Shown piece by piece: positions 1 to 64,000 of a stretch of DNA of 64,000 nucleotides (position 1 is the first letter of the stretch; every line of letters begins with the position of its first letter). Source of the stretch: an uncultured delta proteobacterium (lineage in GTDB: Bacteria; Myxococcota; UBA727; VGSZ01); the NCBI GenBank assembly GCA_963775425.1, contig CAVZJB010000011.1, forward strand, positions 672,001 through 736,000, in the 5' to 3' direction. Made by a program: the position numbers and the translations under genes. A model generated the notes under the pieces. It did no database searches. It was not told where the DNA came from and was given only the letters and a program-made list of their open reading frames with translations.

Positions 1-591
1 GTGCTCCATCACCGGCAGGAATTCGACGTGCGTGAAGCCCATCTGCGCGCAGTGCTCGGCGAGCTTGCCGGCGATCTCGCGATAGGTGAGCGAGCGGTTC
101 TCTTCCTCGGGCACGCGCATCCAGGATCCGAGGTGCACCTCGTAGATCGAGATGGGCGCGTTGAGAGATTGGCGCGTCCCGCGGGTGCGCATCCACTCGG
201 AGTCGCGCCACTCGTACGCGAGGTCCCAGACCACCGACGCCGTCTCGGGCGGCGTCTGGTGGTGGAAGCCGTAGGGGTCGGCCTTGTCGATCTCGTAGCC
301 GTTCACGCGTGAGCGAACCCGGTACTTGTAGGCTGCGCCCTTGGTGACGCCGGGGACGAAGCCCTCGAAGATCCCGGACGCGCCCCGAGGGACAAGGCGG
401 TTGGCGCCGGGGCGCCACTCGTTGAAGGTGCCGATGACGGAGACGGACTCGGCGTTGGGCGCCCAGACCGCGAAGCGGGTCCCCGCCTTCTTCCCCATGA
501 TGGTCGGGTGCGCGCCGAGCGCGCGCCACGCGCGCAAGTGCGTGCCCTCGCCGAAGAGGTGCAGGTCCACGTCCCCGATGCCGTCGTCCAT
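1..591 (-). CDS. glgB: 1,4-alpha-glucan branching enzyme, 5' part (runs off window edge)
   Basis: Minus frame from ATG 591 reads MDDGIGDVDLHLFGEGTHLRAWRALGAHP...RFAVWAPNAESVSVIGTFNEW...KADPYGF...PISIYEVHLGSW, a typical GlgB N-terminus. An in-frame GTG at 648 overlapping the glgE stop is an alternative start. Confidence 0.93.
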   Translation of the reverse strand, partial: MDDGIGDVDLHLFGEGTHLRAWRALGAHPTIMGKKAGTRFAVWAPNAESVSVIGTFNEWRPGANRLVPRGASGIFEGFVPGVTKGAAYKYRVRSRVNGYEIDKADPYGFHHQTPPETASVVWDLAYEWRDSEWMRTRGTRQSLNAPISIYEVHLGSWMRVPEEENRSLTYREIAGKLAEHCAQMGFTHVEFLPVMEH

Positions 592-644
592 TCCGCTCCC
601 TTCGCCTTCGCCTGCGTCACCGCCGGATCGGGCGGCTCCGCACT

Positions 645-2638
645 TCACAAGTAGTAGTCGAAGTCGCGCTCGCTGCGCACCTTGCGCAGCAGCCGAAAGA
701 TCTGTGCGGGCGCCGTCTGCGGATCGATCTCCACGTAGTTGCGCGCGCCGCTCCACAGGTAGCGCCCGCCGCCGAGGAGGTCCCAGGCCTGAAGCGGCGC
801 GTGCTCGTCGAGGCCAAGCAGCTCCGCCGGCAGATGAAGGAAGCCCGACTGCACGTGGTCGGGGTCGAGGTTCACGGCGACGAGCACGACGTTGTCACCG
901 CTGTGCTTCACGTACGCGAGGAGCTGTTCATTGTCGGTGGGGACGAAGGAGAGCGTGTCGTCGCGTTGCAGCGCGGGGTTGTCGCGGCGGATCCTGTTGA
1001 TGCGTGCGACGACGTCGCGGATGGAGTGCGGCGCGTCCAGATCCCAGTGCTTGATCTCGTACTTCTCGGAGCGCGCGTACTCCTCGGCACCCGGCTCGCG
1101 CGGCGTCGACTCGCACAGCTCGAACGCAGGGCCGTAGATGCCGTAGGACGCGCCGAGCGTGGCGGCGAGCACGAGGCGCTGTACGAAGACCGCGCGCCCA
1201 CCCATCTGCAGGCGCTCGGGGAGGATGTCCGGTGTGTTGGGCCAGAGGTTCGGCCGGAAGTACTCGCGCACGGGTGGCCGCGTGACCTCCTCGAAATACG
1301 AGACGAGCTGCTCCTTGGTGTTGCGCCAGGGAAAGTAGTTGTAGCTCTGCGAGAAGCCGAGCTTGGCCAGGCGGTACAGGGGCTTCGGCCGGGTGAAGGC
1401 CTCGGCGAGGAAGAACACGTCGGGGTGCTCCTTCTTCACCTCGGCGATGAGCCACTGCCAGAACGCGAAGGGCTTGGTGTGCGGGTTGTCGACGCGGAAG
1501 ATGCGCACACCGCGGTCGACCCAGAGGAGCACCACGCGCAACAGCTCCTGCCACAGCGCCTGCCAGTCGTCGCCGTCGAGCTCGAGCGGGTAGATGTCCT
1601 GGTACTTCTTGGGCGGGTTCTCCGCGTACTGCACGGTGCCGTCCGGGCGCCGGCGGAACCACTGCGGGTGCTCCTTCACCCACGGGTGGTCCGGCGCGCA
1701 CTGGAAGGCGAGGTCGAGCGCGACCTCGAGGCCCAGGCCCTTGGCCGTCGCGAGGAGCGCGCGCAGATCGTCGACGGTGCCGAGCTGGGGGTGGACGGCG
1801 TCGTGGCCGCCCTCGGCGGCGCCGATGGCCCAGGGGCTGCCGACGTCGCCGGGCTCCGCCTTCTCTGCGTTGTCCTTGCCCTTGCGCGCGGTGACGCCGA
1901 TGGGGTGGATGGGCGGGAGGTACACGACGTCGAAGCCGAGCTCCTTGACGTACGGGAGGCGGGCGGCGCAGTCCTTGAGCGTGCCGTGGCCTCCGCTCGG
2001 CGACGTCGAGCGCGGGAACAGCTCGTACCACGAGGAAAAGCGCGCACGCACCCGCTCCACGTCGACACCGAGCTCGCGCGCATAGCGCACGACGCGCCGG
2101 GGATCGGGCCAGGCGCGCGCCGCCGCGAGCATCGCGTCGCTGATCTTGTCCGGGCTCTTCACGACATCGCGCGCGGCGAAGGACAACATCGCGGCGTCGG
2201 CGGAGGCGGCGGCGACGCCGTCGGGGGGCGCACCGGGCGTAGCGCCGTGCGCCGCGGCGCGGGCGGCGGCGCCCTCGAACAGGGCGGCGCCGATCTGGAG
2301 ATCGACGGTGACGTCCTGGCCGGCCGCGATCTTCTTGGCGAGGTCGCGGTGCCAGGTGCCCGCTTCGTCGATGAACGCCTCGACGGTGTACGCGTGCGGC
2401 GCGAGCGCGTCGACGGGAAACCACGCCGTGAACACGTCGTTGCCGCGGGGCTCCATCGCGATGCGCCACCACGCGCCGCCGGCGGCGCGGGCGAGGAGCG
2501 TCACGCACAGCGCGTCGTGGCCGTCGGCAAACACGTGGGCCTCGACGTCGACCCTCTCTCCCACCACGCGCTTGATCGGGAAGGCGCCGCAGTCGACCTC
2601 GGGGCGCACGGCGTCGATGATGACGCGCTGTGGGAGCG

Positions 2639-2642
<4 letters not shown>
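645..2642 (-). CDS. glgE: Alpha-1,4-glucan:maltose-1-phosphate maltosyltransferase (GH13)
   Basis: Motifs SSWYELFPRS, YLPPIHPIG, YAENPPKKYQDIYP, FRVDNPHTKP, NLWPNTPDIL; ATGA overlap with treS stop. Confidence 0.96.
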
Positions 2643-5950
<3,308 letters not shown>

Positions 5951-6100
5951 GCGTGACGCCCGCTCTCGACCGGGCGTTTGCGATTCGGCTCCATAGTCTC
6001 TCGAGTATGGCGTCTACCGCTCGATCGTCAACTTTGGCGACGACGGCCCGCGGGGAGATTCTCCTCGTGCCCTCCGGTCATGCCGCAGTGCGTCTCTCCA

Positions 6101-7740
<1,640 letters not shown>

Positions 7741-7764
7741 CCGCCGGCGCTGTAACGTGCGCTC

Positions 7765-8586
7765 GTGTGGCGCATCTTCCTCGCCGCGGCGGCGGCGTCG
7801 CTGTCGCTCGGCGTCCTGGCTCACCCCGGCACCGAGCCCGTCGTCGCCGCGTTCGCGCTGGTCTGCGCGGCGTTGGCGGCGGCGCCGGTGTTGTCGCCGC
7901 GGGTGCCGCTCACGTTGAGCACCGGGGCCGCGCTGGTGGCCGGGCTCTGTCTCGGGCGTGCGGGCCCCATGACCGCCGCCGACTTGTTCCAGCCGCTGCA
8001 GGCACAGGTGCACGGGCAGGGGCCGCTCGTCTTCGCGCGCCTCGCCCTCGTCCTCGAGGCGGCGCTTTGCCTTCCCCGCGTCCCGCGTCGACGCCGCGCG
8101 CTGCTCGCCGCGCTCCTCGCGGCGGCGTTCGTGGCGTCGTGGGCGGCCGAGCTCGCGCTCGTCGCGCTCGCCCTCGCCGTCGTCGCGGTCGCGCTCCAGG
8201 CGCGCGCGCGCCCGGCGCCGCCGGCGTGGCCGCGGCCGCTCCTCGCCGGCGTCGTCGTCGCCGCCGCCGCCGCCGCCGTCGCCCTCGCCGCCCGCCCGCC
8301 GCCGCCGGCGCCGCCCGTCGATGCGCGCGGCGCCGCCCTCGCCTGGCTCGCGCGCGACAACCCCTGGCGCGCTTTGCCCGCGGCGCGCGCGTGGGCCGGC
8401 GCCGAGAAGACGCCGGGCGCCGGCACCGTGTGTCTCGCCCGCGTGGCCGCGCGCCTCGGGGACGGCGACGTCGCGCGCGGGCTCCTCGGCCGCGTGCTCA
8501 AAGACGGCTCCGACGCCGCCGCCCGCGAGGACGCCAAGCGGGTCCTCGCCACGCTCGTCGCCGCTCCCACGGGGAACCCGGAGTGA
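7765..8586 (+). CDS. Hypothetical membrane protein with C-terminal helical (TPR-like) segment
   Basis: Several hydrophobic helices, then AALAWLARDNPWRAL...CLARVAARLGDGDVARGLL; GTGA overlap with next gene. Confidence 0.6.
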   Translation: MWRIFLAAAAASLSLGVLAHPGTEPVVAAFALVCAALAAAPVLSPRVPLTLSTGAALVAGLCLGRAGPMTAADLFQPLQAQVHGQGPLVFARLALVLEAALCLPRVPRRRRALLAALLAAAFVASWAAELALVALALAVVAVALQARARPAPPAWPRPLLAGVVVAAAAAAVALAARPPPPAPPVDARGAALAWLARDNPWRALPAARAWAGAEKTPGAGTVCLARVAARLGDGDVARGLLGRVLKDGSDAAAREDAKRVLATLVAAPTGNPE

Positions 8587-10022
8587 GCGCCGCCGCCCCC
8601 AACGACGCCGAGCCTGGCCGCGTCTCTTCCTGGGCGCGCGGCGGAGGAGCGCCCTGGTGGGCGGCGCTCCTCGCGCTCACGTTCGTCGTGGCGTTGCGCC
8701 TCGCGTACATCAACGGCGACGGCCTGCTCTACATCGCCCACGGCCGCTTCATCCTCGACGGCGGCGCGCTGCCGGCGGTGGACCCGTTCAGCGAGATGTC
8801 GGTGCGAACGCCCCTGGTGCTCCACCTCCTGCTGCCGATGATCGGCTTCGCCGTCGTCGAGCGCGCCGGCGGGCTGTGCGCGCTCGTGCTCCTCGCCGCC
8901 GTCGCGGGCGTCGCCGTGCTCGCCGGGTTCCTCCTCCCCGCGCGCCGCTCGTTCGTCGCCACGCTCGCCGGCGCCGGCGTGCTCGCGTCGCTCCTCGGCG
9001 TCGACCACCAGTTCTTCGAGGCGCGCGCCCAGGTGCTCGCCTTCCTCCCGTTCGTCGCCTGGCTCGCCCTGTGCCGGCGCGCCCTCGACAGCGATCGCGC
9101 GCCGCTCTCCGCCGCGCACCTCGCCGCCGCGTTCGTCGTCGCGGCCCTCTGGGCAAACACCCATCCCTCGTTCCTGGTGGCGGTGGCGTTGCCGCTGTTG
9201 TTCGCGGGCGGCGTCGCGCTCGAGCCGCGGCCTGCGCGCGCGGCGTTGCGGCCCCTGCTGCTCCTGTCGGCGGTGGGGCTGTGCGCCTCGTGGGTATCGC
9301 CGTACGGCGGTCACCTCGACGCCGACGTCGTGCGCCTCCTCTTCGACGAGACCACGAGCCGCATCGAGCACATGCGCTCTCCCGGCGTCACGGCGGGCTG
9401 GCTCTTGTTCTTCGCGCTCACGGTGTCCATCGCCGTGGCGCGCGCGGTGACGGGCGAGCGGCGGCAGCGGCGGGTCGACCTCGTCGTCGCGTTCGTATGG
9501 ATCGCCATGACCCTCATCTCGCGGCGCTACGCAGCGTTCGTCGCTGCGTGGAGCATCGTGCTTCTGCCGAAGGTCCTCGCGGGTGTGCGGCTGCCGCCCA
9601 GGGTCGCGCGCGCGGCGGTGCTGGCGTCGGGTGTCGCCGCCGTTGTGGCCATCCCGCTCGTGCCGGCGCCGCTCGACGTCGACAGATCGCTCCCCGTCGC
9701 GGCTGCGTCCGTGCTCGACACGCTGCACCCGCCCCCGCGGCTCCTCAACGAGTTCGCCTGGGGCGGCTACCTGATGTATCGCTTCGGCACCCGCGCCGGC
9801 GTGTTCGTCGACGGGAGGAACAACCTCTACCACAATGGCGTCTTCGACGATTACCTGCACATGGCGTACGCCGGCCCTCGCCTCGACGAGCTCCTCGACA
9901 CCTACGACATCCGGACGGTGTTCTGGACCGCCGGCTGGCGGCTCGATCGTGCGCTCGCTTCGCGCCCTGCGTGGCGCCAGGTGTACCGGGACGAGAAAGC
10001 CGTGATCTATGTCCGGCGCTGA
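8583..10022 (+). CDS. Polytopic membrane protein, probable GT-C-fold glycosyltransferase-like
   Basis: N-terminal DGLLYIAHGRFILDGGALPAVDPFS, many TM helices, WANTHPSF, C-terminal LLNEFAWGGYL...VFVDGRNNLY; GTG start at 8583. Confidence 0.7.
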   Translation: MSAAAPNDAEPGRVSSWARGGGAPWWAALLALTFVVALRLAYINGDGLLYIAHGRFILDGGALPAVDPFSEMSVRTPLVLHLLLPMIGFAVVERAGGLCALVLLAAVAGVAVLAGFLLPARRSFVATLAGAGVLASLLGVDHQFFEARAQVLAFLPFVAWLALCRRALDSDRAPLSAAHLAAAFVVAALWANTHPSFLVAVALPLLFAGGVALEPRPARAALRPLLLLSAVGLCASWVSPYGGHLDADVVRLLFDETTSRIEHMRSPGVTAGWLLFFALTVSIAVARAVTGERRQRRVDLVVAFVWIAMTLISRRYAAFVAAWSIVLLPKVLAGVRLPPRVARAAVLASGVAAVVAIPLVPAPLDVDRSLPVAAASVLDTLHPPPRLLNEFAWGGYLMYRFGTRAGVFVDGRNNLYHNGVFDDYLHMAYAGPRLDELLDTYDIRTVFWTAGWRLDRALASRPAWRQVYRDEKAVIYVRR

Positions 10023-10965
10023 TGAGGCGCTGCCCCACGCCCCGGTGTCCGGCGACGGCGCGCAGAGCTGCCCGGTGTGCGGCGCGCCGACGCGCGCGCG
10101 CTTCTCCCTCGACGAACGAGAGGTGCTCGTCTGCACGGCGTGTGGGCACGGCGTGCTCTCTCCGCCGCCGAGCGACGAGGAGCTCGCGTCGAGCTACGCC
10201 ACCGCCTACGGCGTGGAGGGCGAGAAGTTCCGCTTGCCGGTCGAGAGCGTGGTCACGGCGCTGGCGCGGCGCGCGGCGCGCGAGCTCGCGGCGGGCTTGC
10301 CGCCGGAGTGCCGGCGGGTCCTCGACGTCGGGTGCGGGCGCGGCCTCGTGCTGAACGCGCTCGCCGAGGAGGGCGTCGCGTGCACCGGCGTCGAGCGCGA
10401 GCGCGACGCGGCCATGGGCATCGACCCGCGCGTGGAGCTCGTCGTCGTAGATGACCTCGTGGACGCCAAGCTCCCGGCCGCGTCGTTCGGCGCGGTGATG
10501 TTCCGTCACGTGCTCGAGCACCTGCGCGCGCCGGCGGCCGCGCTGCGGGAGGCGCGGCGCCTGCTTCACCCGAGGGGGCGGCTCTACGCGGAGGTGCCCG
10601 ACTTCGGCAGCACCCAGGCGCGCGTGCTCGGGCGCTTCTGGTTCCACCTCGATCCTCCGCGCCACCTGCACCAGTTCACGCGCGCGAGCGTGACGCGCAT
10701 GATCGAAGACGCGGGCTTCGTCGTCGAGGACGTCCACGTCGGTGGGCCGCTGCACGACGTCATGGGGTGGCTGCAGAGCGGCTTGAACGCGGCGGGGCGT
10801 CCGTCCATGGCGCTCTACGACGGGTTGCACGCGGGCGCGCGGCTGGCGCTGCGCGACATCGCCGGCACCGCGCTCCTCGGCCCCGGGGCGCTCGCCCTCG
10901 GCTTGCTCGAGCGCGCCACCGGGGGCGGCGCCGCGGTGGCGGTGCGCGCGCGCCCGGGTCCCTGA
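10009..10965 (+). CDS. Class I SAM-dependent methyltransferase with N-terminal CxxC-CxxC
   Basis: CPVC...CTAC, VLDVGCGRG, HVLEHL, LDPPRHLHQFT. Confidence 0.88.
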   Translation: MSGADEALPHAPVSGDGAQSCPVCGAPTRARFSLDEREVLVCTACGHGVLSPPPSDEELASSYATAYGVEGEKFRLPVESVVTALARRAARELAAGLPPECRRVLDVGCGRGLVLNALAEEGVACTGVERERDAAMGIDPRVELVVVDDLVDAKLPAASFGAVMFRHVLEHLRAPAAALREARRLLHPRGRLYAEVPDFGSTQARVLGRFWFHLDPPRHLHQFTRASVTRMIEDAGFVVEDVHVGGPLHDVMGWLQSGLNAAGRPSMALYDGLHAGARLALRDIAGTALLGPGALALGLLERATGGGAAVAVRARPGP

Positions 10966-10968
10966 GCG

Positions 10969-13900
10969 CTACTCGGCGGGCGTGCTCACGACCTTCTTGC
11001 GCAAAGCGAGGCGGTCGATCCACGTGTACGCCACGGGTACGACGACGAGGGTCAGCATCGTCGACGTGATCACACCGCCGATGACCGCCACCGCCATGGG
11101 ACCGTTGAATTCCGAGCCCTCCGCCGACGACATCGCAGTCGGCAGCTCACCGAGGACGATGGCCGCGGACGTCATCAAGATCGGACGCAGGCGCGTGGGG
11201 CCGGCCTCGAGGATCGCCTCGGTCATGCCCTTCCCCTGCGCGCGCAGTTGGTTGGTGAGGTCGACGAGGAGAATGCCGTTCTTCGTGACGAGCCCCATCA
11301 ACAGGATGATGCCGATCATCGCGGGCATGCCGATGGACAACCCCGTCAAGAACAGCCCGAGCAGCGCGCCGATCACCGCCAGCGGCAACGCCAGCATGAT
11401 GGTGAACGGATGCACGAAGCTCTCGAACTGCGACGCGAGCACGAAATAGATGAACAGGATGGCCAACGCCAACGCGACGAGCATGTTGGTGAAGGTGTCC
11501 TTCATGTTCTGGGCGTCGCCCTCGAGCTTGTAGCCGTAGCCGGGCTTGAGGAGGGCGTCGATCTTGGGCGTGATCTCGCCGAGCGCCTCACCCAAGGAGC
11601 GGTTGTCGAGGTTGGCGGTGACGGAGATGGAGCGCTGGCGGTTGTTGTGCTCCACCACCGCCGGCGACGCCGACTCCTCCACGCGCACGATCTCGTCGAG
11701 ATGGATGAGCCCGTTACGCCCGGGGACGAGGATGCGCCCGAGGTCCGCCACGGTGGCACGGTCCTCCTCTCGAAGCCGGACGCGGACGTCGATGTCGTCA
11801 CCGCGGTCGGGCATGGTGGCCACGACGTCACCCTCCACCGCGGTGCGCAAGGCGGTGGCCGCCACCGCGAAGGGGACGCCCTTGTCCGCCGCCTTGGTGC
11901 GGTCGACGACGAAGCGCTGCTCGGGCGGCCCGGGCCGCACCGAGATGCCGACGTCGACGACGCCCTTGGTGTCGCGCACGATCTCGTAGACCTGCTCCGC
12001 GGTGCGTTGCAGCTCGGTGAAGTCGGGGCCGGTGACGAGGAGCGAGATGGTCGCGGGAACGCCGTTGTTGGCGAGGTCGGGGATGCGCAGCGTGACCTTG
12101 GCGCCCGGCAGGTGCGACAGCTTCTCGCGCGCCTCCGCCATGATGGTGTCGATGTCCCGCTCGCGCTCGCCCTTGCGCGAGCACACGAGCTGGACCGCGG
12201 CCTTGGAGACGTCGCGATCGACGCCGACGCGGGTGAAGCGGGTGGGGCACTCGGGGATGCCCTTCAGGAGATCCTCGGCCTGCGTGGCCACCCGCGAGGT
12301 CTCTTCGAGCGCGGTGCCCGGCTGCAGCTCGATGACGGCTTCGAACTTGCCCTGATCACCGCGCTTGAAGAACTCGGTGCCCATGAACTTGAGGAGGCCG
12401 CAACTGCCGAAGAGCATGGCGAGCGCGAGCCCCACGACGGTCTTTTTGTGGCGGAGCGCGAAGTGAAGGATGAAGCGGTAGAAGTCGTCGAGCCACTCGA
12501 AGAAGCGCGTGGGCGGCCCGTAGAACCAGTGCGTGCGCATCTTGGTGTGGCGATCGGGATCGATGCGCTGCGCGACGCGCGCGGACAGCATGGGATCCAC
12601 GGTGAGCGACACCCCGAGCGAGACGAGGACGGCGGCGGCGACGGTGAGGCCGAACTGCTGGAAGAACTTGCCGACGAGGCCGCCCATGAACGCGATGGGG
12701 ATGAACACGGCCACGATGGTCATGGTGGTGGCGAGCACGGCCAGGCCGATCTCGCTCACGCCCTTTCTCGCCGCGGTGAGCGGATCTTCCCCCCGTTCCA
12801 GGTGTCGGAAAATGTTCTCTCGGACCACCACGCTGTCGTCGATGAGCAGGCCGATGGAGAGCGTGAGCGCCAGCATGGTCATGATGTTGAGCGAGAAGCC
12901 GAGGCGCCACACGACGAAGAAGGTGCCGACCACGCTCAACGGCAACGACACCGCGGAGATGAGGGTGGAGCGCACGTCGAGCATGAAGAAGAAGATGACG
13001 ACGATGGCGAGCAGGCCGCCGAGCACGAGGTGCTCGCGCAGGCGGTGGATGTTGTTCTCGATGAAGTGCGCCTGGTCCGCGATGAGCGTGAACTCGGTGT
13101 CCTTCGGGAGGCGCGCCTCGAGCTTCTTGACCGCGTCCTGGACGCCTTTGGTGACGGCGACCGTGTTGCTGCCCGACTGTTTCATCACCGTGAAGGTGAC
13201 GGCGTCCTTGCCGTTCACGCGCGCGAGCTCGCGAACCTCTTTGACGGAGTCGACCACCTGGCCGACATCCGCGACGCGGATCTGCGTGCCGTTGGGCATG
13301 GCGAACAGCACCGTGCGCGCGACCTCGTCGGGGGACTTGAAGCGCCCCGCCGCCTTCAGCGACAGCTCGCGTCCGCCCTGCGTGATGCGGCCGCCGGGCA
13401 GGTCGAAGCTCTCGGCGCGGAGCGCCTGCGCGACCTGCGTGACGGTGAGGCCGAGCGCCTGCAGCTTGGTCTGGTTGAGGTCGACGTGGATCTCGCGCTC
13501 CGTGCCGCCGTGGATGTCGATGCTGCCGGCGCCGGGCACCGTCTCGAGCGCGGGCGCGATGGTGTCCTCGACGAGCCGGCGGGTCTCGGTGGCGGACTGG
13601 TCGGAGCGCACCGTGTAGATCAAGACCGGCTGCGCGGACGGGTCGAGCTTGGAGATCTGCGGATCGTCGGCGTCCTTGGGCAGCGTGTTCTTCACCGCCT
13701 GCACCTTGTCGCGCACGTCGCTGGACGCGCGCAGCAGGTCGACGTCGAGCTTGAAGAGGACGACCACCACGGATACCGACTCGCGCGAGTAGCTGCGGAT
13801 GGTGTCGATGCCGTTGATGGTGGAGAGCGCCTCCTCGATGGGCTTGGTGACCTGCTCCTCGATCTCCGTGGGCGAAGCGCCCGGGTAGACGGTGGAGATG

Positions 13901-14037
13901 GAGACGACGGGGAAGCTCACGTCCGGGAAGAGATCGACGCCGAGGCGGAACAAGGCGAGCGCGCCGAGCGTGAGCACGGCGAGCGCGACCATGGTGGTGA
14001 ACACCGGGCGATCGATGGCGACGTGGGAGACCTTCAT
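10969..14037 (-). CDS. RND efflux permease (AcrB/AcrD/AcrF family)
   Basis: MKVSHVAIDRP, LFPDVSFPVV...YPGASP, GLLIDDSVVVRENI, GLVTKNGILLVD, RLRPILMT. Confidence 0.96.
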   Translation of the reverse strand: MKVSHVAIDRPVFTTMVALAVLTLGALALFRLGVDLFPDVSFPVVSISTVYPGASPTEIEEQVTKPIEEALSTINGIDTIRSYSRESVSVVVVLFKLDVDLLRASSDVRDKVQAVKNTLPKDADDPQISKLDPSAQPVLIYTVRSDQSATETRRLVEDTIAPALETVPGAGSIDIHGGTEREIHVDLNQTKLQALGLTVTQVAQALRAESFDLPGGRITQGGRELSLKAAGRFKSPDEVARTVLFAMPNGTQIRVADVGQVVDSVKEVRELARVNGKDAVTFTVMKQSGSNTVAVTKGVQDAVKKLEARLPKDTEFTLIADQAHFIENNIHRLREHLVLGGLLAIVVIFFFMLDVRSTLISAVSLPLSVVGTFFVVWRLGFSLNIMTMLALTLSIGLLIDDSVVVRENIFRHLERGEDPLTAARKGVSEIGLAVLATTMTIVAVFIPIAFMGGLVGKFFQQFGLTVAAAVLVSLGVSLTVDPMLSARVAQRIDPDRHTKMRTHWFYGPPTRFFEWLDDFYRFILHFALRHKKTVVGLALAMLFGSCGLLKFMGTEFFKRGDQGKFEAVIELQPGTALEETSRVATQAEDLLKGIPECPTRFTRVGVDRDVSKAAVQLVCSRKGERERDIDTIMAEAREKLSHLPGAKVTLRIPDLANNGVPATISLLVTGPDFTELQRTAEQVYEIVRDTKGVVDVGISVRPGPPEQRFVVDRTKAADKGVPFAVAATALRTAVEGDVVATMPDRGDDIDVRVRLREEDRATVADLGRILVPGRNGLIHLDEIVRVEESASPAVVEHNNRQRSISVTANLDNRSLGEALGEITPKIDALLKPGYGYKLEGDAQNMKDTFTNMLVALALAILFIYFVLASQFESFVHPFTIMLALPLAVIGALLGLFLTGLSIGMPAMIGIILLMGLVTKNGILLVDLTNQLRAQGKGMTEAILEAGPTRLRPILMTSAAIVLGELPTAMSSAEGSEFNGPMAVAVIGGVITSTMLTLVVVPVAYTWIDRLALRKKVVSTPAE

Positions 14038-15497
14038 GGCGTCCTCGCACAGAGGGAAGCGGGGCCGGCGTCGACGATGACGCTGACGCCCGGAGGGAGC
14101 TCGAAAGAGCGCAGCGCCCGGCTGAGCGCGGCGGCCGAAGGGGCCGGCGGCGCTCGATCGCGCGCGCCGGTGTCGTCCGCGTCGCCGGCGCCCGCGGCGC
14201 ACAGCGCAACGGCAGGGGCGCGCCCGCTGCGGAGGAGCGCGGCGGGCGTGGCGGCGAGGCGCTCGGTGGCGACGCTCGCGAGCGGCACGGCGGCGCCGGT
14301 GCTCGCCGTGACGAAGACCTGCCGGCCGAGCGGCGCGTGCACGTCGACGGGCTGGCTCACCCGAACGGGGACGGCGGCGCCGCCCTCGTCGACGTGGGTG
14401 ACGACCTCGCCGGTGAGGGCGAAGCGCACGGCGTCGGCGACGGCGGCGGCGGAGACGCCGAGGCTCGCGGCGACGCCGCGATCGACCTCGACGCTCGCCC
14501 GGGGCTCCGTTCGCGCGCCACGCATCGTGTACGTGGCGCCGTGGAGGGCCGGGGAGGAGGCGGCGCGGCGCGCGACCTCCTCGAGCGCGTCGTGGTCGGG
14601 GCCGGTGAAGACGACGGCGACCGGCGCGCTGTCGTCGACCGGCACGCGCGCGAGCGTCACGGAGGGCGATATGACGGCGCCGAGCTTTTCGAGCACGGCC
14701 TTTTGCACCGCCGCGGTCGACGCGCCCCCCTGCTTCACCACCTCGAGGACGACCGCCCCCGGGGCGGGCCGCGCCCGGGCGTCGTCGATGCTGTCCTCGG
14801 CGATGCTGTCCTCGGCGATGCTGTCCTCGGCGATCGTGGCGACGTCGGAGACGTGCACCTGGGGCGCGCGCACGACCTCGACCGCGGCGAGGTCGAGGAT
14901 GCTCCGGGCGGGCACGTCGCGCAGCACGTCCGCGACCGCCGCGGCGCTCACGTGCATCGCCCGCGCGCGCTGCCCGTCGACGCGCACCTCGACCTCGCGA
15001 TGCGCGCCGTTGTACACGGCGACACGCGCGACGCCCGGGACGGTTTCGAGCGCAGGGACGACGCTCTCCTCGACGACGCGCGTGGTCTCCACCCGCGCGA
15101 GCGACGGCGAGGTCACCGCGAAGCGAAGCACCGCCGCCTCGCCGGGTGACGCGACCGTCACCAGAGGCGCGACAGCGTCCGCCGGCAGCCGCGGGGCGAT
15201 AGACGAGACGGCACGGCGCACGCCATTGGCGGCATGAAGGAGGCTCGCCCGGGGCGCGACGACGCCGACCACCACGGCGCGTCCCTCCTGCGAGGTCGCG
15301 TGCGTGGACGCGATGCCTGCGGCCGTGGCGACCGCGTCCTCGACCACGGTGGTGACGTCGTGGTCGACGACGGCGGCCGCGGCCCCCGGCCACTCGACGA
15401 CGACGGTCACGGCGCCGGCCGGGTGCGCAGACTTGCACCCGGCGGCAGCCAGCGCTCCCGCGGCGAGCACGAGGGTGGCCGCGCGGGGGGCGGACAC
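14034..15497 (-). CDS. Lipoprotein made of AcrB-like periplasmic subdomains without TM helices
   Basis: Lipobox LAAAG-C. WPGAAAAVVDHDVTTVVEDAV, VPALETVPGV, VVKQGGASTAAV, TGPDHDAL and VDRGVAASLGVS align by eye to the adjacent permease. ATGA overlap with the permease start. Confidence 0.75.
   Translation of the reverse strand: MSAPRAATLVLAAGALAAAGCKSAHPAGAVTVVVEWPGAAAAVVDHDVTTVVEDAVATAAGIASTHATSQEGRAVVVGVVAPRASLLHAANGVRRAVSSIAPRLPADAVAPLVTVASPGEAAVLRFAVTSPSLARVETTRVVEESVVPALETVPGVARVAVYNGAHREVEVRVDGQRARAMHVSAAAVADVLRDVPARSILDLAAVEVVRAPQVHVSDVATIAEDSIAEDSIAEDSIDDARARPAPGAVVLEVVKQGGASTAAVQKAVLEKLGAVISPSVTLARVPVDDSAPVAVVFTGPDHDALEEVARRAASSPALHGATYTMRGARTEPRASVEVDRGVAASLGVSAAAVADAVRFALTGEVVTHVDEGGAAVPVRVSQPVDVHAPLGRQVFVTASTGAAVPLASVATERLAATPAALLRSGRAPAVALCAAGAGDADDTGARDRAPPAPSAAALSRALRSFELPPGVSVIVDAGPASLCARTP
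14787..14831. repeat. 3 x 15-bp in-frame tandem repeat (AEDSI)
   Basis: gatgctgtcctcggc x3. Confidence 0.9.
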
Positions 15498-15498
15498 G

Positions 15499-16644
15499 TC
15501 AGCTCTCGCCTGCCACCGCGACGGCGATGCCGTCGCGCAGGCCGGTGTCGCCCGAGATGATCACCTTGTCGCCGGGCTTGACGCCGTCCTCGATGACGAG
15601 CTCGTTTTCCACGCGGCTGCCGAGCTTGGGCTTCACCATCACGGCCTTGCCGTCGCGCACCAGGTACAGCACGGGGCCGTCGGCGGTGGCGACGACGGCC
15701 GACGCCGGCACCACCATGACGCCCTCCTGCTTGCCGAAGTCAATCTCCGCGCGGCCGAACATGTACGGCAGCAGGCCCTCCGCCGGCTTCAGCGAGACCT
15801 CGACGAGGGCGCGGCGCGTCTCGCTCTCGAGCGTGGGCGCGATGCTCGACAGCTCGCCGGCGAGGACGCGCCCGGGGAGCTCGTCGACGGTCACGCGCAC
15901 CGTCTGCCCCTTCTCGAGGCGCCCGACGTCGGAGGCGGGGACCGTGCCCTGCACCTTGAGGCCGGACTGATCCTGCACCACGAACGCCGGCTGCGCGGGG
16001 CTCGTCTGCGCGCCCACGTCGACGTTCTTCTTGGCCACCACGCCGGCGATGGGCGCGGTGACGCGGCTGTCGGCCCAGGCCTGGTTGGCGAGCCCGACCG
16101 CGGCTTCGGCCAGCGCCACTTGCGCCTCGGCCGCCTGCACGCCGACGCCCGCGAGGTGAAAGCCCGCCTCGGCCTGCTCGAAGTCGGCCTGGCTCATCGC
16201 GCCCTTGCCGTGCAGCGCCTGCGCGCGGTTCCACGACAGCGACGCCGTCTGCTGTTGCACCTTGGCGTTGTCGAGGCCGGCCTGCGCCGCCTTCTTCTGC
16301 GCTTCGGCCTGCTTCACGCGCCAGGCGAGATCGTTGGCCTCGAGGACGGCGAGCGTCTCGCCCGCCTTCACCGTCTGGCCCACCTCGGCGAGCACGCGCG
16401 TGATGCGCCCCGGCATTTTGGCGAACACCACGGCTTCGTTCCTCGCGCGCACGGTGCCCGTGATGGCGACGACGAGCGGGAGGTCCTTCTTCTCCACCAC
16501 CGCGACCGCCACCGACGGCGGCTTCTGGGCGCCCTTGTCATCGGATGCGTTGCGCTCGAGCGAGGACTTCACCCGGTAGCCGGCGACGGAGATGAACGCG
16601 GCGCAAAGCGCGACGACGATCGCCGCGATGACCAGCTTCTTCAC
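15499..16644 (-). CDS. RND periplasmic adaptor (MFP) subunit
   Basis: N-terminal TM, lipoyl halves PGRITRVLAEVGQTVKAGETLAVL and VTAPIAGVV, VVPASAVV; GTG start overlapping the upstream TGA. Confidence 0.94.
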   Translation of the reverse strand: MKKLVIAAIVVALCAAFISVAGYRVKSSLERNASDDKGAQKPPSVAVAVVEKKDLPLVVAITGTVRARNEAVVFAKMPGRITRVLAEVGQTVKAGETLAVLEANDLAWRVKQAEAQKKAAQAGLDNAKVQQQTASLSWNRAQALHGKGAMSQADFEQAEAGFHLAGVGVQAAEAQVALAEAAVGLANQAWADSRVTAPIAGVVAKKNVDVGAQTSPAQPAFVVQDQSGLKVQGTVPASDVGRLEKGQTVRVTVDELPGRVLAGELSSIAPTLESETRRALVEVSLKPAEGLLPYMFGRAEIDFGKQEGVMVVPASAVVATADGPVLYLVRDGKAVMVKPKLGSRVENELVIEDGVKPGDKVIISGDTGLRDGIAVAVAGES

Positions 16645-17297
16645 GGGTTGGCCCCGGCGGCCGCCTGGGCGCAAGAGAAGGAAGGAACGTCCTGACCCGT
16701 GCGGCACACGGGGTTCGGCGCGACCACCGCGCAGGTGTCGCTGGACGGCGCCGTGACGAGGCAGCCGTTGCACACGTCGAGGGCGAAGGTGGAGGCGGCG
16801 CCCGTGACGCCGGCGTCCACCACGAGCGGCGAGATCTGGACCACGAGCGTGGCGAACTCGAGGTCGGTGATCTTGCTGTCGTCCGCGAGCTTCTTGGTGA
16901 CGTCGCGCGGCACGAGCTCCACGTTCTCGACCACGCCCTTGCGCACGTCGTCATCCTTGCCGACGAGGAGGACGTCACCGGTGGGCACGTCGCTGAGGAC
17001 CGCGAGCTCCTTGCCGTCGCGCGTGATCTTGACGTCGACGCCGTCGACGCGGGCGTCGGCGCCGGAGATCACCATGCGCAGATCGGCGAGGTAGCCGCCG
17101 TGGGAGTTGTCGGTGGCCTTGGCGTCCATCAAGCCCGTGCCGAGCGCGGCGTCGTCGACCGTGGGCGCGGCGCAGGTGATCGACGTCCGGGGCGGCAGCA
17201 CCTCGACCGTGAGCACGGGCTCGGCGCAGCCCGCCGCCACGACGACGAGAGAGGTAGAGGCGCAGGCGAGGAGAACGGCGAACGGGCGACGGGACAT
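16641..17297 (-). CDS. Hypothetical Cys-containing lipoprotein, first gene of RND operon
   Basis: MSRRPFAVLLAC...VAAG-C lipobox; C-terminal LDVCNGCL...C...CRTGQD. Confidence 0.7.
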   Translation of the reverse strand: MSRRPFAVLLACASTSLVVVAAGCAEPVLTVEVLPPRTSITCAAPTVDDAALGTGLMDAKATDNSHGGYLADLRMVISGADARVDGVDVKITRDGKELAVLSDVPTGDVLLVGKDDDVRKGVVENVELVPRDVTKKLADDSKITDLEFATLVVQISPLVVDAGVTGAASTFALDVCNGCLVTAPSSDTCAVVAPNPVCRTGQDVPSFSCAQAAAGANP

Positions 17298-17351
17298 TCT
17301 TTCTTTTCTCCGCAGTTGACGCACGCTAGTTCGAAAGGGTAATCGTTGCAA

Positions 17352-17993
17352 ATGACAAAGTTTCGCAATGCGAAACAAGCCGGGTCGAAAGAAGCCCGGT
17401 CGAGACAAGCCCGGCCGAAACAAGCCCGGCCGAGGCGCCTGAGGCCGACAGAAGTCGCGCCTGCGCCGCTGAAGAGGCCGGCGCCGCGCGCCCGGAAAAA
17501 GGCCGCCGGGCCGCCGCTGTTGGATGCATCGATCGCTGATTCGGTGCAGGACCTCAAGCACCTCGTGCAGGAGCTCGGCCGCATGCGTCCCCTGCGGGAT
17601 CCCATCGCCACCATCGAGCACCCCCTGACCCCCGCCCAGGTCCACAGCCTGCTGTGGCTCGGCGCCGACGGAGCGCTCCCCGCGAGCGTCCTGTCCCACC
17701 GGGTGGGGTGCGGGCAACCCACCATCACCGGCGTGATCGATCGCCTGGAAAAACTGGGCTTCGCCGAGCGCGAGCGGGACACGGGCGATCGCCGCGTGGT
17801 GCGCGTGCAGCTCACGGCGAAGGGACGCACCCTCTACGCGCAGCTCGACGAGCGCATCACCGAGAAGCTCGGCCGCTTCTTCAAGGTGATGCCGCCCGCC
17901 GATCGCGCCCACCTGCTTCGCATCATCAAAGACGTCGTCGAGACATTGCGTCTGGGGGCGTCGTCGCCGTCGCCTGCCTCGGAGGAACCGTGA
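17352..17993 (+). CDS. MarR family transcriptional regulator (start uncertain)
   Basis: LTPAQVHSLLWL...PTITGVIDRLEKLGFAERERDTGDRRVVRVQLTAKG; true start could be downstream, e.g. TTG 17520. Confidence 0.9.
   Translation: MTKFRNAKQAGSKEARSRQARPKQARPRRLRPTEVAPAPLKRPAPRARKKAAGPPLLDASIADSVQDLKHLVQELGRMRPLRDPIATIEHPLTPAQVHSLLWLGADGALPASVLSHRVGCGQPTITGVIDRLEKLGFAERERDTGDRRVVRVQLTAKGRTLYAQLDERITEKLGRFFKVMPPADRAHLLRIIKDVVETLRLGASSPSPASEEP
17360..17376. promoter_or_regulatory. Candidate MarR operator, 8-1-8 inverted repeat GTTTCGCA-A-TGCGAAAC
   Basis: Perfect palindrome in the AT-richer zone between the divergent RND operon and marR-tolC. Confidence 0.5.
17372..17431. repeat. 4 x 15-bp imperfect tandem repeat (GAAACAAGCCCGGCC-like)
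   Basis: Units at 17372, 17387, 17402, 17417. Confidence 0.85.
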
Positions 17994-19603
17994 CATCCAC
18001 ACCCTTGCGTCAGCCGGCCGCCCGGGGGCTTCTCGCCCCGGCGCTCCTCGCTGCCGTCGTCGCGAGCGGCGCGGCCCAGGCCCAGAACAACGGCGCCCAG
18101 CCGGGCACCACGGGGCTGCGGGGGTTGCGCCCGACCACGGCGCCGAAGGTGATCACGCTCGACGAGGCCTTCGCCGACGCCATCCAGCACAGCTACGACC
18201 TGCGCATCGCCGCCGCCCGCCTCGACGAGTCCGAGGCCCAGGTGAAGAAGGCGTGGTCGGCGGTGATGCCGCAGATCTCCTTGAGCGGCCAGTACAACCA
18301 CAACTTCCCCGAGCAGAAGTTCGCCTTCGGCGACCCCAAGCAGTTCAAGCAGCAGGCGCTGCTCTTCAACTCCATCGCGGATCTCACCGCGGCCGCGGCC
18401 GCCGCCAACCCCGATCCGCTCCAGCAGCGCGCGGCGCTCGAGCAGGCGGACACGCTCCGGCAGACCGCCAAGGACATCGCCAACACCAAGGTCACCGACA
18501 TCATCATCACGCCGGCGGACGAGGTGAACGGGCAGCTCCAGATCACGGTGCCGCTGTTCAACGGGCGCGCGCTCCCTCTCCTGCAAAACGCGTATGCCGG
18601 CGTCGACATCACCAAGATCGCGGCGCGGGAGGCGCGCGCTGCGGTGATCTACGGCGTGGCGCGCGCCTACTTCCAGGTCGTCGCGGCCAAGCGCATCGTC
18701 GCCATCACCGATCAGCAGGTGGAGAGCTCCACTGCGCACAAGAAGCTCGCGCAGCAGCAGCTCGACGAGGGCCTCGGCACGCACCTCTCGGTGCAGCGCG
18801 CTGAGCTCGATCTCGCGCGCGCGGAGCAGCACAAAGAGGCGGCTGAGGGCGGCGTAAAGCTCGCCAAGGGCGCGCTCGGCTCGCTCATCGGCGTGGTCGA
18901 GGACTTCGACGTCGCGGAGCCGCCGCCGGTGCCCGCCCTCGAGCAGGGCAAGTCCGCCGACGAGCTGCTGGCGCGCGCGGTCCAGTCGCGCGACGACCTG
19001 CGGCTCGAGAAGCAGGCGCTCGCCGTGGCCGACCACAACAAGCTCGACGCGTGGATGCGCTTCCTGCCGAGCGTGGGCCTGGTGGCCACGGGGCGGGGCA
19101 CGTCCAACACCGGCGGCCTCGTGAGCCAGCCCTTCACCGGCGTCGTCGGCGTGCAGGCGAGCCTGCCCATCTTCGACGGCGGCCTCACGTACGGGACCAT
19201 CGACGAAGCGAACGCCAAGCTGCGCCAAGAGGTGCTGAAGGTGAGGCAGCTCGAGCAGACCATCGAGGAGGAGGTGCGGGGAACGCTCGACGACCTCACG
19301 CTCAAGCGCACCGCCGTGGAGACCGCGGACCGCGTCGCGGCGCTGGCGCACGCGCAGAAGAAGAACGTCGACGACCTGTTCGCCGCAGGCGCCGCGACGG
19401 GCCTCGACGTCACCGACGCCAGCCTCGCCGCGTTCTCCGCCGACGTCGACGCCGCTCGCGCGCGCTTCGACCTGGAGACGGCGCGGCTCGGGCTCGCGTA
19501 CGCCATCGGCGAGCTCCGCCCCGACCCCGACCTGGGCCCCAAGCCGGTGACGGGCAAGGAGGAGGAGCAGGCGCGCTCCTATCTCGACACAGCGAGCGAG
19601 TGA
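17990..19603 (+). CDS. TolC family outer membrane efflux protein
   Basis: Signal peptide, ITLDEAFADAIQHSYDL, VPLFNG, SLPIFDGG, two helical repeats; GGAGG then GTG overlapping the marR stop. Confidence 0.92.
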   Translation: MTSTPLRQPAARGLLAPALLAAVVASGAAQAQNNGAQPGTTGLRGLRPTTAPKVITLDEAFADAIQHSYDLRIAAARLDESEAQVKKAWSAVMPQISLSGQYNHNFPEQKFAFGDPKQFKQQALLFNSIADLTAAAAAANPDPLQQRAALEQADTLRQTAKDIANTKVTDIIITPADEVNGQLQITVPLFNGRALPLLQNAYAGVDITKIAAREARAAVIYGVARAYFQVVAAKRIVAITDQQVESSTAHKKLAQQQLDEGLGTHLSVQRAELDLARAEQHKEAAEGGVKLAKGALGSLIGVVEDFDVAEPPPVPALEQGKSADELLARAVQSRDDLRLEKQALAVADHNKLDAWMRFLPSVGLVATGRGTSNTGGLVSQPFTGVVGVQASLPIFDGGLTYGTIDEANAKLRQEVLKVRQLEQTIEEEVRGTLDDLTLKRTAVETADRVAALAHAQKKNVDDLFAAGAATGLDVTDASLAAFSADVDAARARFDLETARLGLAYAIGELRPDPDLGPKPVTGKEEEQARSYLDTASE

Positions 19604-19765
19604 AACGCTGACGAAAAACAAGGCTCGTAGCAGCACGCGGCGAAGCCGCCCACAAGGTGGCTCGCCGCGCGGAGTACGTGGCGAGGCACGTCGGCGCGCA
19701 AGAACCGCTGCAGGTTGTGAGGAAACGGCGGGTCCGAGCGGTGTTGTGATCCCGCTATCAGCGCA
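19601..19765 (+). mobile_element. ~165-bp dispersed repeat / MITE-like element, copy 1
   Basis: Near-identical to reverse complement of 40943-41105; starts at the tolC TGA; imperfect ends TGAAACGCTGACGAAAAAC ... GTTGTGATCCCGCTATCA. Confidence 0.85.
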
Positions 19766-19828
19766 GGTGGCGGGTTCGTGCGGGTCGTGTGCGCGCCGAC
19801 GTGCCTCGATGCGACGTCGGCGCGGACT

Positions 19829-20092
19829 TCAGGCGGTGAGCTTCGCGAGCTTCTGCAGCAGGTTGAAGGCCACGGCTGCCATCAGGGCGACCGTCGTCAC
19901 CCTCGCTAGCCCCCGTACGTAGAGCGTGTCGACGGCGTTGGCGTGCTTGGCGAGACCAGGGCGCGTGCGGTATCGCGCCTTCGCTGCGGCGCTCTTCATC
20001 CACGCCCCGTACGGGTCCAGCCGTGGATCAGGCTTCTGGTGCTTGCGGCGATCGCCGGCCCCGCGCGGCCGCGCTTGAGCTTCACCATGCAA
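19829..20092 (-). pseudogene. IS1182-family-like transposase C-terminal remnant
   Basis: WMKSAAAKARYRTR...HANA...VRGLARVTTVALMAAVAFNLL resembles the C-terminal DDE_Tnp_1_6 region; rest of gene absent. Confidence 0.65.
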
Positions 20093-20631
20093 GGTGGATC
20101 AGCTCGAGCCGCACTTTTGGTGCGCAAATCTCGGTGAGTTGCGAGTGCTTGGGCGCTCGGAATCAGCGAAGGCTAGACAACGTCGCCACCGCGGGAGCGG
20201 AAAGGAGCGGAGAGCACGGCGCCCCGGCGCTCAACTCGGCGCGCGTCTTCGTCGCCGAGCTCGGAGCTCCTTTCCGCTCCGCCGTGTGGCCGTAGCACCG
20301 TCCCCTTCCGGGTGGCTCGGATCAACGGTCCATCGGGCCAGCCCTCGTCGCCACTCGCGGCGCTCTCGATGACGCGGATCCCGATGGATCACGTTCCGTC
20401 GGTCGGGTGGCGAGGTATTTGCCGACGAGGACGAGGTAGCCGCCTTTGTCGACGGTCTCCGCGTAGTCCGCCGAGCTCGGGCCCCTGGGAAGCGGACGCG
20501 ACGACGGCGACGCGGTGGTCGGTGAGACGCCGGCGGGGCGAGCCCGATGCGACCGACGGCGGGTGGACAGGCGCGGCGGGGCGCGACGTCGTCAGCGACG
20601 AACGTCGTCCCGCCGCGCATGTCGTGACGCC

Positions 20632-23514
20632 TCAGCGGCGGCGGCGGCGGAGGAGGAGGAGGAGCGCCGCCGGGCCGAGCGACGAGAGCGCTCCGCCCTG
20701 GGCGCAACCGACGGCGCCGTTCGTGCCGTTGGCTCCGGGCGCGCCGTCGGCGCCGGGCGCTCCATCGAGGCCGTCTGCGCCGTCGGCTCCGGGCGCGCCG
20801 TCGGCTCCGGGCGCGCCGTCGAGGCCGTCCGCGCCGTCTGCGCCGTCTGCGCCGTTCGCGCCGTCTGCGCCGTTCGCGCCGTCTGCGCCGTCTGCGCCGT
20901 TCGCGCCGTCTGCGCCGTCTGCCCCGGGCGCGCCGTCTGCGCCGTTGGCCCCGCTGGCGCCGTCGGCCCCGTCGGCGCCGTTGCAGATCGGCGTGGCGAC
21001 GTCGACCTCGGTGTCGCCGAGGACGCCGTCGTCGGCGGTGTCGCCGTCGCCGCCGTCGTCGACGCCGCTTTCGACGAGCACGCCGCCGGCCGGGCACTGC
21101 GCGTCGCCCGCGGCCAGGAGGACGACGGCCACCAGGGCGTCGTGGCCGTTCGCGCCGTCTGCGCCGTCGGCCCCGTTCGCGCCGTCGGCCCCGTTCGCGC
21201 CGTCGGCCCCGTTCGCCCCGTCGGCGCCGTTCGCGCCGTCGGCCCCGTCGGCGCCGTCGGCCCCGTTCGCGCCGTCGGCCCCGTTGCACACCACCGTCGA
21301 CGCGTCGACCTCGCCGGCGCCGAGGAAGCCGTCGTCCGCGGTCTCGCCGCCGCTGCCGTCGTCGACGCCGCTCTCGATGAAGGAGCCGCCGCTGGCGCAC
21401 AGCGCGTCGCCCACGGGCAGCGTGGTGACGGAGAGGAGCGCGCTGTGTCCGTCGGCGCCGTTCGTGCCGTCGACGCCGTCGGTACCGTTCGTGCCGTCGA
21501 CGCCGTTCGTGCCGTCGACGCCGTCGGTGCCGTCGGTGCCGTTCGTGCCGTCGACGCCGTCCGTGCCGTTGCAGATCGGCGTCGCGACATCGACCTCGCC
21601 GGCGCCGAGGACGCCGTCGTCGGCGATCTCGCCGCCGCTGCCGTCGTCGACGCCGCCCTCGACGAGAGAGCCGCCGTTCGGGCACAGCGCGTCGCCGACG
21701 GCCAGGGCGGTGATCGAGACGAGCGCGCTGTGTCCGTCGGTGCCGTCGGTGCCGTTGGTGCCGTTGGTGCCGTCGGTGCCGTTGCTGCCGTCGGCCCCGT
21801 TGCACACGACCGTCGACGCGTCGACCTCGCCGGCGCCGAGGACGCCGTCGTTCGCTGTCTCGCCGCCGCTGCCGTCGTCGACGCCGCTCTCGATGAAGGA
21901 GCCGCCGGTGGGGCACAGCGCGTCGCCCACGGGCAGCGCGGTGACGGAGAGGAGCGTGCTGTGGCCGTCGACGCCATCGGAGCCGTTCGTGCCGTCGACG
22001 CCGTTCGTGCCGTCGACGCCGTCCGTGCCGTCGACGCCGGCCGTGCCGTCGACGCCGTTCGTGCCGTCGACGCCATCGACGCCGTTGCACACCACCGTCG
22101 CCGCCTCGACCTCGCCGGCGCCGAGGACGCCGTCGTCCGCGGTCTCGCCGCCGCTGCCGTCGTCGACGCCGCTCTCGATCAAGGAGCCGCCGTTGGCGCA
22201 CAGCGCGTCGCCCACGGGCAGCGCGGTGACGGAGAGGAGCACGCCGTGGCCGTCGGCGCCGTTCGCGCCATCGACGCCATCGCTGCCGTTCGCCCCGTTG
22301 CAGATCGGGGTCGTCACGTCGACCTCGCCCGCGCCGAGGACGCCGTCGTCCGCGGTCTCGCCGCCGCCGCCGTCGTCGACGCCGCTCTCCACGAGTGAAC
22401 CGCCATCGGGGCACCGCTCGTCGTCGACGGGCAGAGGGGTGATGGAGACGAGCGCGTCGTGGCCGTCGACGCCGGCCGCGCCGGCCGCGCCGTCCGCGCC
22501 GTCCGCGCCGTTCGCGCCGTCGACGCCATCGGTGCCGTTGCAGATCGGGGTCGTGACGTCGACCTCGCCGGCGCCGAGGACGCCATCGTCGGCGGTCTCG
22601 CCGCCGCTGCCGTCGTCGACGCCGCTCGCGATGAGCGAGCCGCCGTTTTGGCAGAGCTCGTCGCCCACGGGGAGGGAGAGCGCGACGAGCAGCGTATTGT
22701 GGCCGTCGGTTCCGGCGGTGCCGTTGTTGCCATCGAGGCCGTCGCTGCCGTTGCAGAGGTTCGCGGTGGTGTCGATCTCGGCGGCCTGCAGCACGCCGTC
22801 ACCGGCGACGCCGCCGTCATCCATGATGGTCTGGAAGTAGTAGTCCTGGCTCGCGTGCGCCGTGAACGGGGGGCCGCTGCCGCCGTGGTCGAACGCGGTC
22901 CCGTCGACGTAGGGGTCCGGGAGGCTGTTGCCGAAGTCCGGGCCGAAGGTGAAAGAGTGCGTGTTGTAGCCGCCCGGGCTGAAGTCGAAGCACCCCGGAT
23001 CCGACGACGCCGCCGTGCCGAGGACGATCGCGTACACCGTCCCCGCCTCGAGCGCCGCGCCCGACGTGAACGTGTAGAGCTGGATGCCCGTCGCCGGCGA
23101 GAAGGTCTGCGTCGCGAGGACGGTGCCGTTCGGGGCGCCGCCCGTCGTGGCTTCGATGCTCACGATCAGGCTCGGCGCGGGGACGGTGGTGAAGTCGTCG
23201 AAGCAGAAGCCGCCGGTCGCGTCGACGTCGAGCTCCACCTGCGTCAGCACGCCGCTGAGCCCGGCCTTGAAGGTCTGTGCAATCTCCTGGTTGTTCCCGA
23301 GGGACGTCCCGCCGTTGTTCACCGACGTCATCGCCTGGTCGGGCCCGTCGAGCGTCCCGCCGTCGTCGAGGCCGGTGTCGATCCGGGTGCCACCGGCGGG
23401 GCACACCTCGCCCGCGGGGATGGGCGTGAGCTCGAGGAGGGACGTTGCCGGGACCGCGGACGCCGCCTGCGCAGCGCCGAGGACGAGGAGTGTGACCAGA
23501 GACGGGTGCTTCAT
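20632..23514 (-). CDS. Surface protein with 8 Cys-bracketed acidic modules, collagen-like Gly-X-Y linkers and MYXO-CTERM-like tail
   Basis: Signal peptide; repeats of C..GG....SGVDDGSGGETADDGVLGAGEVD....CNG separated by (GAD/GAN/GTD)n; ends GCAQGG...AALLLLLRRRRR. Confidence 0.88.
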   Translation of the reverse strand: MKHPSLVTLLVLGAAQAASAVPATSLLELTPIPAGEVCPAGGTRIDTGLDDGGTLDGPDQAMTSVNNGGTSLGNNQEIAQTFKAGLSGVLTQVELDVDATGGFCFDDFTTVPAPSLIVSIEATTGGAPNGTVLATQTFSPATGIQLYTFTSGAALEAGTVYAIVLGTAASSDPGCFDFSPGGYNTHSFTFGPDFGNSLPDPYVDGTAFDHGGSGPPFTAHASQDYYFQTIMDDGGVAGDGVLQAAEIDTTANLCNGSDGLDGNNGTAGTDGHNTLLVALSLPVGDELCQNGGSLIASGVDDGSGGETADDGVLGAGEVDVTTPICNGTDGVDGANGADGADGAAGAAGVDGHDALVSITPLPVDDERCPDGGSLVESGVDDGGGGETADDGVLGAGEVDVTTPICNGANGSDGVDGANGADGHGVLLSVTALPVGDALCANGGSLIESGVDDGSGGETADDGVLGAGEVEAATVVCNGVDGVDGTNGVDGTAGVDGTDGVDGTNGVDGTNGSDGVDGHSTLLSVTALPVGDALCPTGGSFIESGVDDGSGGETANDGVLGAGEVDASTVVCNGADGSNGTDGTNGTNGTDGTDGHSALVSITALAVGDALCPNGGSLVEGGVDDGSGGEIADDGVLGAGEVDVATPICNGTDGVDGTNGTDGTDGVDGTNGVDGTNGTDGVDGTNGADGHSALLSVTTLPVGDALCASGGSFIESGVDDGSGGETADDGFLGAGEVDASTVVCNGADGANGADGADGADGANGADGANGADGANGADGANGADGADGANGHDALVAVVLLAAGDAQCPAGGVLVESGVDDGGDGDTADDGVLGDTEVDVATPICNGADGADGASGANGADGAPGADGADGANGADGADGANGADGANGADGADGADGLDGAPGADGAPGADGADGLDGAPGADGAPGANGTNGAVGCAQGGALSSLGPAALLLLLRRRRR

Positions 23515-23611
23515 CGCAGAGCTCCATGGAGGTCCGCGGCGATCTGCGGCGGAGTACCGTGGAGAGACATCGCCCGCTTCGGCCGAGAGTTGAGCGACTC
23601 GCCGCGGAGGA

Positions 23612-24463
23612 TCAGCGGCGCCGATGTCGGTCGAACGCGGACATCAGCCACGCCAGCGCAGAGCGGCGGCGGCGGCGCGTGCGCACGACCCCGGCCAGGA
23701 GCACGAGCGCGGCCGCCGGCGAGCCCGACGCGGAGCACGACTCCGGCGGAGGCTGCGCCGCGTCCTCGAAGCGAGCCACGGTGTCGTCGACGAACGGCTC
23801 GGCGGAGTCCACGCGCGCGTCCCAGCCGTCCTCGTGACAGTTCGGCCCGTCCGAGACCACCGCGATGATCCGCTCGACCCCGTCGTCGTCGACGAACAGG
23901 GCGGGGCCGCCGGAGTCGCCGTCGCAGGTCTGCTCGCCCGCGGCGCCGGAGAAGACGAGCGTCGGCGTCACCTGCGTGATCGGGTACGTCACCGTGCGCT
24001 TGGTGCCGCGCCCGTCGCCGCTCGCTTCGTCGGCGACGCCGAAGCCGACGTGACGGAGGGCGGCGCCGACGTCGGCGTCGGCGAGCGCGTGGCGCGAGAG
24101 CGAGAGCGGCGCCGGGTCCGCGTCGCGGTCGAGCCGCGCCAGCGCGACGTCGAAGTCGTTGCCTTCTCCGGAGTAGTCCGGGTGCCGCGCCCACTCCACC
24201 ACGTCGAAGACGTCGCCGTGGTCGACGTCGGCGCCGACGACGGCGGTCACGCGCACGCCGAGCTCGATGTCGCAGTGGCCGGCCGTGAGCACGGTGCGCT
24301 TGCCGATGAGCGTCCCGCTGCACGTCGGGAACCCGCCGAGCAGCAGCGCCACCACCGCGGGGTCGCCGGGATCGTCCTCGCCGCCGACCACGGCGTGCGC
24401 GGGCGCCGCACAGCAGAGCGCGAGCAGGAGCCCCGCCGATCGGCTCGGGGCGCGACGGCTCAA
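23612..24463 (-). CDS. S1 (trypsin-like) serine protease with MYXO-CTERM-like tail
   Basis: VVGG mature N-terminus, CSGTLI, LTAGHC, DVAL, GDSGGP; tail SCSASG..ALVLLAGVVRTRRRRR; TTG start overlaps upstream TGA. Confidence 0.9.
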   Translation of the reverse strand: MSRRAPSRSAGLLLALCCAAPAHAVVGGEDDPGDPAVVALLLGGFPTCSGTLIGKRTVLTAGHCDIELGVRVTAVVGADVDHGDVFDVVEWARHPDYSGEGNDFDVALARLDRDADPAPLSLSRHALADADVGAALRHVGFGVADEASGDGRGTKRTVTYPITQVTPTLVFSGAAGEQTCDGDSGGPALFVDDDGVERIIAVVSDGPNCHEDGWDARVDSAEPFVDDTVARFEDAAQPPPESCSASGSPAAALVLLAGVVRTRRRRRSALAWLMSAFDRHRRR

Positions 24464-24924
24464 CCCGGCGGCGCCGTCGCGGGCAGCGCCTCCGTCGCGG
24501 GCGCCGCCTCCGCCGCGGGCGCCGTCTCCGCCGCGGGCGCCGTCTCCGCCGCGGGCGCCGTCTCCGCCGCGGGCGCCGCGCCCTTGCCGCCGGGGAGCTC
24601 CTTGCGCAGCCACGCGACCAGCGTGTGGATCTGCGCTTCGGTGAGCGCGTCCTTGTACCCCTCCATGATGGTCTTCGGCTTCCCGTTGGCGATCACATCG
24701 AAGATCTCGGCGTCCGTCATCTCCGGCACCCGCTTTTTCAGGTCGGGACCGAGCATGGTCCCCTCGCCGTTGCCGTTGTGGCAGTGAAAGCAGTTCGCCT
24801 TCGGGTTCGTGTAGCCGTTGAACAGGAGGCCGCCCGGGTCGTCGCCGAGCGTGTCCTTCACCAGGGGAGCGCCGCCGCAGCCCGCGGCGCCGACGAGAAC
24901 GAGAGCGAGAAATACGCGCGTCAT
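24460..24924 (-). CDS. Monoheme c-type cytochrome lipoprotein with (APAAET)n tail
   Basis: Lipobox AAG-C, CFHCH, GPDL, distal Met in TIMEGY; 18-bp repeats ~24488-24577. Confidence 0.88.
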   Translation of the reverse strand: MTRVFLALVLVGAAGCGGAPLVKDTLGDDPGGLLFNGYTNPKANCFHCHNGNGEGTMLGPDLKKRVPEMTDAEIFDVIANGKPKTIMEGYKDALTEAQIHTLVAWLRKELPGGKGAAPAAETAPAAETAPAAETAPAAEAAPATEALPATAPPG

Positions 24925-24989
24925 GCGCGCGACGTTAGCCGACGCCGCCCGCGCTCGAAACGAAGAAACCGCGCGGGCTCCGAGGCGCG

Positions 24990-26366
24990 TCAGCTCTGGC
25001 CCACAGGCGCCATCAAGGCGTCCCAGCGCAGATCGATCTGGTGGTTCACCTGCGTCTGCAGGTTGTCGTGCACCTGCTGGATCTCCGAGACGCGCTGGTC
25101 GAGCGCCCCGCGCAGCTCGACCGCCTTGTCGTGCGCCTGGCTCACGTCGGAGGAGTCGAAGCTCCAGATGAGGAAGCTCGGCTGGCCGAAGAAGTCGAGC
25201 GCGCCGATGAGGTCGGCATTGATGTCGCCCTGTTGCGCGAGCCCGAGCTCGGCGGCCGCGCTCTTCACGTCCTGGTTGAGCTGGTGGATCCCGGACTCGG
25301 CGTCGGCCTTGGCGGCGATGGCCATGGTGTTCCACATGGCCCACGTCGGGTTCAACTCCTCGTGCGAGCCGACCTTCACGCGCTCGCTGTGGGCGTCCTT
25401 GCCGGTGCCGACCGTCCGGGTCTCGTAGTCGTCGACGGAGACGGTCCTCGGCGTCACGTTGCGCATGGTGATGGCGTTGCTCGCGCGATTGAGCGCGGAG
25501 ATGGCGCCGTCGGCCACCGCGAGCAGTTGCTTGCCGGTCTGCAGCCGCGCGGTCTCCTGTTCGTAGTGCGTGTGGAGCGACGCGTAGGCGGGGTTCTCGG
25601 CGGCAAGCAGCTTGCTCACCTCCTCGCGTGCGCCCGCGTGCGCGAGCTGCGTCGCTTGATCCATCGCGCCCACGAAGCCGTCGAGCGTTTTGGTGTCCGT
25701 GGCGCCCGCGTGGTAGGCGGCGTTGCTCGCGGGAACGCCGAACCAGTACCAGTCCACGGCGTAGCCCATCCTTGCGTCGAGGCCGACGGTCTGCTTCAAC
25801 TGATCGAGCGTCTGGTGCGCCTTGCCGTCGAGCGCGTGCGCCTTGGCGGTCTTTCCCTGCGCGTCCTGGAAGACGTGGATGACGTTTCTCACGGCGTCGG
25901 CGCGGTCGGCGCCGGCGCCGCCGGGGACGCGGCTGCGCGCGACGTCGACGTTGTGCTTGATGGCGTCGGCTCCGGGCAGCGCGCTCTTTTGCTGCATCTG
26001 CATCGCGATGGGTGACGCCGCCGACGGCATGCCCGGGTGCATCATCTGGCCGACGCCGGGCGGGAGGAGCAAGGTGAAGCCGATGGCGGCGGCGACGAGG
26101 CCGCGCTTGGCCTTGCTCGACATCTTGCTCAGGCGCTCCATCAGCGCAAAGCCCGAGGCGCTCTCCTCGGTGCCGCGGTGGCCCGACAGGCGCGAGAAGC
26201 CCGCCGTCGACGAGGAGGCGCGGGTGCCGTCGAACCGCGAATCGAAGCGGTTGTGGGGCCGCACGTCGACCGGGTCCAGCCGCTTGGTCCCGACCTTCTT
26301 GTCCTCGTTGGTGCCTCGCGCGGCGACGTGCGGTTGGGGGCGGACGTTCAGGTCGAGCTTCGGCAT
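24990..26366 (-). CDS. Hypothetical protein: disordered N-terminus, one TM helix, helical C-terminus
   Basis: ATG 26366 overlaps upstream TGA (TGATG); GLVAAAIGFTLLLPPGVG helix; normal composition. Confidence 0.7.
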   Translation of the reverse strand: MPKLDLNVRPQPHVAARGTNEDKKVGTKRLDPVDVRPHNRFDSRFDGTRASSSTAGFSRLSGHRGTEESASGFALMERLSKMSSKAKRGLVAAAIGFTLLLPPGVGQMMHPGMPSAASPIAMQMQQKSALPGADAIKHNVDVARSRVPGGAGADRADAVRNVIHVFQDAQGKTAKAHALDGKAHQTLDQLKQTVGLDARMGYAVDWYWFGVPASNAAYHAGATDTKTLDGFVGAMDQATQLAHAGAREEVSKLLAAENPAYASLHTHYEQETARLQTGKQLLAVADGAISALNRASNAITMRNVTPRTVSVDDYETRTVGTGKDAHSERVKVGSHEELNPTWAMWNTMAIAAKADAESGIHQLNQDVKSAAAELGLAQQGDINADLIGALDFFGQPSFLIWSFDSSDVSQAHDKAVELRGALDQRVSEIQQVHDNLQTQVNHQIDLRWDALMAPVGQS

Positions 26367-26776
26367 CAAGCCTCCGGGGACAGCGTGGCGAGGACGCGAT
26401 CGAAAGCGGCGCGCGCGGTGGCGTCGGCGGCCGCGCGCGCGGTCATGGTGACGACGACGACGACGTCGCCGCCGACGAGGACGAACGCCTGGCGCTGTCG
26501 CAGCACACCGGCGCTGCTCTGCGCCATGACGCGGACGAAGACGAAGCCCGGGCCGCCGGCGACGGTCACGGGCGTCTTGCCCTCGAGCGTGGCGCCGGGC
26601 GGCGACTCCTGTCCGTCGACGTACGCCCCGAACGCGGCGGCGCCGCCGGGCAGCTCGTCGACGCGCACCGTGAGGTTCCACGCCGGAGGATCGGCCTTGT
26701 CGACGAGGAGGATGGTGCTGTCGTCGCGACCCTCGGGCGCGTCGAAGCGCAGCGCGCGCCACCGGTACTGCGTCAT
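26366..26776 (-). CDS. DcrB/DUF1795 (Mog1/PsbP-fold)-like protein
   Basis: MTQYRWRALRFDAPEGRDDSTILL...NLTVRVDELP...VLRQRQAFVLVGGDVVVVVTMTA...FDRVLATL. Confidence 0.65.
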   Translation of the reverse strand: MTQYRWRALRFDAPEGRDDSTILLVDKADPPAWNLTVRVDELPGGAAAFGAYVDGQESPPGATLEGKTPVTVAGGPGFVFVRVMAQSSAGVLRQRQAFVLVGGDVVVVVTMTARAAADATARAAFDRVLATLSPEA

Positions 26777-26881
26777 GGCCGGAGCATTGGCCGCCCCGCG
26801 CGGGGAGGTCAATGCATCGGCGTCACGCGTCACGCAGACCGGCGGCGCGCCGTCACCCGGTCGGCGCTTGGGATCCCATCG

Positions 26882-27134
26882 CTACGCCGACTGCTCCTTG
26901 CGGCGGAACGTGAGGTAGGTGTCGACGGCGAAGCCGGTGTTCATGATCAAGACGGCGGCGAACATGAGCTTGAACGCGTCGGGCAGCGCCGCTTGAAGCC
27001 CCATGCCCTGCTCCACCGCCGTGAGCCCGAGCACGCCGAGCAACCACAGGGCGCCGGCGAGCCGCTTCGGGCACGCCGATGAGGTAGCCGAGCCCGGGGA
27101 GGAAGAAGTTGAGGACGATGCTTGGCCATTTCAC
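26882..27134 (-). pseudogene. Small membrane protein, frameshifted near 27068
   Basis: VKWPSIVLNFFLPGLGYLIGVP continues in another frame as KRLAGALWLLGVLGLTAVEQGMG...FAVDTYLTFRRKEQSA*. Confidence 0.65.
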
Positions 27135-27330
27135 GTGAGCCTCCGGTCTGTTGGCGTCATGACCGGAGCGCGGCGCCGAATTCATCGGCGACCCGGATCC
27201 GCCCGAGCCGCGCGATCCGTTCGCACGATTGCGGCCGCGGGCGCCCGCGTGAGCATCTCGTCCCCACGACGTGCGCCGGGCAGCGCCGCGGCACGACGAC
27301 GTCGCGGCGCGCGGATGTTATCTTGGCGGC

Positions 27331-28581
27331 GTGAGCGTCTCCCACGCAGTCCTCAACCTCCGTTCCACCCTCGTGCGCGGCCTCGCGGTGTGCCTTGTCG
27401 TCGGCGTCGCGGGCGCCGTCGCGCTGGTGGCAACGCACGGGACCCCGTCTGCCCGCGCGGCGATCCGCGTGGATTGCGGCGATGGCTCGGTCTGCACGCT
27501 CGCAGAGGAGCTCGCCGCCGACGTGTGGAGCGAGGAGCGGGCGCCGGGCGATCCGCTCGATGTCGTCGTCGACAAGCAGGCGCTCGACCGACTCGCGGCG
27601 GCGGGGGCGCATTGGACGGTGATCGATCCCGACATCGACGCGACCGCACGCGCAGAGGCCGAGCGCCTTCGCGCGCATTCGCTCAGCGACGGCAGCGACT
27701 GGTTCGCCGAGTTCCGTGACTACACGGCGATCGAAGCACATATGGGCGAGCTCGCCGAGCTCGCGCCGCAGCGCGCCTCCGTTCAAGGCATCGGCGCCAC
27801 GCTCGACGGGCGCACCATCTGGGCGCTTCACGTGGGCGGAAAGAGCGACGACGCCATGCCGATGCTCATCAACGGCACCCAGCACGCGCGCGAGTGGATC
27901 TCGGCGATGGCCGCCACATGCGTCGCGGACCGCCTCGTGCGCGACTACGACAAAGACCCGGCGATCCGCGCGTTCGTCGACACCACGGAGGCGTGGATCG
28001 TGCCCGTCGTGAACCCCGACGGCTACCAATACTCCTGGGGCCAGGATCGCTATTGGCGCAAGAACCGGCGCGGGGGCTACGGCGTCGATTTGAATCGGAA
28101 CTTCTCGGTCGCGTGGGGCGGCGCGGGCTCGAGCGGCCTCAAGCGCTCGCAGACGTACCGTGGGGAGAGGCCGTTTTCGGAGCCCGAGACCGCTGCGCTG
28201 CGCTCCCTCGCGAAGCGAGAGGGCATCCGGCTCCACATCGACCTCCACGCATACGGGCAGCTCGTCTTGTTCCCGTGGACGCACGGCGACAAGCCGACGG
28301 GCGATCACGCTCGCTTTGCCGGCATCGGCGACGACGTCTCGTCCGCGATCTACGCGACGCACCAGAACAAGTATCGCTTGATGCGCGGCGTGGAGCTGTA
28401 TCCCGCCGCCGGCACGATGACGGACTGGATGTACGGCGAGGCCGGAGCGATCTCATTCACGATCGAGCTGCGACCGCGATCGGGCACCGGCTTCGTCCTG
28501 CCGCCGACGGAGATCCGGCCAACGTGCGATGAGGCTCTCGCGGCCGTGCTCGCGCTTCGTGCATCACGGCACGTCCGCTGA
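27331..28581 (+). CDS. M14 zinc carboxypeptidase
   Basis: HAREW, NPDGY, WRKNR, GVDLNRNF, IDLHAYGQ, FTIELR. Confidence 0.94.
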   Translation: MSVSHAVLNLRSTLVRGLAVCLVVGVAGAVALVATHGTPSARAAIRVDCGDGSVCTLAEELAADVWSEERAPGDPLDVVVDKQALDRLAAAGAHWTVIDPDIDATARAEAERLRAHSLSDGSDWFAEFRDYTAIEAHMGELAELAPQRASVQGIGATLDGRTIWALHVGGKSDDAMPMLINGTQHAREWISAMAATCVADRLVRDYDKDPAIRAFVDTTEAWIVPVVNPDGYQYSWGQDRYWRKNRRGGYGVDLNRNFSVAWGGAGSSGLKRSQTYRGERPFSEPETAALRSLAKREGIRLHIDLHAYGQLVLFPWTHGDKPTGDHARFAGIGDDVSSAIYATHQNKYRLMRGVELYPAAGTMTDWMYGEAGAISFTIELRPRSGTGFVLPPTEIRPTCDEALAAVLALRASRHVR

Positions 28582-28930
28582 CGACACGAGCTCGTCGCTC
28601 CCCACCCTGAGATCGCGAAGATCAAGACGTGTCCGAAGCCCGACGGTGAACACGTGGGTGCGCGAGTGCCACGTCACGTCGCTGTTCATGGCGCTCATAG
28701 ACACGCAGTTGCACACCGAAGAGGCGTTCGTCGAATACGCCTACGCGAAGAACCGGAAGCTCATCGACGGCATTGCGTACCGCGTGCTCTTCCGGGTGCT
28801 TCGTCCCCGGATCGCGAGAACGCGGTCTTCAAGAGCGCGTGGCGTTGAGCACGCCGGAGGCGGGGGGCGAAGTCGTCGCGGTCCGGTTGTTGCAGTGCGT
28901 TCTGCGCGTCGGTCAAACCCGGAGGCAACC

Positions 28931-29992
28931 GTGCAGTTTCACACCTCGTTGAAGCTCATCTCCCTCGTCGTGGCCCTTCTCGGCGCTGGCGCCTGCGAGC
29001 GGGCGCCGGCGCCGTCGCCCGCACCTCCGCCTGGTCCCGACCCGCATGCGACGCTCACCACCGAGCACGCCGCCGAGCACGCGGTGAACGCCGGACTGAA
29101 GCCGCTCCCGGCGGTGCTGGGCGATGCGCCGGACATCACAGAGGCGAAGGTCGAGCTCGGCAAGATGCTCTTCTTCGACAAGCGCCTCAGCGTGAACGGC
29201 ACGCAGAGCTGCAACACGTGCCACGCCCTCGGTCACTTCGGCGTCGACAGCCAGCCGACGTCGCTCGGCGCCACCGGGACGCGTGGGACGCGCAACTCCC
29301 CAACCGTGTTGAACGCCGCCGGTCACTTCGCCCAGTTCTGGGACGCGCGATCGCCGAACGTCGAGGAACAAGCCAAGGGTCCGATCCTCAACCCGATCGA
29401 GATGGGCATGAAGGACGACAAGGCGGTGGTCGACGTCGTGAGCTCCATCGCGGGCTACCGCCCGAAGTTCGAGGCGGCGTTTCCCGGCGAAGAGGACCCG
29501 ATCACCTTCGACAACTACGCCAACGCCGTGGGTGCGTTCGAGCGCAAGCTGGTGACGCCCGCGCGGCTCGACGCATTCTTGAACGGCGACGCGAGCGCGC
29601 TCAGCGACGAGGAGAAGAAGGGCCTGGTGACGTTCATGCAAGCCGGTTGCATCGGCTGCCACTCGGGCGCCTTCCTGGGCGGCGCGATGGCGCAAAAGCT
29701 CGGCATCTCGGTGGCGTGGCCCAACCAAAAGGACGTGGGCCGCGCCTCGATCACGAAGGCCGACGCCGACAAGATGTTCTTCAAGGTGCCGAGCCTTCGC
29801 AACGTGGACAAGACCGGTCCCTACTTCCACGACGGCTCCGTGAAGGGCATCGATGACGCGGTCCGGCTGATGGCGAAGCACCAGCTCGGTGCCGCCCTCA
29901 CGGATGAGCAGGTGGCGTCCATCGTCGCGTTCTTGAAGAGCACGACCGCGCCTCCCCCGCCCGAGCTCGCCGCCGAGCCCGTCCTGCCCTAG
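28931..29992 (+). CDS. Di-heme cytochrome c peroxidase, lipoprotein
   Basis: GGAGG + GTG; LGKMLFFDKRLS, CNTCH, RNSPTV, QFWDAR, CIGCH, FKVPSLRNV..TGPYFHDG. Confidence 0.95.
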   Translation: MQFHTSLKLISLVVALLGAGACERAPAPSPAPPPGPDPHATLTTEHAAEHAVNAGLKPLPAVLGDAPDITEAKVELGKMLFFDKRLSVNGTQSCNTCHALGHFGVDSQPTSLGATGTRGTRNSPTVLNAAGHFAQFWDARSPNVEEQAKGPILNPIEMGMKDDKAVVDVVSSIAGYRPKFEAAFPGEEDPITFDNYANAVGAFERKLVTPARLDAFLNGDASALSDEEKKGLVTFMQAGCIGCHSGAFLGGAMAQKLGISVAWPNQKDVGRASITKADADKMFFKVPSLRNVDKTGPYFHDGSVKGIDDAVRLMAKHQLGAALTDEQVASIVAFLKSTTAPPPPELAAEPVLP

Positions 29993-30121
29993 CGGCGTTC
30001 GACGGGCCCCCGAACGAGGTGTGGGCGCCGCAACACCGCGTGCGGATTCGCACGGCGCGGCGCGCCCGCCGGCAGCGCGTCGACGCGCACCGTGGGGCTC
30101 CGCTCCCGAGGATCGGCCTGG

Positions 30122-31838
30122 TCACAGACCGGCGGCGAGCCCCTCGCCGCGGGGGTCGGCGCCGCCCTCGAGGGCGCCGTCCTTGCGCTCCACGATGCAC
30201 ATCGCGTCGCCCCAGCCGCCGTCGCGCCACTTGAGGGTGTCGCCGCGGCTCTCGAGCTCCTTGGCCGTGGCCTCGTCGAGGCCGAAGCGCTCGACGTTCA
30301 CGATGTCGGGCAGCCATTGGTGGTGGATGCGCGGCGCGCTCACCGCCGCCTGGGCGTCCATGCCGTAGTCGACGACGTGGATGACCGTCTGCAGCACCGT
30401 GGTGATGATGGTGCTCCCGCCCGGCGAGCCCGCGGCCATGAAGAAGTGTCCGTTCCTGGTCGCCACGAGCGGCGTCATCGATGACAGCGGGATCTTGTGC
30501 GGCTGGATGCTGTTGGCCTCGCCGCCGACGAGGCCGTACTTGTTGGGCACGCCGGGGGACGCGGAGAAGTCATCCATCTCGTCGTTCAACAACACGCCCG
30601 TCCCCGGAACGATGACGCCTGACCCGAAGCCGTAGTTCACGGTGAACGTGATGCTCACGGCGTTTCAATCCTTGTCGACGACGCTCAGGTGGCTCGTGTC
30701 CTTGGACTCCGGTTTCTTGCCGGCGAGCTGCGCCATGATGCGCGCCAACTGCTCCGGCGGCGCCGCCTTCACGTCGGCGCTCTTGCGCGCGTGCTTGGGA
30801 TCGAATCTCCTTCTTGCGCTCGTCCGCGTACGCCTTGGACACGAGGGCCGCGACGGGCACCTTCGTGAACGCAGGATCGCCGAGGTGCACGGCGCGGTCG
30901 GCGTAGGCGATGCGCATGGCCTCGATCATGGTCTGCAGCACGTCGGCGTTGTGCCAGCCGAGCCCCTTCCAGTCCGTACCCGACAGGAGGTTCAGCATCT
31001 CGAGCAGGTGCACGCCGCCGGAGGACGGCGGCGGCATGGTGCACAGCACCACGTCCTCGTAGGGCCCGCAGAGCGGGTCGCGCCACGTGGGTTGGTAGCC
31101 CTCGAGGTCGGCGAGCGTGAGCACGCCGCCGCCCGCCTTCATCTCGGCGTCGATGGCCCTGGCGACGCGTCCCGTGTAGAAGCTGCGCGGATCGCGCGCG
31201 ATCTCCCTGAGCGTGCGCGCGAGGTCGCGCTGCTTGAGGCGATCGCCCGCGGCAAGCGGCGCGCCGTTCTTCTTCCACAACAGCGCCTTGGTGGCGGGGA
31301 AGCGCGAGAGCACCTCCTTGCGCCAAGCAAGCTCGCCCGCGAAGTGGTCGCTCACGATGTAGCCGTCGCGCGCGATGTCGATGGCGGGGCGGATGACCTT
31401 GCGCCAGGGGAGCTTGCCGTACGCCTTGTGCAGCGCGTAGAGCCCGGCGACGGTGCCCGGCACCGCCACCGACAAGAGCCCGTTCACGCTGGCCCCGTCG
31501 ACGACCTTGCCGTCCTTGTCGAGATACATGTCGCGCGAGGCGCCGGCGGGCGCGGTCTCCCGGAAGTCGAGCGCCTTCTCCGCGCCGGGCTTGTCGCCGT
31601 GAGGCTCCAGGTGGATGACCGCGAAGCCGCCGCCGCCGAGGCCGGCCGACATGGGCTTCACGACGGAGATGGCGAAGGCGGCGGCGACGGCGGCGTCGAC
31701 GGCGTTGCCGCCGTCCTTCAGCATCTCGAGCGCGGCCGCCGTGGCGAGCGGGTGCGCGGTGGCCGCCATGGCCTCTTTGGCCGTGGCCGGCGACGGGAAC
31801 GCGCCGGCGAGAGAGACGACGAGGAGCGCGGCGATCAC
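30122..31838 (-). pseudogene. ggt: Gamma-glutamyltransferase, disrupted by a frameshift (~30804) and an in-frame TGA (30665-30667)
   Basis: GGNAVDAAVA, LDFRETAP, MPPPSSGG, nucleophile region DTSHLSVVD, LNDEMDDF, PLSSMTP, GSPGGSTI, GADPR. Confidence 0.9.
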
Positions 31839-32518
31839 TTCGACGACCGGCGCGCGAGCCCGGCGTCGCAGGCTTCACGGATGGCGGCGACGGCGGCCTT
31901 GCGGTCGGGCTTTCCGAAGATGGAGGAGCCCGCGACCATCGCGGAGGCGCCCGCCTCTCCGACGATGCCGGCGTTGTCGGGGTTGATGCCGCCGTCGACC
32001 TCGATGACGCACGCGGTGTTGCCGGCGTCGTCGAGCATCTTGCGGATGCGCCGGATCTTGTCGACCTGGGACTTCAGGAACTTCTGCCCGCCGAAGCCCG
32101 GGTTGACGGTCATGACGAGCACGACGTCGAGGTCGTTGAGGACGTACTTGAGCGTGTCCTCGGGCGTGGAGGGGTTCAGCGACACGCCGGCCTTCTTTCC
32201 CCGGGAGCGGATGTGCGCGAGCGCGCGCTGCAGGTGCACGCACGCCTCCTGATGGACGGTGATGCCGTCGGCGCCGGCGTCGGCGAAGGCGTCGAGCCAG
32301 CGGTCGGGCTCGACGATCATGAGGTGGACGTCGATGGGCTTCTTGGTCGCCTTGCGGACCGCCTCCACCACCAGGGGCCCGATGGTGAGGTTGGGCACGT
32401 ACCTGCCGTCCATGACGTCGACGTGGATCCAATCGCAGCCGCCCGCGTCGACGTCTTGCACCTCGGCTGCGAGCTTGCCGAAATCGGCGGAGAGGATGGA
32501 GGGGGCGATGATGGCCAT
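31835..32518 (-). CDS. rpe: Ribulose-phosphate 3-epimerase
   Basis: IAPSILSADF, HVDVMDG, DVHLMI, VMTVNPGFGGQ, EVDGGI. Confidence 0.97.
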   Translation of the reverse strand: MAIIAPSILSADFGKLAAEVQDVDAGGCDWIHVDVMDGRYVPNLTIGPLVVEAVRKATKKPIDVHLMIVEPDRWLDAFADAGADGITVHQEACVHLQRALAHIRSRGKKAGVSLNPSTPEDTLKYVLNDLDVVLVMTVNPGFGGQKFLKSQVDKIRRIRKMLDDAGNTACVIEVDGGINPDNAGIVGEAGASAMVAGSSIFGKPDRKAAVAAIREACDAGLARRSSK

Positions 32519-32604
32519 GCGCCGCGTCTACTGCGTCGGCGCCCGCGTTTGAACCGCTTCGAGCCCGGTTGCGCGCGCGGCGCCGTGACGCAACATCGAG
32601 GGCG

Positions 32605-33126
32605 GTGAAGAACAGCGGGACCAGCTACATCTTGTGGCTCCTGGGCTTCTTCGGGTTGGCGGGCATCCACCGCTTCTACCTGGGGCGGCCGATCAGCGGT
32701 CTGCTGTGGCTGTTCACCGGCGGCCTCCTCGGCGTGGGCACGCTCCTGGACGCGCTCCTCATCCCCGGCATGGTGCGCGACGAGAACCGCAAGGCGCTGC
32801 TCGACGCGGGCACGCTCCACCTGCACTTGCACGGCGACCCCGGCGACGTCGTCACGGGCTCGCTCCTGCCGGCGCAGGAGGCGCCGAGGGCGCTGCCGCC
32901 GGCGGACTCCCCGGAGAAGCAGATCCTCCGCGTGGCCGCGGTGCGCGATGGCTTCGTCACCGCGCAGCTCGTCGCCCTGGAGACCTCGCTGTCGCTCGCC
33001 GACGCCAAGCGCGAGCTCGACGCCCTGGCGAAGGGTGGCTACTGCACCGTCGACGTCGGCGAGGACGGCGCCGAGCACTATCGGGTCATCGGCCTCACCA
33101 AGACCAAGCCCCTCCTCGGCGACTGA
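32605..33126 (+). CDS. TM2-domain membrane protein with C-terminal winged-helix-like domain
   Basis: KNSGTSYILWLLGFFGLAGIHRFYLG...TGGLLGVG. Confidence 0.85.
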   Translation: MKNSGTSYILWLLGFFGLAGIHRFYLGRPISGLLWLFTGGLLGVGTLLDALLIPGMVRDENRKALLDAGTLHLHLHGDPGDVVTGSLLPAQEAPRALPPADSPEKQILRVAAVRDGFVTAQLVALETSLSLADAKRELDALAKGGYCTVDVGEDGAEHYRVIGLTKTKPLLGD

Positions 33127-33166
33127 GCGGCGCGCGCCGAGGCCGGCGGCGTCGTGGTGCCGCCCG

Positions 33167-34528
33167 TTACGCGCGGCGCAGGCGGGCGCAGAAGAACGCG
33201 TCGGCGTCGTGCCGGTGGGGGAGCAGGTGGACGAAGCCGCGCGCGTCGACGGCGTCTTCGGGCAGCCACGGGAGCACGGCGCGCGCGGGCTCGACGCTGA
33301 AGTCCGCGTGGCGCGCGAGGAAGGGCTCGACGACGTCCACGCCCTCGGCGGGCAGCGGCGAGCAGACGGAGTAGACGAGCACGCCGCCGGGGGCCGTGCG
33401 CGCGGCCGCGGCCTCGAGGAGCTCGCGCTGCAAGGCGGCGTCGGCCGCGACGTCGGCGGCGGTGCGGCGCAGCTTGATCTCGGGCTTGCGCCTCGTGGTG
33501 CCGAAGCCGGAGCAGGGGGCGTCGAGGAGCACCGCGTCGAACGCGCCGTCGCCCACACCGGGGATGGGCGCGCGGGCGTCGCCGACGATCACCTCGAGGG
33601 GGAGCTTCGTGCGCGCCGCGTTCTCGCGGATGCGCTTGGCGCGCTTGTCACTTTGATCGACGGCCGTGACGCGGGCGCCGAGCGCCGCGAGCACCGTGGC
33701 TTTGGCGCCGGGCGCCGCGCAGAGATCGAGGACCCGCGCGCCGTCCTGCGGCGCCACGAGCAGCGCCGCGACCGCGCTGCCGGGATCCATGACGACGAAG
33801 GCGCCCTCTTCGAAGCCACGCGCGTCGACCACGGCGCCGCCGCCGAGCGCGACGACGTTCGGCACGAACGCGTGCGCCCTGCCGGCCTCCGGGGACGCGC
33901 CGGCGCTCCCGTCGAAGCCGGCGCGCCCGCGCGCGACGACCGCCGCGTACGTCGAGGGGCGCGCGTTCAGCCCCAACAGCGCCGCGCGCACCTCCTCGGG
34001 CGGCACCAACGCCGCCACCGCCTCCGCGAGCATCGCGGGGACGCCCAGGGCGTCGGCGACGTCGGCGACGGGGGCGTTCGGCGGCAGCGTCTCGTGCGGC
34101 GGCAATCCCAACCGGCGCAGGAGCGCGTTGGCGAAGCCTTCGAGCCCGGGCCGCACCGCGCGCACGGCGTTCACCGCCTCGTGCACCGCGGCGCGCGCGG
34201 GGATCCCGGCGGCGCCCTCGCCGGCGGGCGCCATGTGCTGGAGCTGGTACGCCGCCACCAACAGGTGCGGGCGGATGCGCTTGTCGAGGCCCCGGCCCGG
34301 CTTGTCGGCGGCGCGCAGCAGGCTCTGCTCGAGCGACGCCGACCAGCGCAGCGTGCCGTAGGTGAGCTCCGTGCACAGCGCCTTGTCACGGGCGTCCAGC
34401 GACGACGACGACAGCGCCGACGCCAACGCCGGCTGCGCCCACGCGCCGTCGTCGACAACGCGTGCCACCACCGCCGCCGCCAGCGCTCGCGCGCCGCTCC
34501 TGACCGCGAGGCGGGGGCCGCCGCTCAT
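33167..34528 (-). CDS. rsmB: 16S rRNA m5C methyltransferase RsmB/Sun family with NusB-like N-terminus
   Basis: ELTYGTLRW, VLDLCAAPGAKA, LLDAPCSGFG, LVYSVCS, DAFF. Confidence 0.85.
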   Translation of the reverse strand: MSGGPRLAVRSGARALAAAVVARVVDDGAWAQPALASALSSSSLDARDKALCTELTYGTLRWSASLEQSLLRAADKPGRGLDKRIRPHLLVAAYQLQHMAPAGEGAAGIPARAAVHEAVNAVRAVRPGLEGFANALLRRLGLPPHETLPPNAPVADVADALGVPAMLAEAVAALVPPEEVRAALLGLNARPSTYAAVVARGRAGFDGSAGASPEAGRAHAFVPNVVALGGGAVVDARGFEEGAFVVMDPGSAVAALLVAPQDGARVLDLCAAPGAKATVLAALGARVTAVDQSDKRAKRIRENAARTKLPLEVIVGDARAPIPGVGDGAFDAVLLDAPCSGFGTTRRKPEIKLRRTAADVAADAALQRELLEAAAARTAPGGVLVYSVCSPLPAEGVDVVEPFLARHADFSVEPARAVLPWLPEDAVDARGFVHLLPHRHDADAFFCARLRRA

Positions 34529-35316
34529 GCGCGCACGAGCTCGTGCGTGAAGCTCTGCGCGAGGGCGCAGACCTGATCGCGATCGATGTCGATGCCGAGC
34601 ACGTGGAAGCTGTCGCGCAGGATGTGCCGCTCCACGCGCGCCGAGCTCACGCGTTGCGCCACCACCTCCGACGCCTCCGGCGGGATGGTGTGGTCCTGCG
34701 CCCCGTGAAAGAGGCACGCCGGCGCCCGCACCGACGACAGCTCGCCCTCCACCACGCGCTGCAGCTCCGCCATCTCCGCGATGCCCTTCAGCGGCAGAAA
34801 CGGCAGGCAGGGGTTCACCTTGCGGCTCTCGTCGTCGGCGACGTCGCTGCCGCTCTTCTTCTCCACGTACGGCACCGCGCGCCACAGCCCGCGCGAGGCC
34901 GCCGCCGCGGCCAGCCGCCCCTCGCGGAAGAAGCGCAGCGCCGGCGCGAGCAGGACGAGGCCGGCGACGTCGTCGCGCCGCGCGGCGAGGTGCAGCGCCA
35001 CCAGCGCGCCCATGGACGAGGCGACCAGCAGCCGCGGGCGGTCCGTGGGCAGGGCCTCGAAGGCATCCGCGGCCGCGCGCGTCCAGTCCTGCCACGACGT
35101 GCGGTTGAGCGCGTGTGGATCGCCGGCGCGCCCGCCCTCGTGCCCGGGCAGCACGATGGCCCTCGACGACACGCCGGCCTCGCGCAGCGCCAGCGCCACC
35201 GGCAGCACCTCGAAGGTGGAGCCCGTGTAGCCGTGCAGGCACAGCGCCGCCGCCCGTGGCGCGTCGGCGTCGACGGTAAAGGGCTCGGCGGTCGCGGGCG
35301 GCAGCGGGCGGGCCAT
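34525..35316 (-). CDS. Alpha/beta hydrolase (carboxylesterase)
   Basis: LHGYTGS, LPGH, ASSMGA nucleophile elbow, HGAQDHTI, SFHVL. Confidence 0.88.
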   Translation of the reverse strand: MARPLPPATAEPFTVDADAPRAAALCLHGYTGSTFEVLPVALALREAGVSSRAIVLPGHEGGRAGDPHALNRTSWQDWTRAAADAFEALPTDRPRLLVASSMGALVALHLAARRDDVAGLVLLAPALRFFREGRLAAAAASRGLWRAVPYVEKKSGSDVADDESRKVNPCLPFLPLKGIAEMAELQRVVEGELSSVRAPACLFHGAQDHTIPPEASEVVAQRVSSARVERHILRDSFHVLGIDIDRDQVCALAQSFTHELVRA

Positions 35317-35381
35317 CAAGGGCACTCCTCCAAGCCGCGCATCCTGTCACGGCGCAGCGACGCTGGGATAGCCTCGGCGCC

Positions 35382-36974
35382 ATGCTCAAGAAGGCCCTGA
35401 TCGTGGGCGTCGGCGGCGCCGTGGTGGTCGTCGGGCTCGTCCTCGCGTTTCGCGAAAAGCCGGTCACCGTGATCGAGGACGGCCGGAGGGTGCACTTCGC
35501 CGAGATGGCCCCCGAGGAGCTCGACCTGCGGGCCGTCCATGACGCCGAGCGCTTCAAGCACCTCGTGGCGCAGACCACACGGCTCGAGGAGCGCATCGCA
35601 CAGGACAAGGCGCTCTTCGACCGACCCGCGGACGAGGGGCTCACCGCCGACGAGCGCACCGAGGCGCTCTCGCTCTTCGAGCAGACGCTCGACGACACGG
35701 TGATGCTCGACAAGATGGCCCGGTTCCACCTCGACTTCATCCAGATCAGCGTCGTGCACGATCCGCTGCGGCACGCGCGCCACTTCGCGCTCTTCTTCGG
35801 CGCCTACCTCGAGAAGCTCGCGCTCGGCCTCGCCCTCATCGACCGCACCATCAACAAGCCGCAGTTCGAGGAGCTCTTCGACGAGGGCAGCCAGGGCTTC
35901 GGCATCCAACCCGGCGCCTACGCCAAGCTCAAATGGAACGTCGTTCACGTCGAGGACGCGGCCACGGCGCTGGCGATGCACCAGTGGATGAAGCTCCTGT
36001 CGGGGCAGCTCAAGAAGCTCGCGCAGAAGAACGAAAAGCTGTGGGGCTTCCTCGAGAGCCGCATCGAGGACCGCTACGACAACGTCAAGGAGAACCTGAC
36101 CCGAAAGAGCGTGAAGCTGTTCGGCGGCAACTCGGTCGACATCGCGGAGGACACCGCGCACTCCGTGTGGTTCCCCGCGCAGACGGTGGTGGCCACGGAG
36201 ATGGGCGACGCACGCGTGCGCCGCCTCGACGACCCGTTGATCTCCGCGGCGCAGGCCTTGGAGGCCGTGAACAAGAGCGAGCCCGGCGACATCCTCGTCG
36301 AGCGCCGCAATTGGTTCCTCTCCAACATCGCGCTGCCCGGGTTCTGGCCGCACGCGGTGCTCTACCTCGGCAGCGAGGACGAGCTCGCCGCGTACTTCGA
36401 CGACCCCGAGGTGAAGAACGCCTACGGCAAGCCCTTCCCCGAGGCGCTCGCCGCGGAGTTCCCGCAGGCGTGGGACGATTACACCAAGCCCGATCACGAG
36501 GGGCACACGGTGCGCTCGCTGGAGGCGATGAGCGAGGGCGTGGTGTTCACCAGCGCCGAGCACTCCATCGGGACCTCCGACTACGTCGGCGATATGCGGC
36601 CCATGCTCGGAAAGCTCGACAAGGCCCGCGCCATCGAGCGCGCCTTCGGATACGCCGGCAGGCCCTACGACTTCGACTTCGACTTCTACACGGACGAGAG
36701 CATCGTCTGCTCCGAGCTCGTCTACAAAGCGTACGAGCCGCGCAAGGATTGCTCCGGCGTGCCCATGCCGCTCGAGAAGGTGGTGGGACGCATGACGCTC
36801 GGCCCCAACAGCATCGTGCGCCTCTTCGACGAGCAGCTTGGCACGCCCAATCAGAAGCTCGCCTTCGCCTGGTTCCTGGACGGCCACGAGCACGAGGGCG
36901 ACGCCACCTGGGGCGACCTCGCCACGTTCCGGAAGTCGCACCTGCGGCCGAAGTGGGACGTCGTCCAGCGCTGA
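35382..36974 (+). CDS. Permuted papain-like NlpC/P60 (YiiX/YebB-like) protein with helical N-terminal domain
   Basis: PGDILVERRNWFLSNIALPGFWPHAVLYLG ... GRPYDFDFD ... IVCSELVY (His before Cys). Confidence 0.8.
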   Translation: MLKKALIVGVGGAVVVVGLVLAFREKPVTVIEDGRRVHFAEMAPEELDLRAVHDAERFKHLVAQTTRLEERIAQDKALFDRPADEGLTADERTEALSLFEQTLDDTVMLDKMARFHLDFIQISVVHDPLRHARHFALFFGAYLEKLALGLALIDRTINKPQFEELFDEGSQGFGIQPGAYAKLKWNVVHVEDAATALAMHQWMKLLSGQLKKLAQKNEKLWGFLESRIEDRYDNVKENLTRKSVKLFGGNSVDIAEDTAHSVWFPAQTVVATEMGDARVRRLDDPLISAAQALEAVNKSEPGDILVERRNWFLSNIALPGFWPHAVLYLGSEDELAAYFDDPEVKNAYGKPFPEALAAEFPQAWDDYTKPDHEGHTVRSLEAMSEGVVFTSAEHSIGTSDYVGDMRPMLGKLDKARAIERAFGYAGRPYDFDFDFYTDESIVCSELVYKAYEPRKDCSGVPMPLEKVVGRMTLGPNSIVRLFDEQLGTPNQKLAFAWFLDGHEHEGDATWGDLATFRKSHLRPKWDVVQR

Positions 36975-37075
36975 CACAGGCGGCATGACGGCCCCTCCGT
37001 CAGACGACCGACGGCGCGCAACTGCGCCTCGCAGACCTCCGACAACCTCCTACATCAGCGCACAGGGAGGATCGG

Positions 37076-37825
37076 ATGCCGTCCATCAGCACGCCCAGGC
37101 AACTGGCCACCGCGTACACCCGCCACTTCGCGGCCGCCGTGCGCGACGCCGCCGGGCGCGACGGCCGGCTCTCGCTCAAGGAGGCCCACAAGGTCGCCGC
37201 ACCCTTCCGCGACAATGCCGTGAATTACCTGGAGAAAACCGGCCAGAAGTCGGTGGGCGTCGATAAGCTCATCGGCCGGGCCCACGACTACGTGCTGGCC
37301 AACGCCCTCAAGGCGGCGGGCAAGGACGGGCGGCTCAGCGCGCTAGACGTGCGCTCCCTCCCCCGCGATCTGCGCGCTGACGTCGACCTGTTGAAGCCGC
37401 CGTCGGCCGGCGCGCGCGCCGACGAGATGCGCGGCCTCGCCGACAAGCTCTCGTTGTCGAGCTTCGGCGAGGACGACAGCGGCGCCGTCGTCACGTTCGT
37501 CCGCAGGAAGGCCAGGGTCGACACCCTCGACTCGGACACCTTCCTGAGCGCCTTCGGCTTTTCGAAGGACAAGCAGGAGGCGTCGGACCAGTACTCGCTT
37601 ACGCCCATGGGCAAGGGCGACTGGGACAACCTGATCGACGCCCAGTACGACGACCCCGGCCGCGCCGCCATGGAGCGGGTGCGCGAGGTGATGGAGCCGC
37701 TCGGCGCCAAGGTCGCCTACCTCGAGGACGACCGCCCCTTCGGCGCGCCCGTCTTCCTCGTGGCGCGCGGCCCGGAGGGCGAGCTGTTCGGCTTCCGCGC
37801 CGAGGTCGGTGGCATGGGCTTTTAG
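37076..37825 (+). CDS. Hypothetical protein with two AAG(R/K)DGRLS EF-hand-like repeats and a possible NuiA-like C-terminus
   Basis: GGAGG SD; duplicated AAGxDGRLS; C-terminal VFLVARGPEGELFGFRAE. Confidence 0.55.
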   Translation: MPSISTPRQLATAYTRHFAAAVRDAAGRDGRLSLKEAHKVAAPFRDNAVNYLEKTGQKSVGVDKLIGRAHDYVLANALKAAGKDGRLSALDVRSLPRDLRADVDLLKPPSAGARADEMRGLADKLSLSSFGEDDSGAVVTFVRRKARVDTLDSDTFLSAFGFSKDKQEASDQYSLTPMGKGDWDNLIDAQYDDPGRAAMERVREVMEPLGAKVAYLEDDRPFGAPVFLVARGPEGELFGFRAEVGGMGF

Positions 37826-37909
37826 CCGGTCGGATCAATCCGAGGCGCGTCGGTGCACCCGCGACCGGCGCCCTCCGCCGCCCGATAACATGGGAACAAA
37901 GGACATCGC

Positions 37910-38209
37910 ATGAACCGCACCCTTCTTCGCACCGCTCTCGTCGCCTTCGTCGTCACCCTCTTCGCGCTGCCGGCGCTCGCCGGCGGCCGCGACGATCGCG
38001 ACGGCCGCGGCGATCGACACGGGCAGCATCACGACCGCGACCGCGACGACCGCCGCCGCGGAGACGGCGAGTACGGCGGCAGCGGCGGCGGCGGAGACAA
38101 CGGCTACGGCGTGCCCGAGCTCGACCGCACCGTCGGCGGCAGCGCCGCCGTCCTCGTCGGCGCCGGCGCCTTGATCATCCTCGGCCGGCGCCGCAAGAAG
38201 AAGGCTTGA
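37910..38209 (+). CDS. VPEID-CTERM-type sorting-signal protein
   Basis: Signal peptide, charged/Gly linker, VPELD + TM helix + RRRKKK; overlaps exosortase start. Confidence 0.85.
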   Translation: MNRTLLRTALVAFVVTLFALPALAGGRDDRDGRGDRHGQHHDRDRDDRRRGDGEYGGSGGGGDNGYGVPELDRTVGGSAAVLVGAGALIILGRRRKKKA

Positions 38210-39801
38210 GCCGGCCCGCGCTCGCCGCGGCCCTGCTCGTCGTCGAGTACCTCACGGTCTCGTTCCTGTTCGACGCCAAGGAGCTCGTGCCGGCGTCGTT
38301 CACGTCGCTCGGCGACGTCGCGCCGCTGCCGGTCATCGCCGTCGTGGCGTTCCTGATCCTCCGCTCCGCGGGGCCGACGAGCGCCCCGCAGGGATGGCAG
38401 CGCGCGGCGGCGCAAGCGGGCTTGTCCAGGGCCGCGGGCGCCGCGTTGCTCGCCGCCCACGGCGTCGCCTACGCGGCGTTCCTCGCGGCGTGCTTCTTCC
38501 TCCGCGGGCGCGCCGGCGCCGCCCCGGTGGCGGCGTCCGTCGGGTGGGCGGCCCTCGGCGGGATCTCGGTCGCGCTCCTCGCCGCCTTCGCCTTCGCCCG
38601 CCGCGGCTTCGCGCAACTCGCGCGGCGCGCCGCCGCCCCCCTCGCGCTCGGCGCGGTCGTCGGCGTCGCCGCCTGGGCCGCGGGCCGCGGCACGGGCGCC
38701 CTGTGGTTTCCCCTCGCGCGCGTGACCCTCGAGCCCGTGCGCTCACTCGTCGCGCTCGTCGCCGGCGACGTCGTCGCCGATCCGGCGCGCTTCCTCGTCG
38801 GCACCCAGCGCTTCTACGTGCGCGTCGATCCGATCTGCTCCGGGTACGAGGGCATGGGCCTCGTCGCCGTGCTCGTGGGCGCGGCGCTGTGGACGTTCCG
38901 GCGCACGCTCCGCTTCCCGCGCGCCTTCGGCGTGCTCGCCGCCGCCGTCTTCCTCGCGTTCGCCGCCAACGTCGCGCGCATCGCGGCGCTCATCGTCGTG
39001 GGCACGTACCTGTCGCCCGCGGTGGCCGTCGGTGGTTTTCACTCGAAGGCGGGCTGGCTGTTCTTCTCCGCCATCGCGCTCGGCGCCACGTTGGTCTTGC
39101 GCAGGGCCCGCGTGCTCCAGCGCGCGCCCGGCGCCGTCGACGACGACGGCTGGGAGAACCCGACGGCGGGCTACCTCGCTCCGCTGTTCGCGCTCGTCGG
39201 CGGCTTCCTCGTCGGTGGGCTCTTCTCGCGCGGTGGCCTCGACCACCTCGAGCTCGTCGCCCTCGGCGCCGCCGCCGTCTGTCTGTGGTTCGTGCGCGGC
39301 ACGGTCCGCGCGGCGCTCCCGGGCCCGTGGTCCCCCGCAGGGTTCGTCGCCGGCGCCGTCGCGTTCGCGCTGTGGTGGGGCATCGACGCCGTCACGAGCG
39401 CGGACGCCGTCGCGCAGGCGGCGGCGCTCAAGGCGCAGCTCGACGCGTGGTCCCCGGCGCACGCCGGCGTGTGGATCGCCACCCGCGTCGCTGCGTCTGT
39501 GATCGTCGCCCCGCTCGTCGAGGAGCTCGCGTTTCGCGGCTTCCTCCTGCGGCGCATCGTCGCGGCGGACTTCACCGCCGTGCCGTTCGAGGCCGTCGGC
39601 GCCGTCGCCGTCGTCGTGTCGTCGGCGGCCTTCGGCGCGCTCCAGCACCGCGCCCTCGCCGGCGGCGCTGCCGGGCTCGTCTACGCGCTCGTGGCCAAGC
39701 GCACCGGCCGGCTCCGCGACGCGGTGGTCGCCCACGCCGTGACCGGGGCGCTCGTGGCGGCCCTGGTGCTCGGGCAGGGGCGCTTCGATCTCTGGGCGTG
39801 A
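38206..39801 (+). CDS. xrtE: Exosortase E / CAAX-protease fusion, VPEID-CTERM system
   Basis: Exosortase triad CSGYEG, NVARI, FHSKAGW; CAAX motifs PLVEELAFRG, FGALQH, AHAVT. Confidence 0.88.
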   Translation: MSRPALAAALLVVEYLTVSFLFDAKELVPASFTSLGDVAPLPVIAVVAFLILRSAGPTSAPQGWQRAAAQAGLSRAAGAALLAAHGVAYAAFLAACFFLRGRAGAAPVAASVGWAALGGISVALLAAFAFARRGFAQLARRAAAPLALGAVVGVAAWAAGRGTGALWFPLARVTLEPVRSLVALVAGDVVADPARFLVGTQRFYVRVDPICSGYEGMGLVAVLVGAALWTFRRTLRFPRAFGVLAAAVFLAFAANVARIAALIVVGTYLSPAVAVGGFHSKAGWLFFSAIALGATLVLRRARVLQRAPGAVDDDGWENPTAGYLAPLFALVGGFLVGGLFSRGGLDHLELVALGAAAVCLWFVRGTVRAALPGPWSPAGFVAGAVAFALWWGIDAVTSADAVAQAAALKAQLDAWSPAHAGVWIATRVAASVIVAPLVEELAFRGFLLRRIVAADFTAVPFEAVGAVAVVVSSAAFGALQHRALAGGAAGLVYALVAKRTGRLRDAVVAHAVTGALVAALVLGQGRFDLWA

Positions 39802-39893
39802 CTGACCCCCCGCGATCCGGCCGGCAGGGCGATCGCGGCCCGGCGGCCGGGCCGTAGAAGGGGGCGCACCGACCCTTCGTGGAGAATCGTTGA

Positions 39894-40901
39894 ATGCTGC
39901 GCCCGCTCGTCTTCGCCGTCCTGTCGCTTCCCCTCGTCTCCTGCACCACGCAGCTCGCATCCGGGCAGGTGGGGGAAGGTGAGGGCGAAGGCGAGGGCGA
40001 CGTCGGCGAGGGCGAGGGCGAAGGGGAGGGCGAAGGCGAGGTCAACGGCACCACGGCCTTCTGCGACGTCCGCGACCTCTTCGGCTCCAAGTGCACCGTC
40101 TGCCACCAGGGCACGGTCGCCTATCCGGACCTCCGCGCCGACGCGCTGCCGTCCGTGGTCGGGCTCGCGAGCCAGATCCACCCCGACCAGGTCGAGGTGG
40201 TCGCCGGCGATCCCGGCCAGAGCTTCCTGTTCACCAAGGTCACCAACCCCGCCGCCGCCGACGGCACCCTGATGCCGCAGGGCGGGCAGCTCACGTCGGG
40301 CGAGCGGGAGCTGGTGCGCGCGTGGATCGCCGCCGGCGCCGGCACCGACTGCGGCGCCAACCCGCCGCCGCAAAACGACCCCATCATCGAGGGCGCGCCG
40401 CCGAACCGCTTCGGGAGCACGCCGCCGGCCGGCGACTACAGCGGCGCGCCGTGCTCCACCGGCCAGTATTGGACGGGCGGGCAGCGTGAGAGCGCCAACA
40501 TGCGCCCGGGCGACGATTGCCGCAGTTGCCACATCCAGACCGGCGAGGGCCCCGTCGACGACGTCATGGGCACCGTGTTCGCCGCCATCGACGACGGCAC
40601 CAACTGCCGCGGGCTCGCGCCCACCAACTACCAGGTGCTCATCGACATCATGAACACCGACGGCGTCGTCGCGTTCACGCTCACCGCCAACAACGCCGGC
40701 AACTTCGACTCCGGCTTCAGGAACGCGCCGTCGCCCTTCACGGCGCAGGTGCGCCTCGTCGACGGCACCGGGGCCACCGTGGCGACGCAGGCGATGCTGA
40801 CGCCGCAGACCGTGGGGAGCTGCAACTCCTGCCACACCGAGGGCGCGCGCGGCCCCGTCGACCAGAACGTCCCGCTCGGGCGCATCACCATCGCCCCGTA
40901 G
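39894..40901 (+). CDS. Tri-heme c-type cytochrome lipoprotein with GEGEGE linker
   Basis: Lipobox LVS-C, (GE)n, CTVCH, CRSCH, CNSCH. Confidence 0.82.
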   Translation: MLRPLVFAVLSLPLVSCTTQLASGQVGEGEGEGEGDVGEGEGEGEGEGEVNGTTAFCDVRDLFGSKCTVCHQGTVAYPDLRADALPSVVGLASQIHPDQVEVVAGDPGQSFLFTKVTNPAAADGTLMPQGGQLTSGERELVRAWIAAGAGTDCGANPPPQNDPIIEGAPPNRFGSTPPAGDYSGAPCSTGQYWTGGQRESANMRPGDDCRSCHIQTGEGPVDDVMGTVFAAIDDGTNCRGLAPTNYQVLIDIMNTDGVVAFTLTANNAGNFDSGFRNAPSPFTAQVRLVDGTGATVATQAMLTPQTVGSCNSCHTEGARGPVDQNVPLGRITIAP

Positions 40902-40942
40902 CGGTGGCGGCCCGAGCCACCCGGAAGGGGACGGTCCGCACG

Positions 40943-41105
40943 TGCGCTGAGAGCGGGATCACAACACCGCTCGGACCCGCCGTTTCCTCACAACCTGCAG
41001 CGGTTCTTGCGCGCCGACGTGCCTCGCCACGTACTCCGCGGCGAGCCACCTTGTGGGCGGCTTCGCCGAGTGCTGCTACGAGCCTCGTTTTTCGTCAGCC
41101 TTTCA
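40943..41105 (-). mobile_element. ~165-bp dispersed repeat / MITE-like element, copy 2
   Basis: Reverse complement matches 19601-19765 with a few substitutions and a 2-bp indel; starts at the PilZ gene TGA. Confidence 0.85.
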
Positions 41106-41450
41106 GCCGGGGGGCTCTTTCTTCTTGCCGCGCCCGAACAGCTCCTTGAGCTGCTCCATGGCCTCGGCGCCGACATCCTTGAAGCGGATGCCCATGCCCG
41201 GCGTGCGGTCGAAGTGGTTGTCCAGGTCGTACTCGTTCTTGCGCACGACGACGCCCACGATCTCGAACAGCCCGGCCTCCTCCGGCAGGAGCGGCGTCAG
41301 CCGCACCTCGGTGCCGGGCTCGAGCGGCATGACGGTCTCGATGAACACGCCGGTCTCGCTGATGTCCACGACGGCGCCGGACATGAAGGCGTTTCCGTCG
41401 TCGTAGACGATCTGGAGCTTGAGCGCGTAGCGCGGGCTGCGTTCCTGCAA
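41103..41450 (-). CDS. Stand-alone PilZ-domain protein
   Basis: ERSPR, DISETGVFI, GMGIRF. Confidence 0.85.
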   Translation of the reverse strand: MQERSPRYALKLQIVYDDGNAFMSGAVVDISETGVFIETVMPLEPGTEVRLTPLLPEEAGLFEIVGVVVRKNEYDLDNHFDRTPGMGIRFKDVGAEAMEQLKELFGRGKKKEPPG

Positions 41451-41479
41451 GGGGTTTCCCCTCCGCGGCCGAGTCTACG

Positions 41480-42175
41480 TCAAATCGCGCGCGTCGCGAT
41501 CTGCGCGGCCGCTTTGCGTCCGGCGGCCGTCAGCTTGTAGCGCTTGCTGCGCCCGTCGGGCGCGCTCTCCTCGATGAGCGTGCCCTCGTCGCGACACGTG
41601 CGCGCGACGTTGGTGGCGTAGACCTCCATGCCGGCCGCGAGGTGCAGGAGCGCGCTCGCGTCCACCGCGGTGAGGCCGAGCTCGCTGCCGGCGCGGTCGG
41701 CGGCGTCGAGCGCCCAGAGCACGCGTGCGAGCACGCGCTTGCCGCCGACGTCGGCGTCGTCGGACACGACGCCGAGCCCCTGCTCCTTGAGCTTCTCGAG
41801 CGTCGCCTTGGCGCGCGCGGAGTCGATGTCGACGCCCTTGCGGTCGACGCTGCCCTTGCGCTTGCCGCCGCCTGGCTTGCGGCCCGGCTTGCCGGCCTTG
41901 GGCGCGGCCTTCTGCGCCTTCTGCGGCGCGCGCGACGCCTTGGCCGCCGGCTTGTGCGGAGCGGTGCGCTTCGCCGTGGCCGGCGCCTTGGGGCGCGGCG
42001 CCGGGGCGATCCTGGCGGGCGCGGCGGCCGGCGGCTCCGGCGTCGGCGACCAGTCCGTCGTCCAGGGCTCCGGGCGGGGCGCGCGGCCGAGCGCCCGATC
42101 GAGGCGCTCGCGGGCCATGTCGACGGCGTCGAGGGTCCGAAAGAAGGCGTCGAGGAGACGATTCACGATCGGCAT
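41480..42175 (-). CDS. Hypothetical protein with basic Pro/Lys linker and C-terminal winged-helix-like domain
   Basis: MPIVNRLLDAFF..., C-terminal ATNVARTC...RSKRYKLTAAGR. Confidence 0.6.
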   Translation of the reverse strand: MPIVNRLLDAFFRTLDAVDMARERLDRALGRAPRPEPWTTDWSPTPEPPAAAPARIAPAPRPKAPATAKRTAPHKPAAKASRAPQKAQKAAPKAGKPGRKPGGGKRKGSVDRKGVDIDSARAKATLEKLKEQGLGVVSDDADVGGKRVLARVLWALDAADRAGSELGLTAVDASALLHLAAGMEVYATNVARTCRDEGTLIEESAPDGRSKRYKLTAAGRKAAAQIATRAI

Positions 42176-42223
42176 GGCGCCCGATCTCACGACGCGCTGC
42201 GTCCATCAACGGGGATCCGGCGC

Positions 42224-42934
42224 TCAGACGCCGGTGCGCTCGCCCCAGAGCACCTTGTGCATCTGCACCTGAAAGCGCACCGGCAGCCGATCGCGGACGA
42301 TCCACTCCGCCAGCGCCGCCGGCGCCAACCCCGGCGTCACCGGTGAAAACAGCGCCGTCACCCCCGGGGGGACGCGCGGCAGGACCTCGCGGGCGAAGGC
42401 GTAGTCGGCGTCGCCGGCGATCACGAATTTCACCTCGTCGTGCCCGGGCGAAAGGAGCGGGAGGTTCTTCCACACGTTGCGCTCGTGCTCGCCCGACGAC
42501 GGTGTCTTCACGTCGACGATCAGCCGGGCGCGACGGTCCACGCCGTCGACGCTCACGCCTCCCGACGTCTCGACGAGCACCTCGTGTCCGGCGTCGAGCA
42601 GCCCCCCGATCACCGCGAGCGCGCCCGCCTGCAGGAGCGGCTCGCCCCCGGTGACCTCGACGAGCGGGATGCCGAGCGCGCGCACCTCGGCGACGACGTC
42701 GTCGACGGCGCGCTCCCGCCCCGCGTGGAAGGCGTGCTCGGTGTCGCACCAGGTGCAGCGCAGGTGGCAGCCCGTGGTGCGCACGAAGGCGCAGGGGCGC
42801 CCCGCGTGCGTGCTCTCGCCCTGGACGGACGCATAGATCTCGTGGAGGACGACGACGTCGTCGCGCGCGCGGGTCTTGCCGATCTCCACGAGGCGCTCGG
42901 CAGCCGATTCGCCGAGCGCCTTGTTGCTCAACAT
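42224..42934 (-). CDS. queE: 7-carboxy-7-deazaguanine synthase (radical SAM)
   Basis: EIYASVQGES, GCHLRCTWCDT, VTGGEPLLQ, QMHKVLWG. Confidence 0.92.
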   Translation of the reverse strand: MLSNKALGESAAERLVEIGKTRARDDVVVLHEIYASVQGESTHAGRPCAFVRTTGCHLRCTWCDTEHAFHAGRERAVDDVVAEVRALGIPLVEVTGGEPLLQAGALAVIGGLLDAGHEVLVETSGGVSVDGVDRRARLIVDVKTPSSGEHERNVWKNLPLLSPGHDEVKFVIAGDADYAFAREVLPRVPPGVTALFSPVTPGLAPAALAEWIVRDRLPVRFQVQMHKVLWGERTGV

Positions 42935-43023
42935 GCGCCCGTTGTATGCCGTCGCGTCGACGCGGTCGATCCCACAACACGCAGGTGGAGACGAGCCGAA
43001 ACGCGAATGCTAGAAGCACGGAC

Positions 43024-43362
43024 ATGAGCGACCGAATTCGAAGCTACGGCGAGTTCTGGCCCTTCTATCTCGGGGAGCACAGCAGCCCCGTCTGCCGCGT
43101 GCTGCACTTCATCGGCACCACCGGCCACTTCGCGATGGTCGGCGTCGCCGTCGCCACGATGAACCCGTGGTACGTCCTCGCGAGCGCCGTGTTCGCCTAC
43201 GGCTTCGCGTGGTTCGGCCACTTCTTCATCGAGAAGAACCGCCCGGCCACGTTCAAGTATCCGTTGTGGTCGCTCATTTCGGATTACCGCATGTGGGGCC
43301 ACATGGTGAGCGGCAAGCTGTGGAGCGGCACCAACCCCGCCGAGCAGGTCTCCGCCGGATGA
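43024..43362 (+). CDS. DUF962/Mpo1-like membrane protein
   Basis: FWPFYLGEHS..CRVLHFIGT, GFAWFGHFFIEKNRPATFKYP. Confidence 0.9.
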   Translation: MSDRIRSYGEFWPFYLGEHSSPVCRVLHFIGTTGHFAMVGVAVATMNPWYVLASAVFAYGFAWFGHFFIEKNRPATFKYPLWSLISDYRMWGHMVSGKLWSGTNPAEQVSAG

Positions 43363-43991
43363 GGCCGCGCTTCGTCCTGTACGGCCACTTCGAGTCGGGC
43401 AACGTCTACAAGGTCGCGCTGATGCTCTCGCTGTCGGGCGGGAGCTACGAGTACGTCCACGTGCCCATGTTCGACGGGGGCACGCGCACCCCCGAATTCC
43501 TCGCGAAGAACCGCTTCGGCGAGGTGCCCGTCCTCGTCGACACCGCCCGCGACGACCTGACCATCGCGCAGTCGGGCGCCATCCTGTGGCACCTCGCGCG
43601 CGAGCTGTCGCGCTTCGGTCCGCAGGGCGGTGACGACGAGCTGCGCATCCTCGAGTGGCTCCTCTGGGAAAACCACCGGCTCCTCCCCGGCGTCGCCCGC
43701 CTGCGCAGCCTCAAGCGCTTCTCGAGGACGCCACCGGCGCCGGCGCTGCTCACGGCGGTGGAGGGCTGGGCGGTCGCCGCGCTCGACGTGCTCGAGCGTG
43801 AGCTCAGCGCGCGTGACTTTCTCGTCGGCGCCGGCCCCACCATCGCGGACATCCAGATCTGCGGATACATGTTCTTCCTCGACGAGGCCGGCCTCGAGGA
43901 AGGGCGCTGGCCCCACGTGGTGGCCTGGCGCGATCGCATCGCCGCGCTGCCCGGCTTCGCGCCCCCGCGCGAGCTCCTCCCGCGCGAGTGA
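43359..43991 (+). CDS. Glutathione S-transferase family protein
   Basis: SGNVYKV, NRFGEVPVL, QSGAIL, FLVGAGPTIADI; ATGA overlap. Confidence 0.92.
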   Translation: MRPRFVLYGHFESGNVYKVALMLSLSGGSYEYVHVPMFDGGTRTPEFLAKNRFGEVPVLVDTARDDLTIAQSGAILWHLARELSRFGPQGGDDELRILEWLLWENHRLLPGVARLRSLKRFSRTPPAPALLTAVEGWAVAALDVLERELSARDFLVGAGPTIADIQICGYMFFLDEAGLEEGRWPHVVAWRDRIAALPGFAPPRELLPRE

Positions 43992-44061
43992 CGCGGGGGC
44001 GCAATGCCACGACGTGCCTTCCGGCATCGACGAACCGGCCTCCTTCGGGCATACGCACCTC

Positions 44062-44469
44062 GTGGCCAACCGAGAAATTCCTGTCGAGCTGAAGTTCGAA
44101 AACTACGGCACCTCGGAGGGGACCGTCGTCGTCCACGATCGCAACCCGGCGTCGCGCCTCAGCCGAGGCCTGATCGCGCTGGCGATCTGCTGGGGCATCG
44201 GCGCCATCTGCATCTTCATCCCGCTGTTTCACTTCGTGGCCGTGCCCACCATGGTGATCACCGGCATCGTGCTGTTCGCGCTGCGGCTGCGTGAGGGCGT
44301 CTCCATCGTCGAGGTGCGCGGCTATTGCCCCTCGTGCAAGGAGGAGAAGATCTTCCCAGCCGGCGGGCGCTTCCACGACCACCGCACCGTTCGCTGCAAC
44401 CAGTGCGCGGAGAAGATGGAGCTGATCGAGCATCAGCCCGAAGCCGTGCCGGAGAAGGTCGCGGCCTGA
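44062..44469 (+). CDS. Small two-TM protein with C-terminal zinc ribbon
   Basis: Two hydrophobic helices, then CPSC...CNQC. Confidence 0.7.
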   Translation: MANREIPVELKFENYGTSEGTVVVHDRNPASRLSRGLIALAICWGIGAICIFIPLFHFVAVPTMVITGIVLFALRLREGVSIVEVRGYCPSCKEEKIFPAGGRFHDHRTVRCNQCAEKMELIEHQPEAVPEKVAA

Positions 44470-44496
44470 GCGACCGCGACGGCGGTCGTCACCCGC

Positions 44497-45126
44497 TCAG
44501 CTCCTGAGGACGCCGAGCAGGAACATGCCCGCGAGGAAGACGGCGACCGCCGCGACCACGATGAGCGCGCGGGGATTCACACCGCGTGGCCTCCACGTCG
44601 CCGCCGGAGCGTTGCCGTCGACGCCGAAGGACGCGCACAGGCGAAACAGGGGCGCCGTCGACGACGGGTGCAACAGGTCGAGCACGCCGGCGGCGTCGCC
44701 GGCGTCGCGGGCGGCGTCGTAGCGCGCGAGGTCGTCGGCCGAGATCTCGTCGCGCAGCAGGGCCGGCCACGCCCCGCGGGGCTCGTCGAAGAAGAACGCG
44801 TTCTCCCACGGCTGCGCGGTCCCCTCCACGGTGCGCCAGCCGCCCTGGTCGCGCGCGTACGCGAGCCGGCGCACCAGCTTCTCGCCTTCGTACGCGTCGA
44901 GCGCGTAGGTGTCCGCGTTGGTCTGTGCGAGGAAGCCGACGCACGCGCCGCCCGTCTCCCGCGCGAGCGAGGCGGCGAGCGCGGGGACGCCGTCACCGGC
45001 GCCGGTCTCGACGAGCACGAAGGGCGGCGTGTCGGTGCGCGCGGTGTGTACGCCGAGCCGGCGGGCGGCGTCCCAGAACGCGGCGCTGCCGTGCGTCTCG
45101 GCGATGACGCCGGCCCAGGTGCTCAC
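44497..45126 (-). CDS. Hypothetical protein with C-terminal TM anchor
   Basis: Protein-like frame VSTWAGV...GFLAQTNAD...QPWENAFFF...ALIVVAAVAVFLAGMFLLG; start uncertain. Confidence 0.6.
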   Translation of the reverse strand: MSTWAGVIAETHGSAAFWDAARRLGVHTARTDTPPFVLVETGAGDGVPALAASLARETGGACVGFLAQTNADTYALDAYEGEKLVRRLAYARDQGGWRTVEGTAQPWENAFFFDEPRGAWPALLRDEISADDLARYDAARDAGDAAGVLDLLHPSSTAPLFRLCASFGVDGNAPAATWRPRGVNPRALIVVAAVAVFLAGMFLLGVLRS

Positions 45127-45408
45127 GCGTCCGCCGTGCGGTGGCGGCGGGCGCAGGGGCAGGCGGCGTTTGGACAGCGCATCGCCCACGACCCTCCGCC
45201 GTTCGATCGCCGCGGACAACCTCCCGTGCGTGATCAGGGTCGCTTCGACGCCGCGCCCTCCCCAAGAACGACCGGTGCGCGCGAAGACGAACGCGCGCGT
45301 GACGACGTCGATCGCACGGCTGCGCCCGAGGGTTTCGATTGCGCGGGCACACGCGCGGAAGCAGCGTACGCGCGCCGGCACTCTCGCCGGCCCAACAGGG
45401 GGAACACC

Positions 45409-45702
45409 ATGCGCGTGATGATGCGAGTGAAGATGCAGATCGACGCCGGCAACAAGGCGATCAAGGACGGCAGCATGCAGAGGTCGATCGGGGCTTTCCT
45501 GGAGCAGGCGAAGCCCGAGGCGACGTACTTCACGCTCGAGGGGGGGCGCCGGACCGCCTACTACGTCTTCGACATGAAGGACGCCTCGATGATGCCGCAG
45601 CTCGCGGAGCCGTTCTTCAGCATGCTCAACGCGGAGATCGATGTCTCCCCCGTGATGAACATGAACGAGCTGAAGGCCGGGCTCGAGAAGCTGCCGCGTT
45701 GA
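45409..45702 (+). CDS. Small conserved GYD/DUF3303-like protein
   Basis: MRVMMRVKMQIDAGNKAIKDG...KPEATYF...GRRTAYYVFDM...PVMN; GGGGG SD. Confidence 0.8.
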   Translation: MRVMMRVKMQIDAGNKAIKDGSMQRSIGAFLEQAKPEATYFTLEGGRRTAYYVFDMKDASMMPQLAEPFFSMLNAEIDVSPVMNMNELKAGLEKLPR

Positions 45703-45744
45703 TCGAAGCAGCTCGCGCGCGGGCCTGCCCGCGCGCGAGCGACG

Positions 45745-46362
45745 TCAGGGCGCCACGGCGAACGTGGCCGTCTCCACCTCGGCGCCCGCCTCGGTGAGGA
45801 CGCGGGCGGCCTCGGCGAGCGTGGCGCCGGTGGTGCGCACGTCGTCGACGAGCAGCAGGCGCTTGCCGGCGAAGCTCCGGCGCGCGCGAAAGCGTCCGGC
45901 GACCGCGGTGGCGCGCGCGGCCTTGTCCGCGCCGAAGGAGAGCGGCTCGTCGTTGCGCGCGCACACGAGCGCGTCGACGACGGGTGCGCCCGCGGCGCGG
46001 GAAAGCGCCTGGGCGAGCACGGCGGGGAGATCGAAGCCGCGCGCGACGCGGCGCCGGTAGGGCGCCGGGACGAACGCGATCGCGCCGACGCTCGGGAGCG
46101 CGGGGCACGCGCCGGCCGCCAGGCGCGCCGTCCAGAAGCGCGCGAGGGCTTCGGCGACGCCGGCGTCCGGACGGAACTTCGCGGCGCGCACCGCGTCGGC
46201 GACGGCGCCGCCGAACATCGCGCACGCGATGGACGTCGTCGGCGGAGGCTCGACGCTCTCGAGGCATCGCGCGCACAGGATGCTCGAGGTGGGGCCGTCG
46301 CAGGCCGCGCACGCGGGCGGCACGAGGGCGTCGACGAGATCGCGCGCGAGCGACGGCTTCAC
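45745..46362 (-). CDS. comF: ComF family amidophosphoribosyltransferase-like competence protein
   Basis: CAAC..LCARC zinc ribbon, RRVARGFD, LLVDDVRTTGATL. Confidence 0.88.
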   Translation of the reverse strand: MKPSLARDLVDALVPPACAACDGPTSSILCARCLESVEPPPTTSIACAMFGGAVADAVRAAKFRPDAGVAEALARFWTARLAAGACPALPSVGAIAFVPAPYRRRVARGFDLPAVLAQALSRAAGAPVVDALVCARNDEPLSFGADKAARATAVAGRFRARRSFAGKRLLLVDDVRTTGATLAEAARVLTEAGAEVETATFAVAP

Positions 46363-46440
46363 GGCCGCAGCGTAGGACAGCCGCGCGCGACCAGGCGAGG
46401 ATCCTCGCCGCCGCCCCGTTGGGCGCCGGCGGCGCGCGCA

Positions 46441-46998
46441 TCAGCCGCCGAGCATGTGCTTCTTCAGGTCGCCCTGCACCGGCTTGGCGCCGAGCCAGAC
46501 CTTCATCAACGCGCGGTTGAATTCGTCTCCTTCGATGGTGCCGATGGCCTTTCCGTTCAGCCCGACGGCGGTGCTCCCGCCGACGAAGTCGATGGTGATG
46601 ACGTCGCCCTTCTTCGTCTCACCGATGCGGTTCATGATGTCGTTCAGTTGAGCGCGCTGGTCCTTGACCGCCGCCAGCTCGGCGGGGGCGTTGTTGGCCT
46701 CGATCCCCTTGTTGAGCGCGTCGATGAGGGTCTGCGCGCTGAGCGTGCGAACCATGTTCATCTGCACGCGTCGGGGCGCCTTGGCGAGCACGCCTTCGAT
46801 GGTGTTGGTCTTCTCCGGGACGTAGAGGCTCGCGACGTAGACCTTGGCGATGAACATCGAGCGCGTGCCCGCGCCGTTCAACACGAGGCTGTGGCCACCG
46901 ACCGTGGCCGTGTCTTCGACGTTCACGCCGCTCACGTTGCGGGCGAGCGCGGGGACGGAGAGCAAAGCGAGCGCCAGAATTGCGGATGTGCGGAACAT
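46441..46998 (-). CDS. Chalcone isomerase-like periplasmic protein
   Basis: Signal peptide, LVLNGAGTRSMFIAKVYVASLY, VWLGAKPVQGDLKKHMLG. Confidence 0.88.
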   Translation of the reverse strand: MFRTSAILALALLSVPALARNVSGVNVEDTATVGGHSLVLNGAGTRSMFIAKVYVASLYVPEKTNTIEGVLAKAPRRVQMNMVRTLSAQTLIDALNKGIEANNAPAELAAVKDQRAQLNDIMNRIGETKKGDVITIDFVGGSTAVGLNGKAIGTIEGDEFNRALMKVWLGAKPVQGDLKKHMLGG

Positions 46999-47149
46999 GG
47001 GGAGTCTCCTCGGGCGGAGCCGGCGGGAGCTGTTCCGCGTCGCTCCCCCCTCGACGTCGAGATAACGTCGCCGCCCCTGAGCGCCTTGTTCGAGCGCGCC
47101 GAGAGCGCGTCGGCCGGCGCCAAGCGCGGCCGCTCCCTCCGGTCGCTGA

Positions 47150-48547
47150 TCAGAAGCGGACGGTGGTGGCGAGCCAGACGTCGTGCGTGATGAGCTGGTC
47201 GGTGCGGGCGGAGCCGGCGCCGGTGAACGGCGGGTCCTGCATCTTGAGGGTGTACCGCAGCGACAGGATGCCGTTGTTGCGCCAGTAGAAGAAGTGCAGG
47301 GCGGCGCGGGCGTCGACCTCGTTGCGCTCGCGGCGCAGGTCGGTCTCGAGCTTGGCCGGCGGCGCGCTGACCTTGATGGCGTTGTTGGTGAGCTGCTGGA
47401 GCGCGCCGAAGTCGGTGGTGTCGAACTGGCCGAAGTCGGCCGCGAAGAAGAGCCAGTTGGGGATGAGCAGGACGCCGGCGAGGACGTCGTACGCGTTCTG
47501 CACCTGGCCGAAGTTGAGCTCGGCCTTGCTGTAATCCTCGACCATGAGCTCGAAGCGGCCCCAGCGAAGCACGGCCGCGACGTTGGCCGCGGGGAAGCGC
47601 TCCTGCGCGCGCTGCTCGTACTTCACGCCGGCGTTGATGCCGAGCGCGAGGGGGACGGGGCGGTTCAGGAAGGGGGAGTCGAAGCGGTCGTAGTAGCCGA
47701 TGGGCGAAGCCTGCAACTGCACGCCACCGGTGTACGTGAAGCTCCGGTTGTTGAACGTGATGCGCTGCCCACCGACGTTGCCGGTGCCCTGGCCGGAGCC
47801 GCCGCCCGCGAAGACGCGGTAGCGGAGCACGTGGGAGTACAGCGGCCCGTGGACCTCGACGGCCGCGCCGTTGCCCTGCTCGAACGCGTTGGTCATCCAG
47901 AACGCGGGCTCGAGGAGCGGCTGCTTGGCGGAGCTGATGATCAGGGCGTTGCTCAGCGAGCCGCCGCCGCTGTTGATGTTCACGTAGTGGCCGCCGCCGA
48001 GCGGCACCTGGAACATGGCGAAGCTGATGCGCGGCGACAGCTCCGTGCGCACGTTGATGAGGAAGAAGCTGTTGTCGAGGAGCGGCAACTGGCCGAACGC
48101 CCGCAACTGGAGCGTCTTCAACTGCGTGTCGGTCTTGCCGTCGTATTGCGCGTCGGAGCCGGTGTTGTCGTAGCTGAAGTCCTGCAGCAGCACGCCGACG
48201 AGCCCGAAGCGCACGCTCGAAAAGCCGATGTCGTCGCCGCTGTCGCCGTGCTCGGTGTCCGGCGGGATCAGGAGCGGCGCGAGCTTGGGCGCCGGCAACG
48301 CCCGCGGCGCCTCGGCCGTGCCCGCGTCGGGCGCGGTGCCCTCCGGCGGCGGCGCCGGCTGGTCGTCGGGCGGCGGCGCCGGCTGGTCGTCGAGCGGCGG
48401 CGCCGGCGACCCCACCGTCTCCGCCGGCGGCCGCTTGTCCGTGGGCGCGGCCGCGTCGGTGTCGGCGGCGTGGGCCGCCGCCGCGGCGAGCGCGATGGAG
48501 GCGACGACGACGAGCGAGCCGGACGGGGTGCGGGTGGAGTGACGCAT
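47150..48547 (-). CDS. Putative outer-membrane beta-barrel (porin O/P-like), paralogue 2
   Basis: Signal peptide, Pro-rich linker, amphipathic strands, terminal Phe (TTVRF); strongly similar to 48550-50211. Confidence 0.75.
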   Translation of the reverse strand: MRHSTRTPSGSLVVVASIALAAAAAHAADTDAAAPTDKRPPAETVGSPAPPLDDQPAPPPDDQPAPPPEGTAPDAGTAEAPRALPAPKLAPLLIPPDTEHGDSGDDIGFSSVRFGLVGVLLQDFSYDNTGSDAQYDGKTDTQLKTLQLRAFGQLPLLDNSFFLINVRTELSPRISFAMFQVPLGGGHYVNINSGGGSLSNALIISSAKQPLLEPAFWMTNAFEQGNGAAVEVHGPLYSHVLRYRVFAGGGSGQGTGNVGGQRITFNNRSFTYTGGVQLQASPIGYYDRFDSPFLNRPVPLALGINAGVKYEQRAQERFPAANVAAVLRWGRFELMVEDYSKAELNFGQVQNAYDVLAGVLLIPNWLFFAADFGQFDTTDFGALQQLTNNAIKVSAPPAKLETDLRRERNEVDARAALHFFYWRNNGILSLRYTLKMQDPPFTGAGSARTDQLITHDVWLATTVRF

Positions 48548-48549
48548 GG

Positions 48550-50211
48550 TCAGAACCGGAACTGGGCCGAGAGCCAGCCGGTGTGGGTGACGATGGGGTC
48601 CTTGCGGCCGGAGTCCGCGCCGGCGAGGGCCGGGTCGAGGAGCTGCAGCGTGTAGCGCGTGGAGAGCACGCCGTTGTTTCGCCAGAAGTAGAAGTGCAGC
48701 GCCGCCCGCAGATCGGTCTCGCCGCGCTCCGTCCTGAGCGCCGCGCCGAGCGACTTGGGCGGGTCCTGCACGGCGACGGCGCCGCCGGTGGCGTCGGAGA
48801 GCGCGCCGAAGCCGGACGTGTAGAACTGGCCGCCGTCGACGGCGAGGAACAGCCACTCGGGGATGATGAGCACGCCGAGCGTGACGTCGTACGCGTTCTG
48901 GATCGCGCCGAAGTTCAGCTCGGCCTTGGCGTAGTCCTCGGCCGAGATCTCGAAGCGCCCCCAGCGCAGCGCGAACAGGCCGTTCACCGCGGGGAAGCGC
49001 TCCTGCTCGCGCTGCTCGTACTTGGCGCCGCCGACGATGCCCACGGCGAGCGGCGACTCCTTGTAGAGGTACGGCGAGTCGAAGCGGTCGTACTTGCCGA
49101 CCGGCGACGCCTGGAGCTGCGCGCCGAGCGTGTACGTGTAGTTGAGATCGGTGAACTGGAAGTGGCGGTTGCCGACGTTGCCCGACGAGAACCCGGCGCC
49201 GCCGCCGGCGAAGGCGCGGTAGCGCAAGGCGCCCGGCAACAGCGGCCCCGACACCTCGACGGCCGCGCTGTTGCCCGGCTCGAAGGCCGACAGCATCCAG
49301 AACGCGGGCTCGAGCAGCGGCTGCTTGGCCGCCGAGATGATGAGCGCGTTGCTCAACGATCCCCCGCCGGTGTTGATGTTCAGGTAGTGCCCGCCGCCGA
49401 GCGGCACCTGGAACATCGCGTAGGTGAGGCGCGGCGAGACGTCGCCGCGGATGCTGACGAGGAAGTAGCTGTCCTCGAGGAGCGGCAACTGTCCGAACGC
49501 GCGCAACTGCAGGAGGTTCACGTGCGCGTCCATGGCGAGCGCGTATTTCTTGGGATCCTGGAGGTTGTCGTACGAGGAGTCCTGCACGACGCCGGCGACG
49601 ACGCCGAAGCGCACCCCGACGAAGCCGATGCCGTCGTTGCTGTCGGCGGCCTCGACGCCCGGCGCGAGCTGCATCGCGGTGGGCGCGTTGCCCCCCTCGG
49701 CGGCGGCGGCGCTGTCGCCGTTGCCGTCGACGGGGCCCTTCCACGAGCCGCGGCAGACGGCGAAGCGCTGGCAGCCGGAGTCGTCGCAGTCGGTGACGCC
49801 GTCCTTGTCGTTGTCGATCCAGTCCGAGCAGCGCTCCGGGGTGTCCTCGGCCTTGCCGTCGGCCTTGCAGACGGGATCTTCGTGGCAGTCGAAGTCGCCG
49901 CAGTCGGTGACGAGGTCGCCGTCGTTGTCGACGCCGTCGCTGCAGTTGGTCTCGTGCTTCTCCTTTGCCGGCGTCGCCTCCGCGGCGGGGGGCGGCGGCG
50001 GCGGGGGCGCGTCGCTCGTCGCCGGCGGCGCCGCCGCGCTCGCGTCGGGGGCGTCCGGCGCGTCGGTGGCAGCCGCGTCGGCCGCGCCGCTCGCGTCGTC
50101 CGCGGGTGGCGGCGGCGGCGGGACGCCGGCGCCTTGCGCCTGCGCGGCGGTGGCCAGGCACGCGGCGAAGGCCAGCGCGAGCGCGGGCAGGACGGGGGGG
50201 ACGCGGGTCAT
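48550..50211 (-). CDS. Putative outer-membrane beta-barrel with two N-terminal CxDxxDNDxD..DCxD repeats, paralogue 1
   Basis: Signal peptide, CSDGVDNDGDLVTDCGDFDC and CSDWIDNDKDGVTDCDDSGC, barrel ending SAQFRF; ATGA overlap. Confidence 0.78.
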   Translation of the reverse strand: MTRVPPVLPALALAFAACLATAAQAQGAGVPPPPPPADDASGAADAAATDAPDAPDASAAAPPATSDAPPPPPPPAAEATPAKEKHETNCSDGVDNDGDLVTDCGDFDCHEDPVCKADGKAEDTPERCSDWIDNDKDGVTDCDDSGCQRFAVCRGSWKGPVDGNGDSAAAAEGGNAPTAMQLAPGVEAADSNDGIGFVGVRFGVVAGVVQDSSYDNLQDPKKYALAMDAHVNLLQLRAFGQLPLLEDSYFLVSIRGDVSPRLTYAMFQVPLGGGHYLNINTGGGSLSNALIISAAKQPLLEPAFWMLSAFEPGNSAAVEVSGPLLPGALRYRAFAGGGAGFSSGNVGNRHFQFTDLNYTYTLGAQLQASPVGKYDRFDSPYLYKESPLAVGIVGGAKYEQREQERFPAVNGLFALRWGRFEISAEDYAKAELNFGAIQNAYDVTLGVLIIPEWLFLAVDGGQFYTSGFGALSDATGGAVAVQDPPKSLGAALRTERGETDLRAALHFYFWRNNGVLSTRYTLQLLDPALAGADSGRKDPIVTHTGWLSAQFRF

Positions 50212-51458
50212 TGGAACGCTCCTTGGCAGGGCTTGGGCTTGTTCGCGCACGCCGTCACCGCGGGGTTCCACGCGCAGTCCCAGTCGTCGCAGTCGATGAA
50301 TCCGTCGCCGTCGTTGTCGATGCCGTCGTTGCAGTTTTGGGGGTCGACGCTCTCCTGGCACGCCACGGCAACGGCGGGATCGGAGCTGTTGCGGCAAGAG
50401 AAGTCCTCGCAGTCGGTGAACCCGTTGCCGTCGTTGTCGATGCCGTCCTTGCACTTGGCGAACGTGTTCTCGAGGATGGCCGCGCAGTGGGCCACGGCCT
50501 CCGGCGACGCGCCGCTCGTGTCCTTGGAGCAGGAGAAGTCGTCGCAGTCGATGAAGCCGTTGTCGTCGTTGTCGATGCCGTCGGTGCAGTCGGCGAGCGA
50601 GTGCTCCTGGGGCAGGTTGTTGCAGAAGTCCAGGATGGACTGGTCCGTGGACCGCGAGCAGGAGAAGTCGTCGCAGTCCGTGAAGCCGTTGTTGTCGTCG
50701 TCGATGCCGTTGCTGCACTTGTCGAGCGTGTCCTCCGCGTGCTGCTGGCAGAAGGCGATGGCGTCGGCGCTCGCGCCGCGCGAAGCGTCGGTGCAACTGA
50801 AGTCGTTGCAGTCGATGAAGTTGTCGCCGTCGTTGTCGCAGCCGTCGGTGCACGCCTGCAGCGACCCTTCGACCTGTTGCTGCACGCAGGGCTTCTTGCA
50901 GAAGTCGAAGTCCGCGCAGGTGGGGTCGTCGCAGTCCGTGAGGCCGTCGCCGTCGTTGTCCTTCTTGTCGCTGCAGGTCTTCTCGGTGCGCTCGTCGCAC
51001 ACGGTGACGAACAGCCCGTTGCTGCAGGCGAAGTCGTCGCAGTCGGCGAAGCCGTTGCCGTCGTTGTCGATGCCGTCGCTGCAGCTCACGTCGTCGAACT
51101 CCAGCGAGCAGCAGGTCTCGTGGATGTCCTGGCAGGAGGTCTCGTTGCAGTCGAACGAGCCGTCGCCGTCGTTGTCGATGCCGTCGATGCAGAGGTCGTA
51201 GGTGTTCTCCGACGGCACCTCGTCCACCAGCGGGGGCACCACCTGTCCGCACACGTTGGTGTTGATCCAGCAGTCCGGGTCTTCGCAGTCGATGGCGCCG
51301 TCGCCGTCGTCGTCGAGGCCGTTGTTGCAGGCGATGGGATCGCGCTCGTAGCCGAGCACGGGGTTGGTCACGACGTACTCGCACGCCGCGAGGGCGGCGA
51401 GCGCCACGACGGCGAGCGCCCCGCGGGCGACGCGGCCGTCGACGATGCTGCGGGTCAT
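50208..51458 (-). CDS. Lipoprotein with nine Cys/Asp-rich putative Ca2+-binding repeats
   Basis: Lipobox LAA-C; nine copies of C-x-(D/N)-G-x-D-(N/D)-D-x-(D/N)-G-x-x-D-C-x-D-x-x-C-like units; ATGA overlaps at both ends. Confidence 0.85.
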   Translation of the reverse strand: MTRSIVDGRVARGALAVVALAALAACEYVVTNPVLGYERDPIACNNGLDDDGDGAIDCEDPDCWINTNVCGQVVPPLVDEVPSENTYDLCIDGIDNDGDGSFDCNETSCQDIHETCCSLEFDDVSCSDGIDNDGNGFADCDDFACSNGLFVTVCDERTEKTCSDKKDNDGDGLTDCDDPTCADFDFCKKPCVQQQVEGSLQACTDGCDNDGDNFIDCNDFSCTDASRGASADAIAFCQQHAEDTLDKCSNGIDDDNNGFTDCDDFSCSRSTDQSILDFCNNLPQEHSLADCTDGIDNDDNGFIDCDDFSCSKDTSGASPEAVAHCAAILENTFAKCKDGIDNDGNGFTDCEDFSCRNSSDPAVAVACQESVDPQNCNDGIDNDGDGFIDCDDWDCAWNPAVTACANKPKPCQGAFQ

Positions 51459-52447
51459 CGGAGGCACGCCGCGCGATCGCCGCCGTAGCGGCGGCGGAAG
51501 TCGACGTAGACGAAGCAGGAGTCGACGTCGGTGCCGCTCACCGCGAGCTTCTGATCTCCCTGCGCGCGCCTGGCGGCGTCGAGGAGGGCCTGCACCTTGT
51601 CCTTCGTGAGCGCCGCGGGCCGCGTGGCCTCGAAGATGAAGTAGTCGGCCGCGGTGGCCTCGGGGCTGCGGTCGACGAGGTCCACGACGTCCCGCACCAC
51701 GGCGCGGGCGACGTCGTCGGGGAGCCCCTCGAGGGCGGGGGCCGCCGCCGCGTCCGCGCGCAGCGTCTCCAGGTTCTGCGTCTGGTCCGCCGGCGTGGGC
51801 TGCGGCTCCTTTTCACAGATGGTCTGGCACTCGGTGTAGTTGTCCGTGTGGAGCCACTTCTTGGTGTGCGCGTCGAACGTGGAGATGAGGCGGTTGTACG
51901 TCTTCCCGTCCTTGCCGCCGCCCTCGCTGGCGCTGTGGATGGACGTCATCACGTAGTGCGGCACGCCGTGGGCCCACATGCCCCGCCGGTTCTCCATGGC
52001 CTCCCGCTGGGCGGCCATGAGGTCCGCGTCGCCGGGGCCCTTGACCGAGTAGGCGTGGGCGAGCCCCTTCACGATGAGGTCCCTCGCGAGGTCCTTGCAG
52101 AACAGGAGCAGGCGGCCGTAGCCGTCCTTCTTCCCGTCGGTGTCGCAGTGCCACACGCCGCGGCGCGCCTCGAGCGTGGCCAACTTGGCGTTCACGTACA
52201 GCTCGTGGGGGTTCCACGTGCCCCAACTGTGGACGCCGCCGTAGCTCTCGAGGGTGTTGTACCCGGCGAGGCGCGACTGCTGCCCCTTGAGTGGCCCCGC
52301 CTGCGGACGGAAGGAGTCACCGTCGTTGAAGTACACGGGCGTGGGGACGCCGTTGATGTAGACCTTGGTGAGCGGTTCCGCCCGCACGCCGCTCGCCGCG
52401 GCGAGTGCTGCGATGACGACGCCGGTGACGACGAGCGCGGTGCGCAA
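51455..52447 (-). CDS. Secreted thermonuclease (staphylococcal nuclease-like)
   Basis: GGAGGA SD + TTG, signal peptide, NDGDSF, RLAGYNTLE, DGYGRLL, LIVKGLA, AQREAMENRRGMW. Confidence 0.85.
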   Translation of the reverse strand: MRTALVVTGVVIAALAAASGVRAEPLTKVYINGVPTPVYFNDGDSFRPQAGPLKGQQSRLAGYNTLESYGGVHSWGTWNPHELYVNAKLATLEARRGVWHCDTDGKKDGYGRLLLFCKDLARDLIVKGLAHAYSVKGPGDADLMAAQREAMENRRGMWAHGVPHYVMTSIHSASEGGGKDGKTYNRLISTFDAHTKKWLHTDNYTECQTICEKEPQPTPADQTQNLETLRADAAAAPALEGLPDDVARAVVRDVVDLVDRSPEATAADYFIFEATRPAALTKDKVQALLDAARRAQGDQKLAVSGTDVDSCFVYVDFRRRYGGDRAACLR

Positions 52448-52491
52448 GAGATCCTCCTGGCCGACGGACAGCAAACGGTCCCCGCACGAAG

Positions 52492-54413
52492 GTGTCAACC
52501 ACCTTGCGCGAGATCCCTCGTTTCCTGGAGCATGAGACGATGCAGCAGCTCGCGCTCGACGCCGATCTCCTCCCGCGCGTGGTCCAGGCGCTCGGGCAAT
52601 CGCCGCTGTTCACGTCCATCAAAGCCGATGTGCTGGAGAAGGTGGCAGAGCGCGGCACCCTTTTGCAACTCGAGCCCGAGGAGATCTTCGTCGTCGAGGG
52701 CACCGAGAGCGACAGCTTTGGCGTCCTGCTCGCCGGCGAGCTCTCCGTGAACGTGCGCGGGCGCCGCGACGGCGACGGCGGCGACCTCATCGAGATCAGC
52801 AAGCTCCTCCCGCCCGACAGCGTCGGCGAGATGGGGCTGCTGCTCGGGCAGACCCGCACGGCCACGGTGAAGGCGGTGTCGCGCTCGCTCGTGATGCGCT
52901 TCGACCGCGAGACGTTCCAGGTGATGTACGAGCGCGTGCAGGGCTTCGGCTGGGGCATCTCGCGCGCGCTCGCCGCCCGCCTCGCGCAGGCCTCCCGGCA
53001 GATCCCGATGCCCGACGTCGACGTCGTCGCCTTCGACGCGGAGGTCATGGCGCTGCTGCCCGTGGAGTTCCTCACGCGGCACCGGGTGGTGCCGGTGAGC
53101 CAGGAGGGCAACCGCGTGAAGCTCGGCTTCGTCGACGACGCGAGCGCCCGGGTGCTCGAGCTCGCCCGCGAGCTGCTCCCCGGCATGGACCTCGTCCCGG
53201 TTCGCGTCGGCGCCGCCGTCTTCGAGCGCGCGCTCGCGAGCCACGCGGGCGTCCCGGGCTGGACCGCAGACCCGCGCAACCTCGCGCCCCCCGCCGACGC
53301 CGGCCTCGACGACACCCTCGGGTCGCCGCCGCAGAAGTCGTCGGCGCGCCTCGACGCGCTCCTGCGCCGCATGGTCGCCGAGGGCTGCTCGGACCTGCAT
53401 CTGTCGGGGGGCAGAAGCCGCGCTGGCGCGTCGACGGCGAGATGCAGGTCATGGCCGACGCCGCCGTGCTCGGCTTCGACGAGGTGAAGGACCTCCTGTG
53501 GCCGGTGATGGACGAGCGCGCCCGCCGGCTCTTCGAGGAGGACAGCGACGTCGACTTCGCCTACGCCCTCGCCGACGTCGCCCGCTTCCGCGTCAACGTC
53601 TTTCGCGACAAGGGCGGCACCGGCGCCGTCATGCGCCAGATCCCGGCCAAGATCATGACCTTCGAGCAGCTCGCCCTGCCGGCCGTCGTGCAGCGCATGT
53701 GCGAGCACCCAAAGGGGCTCGTGCTCGTCACGGGGCCCACCGGCTCGGGCAAGTCCACGACGCTGGCGGCGATGATCGACGCCATCAACAAGACCCGGCG
53801 CAGCCACATCATCACGCTCGAAGATCCCATCGAGTTCGTGCACAAAAGCGAGCTCAGCCTCGTGAACCAGCGCGAGGTGTTCGCGCACACCAGGAGCTTC
53901 GCGCGCGCGCTGAAGGCCGCGCTGCGCGAGGACCCCGACATCGTCCTGGTCGGCGAGATGCGCGACCTCGAGACCATCCAGCTCGCGCTGGAGACCGCCA
54001 ACACCGGCCACCTCGTGTTCGCCACGCTTCACACGTCTACGGCCATCAGCACCGTCGACCGCATCATCGACGTCTTCCCGCCGGCGCAGCAGGCGCAGGT
54101 GCGCGCCGTGCTCGCCGACACGCTGAAGGGCGTCGTCTCGCAGGCGCTGTGCAGGCGGATCGGCGGCGGGCGCGTGGCCGCGCTCGAGACCATGGTGGTC
54201 AACTACGCCATCGCCAACCTCATCCGCGAGGGCAAGACCCACCAGGTGACCTCGGCGATGACGACGTCCAAGGCCCAGGGCAACACGTTGCTGAACGAGT
54301 CGCTGGCGACGCTGGTGAACGAGAGCAAGGTCGAGCTCGCCGAGGCCATCAGCAAGGCCGTCGACAAAAACGACCTCTCCCGCCGCTGCGCCAAGACGAG
54401 CTCTGCGGCCTAG
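52492..54413 (+). CDS. pilT: cNMP-binding / T2SSE_N / PilT-type ATPase fusion; frameshift in G-run 53406-53411
   Basis: cNMP motif VGEMGLLLGQTRTATVKA; LLPVEFLTRHRVVPV; SDLHLS; after +1 correction KPRWRVDGEM, GPTGSGKSTT, LREDPDIVLVGEMRD, ATLHT, AIANLIRE. Confidence 0.85.
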
Positions 54414-54513
54414 GAACACCGATCAGGTTGCCGCGAGCGTAGGGACGCGGCTCAGCGTGATGGGCGAGCGGGGAGCGCTCACGTGTACGGCGAGCGCGTG
54501 TGGCGCAGGGCCG

Positions 54514-55062
54514 CTACAGGAGCGCCTGCACGAGGAAGAAGGCGCCTGCCGCGCCGAGACCGATGCTCAGGTACCAGGCCTTCTTGCGCTTGGTGAGCAC
54601 GGCGATGGCCGACAGCGCGATGGCGATCTGAAACAGCGTCACGGCGCGCGCGAGGATGTTGTGCCGCGCGAGGTGCTCGTGCGACGCGCGAACCTCCTCG
54701 TCGGCCTTCTCGCGGATCTCGTCCTGCTCGTGCTTGTACGTCTCGAGCTTCGCCGGGCCGGCGTCGGAGACGCTCTTGCCGAGCGCGGTGAGCAGCTCGA
54801 TCTGGTCCTTCAGCACCGCCGCCTTGATGCTCTTGGCCTGGAAGTACGCGTAGTTGTCGGAGGCCTGGATCTGCTCGAGCATCGCCTCGTTGGCGTGATG
54901 TCCCGCGAACAGCGCCGAGATGGCGGCGAGCACCGCCAGGACCGCCGCCGAGAGCGCCACGACGGGGATCCAGCTCGGCGCGTCATGGTGGCCGCCGGCT
55001 TCGTGCGCGTGGTGCTCGAGCGTCTCGTGAAGGTGCTCGGTGGGGACTTCGATCTCGGTCAC
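54514..55062 (-). CDS. DUF4337 family membrane protein
   Basis: VALSAAVLAVLAAI, ASDNYAYFQAKSIK, FQIAIALSAIAVL. Confidence 0.85.
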   Translation of the reverse strand: MTEIEVPTEHLHETLEHHAHEAGGHHDAPSWIPVVALSAAVLAVLAAISALFAGHHANEAMLEQIQASDNYAYFQAKSIKAAVLKDQIELLTALGKSVSDAGPAKLETYKHEQDEIREKADEEVRASHEHLARHNILARAVTLFQIAIALSAIAVLTKRKKAWYLSIGLGAAGAFFLVQALL

Positions 55063-55143
55063 GGATCACCTCGATGGGTGGGGCGACCCGTTAGCAGCGG
55101 GCTGCGGGCTTGGCTGCGGCGGGGATCACGTCGAGGGGCGCGG

Positions 55144-56907
55144 TCACCGGCAGTCGACGTCGACGGAAACGCCGGGCGCGGCGACCGCTTCGACGCGGGC
55201 GGCGCCGTGGCAGGCGAGCGCCGAGCCGTCGGCCGCCTCGAGCGCGACGAAGACGCGGCCGCACCCGAGCGACGCCACCGGCACCGTGACCGCGCCGGGA
55301 GGCACCCGCTGCCGGCGCACCGCGCCTCGCGGGGTTTGCAGCGCGTAGCCGTTGTCCACGAAGGCGACGCCGGCGGGGAGCGTCACCGTCCCGCGGCACC
55401 CTGCGAAGCGCAGCGCGGCGTAGCGGTGATCCTCCACCTCGGCGACGAAGCCGCCGGCGCGCCACCGCGCGTGGTCGGCCTCGTCCTCGAACGCGAGCAC
55501 GCCGTCGAAGCGGCGCGCGTGGCTCATCAGGTCGGCGAACGCCGCGTCGCGCTCGGCGTCGTCGTAGCGCCACATGCGCACCACGAGCGCGCGCCGGTCG
55601 GGGCTCGGCGGCAAGCCTTCGCGCAGGCGCGTGAAGCCCACGCCGAGGTGCGCGAACGAAAAGCCGACGAAGCCTCCCTGCGCCACCGCGACGAGGTGGG
55701 CCAGGTTGAAGAAGGGGTTCACGTAGCGGAGGTCGGCGCCGGGCGGCATGTCCGCAGGCGCGAACGCGACCGGCAGCCGGTACCCGCGCGCGATGGGTGT
55801 GTCGAGGTTGTTCTCGACGTCGGCGGCCGCTTCGTGGAAGCGCTCGTGGAACGCGAGCGACCACCCGACCTGCGCCGCCACGAGCGCCACGCCGGCGAGC
55901 ACCCGCGCGGCGCGCGGCGGCAAGAGCCGCTCCGGCGGCAGGAGCACGAGGAGGAGCGTCATGCCGACGAGCAGCGGGCGCGGACCGGCGAGCTGCCAGC
56001 CGGGCAGGTCGCGGGGGAGCGCGCACGCGAGCGCGACGAGCGAGAGGCCGGCCACGGCGAGGGCGCGCCGGCGCGGATCGTGGTCGGCGAGGCCGAAGGC
56101 GGCGCCGGCGGCGGCGGCGACGACGGGGAGCCAGGCGCGCAGCGGCGGGCCGCCGATGAATCCCCAGGCGAAGACCGTCGCGTGCTCGGCCGCGGGGCCC
56201 CACGCCAGCGAGCCCGCCGCGACGCCCCCGCCGTTCATCACCACCGCCGCGACGCACACGGCGAGCGCGGGCGCGCCGCACGCCGCGGTCCACAGCAGGC
56301 GGCGGACGGTGCGGCGCGCGCGGCGGGGCCCGGCCGGCGCGGCGGCGGCGAGCACGACGAGGACGCCGCCGGCGACGACGGCGCCGGCGGCGTGCACATG
56401 GGCGGCGAGGGCGAGCACGACCGCGACGAGGACGCCGCGCCGGACGGTGTGCGGCGCACGCTCGTCGAGGACGAGCGCGACGGCGAAGAGCCCGAGCGCG
56501 CAGGAGAGCACGTACGCGAGCGCGCCCAGGTAGAAGCACCAAGAAAACGCGGTGACGGCGCCGGCGACCACGCCGAGCAGCGGCCGGCCGAGGGCGCGCG
56601 CGACGGCGACGACGCCCGCCACCCACAGCGACAGGACGACGATGAGCCCCGCCGCGTACGCGGCGCGCCACGGGAGGAACGACAGGAGCGCGACGAGCAG
56701 CTCGCAGAACCCCTCGCCCGAGACCGCGAAGTGCGGCGCGGCGTAGCGGGAGAAGCCGAGCGCGTCGGGGCCGGCGTCGGCGACGACGCGCGCGGACAGC
56801 AGGTGTTGCGGGCCGTCGCCGGAGGGGACGAAGGGGACGGCGAGCACGGCCGCGGCCAGCGCCGCGCAGGCGAGGGCGAAGCACAGGGCGGTCGAGGCTC
56901 GCGCCAC
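55144..56907 (-). CDS. Polytopic membrane protein, GT-C-like
   Basis: PSGDGPQH after first TM, about 10 TM helices, soluble C-terminal domain. Confidence 0.65.
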   Translation of the reverse strand: MARASTALCFALACAALAAAVLAVPFVPSGDGPQHLLSARVVADAGPDALGFSRYAAPHFAVSGEGFCELLVALLSFLPWRAAYAAGLIVVLSLWVAGVVAVARALGRPLLGVVAGAVTAFSWCFYLGALAYVLSCALGLFAVALVLDERAPHTVRRGVLVAVVLALAAHVHAAGAVVAGGVLVVLAAAAPAGPRRARRTVRRLLWTAACGAPALAVCVAAVVMNGGGVAAGSLAWGPAAEHATVFAWGFIGGPPLRAWLPVVAAAAGAAFGLADHDPRRRALAVAGLSLVALACALPRDLPGWQLAGPRPLLVGMTLLLVLLPPERLLPPRAARVLAGVALVAAQVGWSLAFHERFHEAAADVENNLDTPIARGYRLPVAFAPADMPPGADLRYVNPFFNLAHLVAVAQGGFVGFSFAHLGVGFTRLREGLPPSPDRRALVVRMWRYDDAERDAAFADLMSHARRFDGVLAFEDEADHARWRAGGFVAEVEDHRYAALRFAGCRGTVTLPAGVAFVDNGYALQTPRGAVRRQRVPPGAVTVPVASLGCGRVFVALEAADGSALACHGAARVEAVAAPGVSVDVDCR

Positions 56908-57039
56908 GGAGCGACGCTATCCGTCGCGCGCCGCGCCGTCAGCACGCGCCGCGCCGGCCCGTCGACGGCGGGCGCCGCCGGCAGCGCGCGGCGCTTGCGC
57001 GGTGGTCCCGGCGCCGATAGATACGGACCGAGGTCCGAG

Positions 57040-58056
57040 ATGAAGAACGACGTCGTCCTCGCGCACGGAGCGCTCCCCCCCGCGGGCTCGTGGCCCACGC
57101 TCGACCCGTTCCTCGCTTGTATGCACCACGACGACGCGTACCCCGCCGGCGGCGACGACATGGCGCCGCCGCGCGCGTCGCTCGCCGGGCGCAACATCGG
57201 CATGGACTTCGAGGGCAAGGACGGCTGGCGCATGTACCACGGCGACGTGGTGCCGGGCTTTCCGCAGCACCCGCACCGCGGCTTCGAGACGGTCACCGTG
57301 GTGCGGCAGGGCTTCGTCGATCACGCCGACAGCCTCGGCGCCGCCGCGCGCTTCGGCGAGGGCGACGTCCAGTGGATCACGGCGGGCAAGGGCATCTCGC
57401 ACTCGGAGATGTTCCCGCTGCTGCACAAGGACGCCGACAACCCGCTCGAGCTCTTCCAGATCTGGTTGAACCTCGCGCACGAAGACAAGCTCACCGATCC
57501 GCACTTCGCCGTCTTGTGGGCCGCCGACGTCCCCGTCGTCGAGCGCGACGGCGCCGTGGTCACCGTGGTGGCCGGTCGCTTCGACGACGCGCGCTCGCCG
57601 CCGTCGCCACCGCCGCGCTCGTGGGCCGCGGCGCCGGATCACGACGTTGCCATCTGGACCCTCCGCCTCAAGAAGGGCGCGCGCGTGACCTTGCCGCCGG
57701 GCGCGCCCGACGCGCACCGCGTGGTGTACGGCTTCCGCGGCGGCCCGTTCGTCATCGCCGGCGTGGAGCTCGGCGCCAGGAGCGTCGCGCAGCTCGCGCC
57801 CGACGCCGCCGCCGTCGTCGAAAACGCCGGCGACGCCGACGCGGAGCTGCTGGTGCTCCACGGCAAGCCCATCGGCGAGCCCGTGGCGCAGGCCGGCCCC
57901 TTCGTGATGACCACACGGCTCGAGGTGCAGCAGGCCTTCATGGACTACGAGCGCACCCGTTTCGGCGGCTGGCCCTGGCGGAGCGACGCCCCCGTCCACC
58001 CCCGCGACGTCCGCCACTGGGCGCGCTTCGTCGACGGTCACGAAGAGTCCCGTTAG
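57040..58056 (+). CDS. Pirin family protein
   Basis: DPFL, GFPQHPHRGFETVT, DVQWITAGKGISHSEMFP, QIWLNL, GPFVM. Confidence 0.95.
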   Translation: MKNDVVLAHGALPPAGSWPTLDPFLACMHHDDAYPAGGDDMAPPRASLAGRNIGMDFEGKDGWRMYHGDVVPGFPQHPHRGFETVTVVRQGFVDHADSLGAAARFGEGDVQWITAGKGISHSEMFPLLHKDADNPLELFQIWLNLAHEDKLTDPHFAVLWAADVPVVERDGAVVTVVAGRFDDARSPPSPPPRSWAAAPDHDVAIWTLRLKKGARVTLPPGAPDAHRVVYGFRGGPFVIAGVELGARSVAQLAPDAAAVVENAGDADAELLVLHGKPIGEPVAQAGPFVMTTRLEVQQAFMDYERTRFGGWPWRSDAPVHPRDVRHWARFVDGHEESR

Positions 58057-58077
58057 AGGACCGCCGATCGGCGCGCG

Positions 58078-58758
58078 TCAGCGCAGCGGTGGCGGCGGCG
58101 GCGGCGGCGGCGGCTGTCCCACGGGCGGTGGCCTGGCGCCGAGGCGGGCGAGCGCGCGCCGGGCGCCCTCGTTCTGCTCGTCCTGGTTGAGCACCTTCTT
58201 GAGCTCGAGGATGGCCTCGTCGGTGTACCCGAGGATCTCGAGCGCGTAGCCGGAGAACAGCCGCGCGCGGATGTCGTGAGGGTCGAGCATGAGCGCGCGC
58301 AGGTAGTACAGGAGCGCGCGCGTCTCGTCGCCGCGGCGGTGGTGCGCGTAGCCGAGGTTGACGAGGAATTTGGGCTCGCTGGGCACGAGCTTGGTGGCCT
58401 GCTCGAGGTTGTACACCGCCTCGTCGAGCTCGCCGGCGGCCATCAGCGCGCCCGCGAGGTGGTTTCTGTACTGCGAGTTCTCGGCGTCGAGCAGGATGGC
58501 CCGCTTGTAGCCCGCGATGGCGCCGCGAAGGTCGCGCCCGCCGAACGCCGGGTCCCTCCGGCGCGCGTCGTTGAACGCGGCCTCGGCTTCGGCGGACTTG
58601 TGGCGCGTGGGCGTCGTCGGGCTCTCGGGCCCGAGCTCTTCCGGGTAGTGCTTGGGGTCCTTGCCTGCCTTGCAGACGGCGCGGCACTGCGCGCAGTCGA
58701 TCTCGGCGTGCGCGCCGGCGCACACGAGAGCCGACAGGAGGATCGCGGCGGTCTTCAT
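58078..58758 (-). CDS. Secreted TPR-repeat protein
   Basis: Signal peptide, CAQCRAVC, 4-5 TPR units (AIAGYKRAILLDAEN, NLGYAHHRRG), poly-Pro tail. Confidence 0.85.
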   Translation of the reverse strand: MKTAAILLSALVCAGAHAEIDCAQCRAVCKAGKDPKHYPEELGPESPTTPTRHKSAEAEAAFNDARRRDPAFGGRDLRGAIAGYKRAILLDAENSQYRNHLAGALMAAGELDEAVYNLEQATKLVPSEPKFLVNLGYAHHRRGDETRALLYYLRALMLDPHDIRARLFSGYALEILGYTDEAILELKKVLNQDEQNEGARRALARLGARPPPVGQPPPPPPPPPLR

Positions 58759-58802
58759 ACCGAAGACACTACTGCGGGCTCCGGCGTCGCGCACAGCGCG
58801 CC

Positions 58803-60021
58803 TCAGCGAGGCGGGCGCGCGGCGCGGAAGCGGTCCACCAGGCCGTACCAGTCCTTCTTGAGATCGCCGCTGAGCGCGAAGGGCTGCGCGTCGACGGCGA
58901 AGCCGGCGGCGTCGACGGTGCACTGCCGCACGAGCACCCACAGCGTCATCGACACCGGCGCCTGGAGCGTGAGCTGCACCGCGGTGTTGTCGGGGACGCG
59001 CGCCCGGCACAGCAGCGACAGCCGACTCTTGGACAGGGTGACGCACGTCGCCGCGCGCGGGCCGCCTGCGCCGCCGACGACGGTGGCGGGGAGCATCACC
59101 GGCACGCCGTCGATGATGCGGTCGACCGCGGCTGGCACGGTGAGGCGTTTGAGCATCGGGCCGTCGCAGAACGCGGCGACGAGCGGCGGCACGTGGACGA
59201 GGGCGCGCGCGACGGCCTCGGACTCCGCGGGCGTGCGCGCGGCGCCGCTGGCGACGAGGTCGGCCGCGGAGACGTGGGGCGCGTCGAGGAGCAGGCGCGT
59301 CACGCGATCGGCCGCGCGCACGACGTCGACGAGGGGATCGTCGGCGGCGTCCGGGCGGTGATGGTGGCGGGCGATGACGTCGGTGACGCGCCGCGGGAGC
59401 CCCCACTGCGCGGCCATGGTGACGCCGACGGCGGTGTGGAAGCGATCGGCGATCCGCACGAGGAAGGCGCTCTCGGAGGGGATCGAGCTGCGCGCCGAGC
59501 GCCGCCTCCATCCAGCCGAGCCCGATCACCTTGCCGAAGTCGTGGACGATGCCGCACAGGAACGCTTCGTCCGCGGGGAGCTTCCGCGCCATCGCGAGCG
59601 AGCGGGCGATGACGGCGGAGACGACGGAGTCGAGCCAGACCCGTCGGCGCTCCACGGCGAGCGGCCCGTCGCCGTGCGCCATGCCGCCGAGCGTGGCCTG
59701 GAAGATGATGCAGGCGACGGTGACGGTGCCGAGCCGCCGCACCGCATCCTCGGCGGAGACCGCCGGCTGCTTGGCGCCGAACGCCGCCGTGTTCGCCGCG
59801 CGCAACAGATCGGTGGTGAAGCGTGGATCGAGCCCGAGCAGGCGCACGATCTCGGCCATGGGCGTGTCATCGGAGCTCAACGCGGCCTGGAGCCTGACGG
59901 CTATCTCGGGCAGCGCCGGGCACTCGAGGCGCTCGTCGGCCACCGCCGACGCGAGCTCCGCCTCGACGTCGAAGGTGCTCACTTCGAGATCGTCGAGCTC
60001 GAACGCCGCCAGGGAGTCCAT
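58803..60021 (-). CDS. HDOD-domain protein with C-terminal PilZ-like barrel; frameshift in G-run 59478-59481
   Basis: PALPEIAVRL, DPRFTTDLLRAAN, AFLCGIVHDFGK; continues in another frame as HTAVG..MAAQWGLP..IARHH. Confidence 0.82.
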
Positions 60022-60089
60022 ATCCCCCACTCGGCAGGATCCGCCCCGGCTTGAGCGCGGAAACGACGCCAGCCCGGCTCGACGCCGCG

Positions 60090-60893
60090 CTACTGCACCG
60101 TGACCTCCACGCGCCCTGTCCAGGTGAGCTCGGAGTCCGCCTCGCACGCATCTGTCGTGCATGCTTCCGAGCGAAAGGTCTCGACCACGTCGACGAGGAT
60201 GCTGGCTCCGGCGGAGGCCGCACCTCCGGGAATGGTCACCACGACGACGTCGGACCCTTCGAGGCGCGAGAGCGGATGGAAGGTGCAGTCGAAGTCTCCC
60301 TCGTGGCACTGCGAGATGGTCACGTCGAAGCGCGTGTCGGGGCCGTCGAGCGGCGCGTTCGAGCGAAGCGCCACCTCCTGGCCGCGCGTGACCACCGCAC
60401 CGGACTCCAGGTCCACCAACTCCATCGCCGGGGCGGTGGGCGGCCTGCGGATGGTGGTGCTCCAGGAGTCGGAGGCATCCGCGACGCCCACGACGATGCG
60501 GGCGTCGGTGCCGAGGGAGGCGTCGATGGGGAGCGTCTGCGCGGGCGTGATGCACAACGGCTTGACGAACGGGCTCAGCGTGAGGTCACCGCCGCCGGTG
60601 CCGCCGTACTCGACGTGGCCGCGCTCGGACAAGATGCCGCCGGCGTCCCCGGCGAACCAATTGGCGTCGGTCCCGAGCACAGGGCACGCGTCCGCCTCCG
60701 CCGCAGGCTGGCCAAGCTCGATCTCGATCACCGGAGGCTGCGGGGTGCCGCCCTCGTTCGGCGTGGTCACGCTCACCACCAGCGTGCGCTGCGGCCAATC
60801 GGCGAGCGTGGTGGGGTGCTCGGGCAGCACGCCGCACAGGCACCCGGGCATGGTGGCGAAGGCCAGCATCGTGAGGGTGAGGGGACGCAGCAT
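60090..60893 (-). CDS. Hypothetical lipoprotein
   Basis: MLRPLTLTMLAFATMPG-C; beta-rich, six further Cys. Confidence 0.6.
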   Translation of the reverse strand: MLRPLTLTMLAFATMPGCLCGVLPEHPTTLADWPQRTLVVSVTTPNEGGTPQPPVIEIELGQPAAEADACPVLGTDANWFAGDAGGILSERGHVEYGGTGGGDLTLSPFVKPLCITPAQTLPIDASLGTDARIVVGVADASDSWSTTIRRPPTAPAMELVDLESGAVVTRGQEVALRSNAPLDGPDTRFDVTISQCHEGDFDCTFHPLSRLEGSDVVVVTIPGGAASAGASILVDVVETFRSEACTTDACEADSELTWTGRVEVTVQ

Positions 60894-60932
60894 CCCTCAT
60901 CCTATCGCAGCCATCGTCCCCCTCGAAGTGGC

Positions 60933-62564
60933 TCAACCGCCTTCGACGTGGAACAGCGATTGGCGGGCCGCGAGCGCCCTGGCGCGCACGGCCTTGTCGG
61001 GGTGCTCGCGGCTGGCCCGGTCGAGCACGTCGAGCGCCTCGAAAGCCTTGAGACCTTCGAGCAGCTCGACGATGTGGAGCGCGCGGGCGCGCTCGCCCTT
61101 CATGAGCGCCTGCTCGAGCGCGCCCATGTGCACAAGCGCGCGGCGGTCGGCGATGGCGTCGATCACCTCCTTGCCGAGCGCGCCCGGCGTCGACGCGAGC
61201 CGCGCGACCGCGGCCTTGGCTTCGACGTCGTCACGGCCCAGGAGCGTGTCGAGCGCGGCCGGGTTGCGCTCGGCGCTGTCGCGCACCCGCTGTTCGAGCG
61301 CGTCGGCCGTCGGCGGCGTCGGCGGCTCCGGCGGCGCCTCGTCGACGACGGGCGGCGTCACCTCCACGGGCGGCGGCCGCGGCGGCTGCACCACGACGAC
61401 GGGCGCGGGCGGCGGCGGGGCCAACGCATCGACGAGCTGGTAGGCGACGACGGCGCCGAGCGCGGCGAAGGAGACGGCGAGCGCGAGCAGCCGGCCCGAC
61501 GACGCGCGCGGCTTGCCCGTGGCGCCGCCGTCCGGCGCTTCGCCCGCGGCGCTCGCGCGCGGGGCCTCGCCGGCCCCGCCGTGCGCATCGCTTCGAGCGC
61601 CGGCGACGTCGGCCGGGGGCGCCTGCGTCACGGCGGGCGTCGCACCCGACGCGAGGGCGTCGGCGATGTCGTCGAGGGCGCCGGCGATCTCGCGCATGTC
61701 GGCGAGGCGCTGGTCGCCGGCGGGCTCGAGCATGCGGGCGACGACGGCCGCGGTGGCGGCGCTCACCTCGGGGCGCTGGTCGCGCACGCCGGGGGCGCGC
61801 TCGCGCAGGACGCGCGCGAGGATGTCGAGGTCGGGCTCGTCGTCACGCGTGTAGAACGGCGGCCGTCCGACGAGCAGCGTGAAGAGCGTGGCCCCGAGGC
61901 CCCACGCGTCGGCGCGCGCGTCGATGGTGCCGCCGCGGGCCTGCTCCGGCGCCATGAAGTGCGGCGTGCCGACGGCGACACCCTTTTGCGTGACGAAGCC
62001 GCCGACGCCGTGCGCCTCGAGGAAGAGCGCGACGCCGAAGTCGAGCACGCGCACGCAGGCGTTGTCGTCGATGAGGAGGTTGTCGGGCTTGACGTCGCGG
62101 TGAACGACGCCGACGTCGTGGACCGCCGCGAGGCCGCGGGCGGCCTGGGCGCACAGGGAGAGCGCGGTCTCCTCGTCGATGCCCTCGCGGGCCCCGTCGA
62201 CGAGCGCGCCGAGCGGGTCGCCCTCGACGTACTCGAGCGCCATCCACGCCACGTCCTCGTCGACGCCGCTGGCGAAGACCTGGACGACGTTTTTGTGCTG
62301 CACCCGCGCCAGCGCCTGCGCCTCGCGGAGGAAGCGCGCGCGGCCCTCGTCGTCGGCGTCCTCGGGCGGCAGGATCTTGAGCGCCACCTTGCGCGCGAGC
62401 TTCTCGTCGTCGGCGAGGAACACGCGGCCCATGCCGCCGGTGCCGAGCGGCGCGACGACGCGGTAGCCGCCGATGCGCGCTCCCTGCTGGAAGCTCATCG
62501 TCGGCACCTTGCGCGCGAGGGGCTCGCGCGGCGTGGTCGCGTGGAGAGAGAGCTCGCCGCTCAT
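60933..62564 (-). CDS. Hanks-type Ser/Thr kinase with TM and HEAT-like C-terminal domain
   Basis: LGTGGMGRV, VALK, HRDVKPDN, DFG, GTPHFMAPEQ; start may be 62498. Confidence 0.94.
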   Translation of the reverse strand: MSGELSLHATTPREPLARKVPTMSFQQGARIGGYRVVAPLGTGGMGRVFLADDEKLARKVALKILPPEDADDEGRARFLREAQALARVQHKNVVQVFASGVDEDVAWMALEYVEGDPLGALVDGAREGIDEETALSLCAQAARGLAAVHDVGVVHRDVKPDNLLIDDNACVRVLDFGVALFLEAHGVGGFVTQKGVAVGTPHFMAPEQARGGTIDARADAWGLGATLFTLLVGRPPFYTRDDEPDLDILARVLRERAPGVRDQRPEVSAATAAVVARMLEPAGDQRLADMREIAGALDDIADALASGATPAVTQAPPADVAGARSDAHGGAGEAPRASAAGEAPDGGATGKPRASSGRLLALAVSFAALGAVVAYQLVDALAPPPPAPVVVVQPPRPPPVEVTPPVVDEAPPEPPTPPTADALEQRVRDSAERNPAALDTLLGRDDVEAKAAVARLASTPGALGKEVIDAIADRRALVHMGALEQALMKGERARALHIVELLEGLKAFEALDVLDRASREHPDKAVRARALAARQSLFHVEGG

Positions 62565-62652
62565 CGGTCACGAGCTTAGCGTCTCGCGGCGCCCGAGGCG
62601 CTGTCCTACACACGGCGCGCGCCCGCGGCGCCGCCGGCGAAGCTCACCGGCG

Positions 62653-63471
62653 TCAGCAGCCCTGCGCCGAGCAGAACCCGAACTGGTTGCAGCAAGCGAG
62701 GGCAGACTCGACGCAGCACGCCCCGCCCGCGCACGCCTGCGGGCCGCCGGAGCAGTGCTCCTGGCAGGTCTGTGTGAGCAAGCCGCAGAAGAGCCCGACG
62801 TGGCACAGGGCGTCGTCGGCGCTGCCGTCGCCGCCGGCGCACGCGTCGGAGAAGCCGCCGAGGGGGCCGTCGACGCACGCGTGGGCGCCGTTGCACACCT
62901 GCGGGTCGACGCAGTCGCCGTCGGAGCGGCAGCCGGTGCCGCAGTTGCCGGCGGCGGCGCCGAGCGCGATGGAGCAGAACTCGTCGTTGGGGCACTCGTC
63001 GTCGACGGTGCAGGGGCTCGCCGACCCCGCGAGGCAGCGGCCGTCGTCGAGGCAGGTCTCGATGTCCTGGCAGACCACGCCGCCGTTTTGGCAGTTCGGC
63101 AGCGTGCACCGCCCCGTCGACGTGTCGCACGCCGTGAGCGGCGCCTGGGTGCAGTCCGCGTTGCTCGTGCAGGTCTGCTGCTGCGGGATGCAGAACCCGC
63201 TGCCGACGTCGCAGGTGCAGGCCGACTGCTGGCAGAGCTGGTTGCCGACGCAGTCGGCGTCGGTGGTGCACCCCTGCGGGTCGCCTTCGCCTTCGCCCTC
63301 GCCCTCGCCTTCGCCTTCGCCCTCGCCTTCGCCTTCGCCCTCGCCCGCGTCTCCCTCGCCTTCGCCCTCTCCGGGCGGGTCCTCGATCACGGGCTTGTCG
63401 CACGCGCCCATGCCGACGAGGGGGAGCGCGACGGCGACGACGACCGCGAACGCGAGGGAGGCGTGGCGCAT
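62653..63471 (-). CDS. Cys-rich lipoprotein with GEGEGE linker (Dickkopf-like CxxDxDC repeats)
   Basis: Lipobox MGA-C, (GE)n, CTTDADC, CTSNADC, CTVDDEC, CRSDGDC. Confidence 0.82.
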   Translation of the reverse strand: MRHASLAFAVVVAVALPLVGMGACDKPVIEDPPGEGEGEGDAGEGEGEGEGEGEGEGEGEGEGDPQGCTTDADCVGNQLCQQSACTCDVGSGFCIPQQQTCTSNADCTQAPLTACDTSTGRCTLPNCQNGGVVCQDIETCLDDGRCLAGSASPCTVDDECPNDEFCSIALGAAAGNCGTGCRSDGDCVDPQVCNGAHACVDGPLGGFSDACAGGDGSADDALCHVGLFCGLLTQTCQEHCSGGPQACAGGACCVESALACCNQFGFCSAQGC

Positions 63472-63472
63472 C

Positions 63473-64000
63473 TCAGCACCCCGTGTTGGAGCAGAAGCCG
63501 AAGCTGTTGCAGCGGCAGGCGCCGGACAGGACGCAGCAGTCGCTGCCGTTGCAGGAGCTGCCCGAGGTCGGGCACGTCTCACCGCACGTGTTGGTGAACA
63601 AGCCGCACACGAGGCCCGACTGGCAGTCCGCGTCCGACCCGCAGGTGGCCTGGAAGCCGCCGAGGCCGCCGCCGCCGACGCAGGTGTGGGAGCCGTCGCA
63701 CTGCTGCCCGTTGGTGCACGAGCCGTTGTCGCGGCAGCCGACGGCGCACTGGCCGTTGCCGTTCACGACGGCGCAGTACTCGCTGATCTGGCACTCGCCG
63801 TTGGTGGTGCAGGCGGCGCCGTTGCCCTGTGTGACGCAGCGCCCGTCGGCGGCGCAGGTCTGGCCGGTGGTGCAGGTGGTGCCGCCGTTGGTGCACAGCG
63901 GGGGCGCGCAGCGGCCGGCGGCGGTGTCGCAGAAGGTGTTCGGCGCCTGCGTGCAGTCGCCGGCCCCGGTGCACGCGTGCGAGCGCTCGCACTGCGAGAG
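63473..64000 (-). CDS. Cys-rich protein, 3' part; paralogue of 62653-63471
   Basis: Same module order; ends CNSFGFCSNTGC versus CNQFGFCSAQGC. Confidence 0.8.
   Translation of the reverse strand, partial: LSQCERSHACTGAGDCTQAPNTFCDTAAGRCAPPLCTNGGTTCTTGQTCAADGRCVTQGNGAACTTNGECQISEYCAVVNGNGQCAVGCRDNGSCTNGQQCDGSHTCVGGGGLGGFQATCGSDADCQSGLVCGLFTNTCGETCPTSGSSCNGSDCCVLSGACRCNSFGFCSNTGC

Follow-up and report, generated by a model that had tools for sequence, protein, structure and literature searches.

A predicted lipoprotein with the headpiece regions of an RND permease and no transmembrane helices, encoded inside an efflux operon

Diderm bacteria rely mainly on RND pumps for efflux. To our knowledge, every described member of the family couples a 12-helix proton motor to a periplasmic headpiece, and the only precedent that we know of for a headpiece free of its motor is a laboratory construct, AcrBper. 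Can such a headpiece also exist in nature as a protein of its own, and what might it do beside a pump? The question is raised by a gene in the 64,000-nucleotide stretch of DNA analysed here (the window), which lies within an RND operon and whose product, P0001, resembles the periplasmic loops of a permease.

The gene and its operon

The first-pass annotation had described an intact 487-aa open reading frame lying between the genes for the periplasmic adaptor (MFP) and the permease and coupled to both, and the junction sequence agrees. The MFP stop codon (TGA) is followed, after 1 base, by the GTG start of the P0001 gene, whose own TGA stop overlaps the permease ATG (ATGA). No strand had been given for this frame, which is read from the minus strand. 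Its codon-position GC is coding-like (GC1/2/3 = 0.81/0.58/0.93), and the GC3 of 0.93, against 0.93 and 0.95 in the neighbour genes, is particular to this frame. The P0001 gene is an extra, translationally coupled gene between adaptor and permease (Table 1). Its companions in the operon (the lipoprotein, MFP and permease genes) and the divergent outer-membrane factor gene are conserved among relatives, the latter at the same position in their genomes. For the lipoprotein encoded by the first gene of the operon, a Pfam search returned no family.

Table 1. Operon genes and parts of the P0001 gene, in positions of the window
Feature	Positions	Strand	Basis and remarks
TM-less RND headpiece gene, predicted lipoprotein (P0001)	14034..15497	-	Pfam match, junction sequence, codon-position GC
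Predicted signal peptide with lipobox, residues 1-21: MSAPRAATLVLAAGALAAAG-C, Lys at +2	15435..15497	-	Pattern match
Loop-1-derived part, residues 22-288 (PN1, PN2, shortened DN without trimerisation hairpin)	14634..15434	-	BLASTP, region occupancy, secondary structure; approximate boundaries
15-bp tandem repeat, in frame, 3.5 copies (IAEDS x3), in a disordered DN loop	14782..14834	-	TRF, 97% matches; pLDDT <50 at residues 231-241
Loop-2-derived part, residues 289-487 (PC2 with inserted DC, short Cys-containing tail; without PC1)	14037..14633	-	BLASTP, region occupancy, profile mapping; approximate boundaries
Full RND permease, 1022 aa	10969..14037	-	Pfam ACR_tran 1.7e-269 across residues 4-1007; ATGA junction
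Periplasmic adaptor (MFP), 381 aa, GTG at 16644	15499..16644	-	HlyD_D23, HlyD_3; TIGR01730 RND_mfp 1.7e-63; start inferred from GTGA overlap and orthologue alignments
lipo_up, 218-aa lipoprotein, first gene of the operon	16641..17297	-	Stop overlaps MFP start (GTGA)
Outer-membrane factor (TolC-like OEP), divergently transcribed	17654..19603	+	Pfam OEP 8.9e-54; true start probably downstream of 17654

Kept and lost parts of the permease

How much of an RND permease does P0001 retain? The Pfam family ACR_tran (PF00873) matches it in two stretches (E 6.4e-36, 123.9 bits against a cut-off of 28), and the NCBIfam models of full-length RND proteins give it 106.9 bits against a cut-off of 1250. BLASTP with the neighbour permease, a comparison that the first-pass annotation had proposed, confirms the two-stretch likeness: residues 7-268 align with 20-299 (31% identity, 294 columns, E 6e-25) and residues 270-380 with 638-753 (32%, 119 columns, E 3e-4). 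All the motif pairs named earlier are found (WPGA/YPGA, PALETVPG, VKQGGAST/MKQSGSNT, TGPD, VDRGVAA/VDRTKAA and GEVVT/GDVVA). In a sequence-profile search the best solved structure for P0001 is MdtB (9lyq_B, E 3.5e-47), and a homologue's loop-2 stretch corresponds to positions 724-828 in an AcrB-like profile. The jump from loop 1 to the second loop that had been read from the motifs is real; its supposed landing at the start of loop 2 does not hold, as the alignment places it in PC2, with PC1 gone too.

Residue occupancy relative to the neighbour permease defines the parts that remain. Loop 1 is largely present (PN1 91/98, PN2a 48/48, DN 61/86, PN2b 54/63), as is loop 2 (PC2a 46/50, DC 91/95, PC2b 40/45) apart from PC1, with 1/110. 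In AcrB, PC1 is part of both drug pockets (proximal and distal) and forms the entrance cleft; it also contributes to both adaptor-binding sites in the CusBA and AcrAB structures. The membrane domain has left 0/220 aligned residues in TM2-7 and 9/177 in TM8-12, and no 19-residue window anywhere in the protein reaches a Kyte-Doolittle value of 1.6, so the earlier statement that no TM helices remain stands. About 25 residues of DN are deleted as well, among them the trimerisation hairpin, the element that locks AcrB-type trimers together: the gap in P0001 sits opposite the PGGRITQGGRELSLKAAGRF segment of the neighbour permease. The family alignment shows that P0001-P0005 all lack this hairpin, which P0070 and P0081 retain. 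P0001 keeps PN1, PN2, PC2, DN and DC, and is without the twelve TM helices, PC1 and the DN hairpin. With the helices the proton relay is gone too, so that proton-driven transport is not to be expected.

In place of the membrane domain, the N-terminus of P0001 carries a basic and then hydrophobic segment ending in AAGC, a pattern that fits a lipobox with Cys21, as had been claimed. This Cys is almost never replaced in family alignment A2, and 13 of the 14 family members having an N-terminus show a lipobox Cys. P0001 is thus a predicted lipoprotein of the SPase II type with Cys21 as its lipidation site. Among the inner-membrane lipoproteins of M. xanthus covered by PMC3222651, 8/12 have Lys at +2, a rule that this source derives from M. 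xanthus data only. The +2 residue differs among members of the present family (K, H, R, G, S), and retention at the inner membrane is therefore not a feature of the family as a whole.

The AF2 model of P0001 is confident (pLDDT 89.0, pTM 0.83). The signal region forms a helix at residues 3-20, and everything past it consists of beta-alpha-beta modules; strand 281-285 meets the PC2 strand 293-298 via a short linker where PC1 would sit. Among the Foldseek matches listed, all 11 above rank 17 are engineered AcrBper (best 7b8s_B, E 3.2e-28, TMq 0.62, TMt 0.54). VIA-align of the model to AcrBper, AcrB, AcrD and CusA gives Z 20-22.6 with 425-455 residues aligned; for AcrB (4dx7_C), model residues 25-478 superpose on chain residues 38-862 (Z 21.1, rmsd 4.0 over 425 residues). 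P0001 is accordingly modelled with the RND periplasmic headpiece fold, comprising porter and docking subdomains; monomer modelling had been proposed at the outset, with an unfoldable chain as the adverse outcome.

The top structural hit for P0001, and for its long relative P0153 too, is AcrBper, and the likeness extends to architecture: AcrBper and P0001 both consist of RND periplasmic loops only, loop 2 following immediately on loop 1, and AcrBper folds without a membrane domain. As described in PMC8617272, however, AcrBper is man-made, soluble, trimeric in DARPin crystals, has four porter subdomains and binds drugs, whereas P0001 is natural, has a lipoprotein signal and a Cys-containing C-terminal tail, and is without PC1 and the DN hairpin. 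With full-length RND permeases (AcrB, MdtB, CusA) P0001 has homologous PN1, PN2, DN, PC2 and DC in common, and its gene likewise belongs to an MFP-permease operon that has an outer-membrane factor gene next to it; it differs in having no TM helices, PC1 or trimerisation hairpin, and in its 487 aa against about 1020-1050 aa. Monomeric AcrB loop-truncation and P223G mutants resemble P0001 in that the long DN loop, which inserts into the adjacent protomer, is lost or weakened. These mutants are laboratory versions of the full transporter, with activity lost according to PMC4303003, whereas in P0001 and its close subfamily the DN loop deletion is natural and conserved.

A family of TM-less relatives and its distribution

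A profile search across 1.84 billion (1.84e9) protein representatives yields at least eight relatives of 445-511 aa that are complete and TM-less (P0002-P0005, P0061, P0070, P0081 and P0124), all of which align end to end with P0001, and one partial relative of 267 aa (P0129). Four TM-less relatives reach E <=1e-50 at 37-43% identity, and P0002 is 39% identical to P0001 over 491 columns. Proteins of similar length and the same architecture, for which the first-pass annotation had suggested a search, therefore exist. A Cys433/Cys483 pair is present in 6/6 close members and is specific to this subfamily. There are also longer forms of 543-604 aa. One of these, P0153, was modelled and has a PC1-like module at residues 302-387; the best structural matches of the model are again AcrBper (E 2.9e-37, TM 0.69/0.71). 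The 13 TM-less rows have 0-55/220 aligned residues in TM2-7, with non-zero counts in P0061 (35), P0124 (9) and four long forms (39-55), those of the long forms probably reflecting misaligned PC1-like segments. Together these proteins are a small, previously unnamed family of about 445-604 aa, in which an N-terminal lipobox or anchor is followed by loop 1 fused to loop 2, free of any TM segment.

Other searches gave no further members. The ESM Atlas search returned only clusters of ~290-aa ACR_tran fragments (scores 0.87-0.89), a genome-contig scan with an alignment of P0001 and P0002 returned 9 loci with 24-29% identity to the loop-1 part and zero family members, and relatives were not found in two metagenome-contig scans (close-subfamily alignment; P0081). 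No published description of a natural TM-less RND protein was found in the literature searched, which comprised sources other than subscription-only ones.

Does P0001 descend from the permease next to it? The first-pass annotation implied so in treating it as a paralogue, and the tree speaks against this origin. One branch has twelve of the 13 TM-less rows on the same side of it; its SH-aLRT of 94 is just below the tool's 95 mark, and 21 rows of the tree were flagged for compositional bias. P0001-P0005 form a clade (support 99). P0001 groups with its TM-less relatives and the neighbour permease is not its nearest, which rules out a recent duplicate of that permease. Short and long TM-less forms are intermixed, and the function of the family therefore apparently survives the loss of PC1. 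The tip branches are about as long as in full-length permeases (0.6 for P0001, with a median of 0.96). An assembly artefact was also considered and is ruled out by independent metagenomic homologues with the same architecture.

The operon is present without the P0001 gene in 10/10 same-family genomes, where the permease orthologue (61-71% identity) comes straight after the MFP, with 10-94 nt between the alignments. This makes a lineage-specific insertion of the gene probable. Of the 38 genomes covered from the class and the 401 from the phylum, only the source genome has it, so this type of operon can do without it. The source genome has a single copy when searched with P0001, and a search with P0153 found no second TM-less gene in it. 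A search of sequencing runs listed none that holds the locus, RNA runs included.

Possible roles of P0001

Is the gene functional at all? It is very improbable that the gene is what remains of a duplicated permease that is decaying or has lost its function, a pseudogene whose frame merely stays open in a 72% GC genome. The GC-rich window does have long ORFs in many frames, and a recent in-frame expansion of the 15-bp repeat has been tolerated. Yet the deletions, an unbroken frame and a lipobox are shared by homologues at 37-43% identity, GC3 is specific to the P0001 frame, the tip branch of P0001 is in line with those of full-length permeases, the model is confident and a Cys pair peculiar to the subfamily is conserved. 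Same-architecture homologues, coding-like GC, model and Cys pair bear out the earlier view that this is not random decay. The roles suggested in the first-pass annotation, a subunit for substrate capture, a decoy or a regulator, would be candidates only. We place at about even the chances that this is a real, selectively maintained lipoprotein gene whose product, anchored by a lipid and probably a monomer, mimics a pump protomer without transporting anything and works with the co-transcribed pump. Lipidated at Cys21, P0001 would stay on the outer face of the inner membrane, given its Lys at +2, and would stand there as a monomer oriented like a pump protomer, itself incapable of transport. Its docking and PN2/PC2 surfaces would touch the co-expressed adaptor and/or permease, and these contacts would modulate pump assembly or activity. 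As reported in the respective sources, AcrB minus 17 loop residues gives a folded monomer (PMC4303003) and the TM-less headpiece AcrBper folds and binds ligands and drugs (PMC8617272). The pump association of the TM-less family comes from this one locus. Since PC1, with its part in both adaptor-binding sites, is missing, canonical adaptor docking by P0001 is argued against. A bolder extension, which we regard as rather unlikely, is that TM-less headpieces form a novel kind of pump accessory, capping permease protomers or occupying adaptor sites and so controlling the number of active tripartite pumps post-translationally. Such a mimic would have kept the hairpin-receiving groove and the docking surface and lost its own hairpin, pockets and motor.

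Alternatively, P0001 may be a periplasmic substrate-capture or hand-off protein, whose headpiece binds the pump substrate and passes it to the permease, in the manner of CusF to CusCBA or LppX with MmpL7. AcrBper binds drugs without a membrane domain (PMC8617272), CusF is a periplasmic chaperone feeding an RND pump (PMC8277102), LppX works with MmpL7 (PMC11539658), and a PC1-like module persists in the long family members. PC1, which in AcrB lines both drug pockets, is however wholly lost in P0001 and the other short forms, their mixing with long forms on the tree suggests that function outlives this loss, and no ligand-binding motif was found. The loss of PC1 makes canonical substrate capture less likely, and we hold a capture role to be doubtful. 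CusF (CusCFBA; PMC8277102), LppX (MmpL7; PMC11539658) and YbjP (TolC; PMC13095208) each illustrate, in the sources named, an extra periplasmic or lipid-anchored component tied to an RND/TolC machine; they have no sequence or fold kinship with P0001, which derives from the transporter, and the analogy would be functional only. Somewhat less likely again is a functional periplasmic lipoprotein with a role unrelated to efflux, its operon position being an insertion accident that provides expression. The absence of the gene from the same operon in all same-family genomes, its derivation from something other than the neighbour permease and the rare, patchy occurrence of the family are in its favour. 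Against it, the exact translational coupling on both sides exceeds the needs of a casual insertion, and the only partners of the RND headpiece fold known to us are pump components.

In its architecture the TM-less headpiece lipoprotein represents a new variant within the RND family, a conserved natural headpiece without its motor in which half of an RND protein is reused as a separate lipoprotein. Database entries named "efflux RND transporter permease subunit, partial" can conceal complete proteins of another kind. Should P0001 prove to bind ligands, it would add a fold to those known for periplasmic binding. Should it bind pump components, it would be an accessory or regulator of a novel type, and could serve as a natural model for designing soluble headpiece tools or inhibitors of pump assembly.

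Operon context and reading frame

The gene for P0001, a predicted 487-aa lipoprotein with an RND headpiece and no transmembrane (TM) helices, lies within an efflux operon between the adaptor and the full permease (see table). Read from the DNA, the adaptor stop TGA is followed after 1 base by the GTG of P0001, whose own TGA overlaps the ATG of the 1022-aa permease as ATGA. At 71.8% GC, the window holds long ORFs in many frames, and the upstream-open permease frame is an artefact of this GC richness that could mislead gene callers. The codon-position GC of P0001 (GC1/GC2/GC3 of 0.81/0.58/0.93, beside 0.75/0.47/0.93 for the adaptor and 0.65/0.41/0.95 for the permease) is what one expects of translated sequence when genomic GC is high.

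The other 10 same-family genomes all carry an orthologue of the permease (61-71% identity), and in each of them the adaptor leads directly to the permease, with 10-94 nt between tblastn alignments. P0001 therefore probably joined an already conserved operon in this lineage; loss of its gene in all three other genera is a less parsimonious alternative. The lipoprotein gene lipo_up stands upstream of the adaptor in nine of these 10 loci (40-49% identity), the tenth being too short to show it. Its product, for which no Pfam family was found, may be a further component of the efflux system.

Features of the operon, the P0001 gene and their surroundings
Feature	Position	Strand	Description
lipo_up	16641-17297	-	First gene; 218-aa lipoprotein, lipobox AAGC, Cys-rich C-terminus
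Adaptor	15499-16644	-	Second gene; HlyD-type by Pfam; GTG overlaps lipo_up stop as GTGA
P0001 gene	14034-15497	-	Third gene; GTG start, 487 codons
Permease	10969-14037	-	Fourth gene; complete ACR_tran, E 1.7e-269
TolC-like gene			Adjoins the operon; divergent from the minus-strand chain
Upstream-open permease frame	10969-15438	-	No stop for about 467 codons before the ATG; crosses the P0001 gene in another frame
15-bp tandem repeat	14782-14834		3.5 copies, 97% matching, in frame within the P0001 gene; encodes IAEDS x3; looks like a recent slippage expansion
Methyltransferase gene	10009-10965	+	Class I SAM-methyltransferase, N-terminal zinc-ribbon; converges on the permease, ORF ends 3 bp apart
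960-aa ORF	20632-23514	-	Seven DUF7151 and five collagen triple-helix repeat stretches

Anatomy and predicted fold of P0001

P0001 matches Pfam ACR_tran in two stretches (E 6.4e-36). The motifs that the first-pass annotation had quoted as shared with the neighbouring permease are all found in the two sequences, and pairwise BLASTP aligns residues 7-268 with permease 20-299 (31% identity, E 6e-25) and 270-380 with 638-753 (32% identity, E 3e-4). In an alignment of 13 TM-less proteins, 27 full-length permeases and the neighbouring permease (A3), P0001 residues were counted for each region of the neighbour, with approximate boundaries taken from AcrB subdomain limits. The porter subdomains PN1 (91/98), PN2a (48/48), PN2b (54/63), PC2a (46/50) and PC2b (40/45) and the docking subdomains DN (61/86) and DC (91/95) are largely occupied, and PC1 (1/110), TM2-7 (0/220) and TM8-12 (9/177) are nearly or entirely empty. 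The Kyte-Doolittle mean of P0001 stays below 1.6 in every 19-residue window, whereas many windows of the neighbour reach that value, so that the earlier claim of a protein without TM helices holds. The proposed lipobox was likewise recovered by pattern match, the signal peptide closing with AAGC, in which Cys21 is followed by Lys at +2. The DN segment missing from P0001 in the BLASTP alignment is PGGRITQGGRELSLKAAGRF of the permease, the long hairpin by which an AcrB protomer reaches into its neighbour.

The monomer check proposed at that stage gave a confident AlphaFold2 model (41-row alignment; mean pLDDT 89.0, pTM 0.83), with low confidence confined to residues 231-241, the IAEDS-repeat loop, and to the surroundings of 440-455. 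Past the signal helix, the model is a series of β-α-β modules. In Foldseek against the PDB, all 11 listed rows above rank 17 belong to AcrBper, a soluble headpiece engineered from AcrB (best match 7b8s_B, E 3.2e-28, TMq 0.62, TMt 0.54), followed by CusA, MtrD and AcrD. VIA-align returned Z scores of 20-22.6; AcrB chain 4dx7_C superposes over 425 residues (Z 21.1, rmsd 4.0 Å), model 25-478 lying on chain 38-862, the entire span of both periplasmic loops. These matches of the predicted model agree with the anatomy derived from sequence: P0001 retains the headpiece fold.

Relatives, distribution and origin

The search for orthologues of similar length, also proposed, did bring up relatives. A first word-indexed search returned a sole relative, P0002 (473 aa; 39% identity across 491 columns), which NCBI lists as a partial RND permease from a Myxococcota MAG. 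The profile built from P0001 and P0002 was run over 1.84 billion representative proteins and matched 7351 at E <=0.001; of the six at E <=1e-30, two are full-length permeases and the other four are TM-less. From the best 150 of the 7351 matches, 12 proteins shorter than 620 aa were taken whose match begins near the N-terminus or covers most of the profile. Short rows matching loop 1 only (P0079, P0098, P0127, P0134, P0145, P0147 and P0151 among others) were left out and are probably gene fragments. At least eight TM-less proteins of 445-511 aa match end to end in a single stretch: P0002 (40% identical to P0001 in alignment A2), P0003 (43%), P0004 (38%), P0005 (37%), and P0061, P0070, P0081 and P0124 (26-33%). 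P0129 is a partial copy (38%), and P0071, P0114, P0122 and P0144 are longer forms (543-604 aa). A second word-indexed search added P0153 (595 aa) and the N-terminally partial P0154, labelled Myxococcales bacterium. The family's clusters hold one or two member sequences each, on 1-3 contigs.

With the truncated P0129 and P0154 left out, 13 of the 14 TM-less members having an N-terminus carry a lipobox Cys, the exception being P0122. The metagenomic P0114 (573 aa) combines an N-terminal lipobox with a strongly hydrophobic segment at residues 540-570, which may be a retained or a new membrane anchor. Cys433 and Cys483 (P0001 numbering) are common to all six close-subgroup members, as would be expected if a periplasmic disulfide fastened the new C-terminal tail. 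The P0153 model (pLDDT 87.8) matches AcrBper over its whole length (TM 0.69/0.71) and has an extra β-α-β-β-α-β module at the place of PC1 (residues 302-387). The family thus includes natural proteins that are complete and "AcrBper-like", and others from which PC1 has since been lost.

A quick IQ-TREE tree over the 466 columns occupied by P0001 (40 rows, partial P0129 left out) places 12 of the 13 TM-less rows on one side of a branch with SH-aLRT 94, the tool's mark being 95, and P0144 outside. P0001-P0005 form one clade (support 99), and the neighbouring permease sits with the ordinary permeases P0009 and P0025. In length, the tip branch of P0001 (0.6) does not exceed those of the permeases (median 0.96). 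Because compositional bias is flagged in 21 rows and several branches are long, a single origin of the TM-less rows is likely but not proven. P0001 has one copy in its own genome, the single genome recovered at E <=1e-28 among 38 of the class when P0001 served as query. Among 401 phylum genomes (one, G195, flagged unpublished and used for no other claim), again its own genome alone gave a full-length match to the family profile (2-454 of 455, E 5.9e-152), in a search that scored four candidates per genome and listed the best 150 of 1258 matches, so that weaker members may be missed. The next-best match (E 5.6e-59) covers profile positions 20-281 within a 1065-aa frame.

Possible role beside the pump

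What could a headpiece do by itself? Without a membrane domain, P0001 cannot be a transporter. According to published work, AcrBper folds and binds ligands (PMC8617272), AcrB with its loop shortened by 17 residues is a well-folded monomer, the loop substitution P223G disrupts trimerisation (PMC4303003), and among 12 M. xanthus lipoproteins of the inner membrane, eight carry Lys at +2 (PMC3222651). P0001 would accordingly be a monomer anchored in the inner membrane, and the mere ~7 residues between Cys21 and the first PN1 strand suggest an orientation like that of a pump protomer. PC1 lines both drug pockets of AcrB; its loss within a family that persists makes it unlikely that the function needs the canonical pockets. 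P0001 may instead work by protein-protein contacts through its docking and PN2/PC2 surfaces, which favours a protomer mimic modulating the co-expressed pump. For that statement as a whole our confidence is evenly poised, most of it resting on what the protein is. A substrate hand-off protein, which the ligand binding of AcrBper brings to mind, is unlikely beside the loss of PC1. A role unrelated to efflux, weighed against the close coupling of the gene to adaptor and permease, seems slightly less probable still, and a non-functional remnant, set beside the coding pattern and the end-to-end relatives, highly improbable.

In the literature searched, we came upon no account of a naturally occurring RND protein devoid of TM helices, and database labels call the family partial permeases or AcrB. 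P0001 lacks the traits that define RND family members as transporters, yet is clearly derived from that family, and we rate it a new architectural variant within it.
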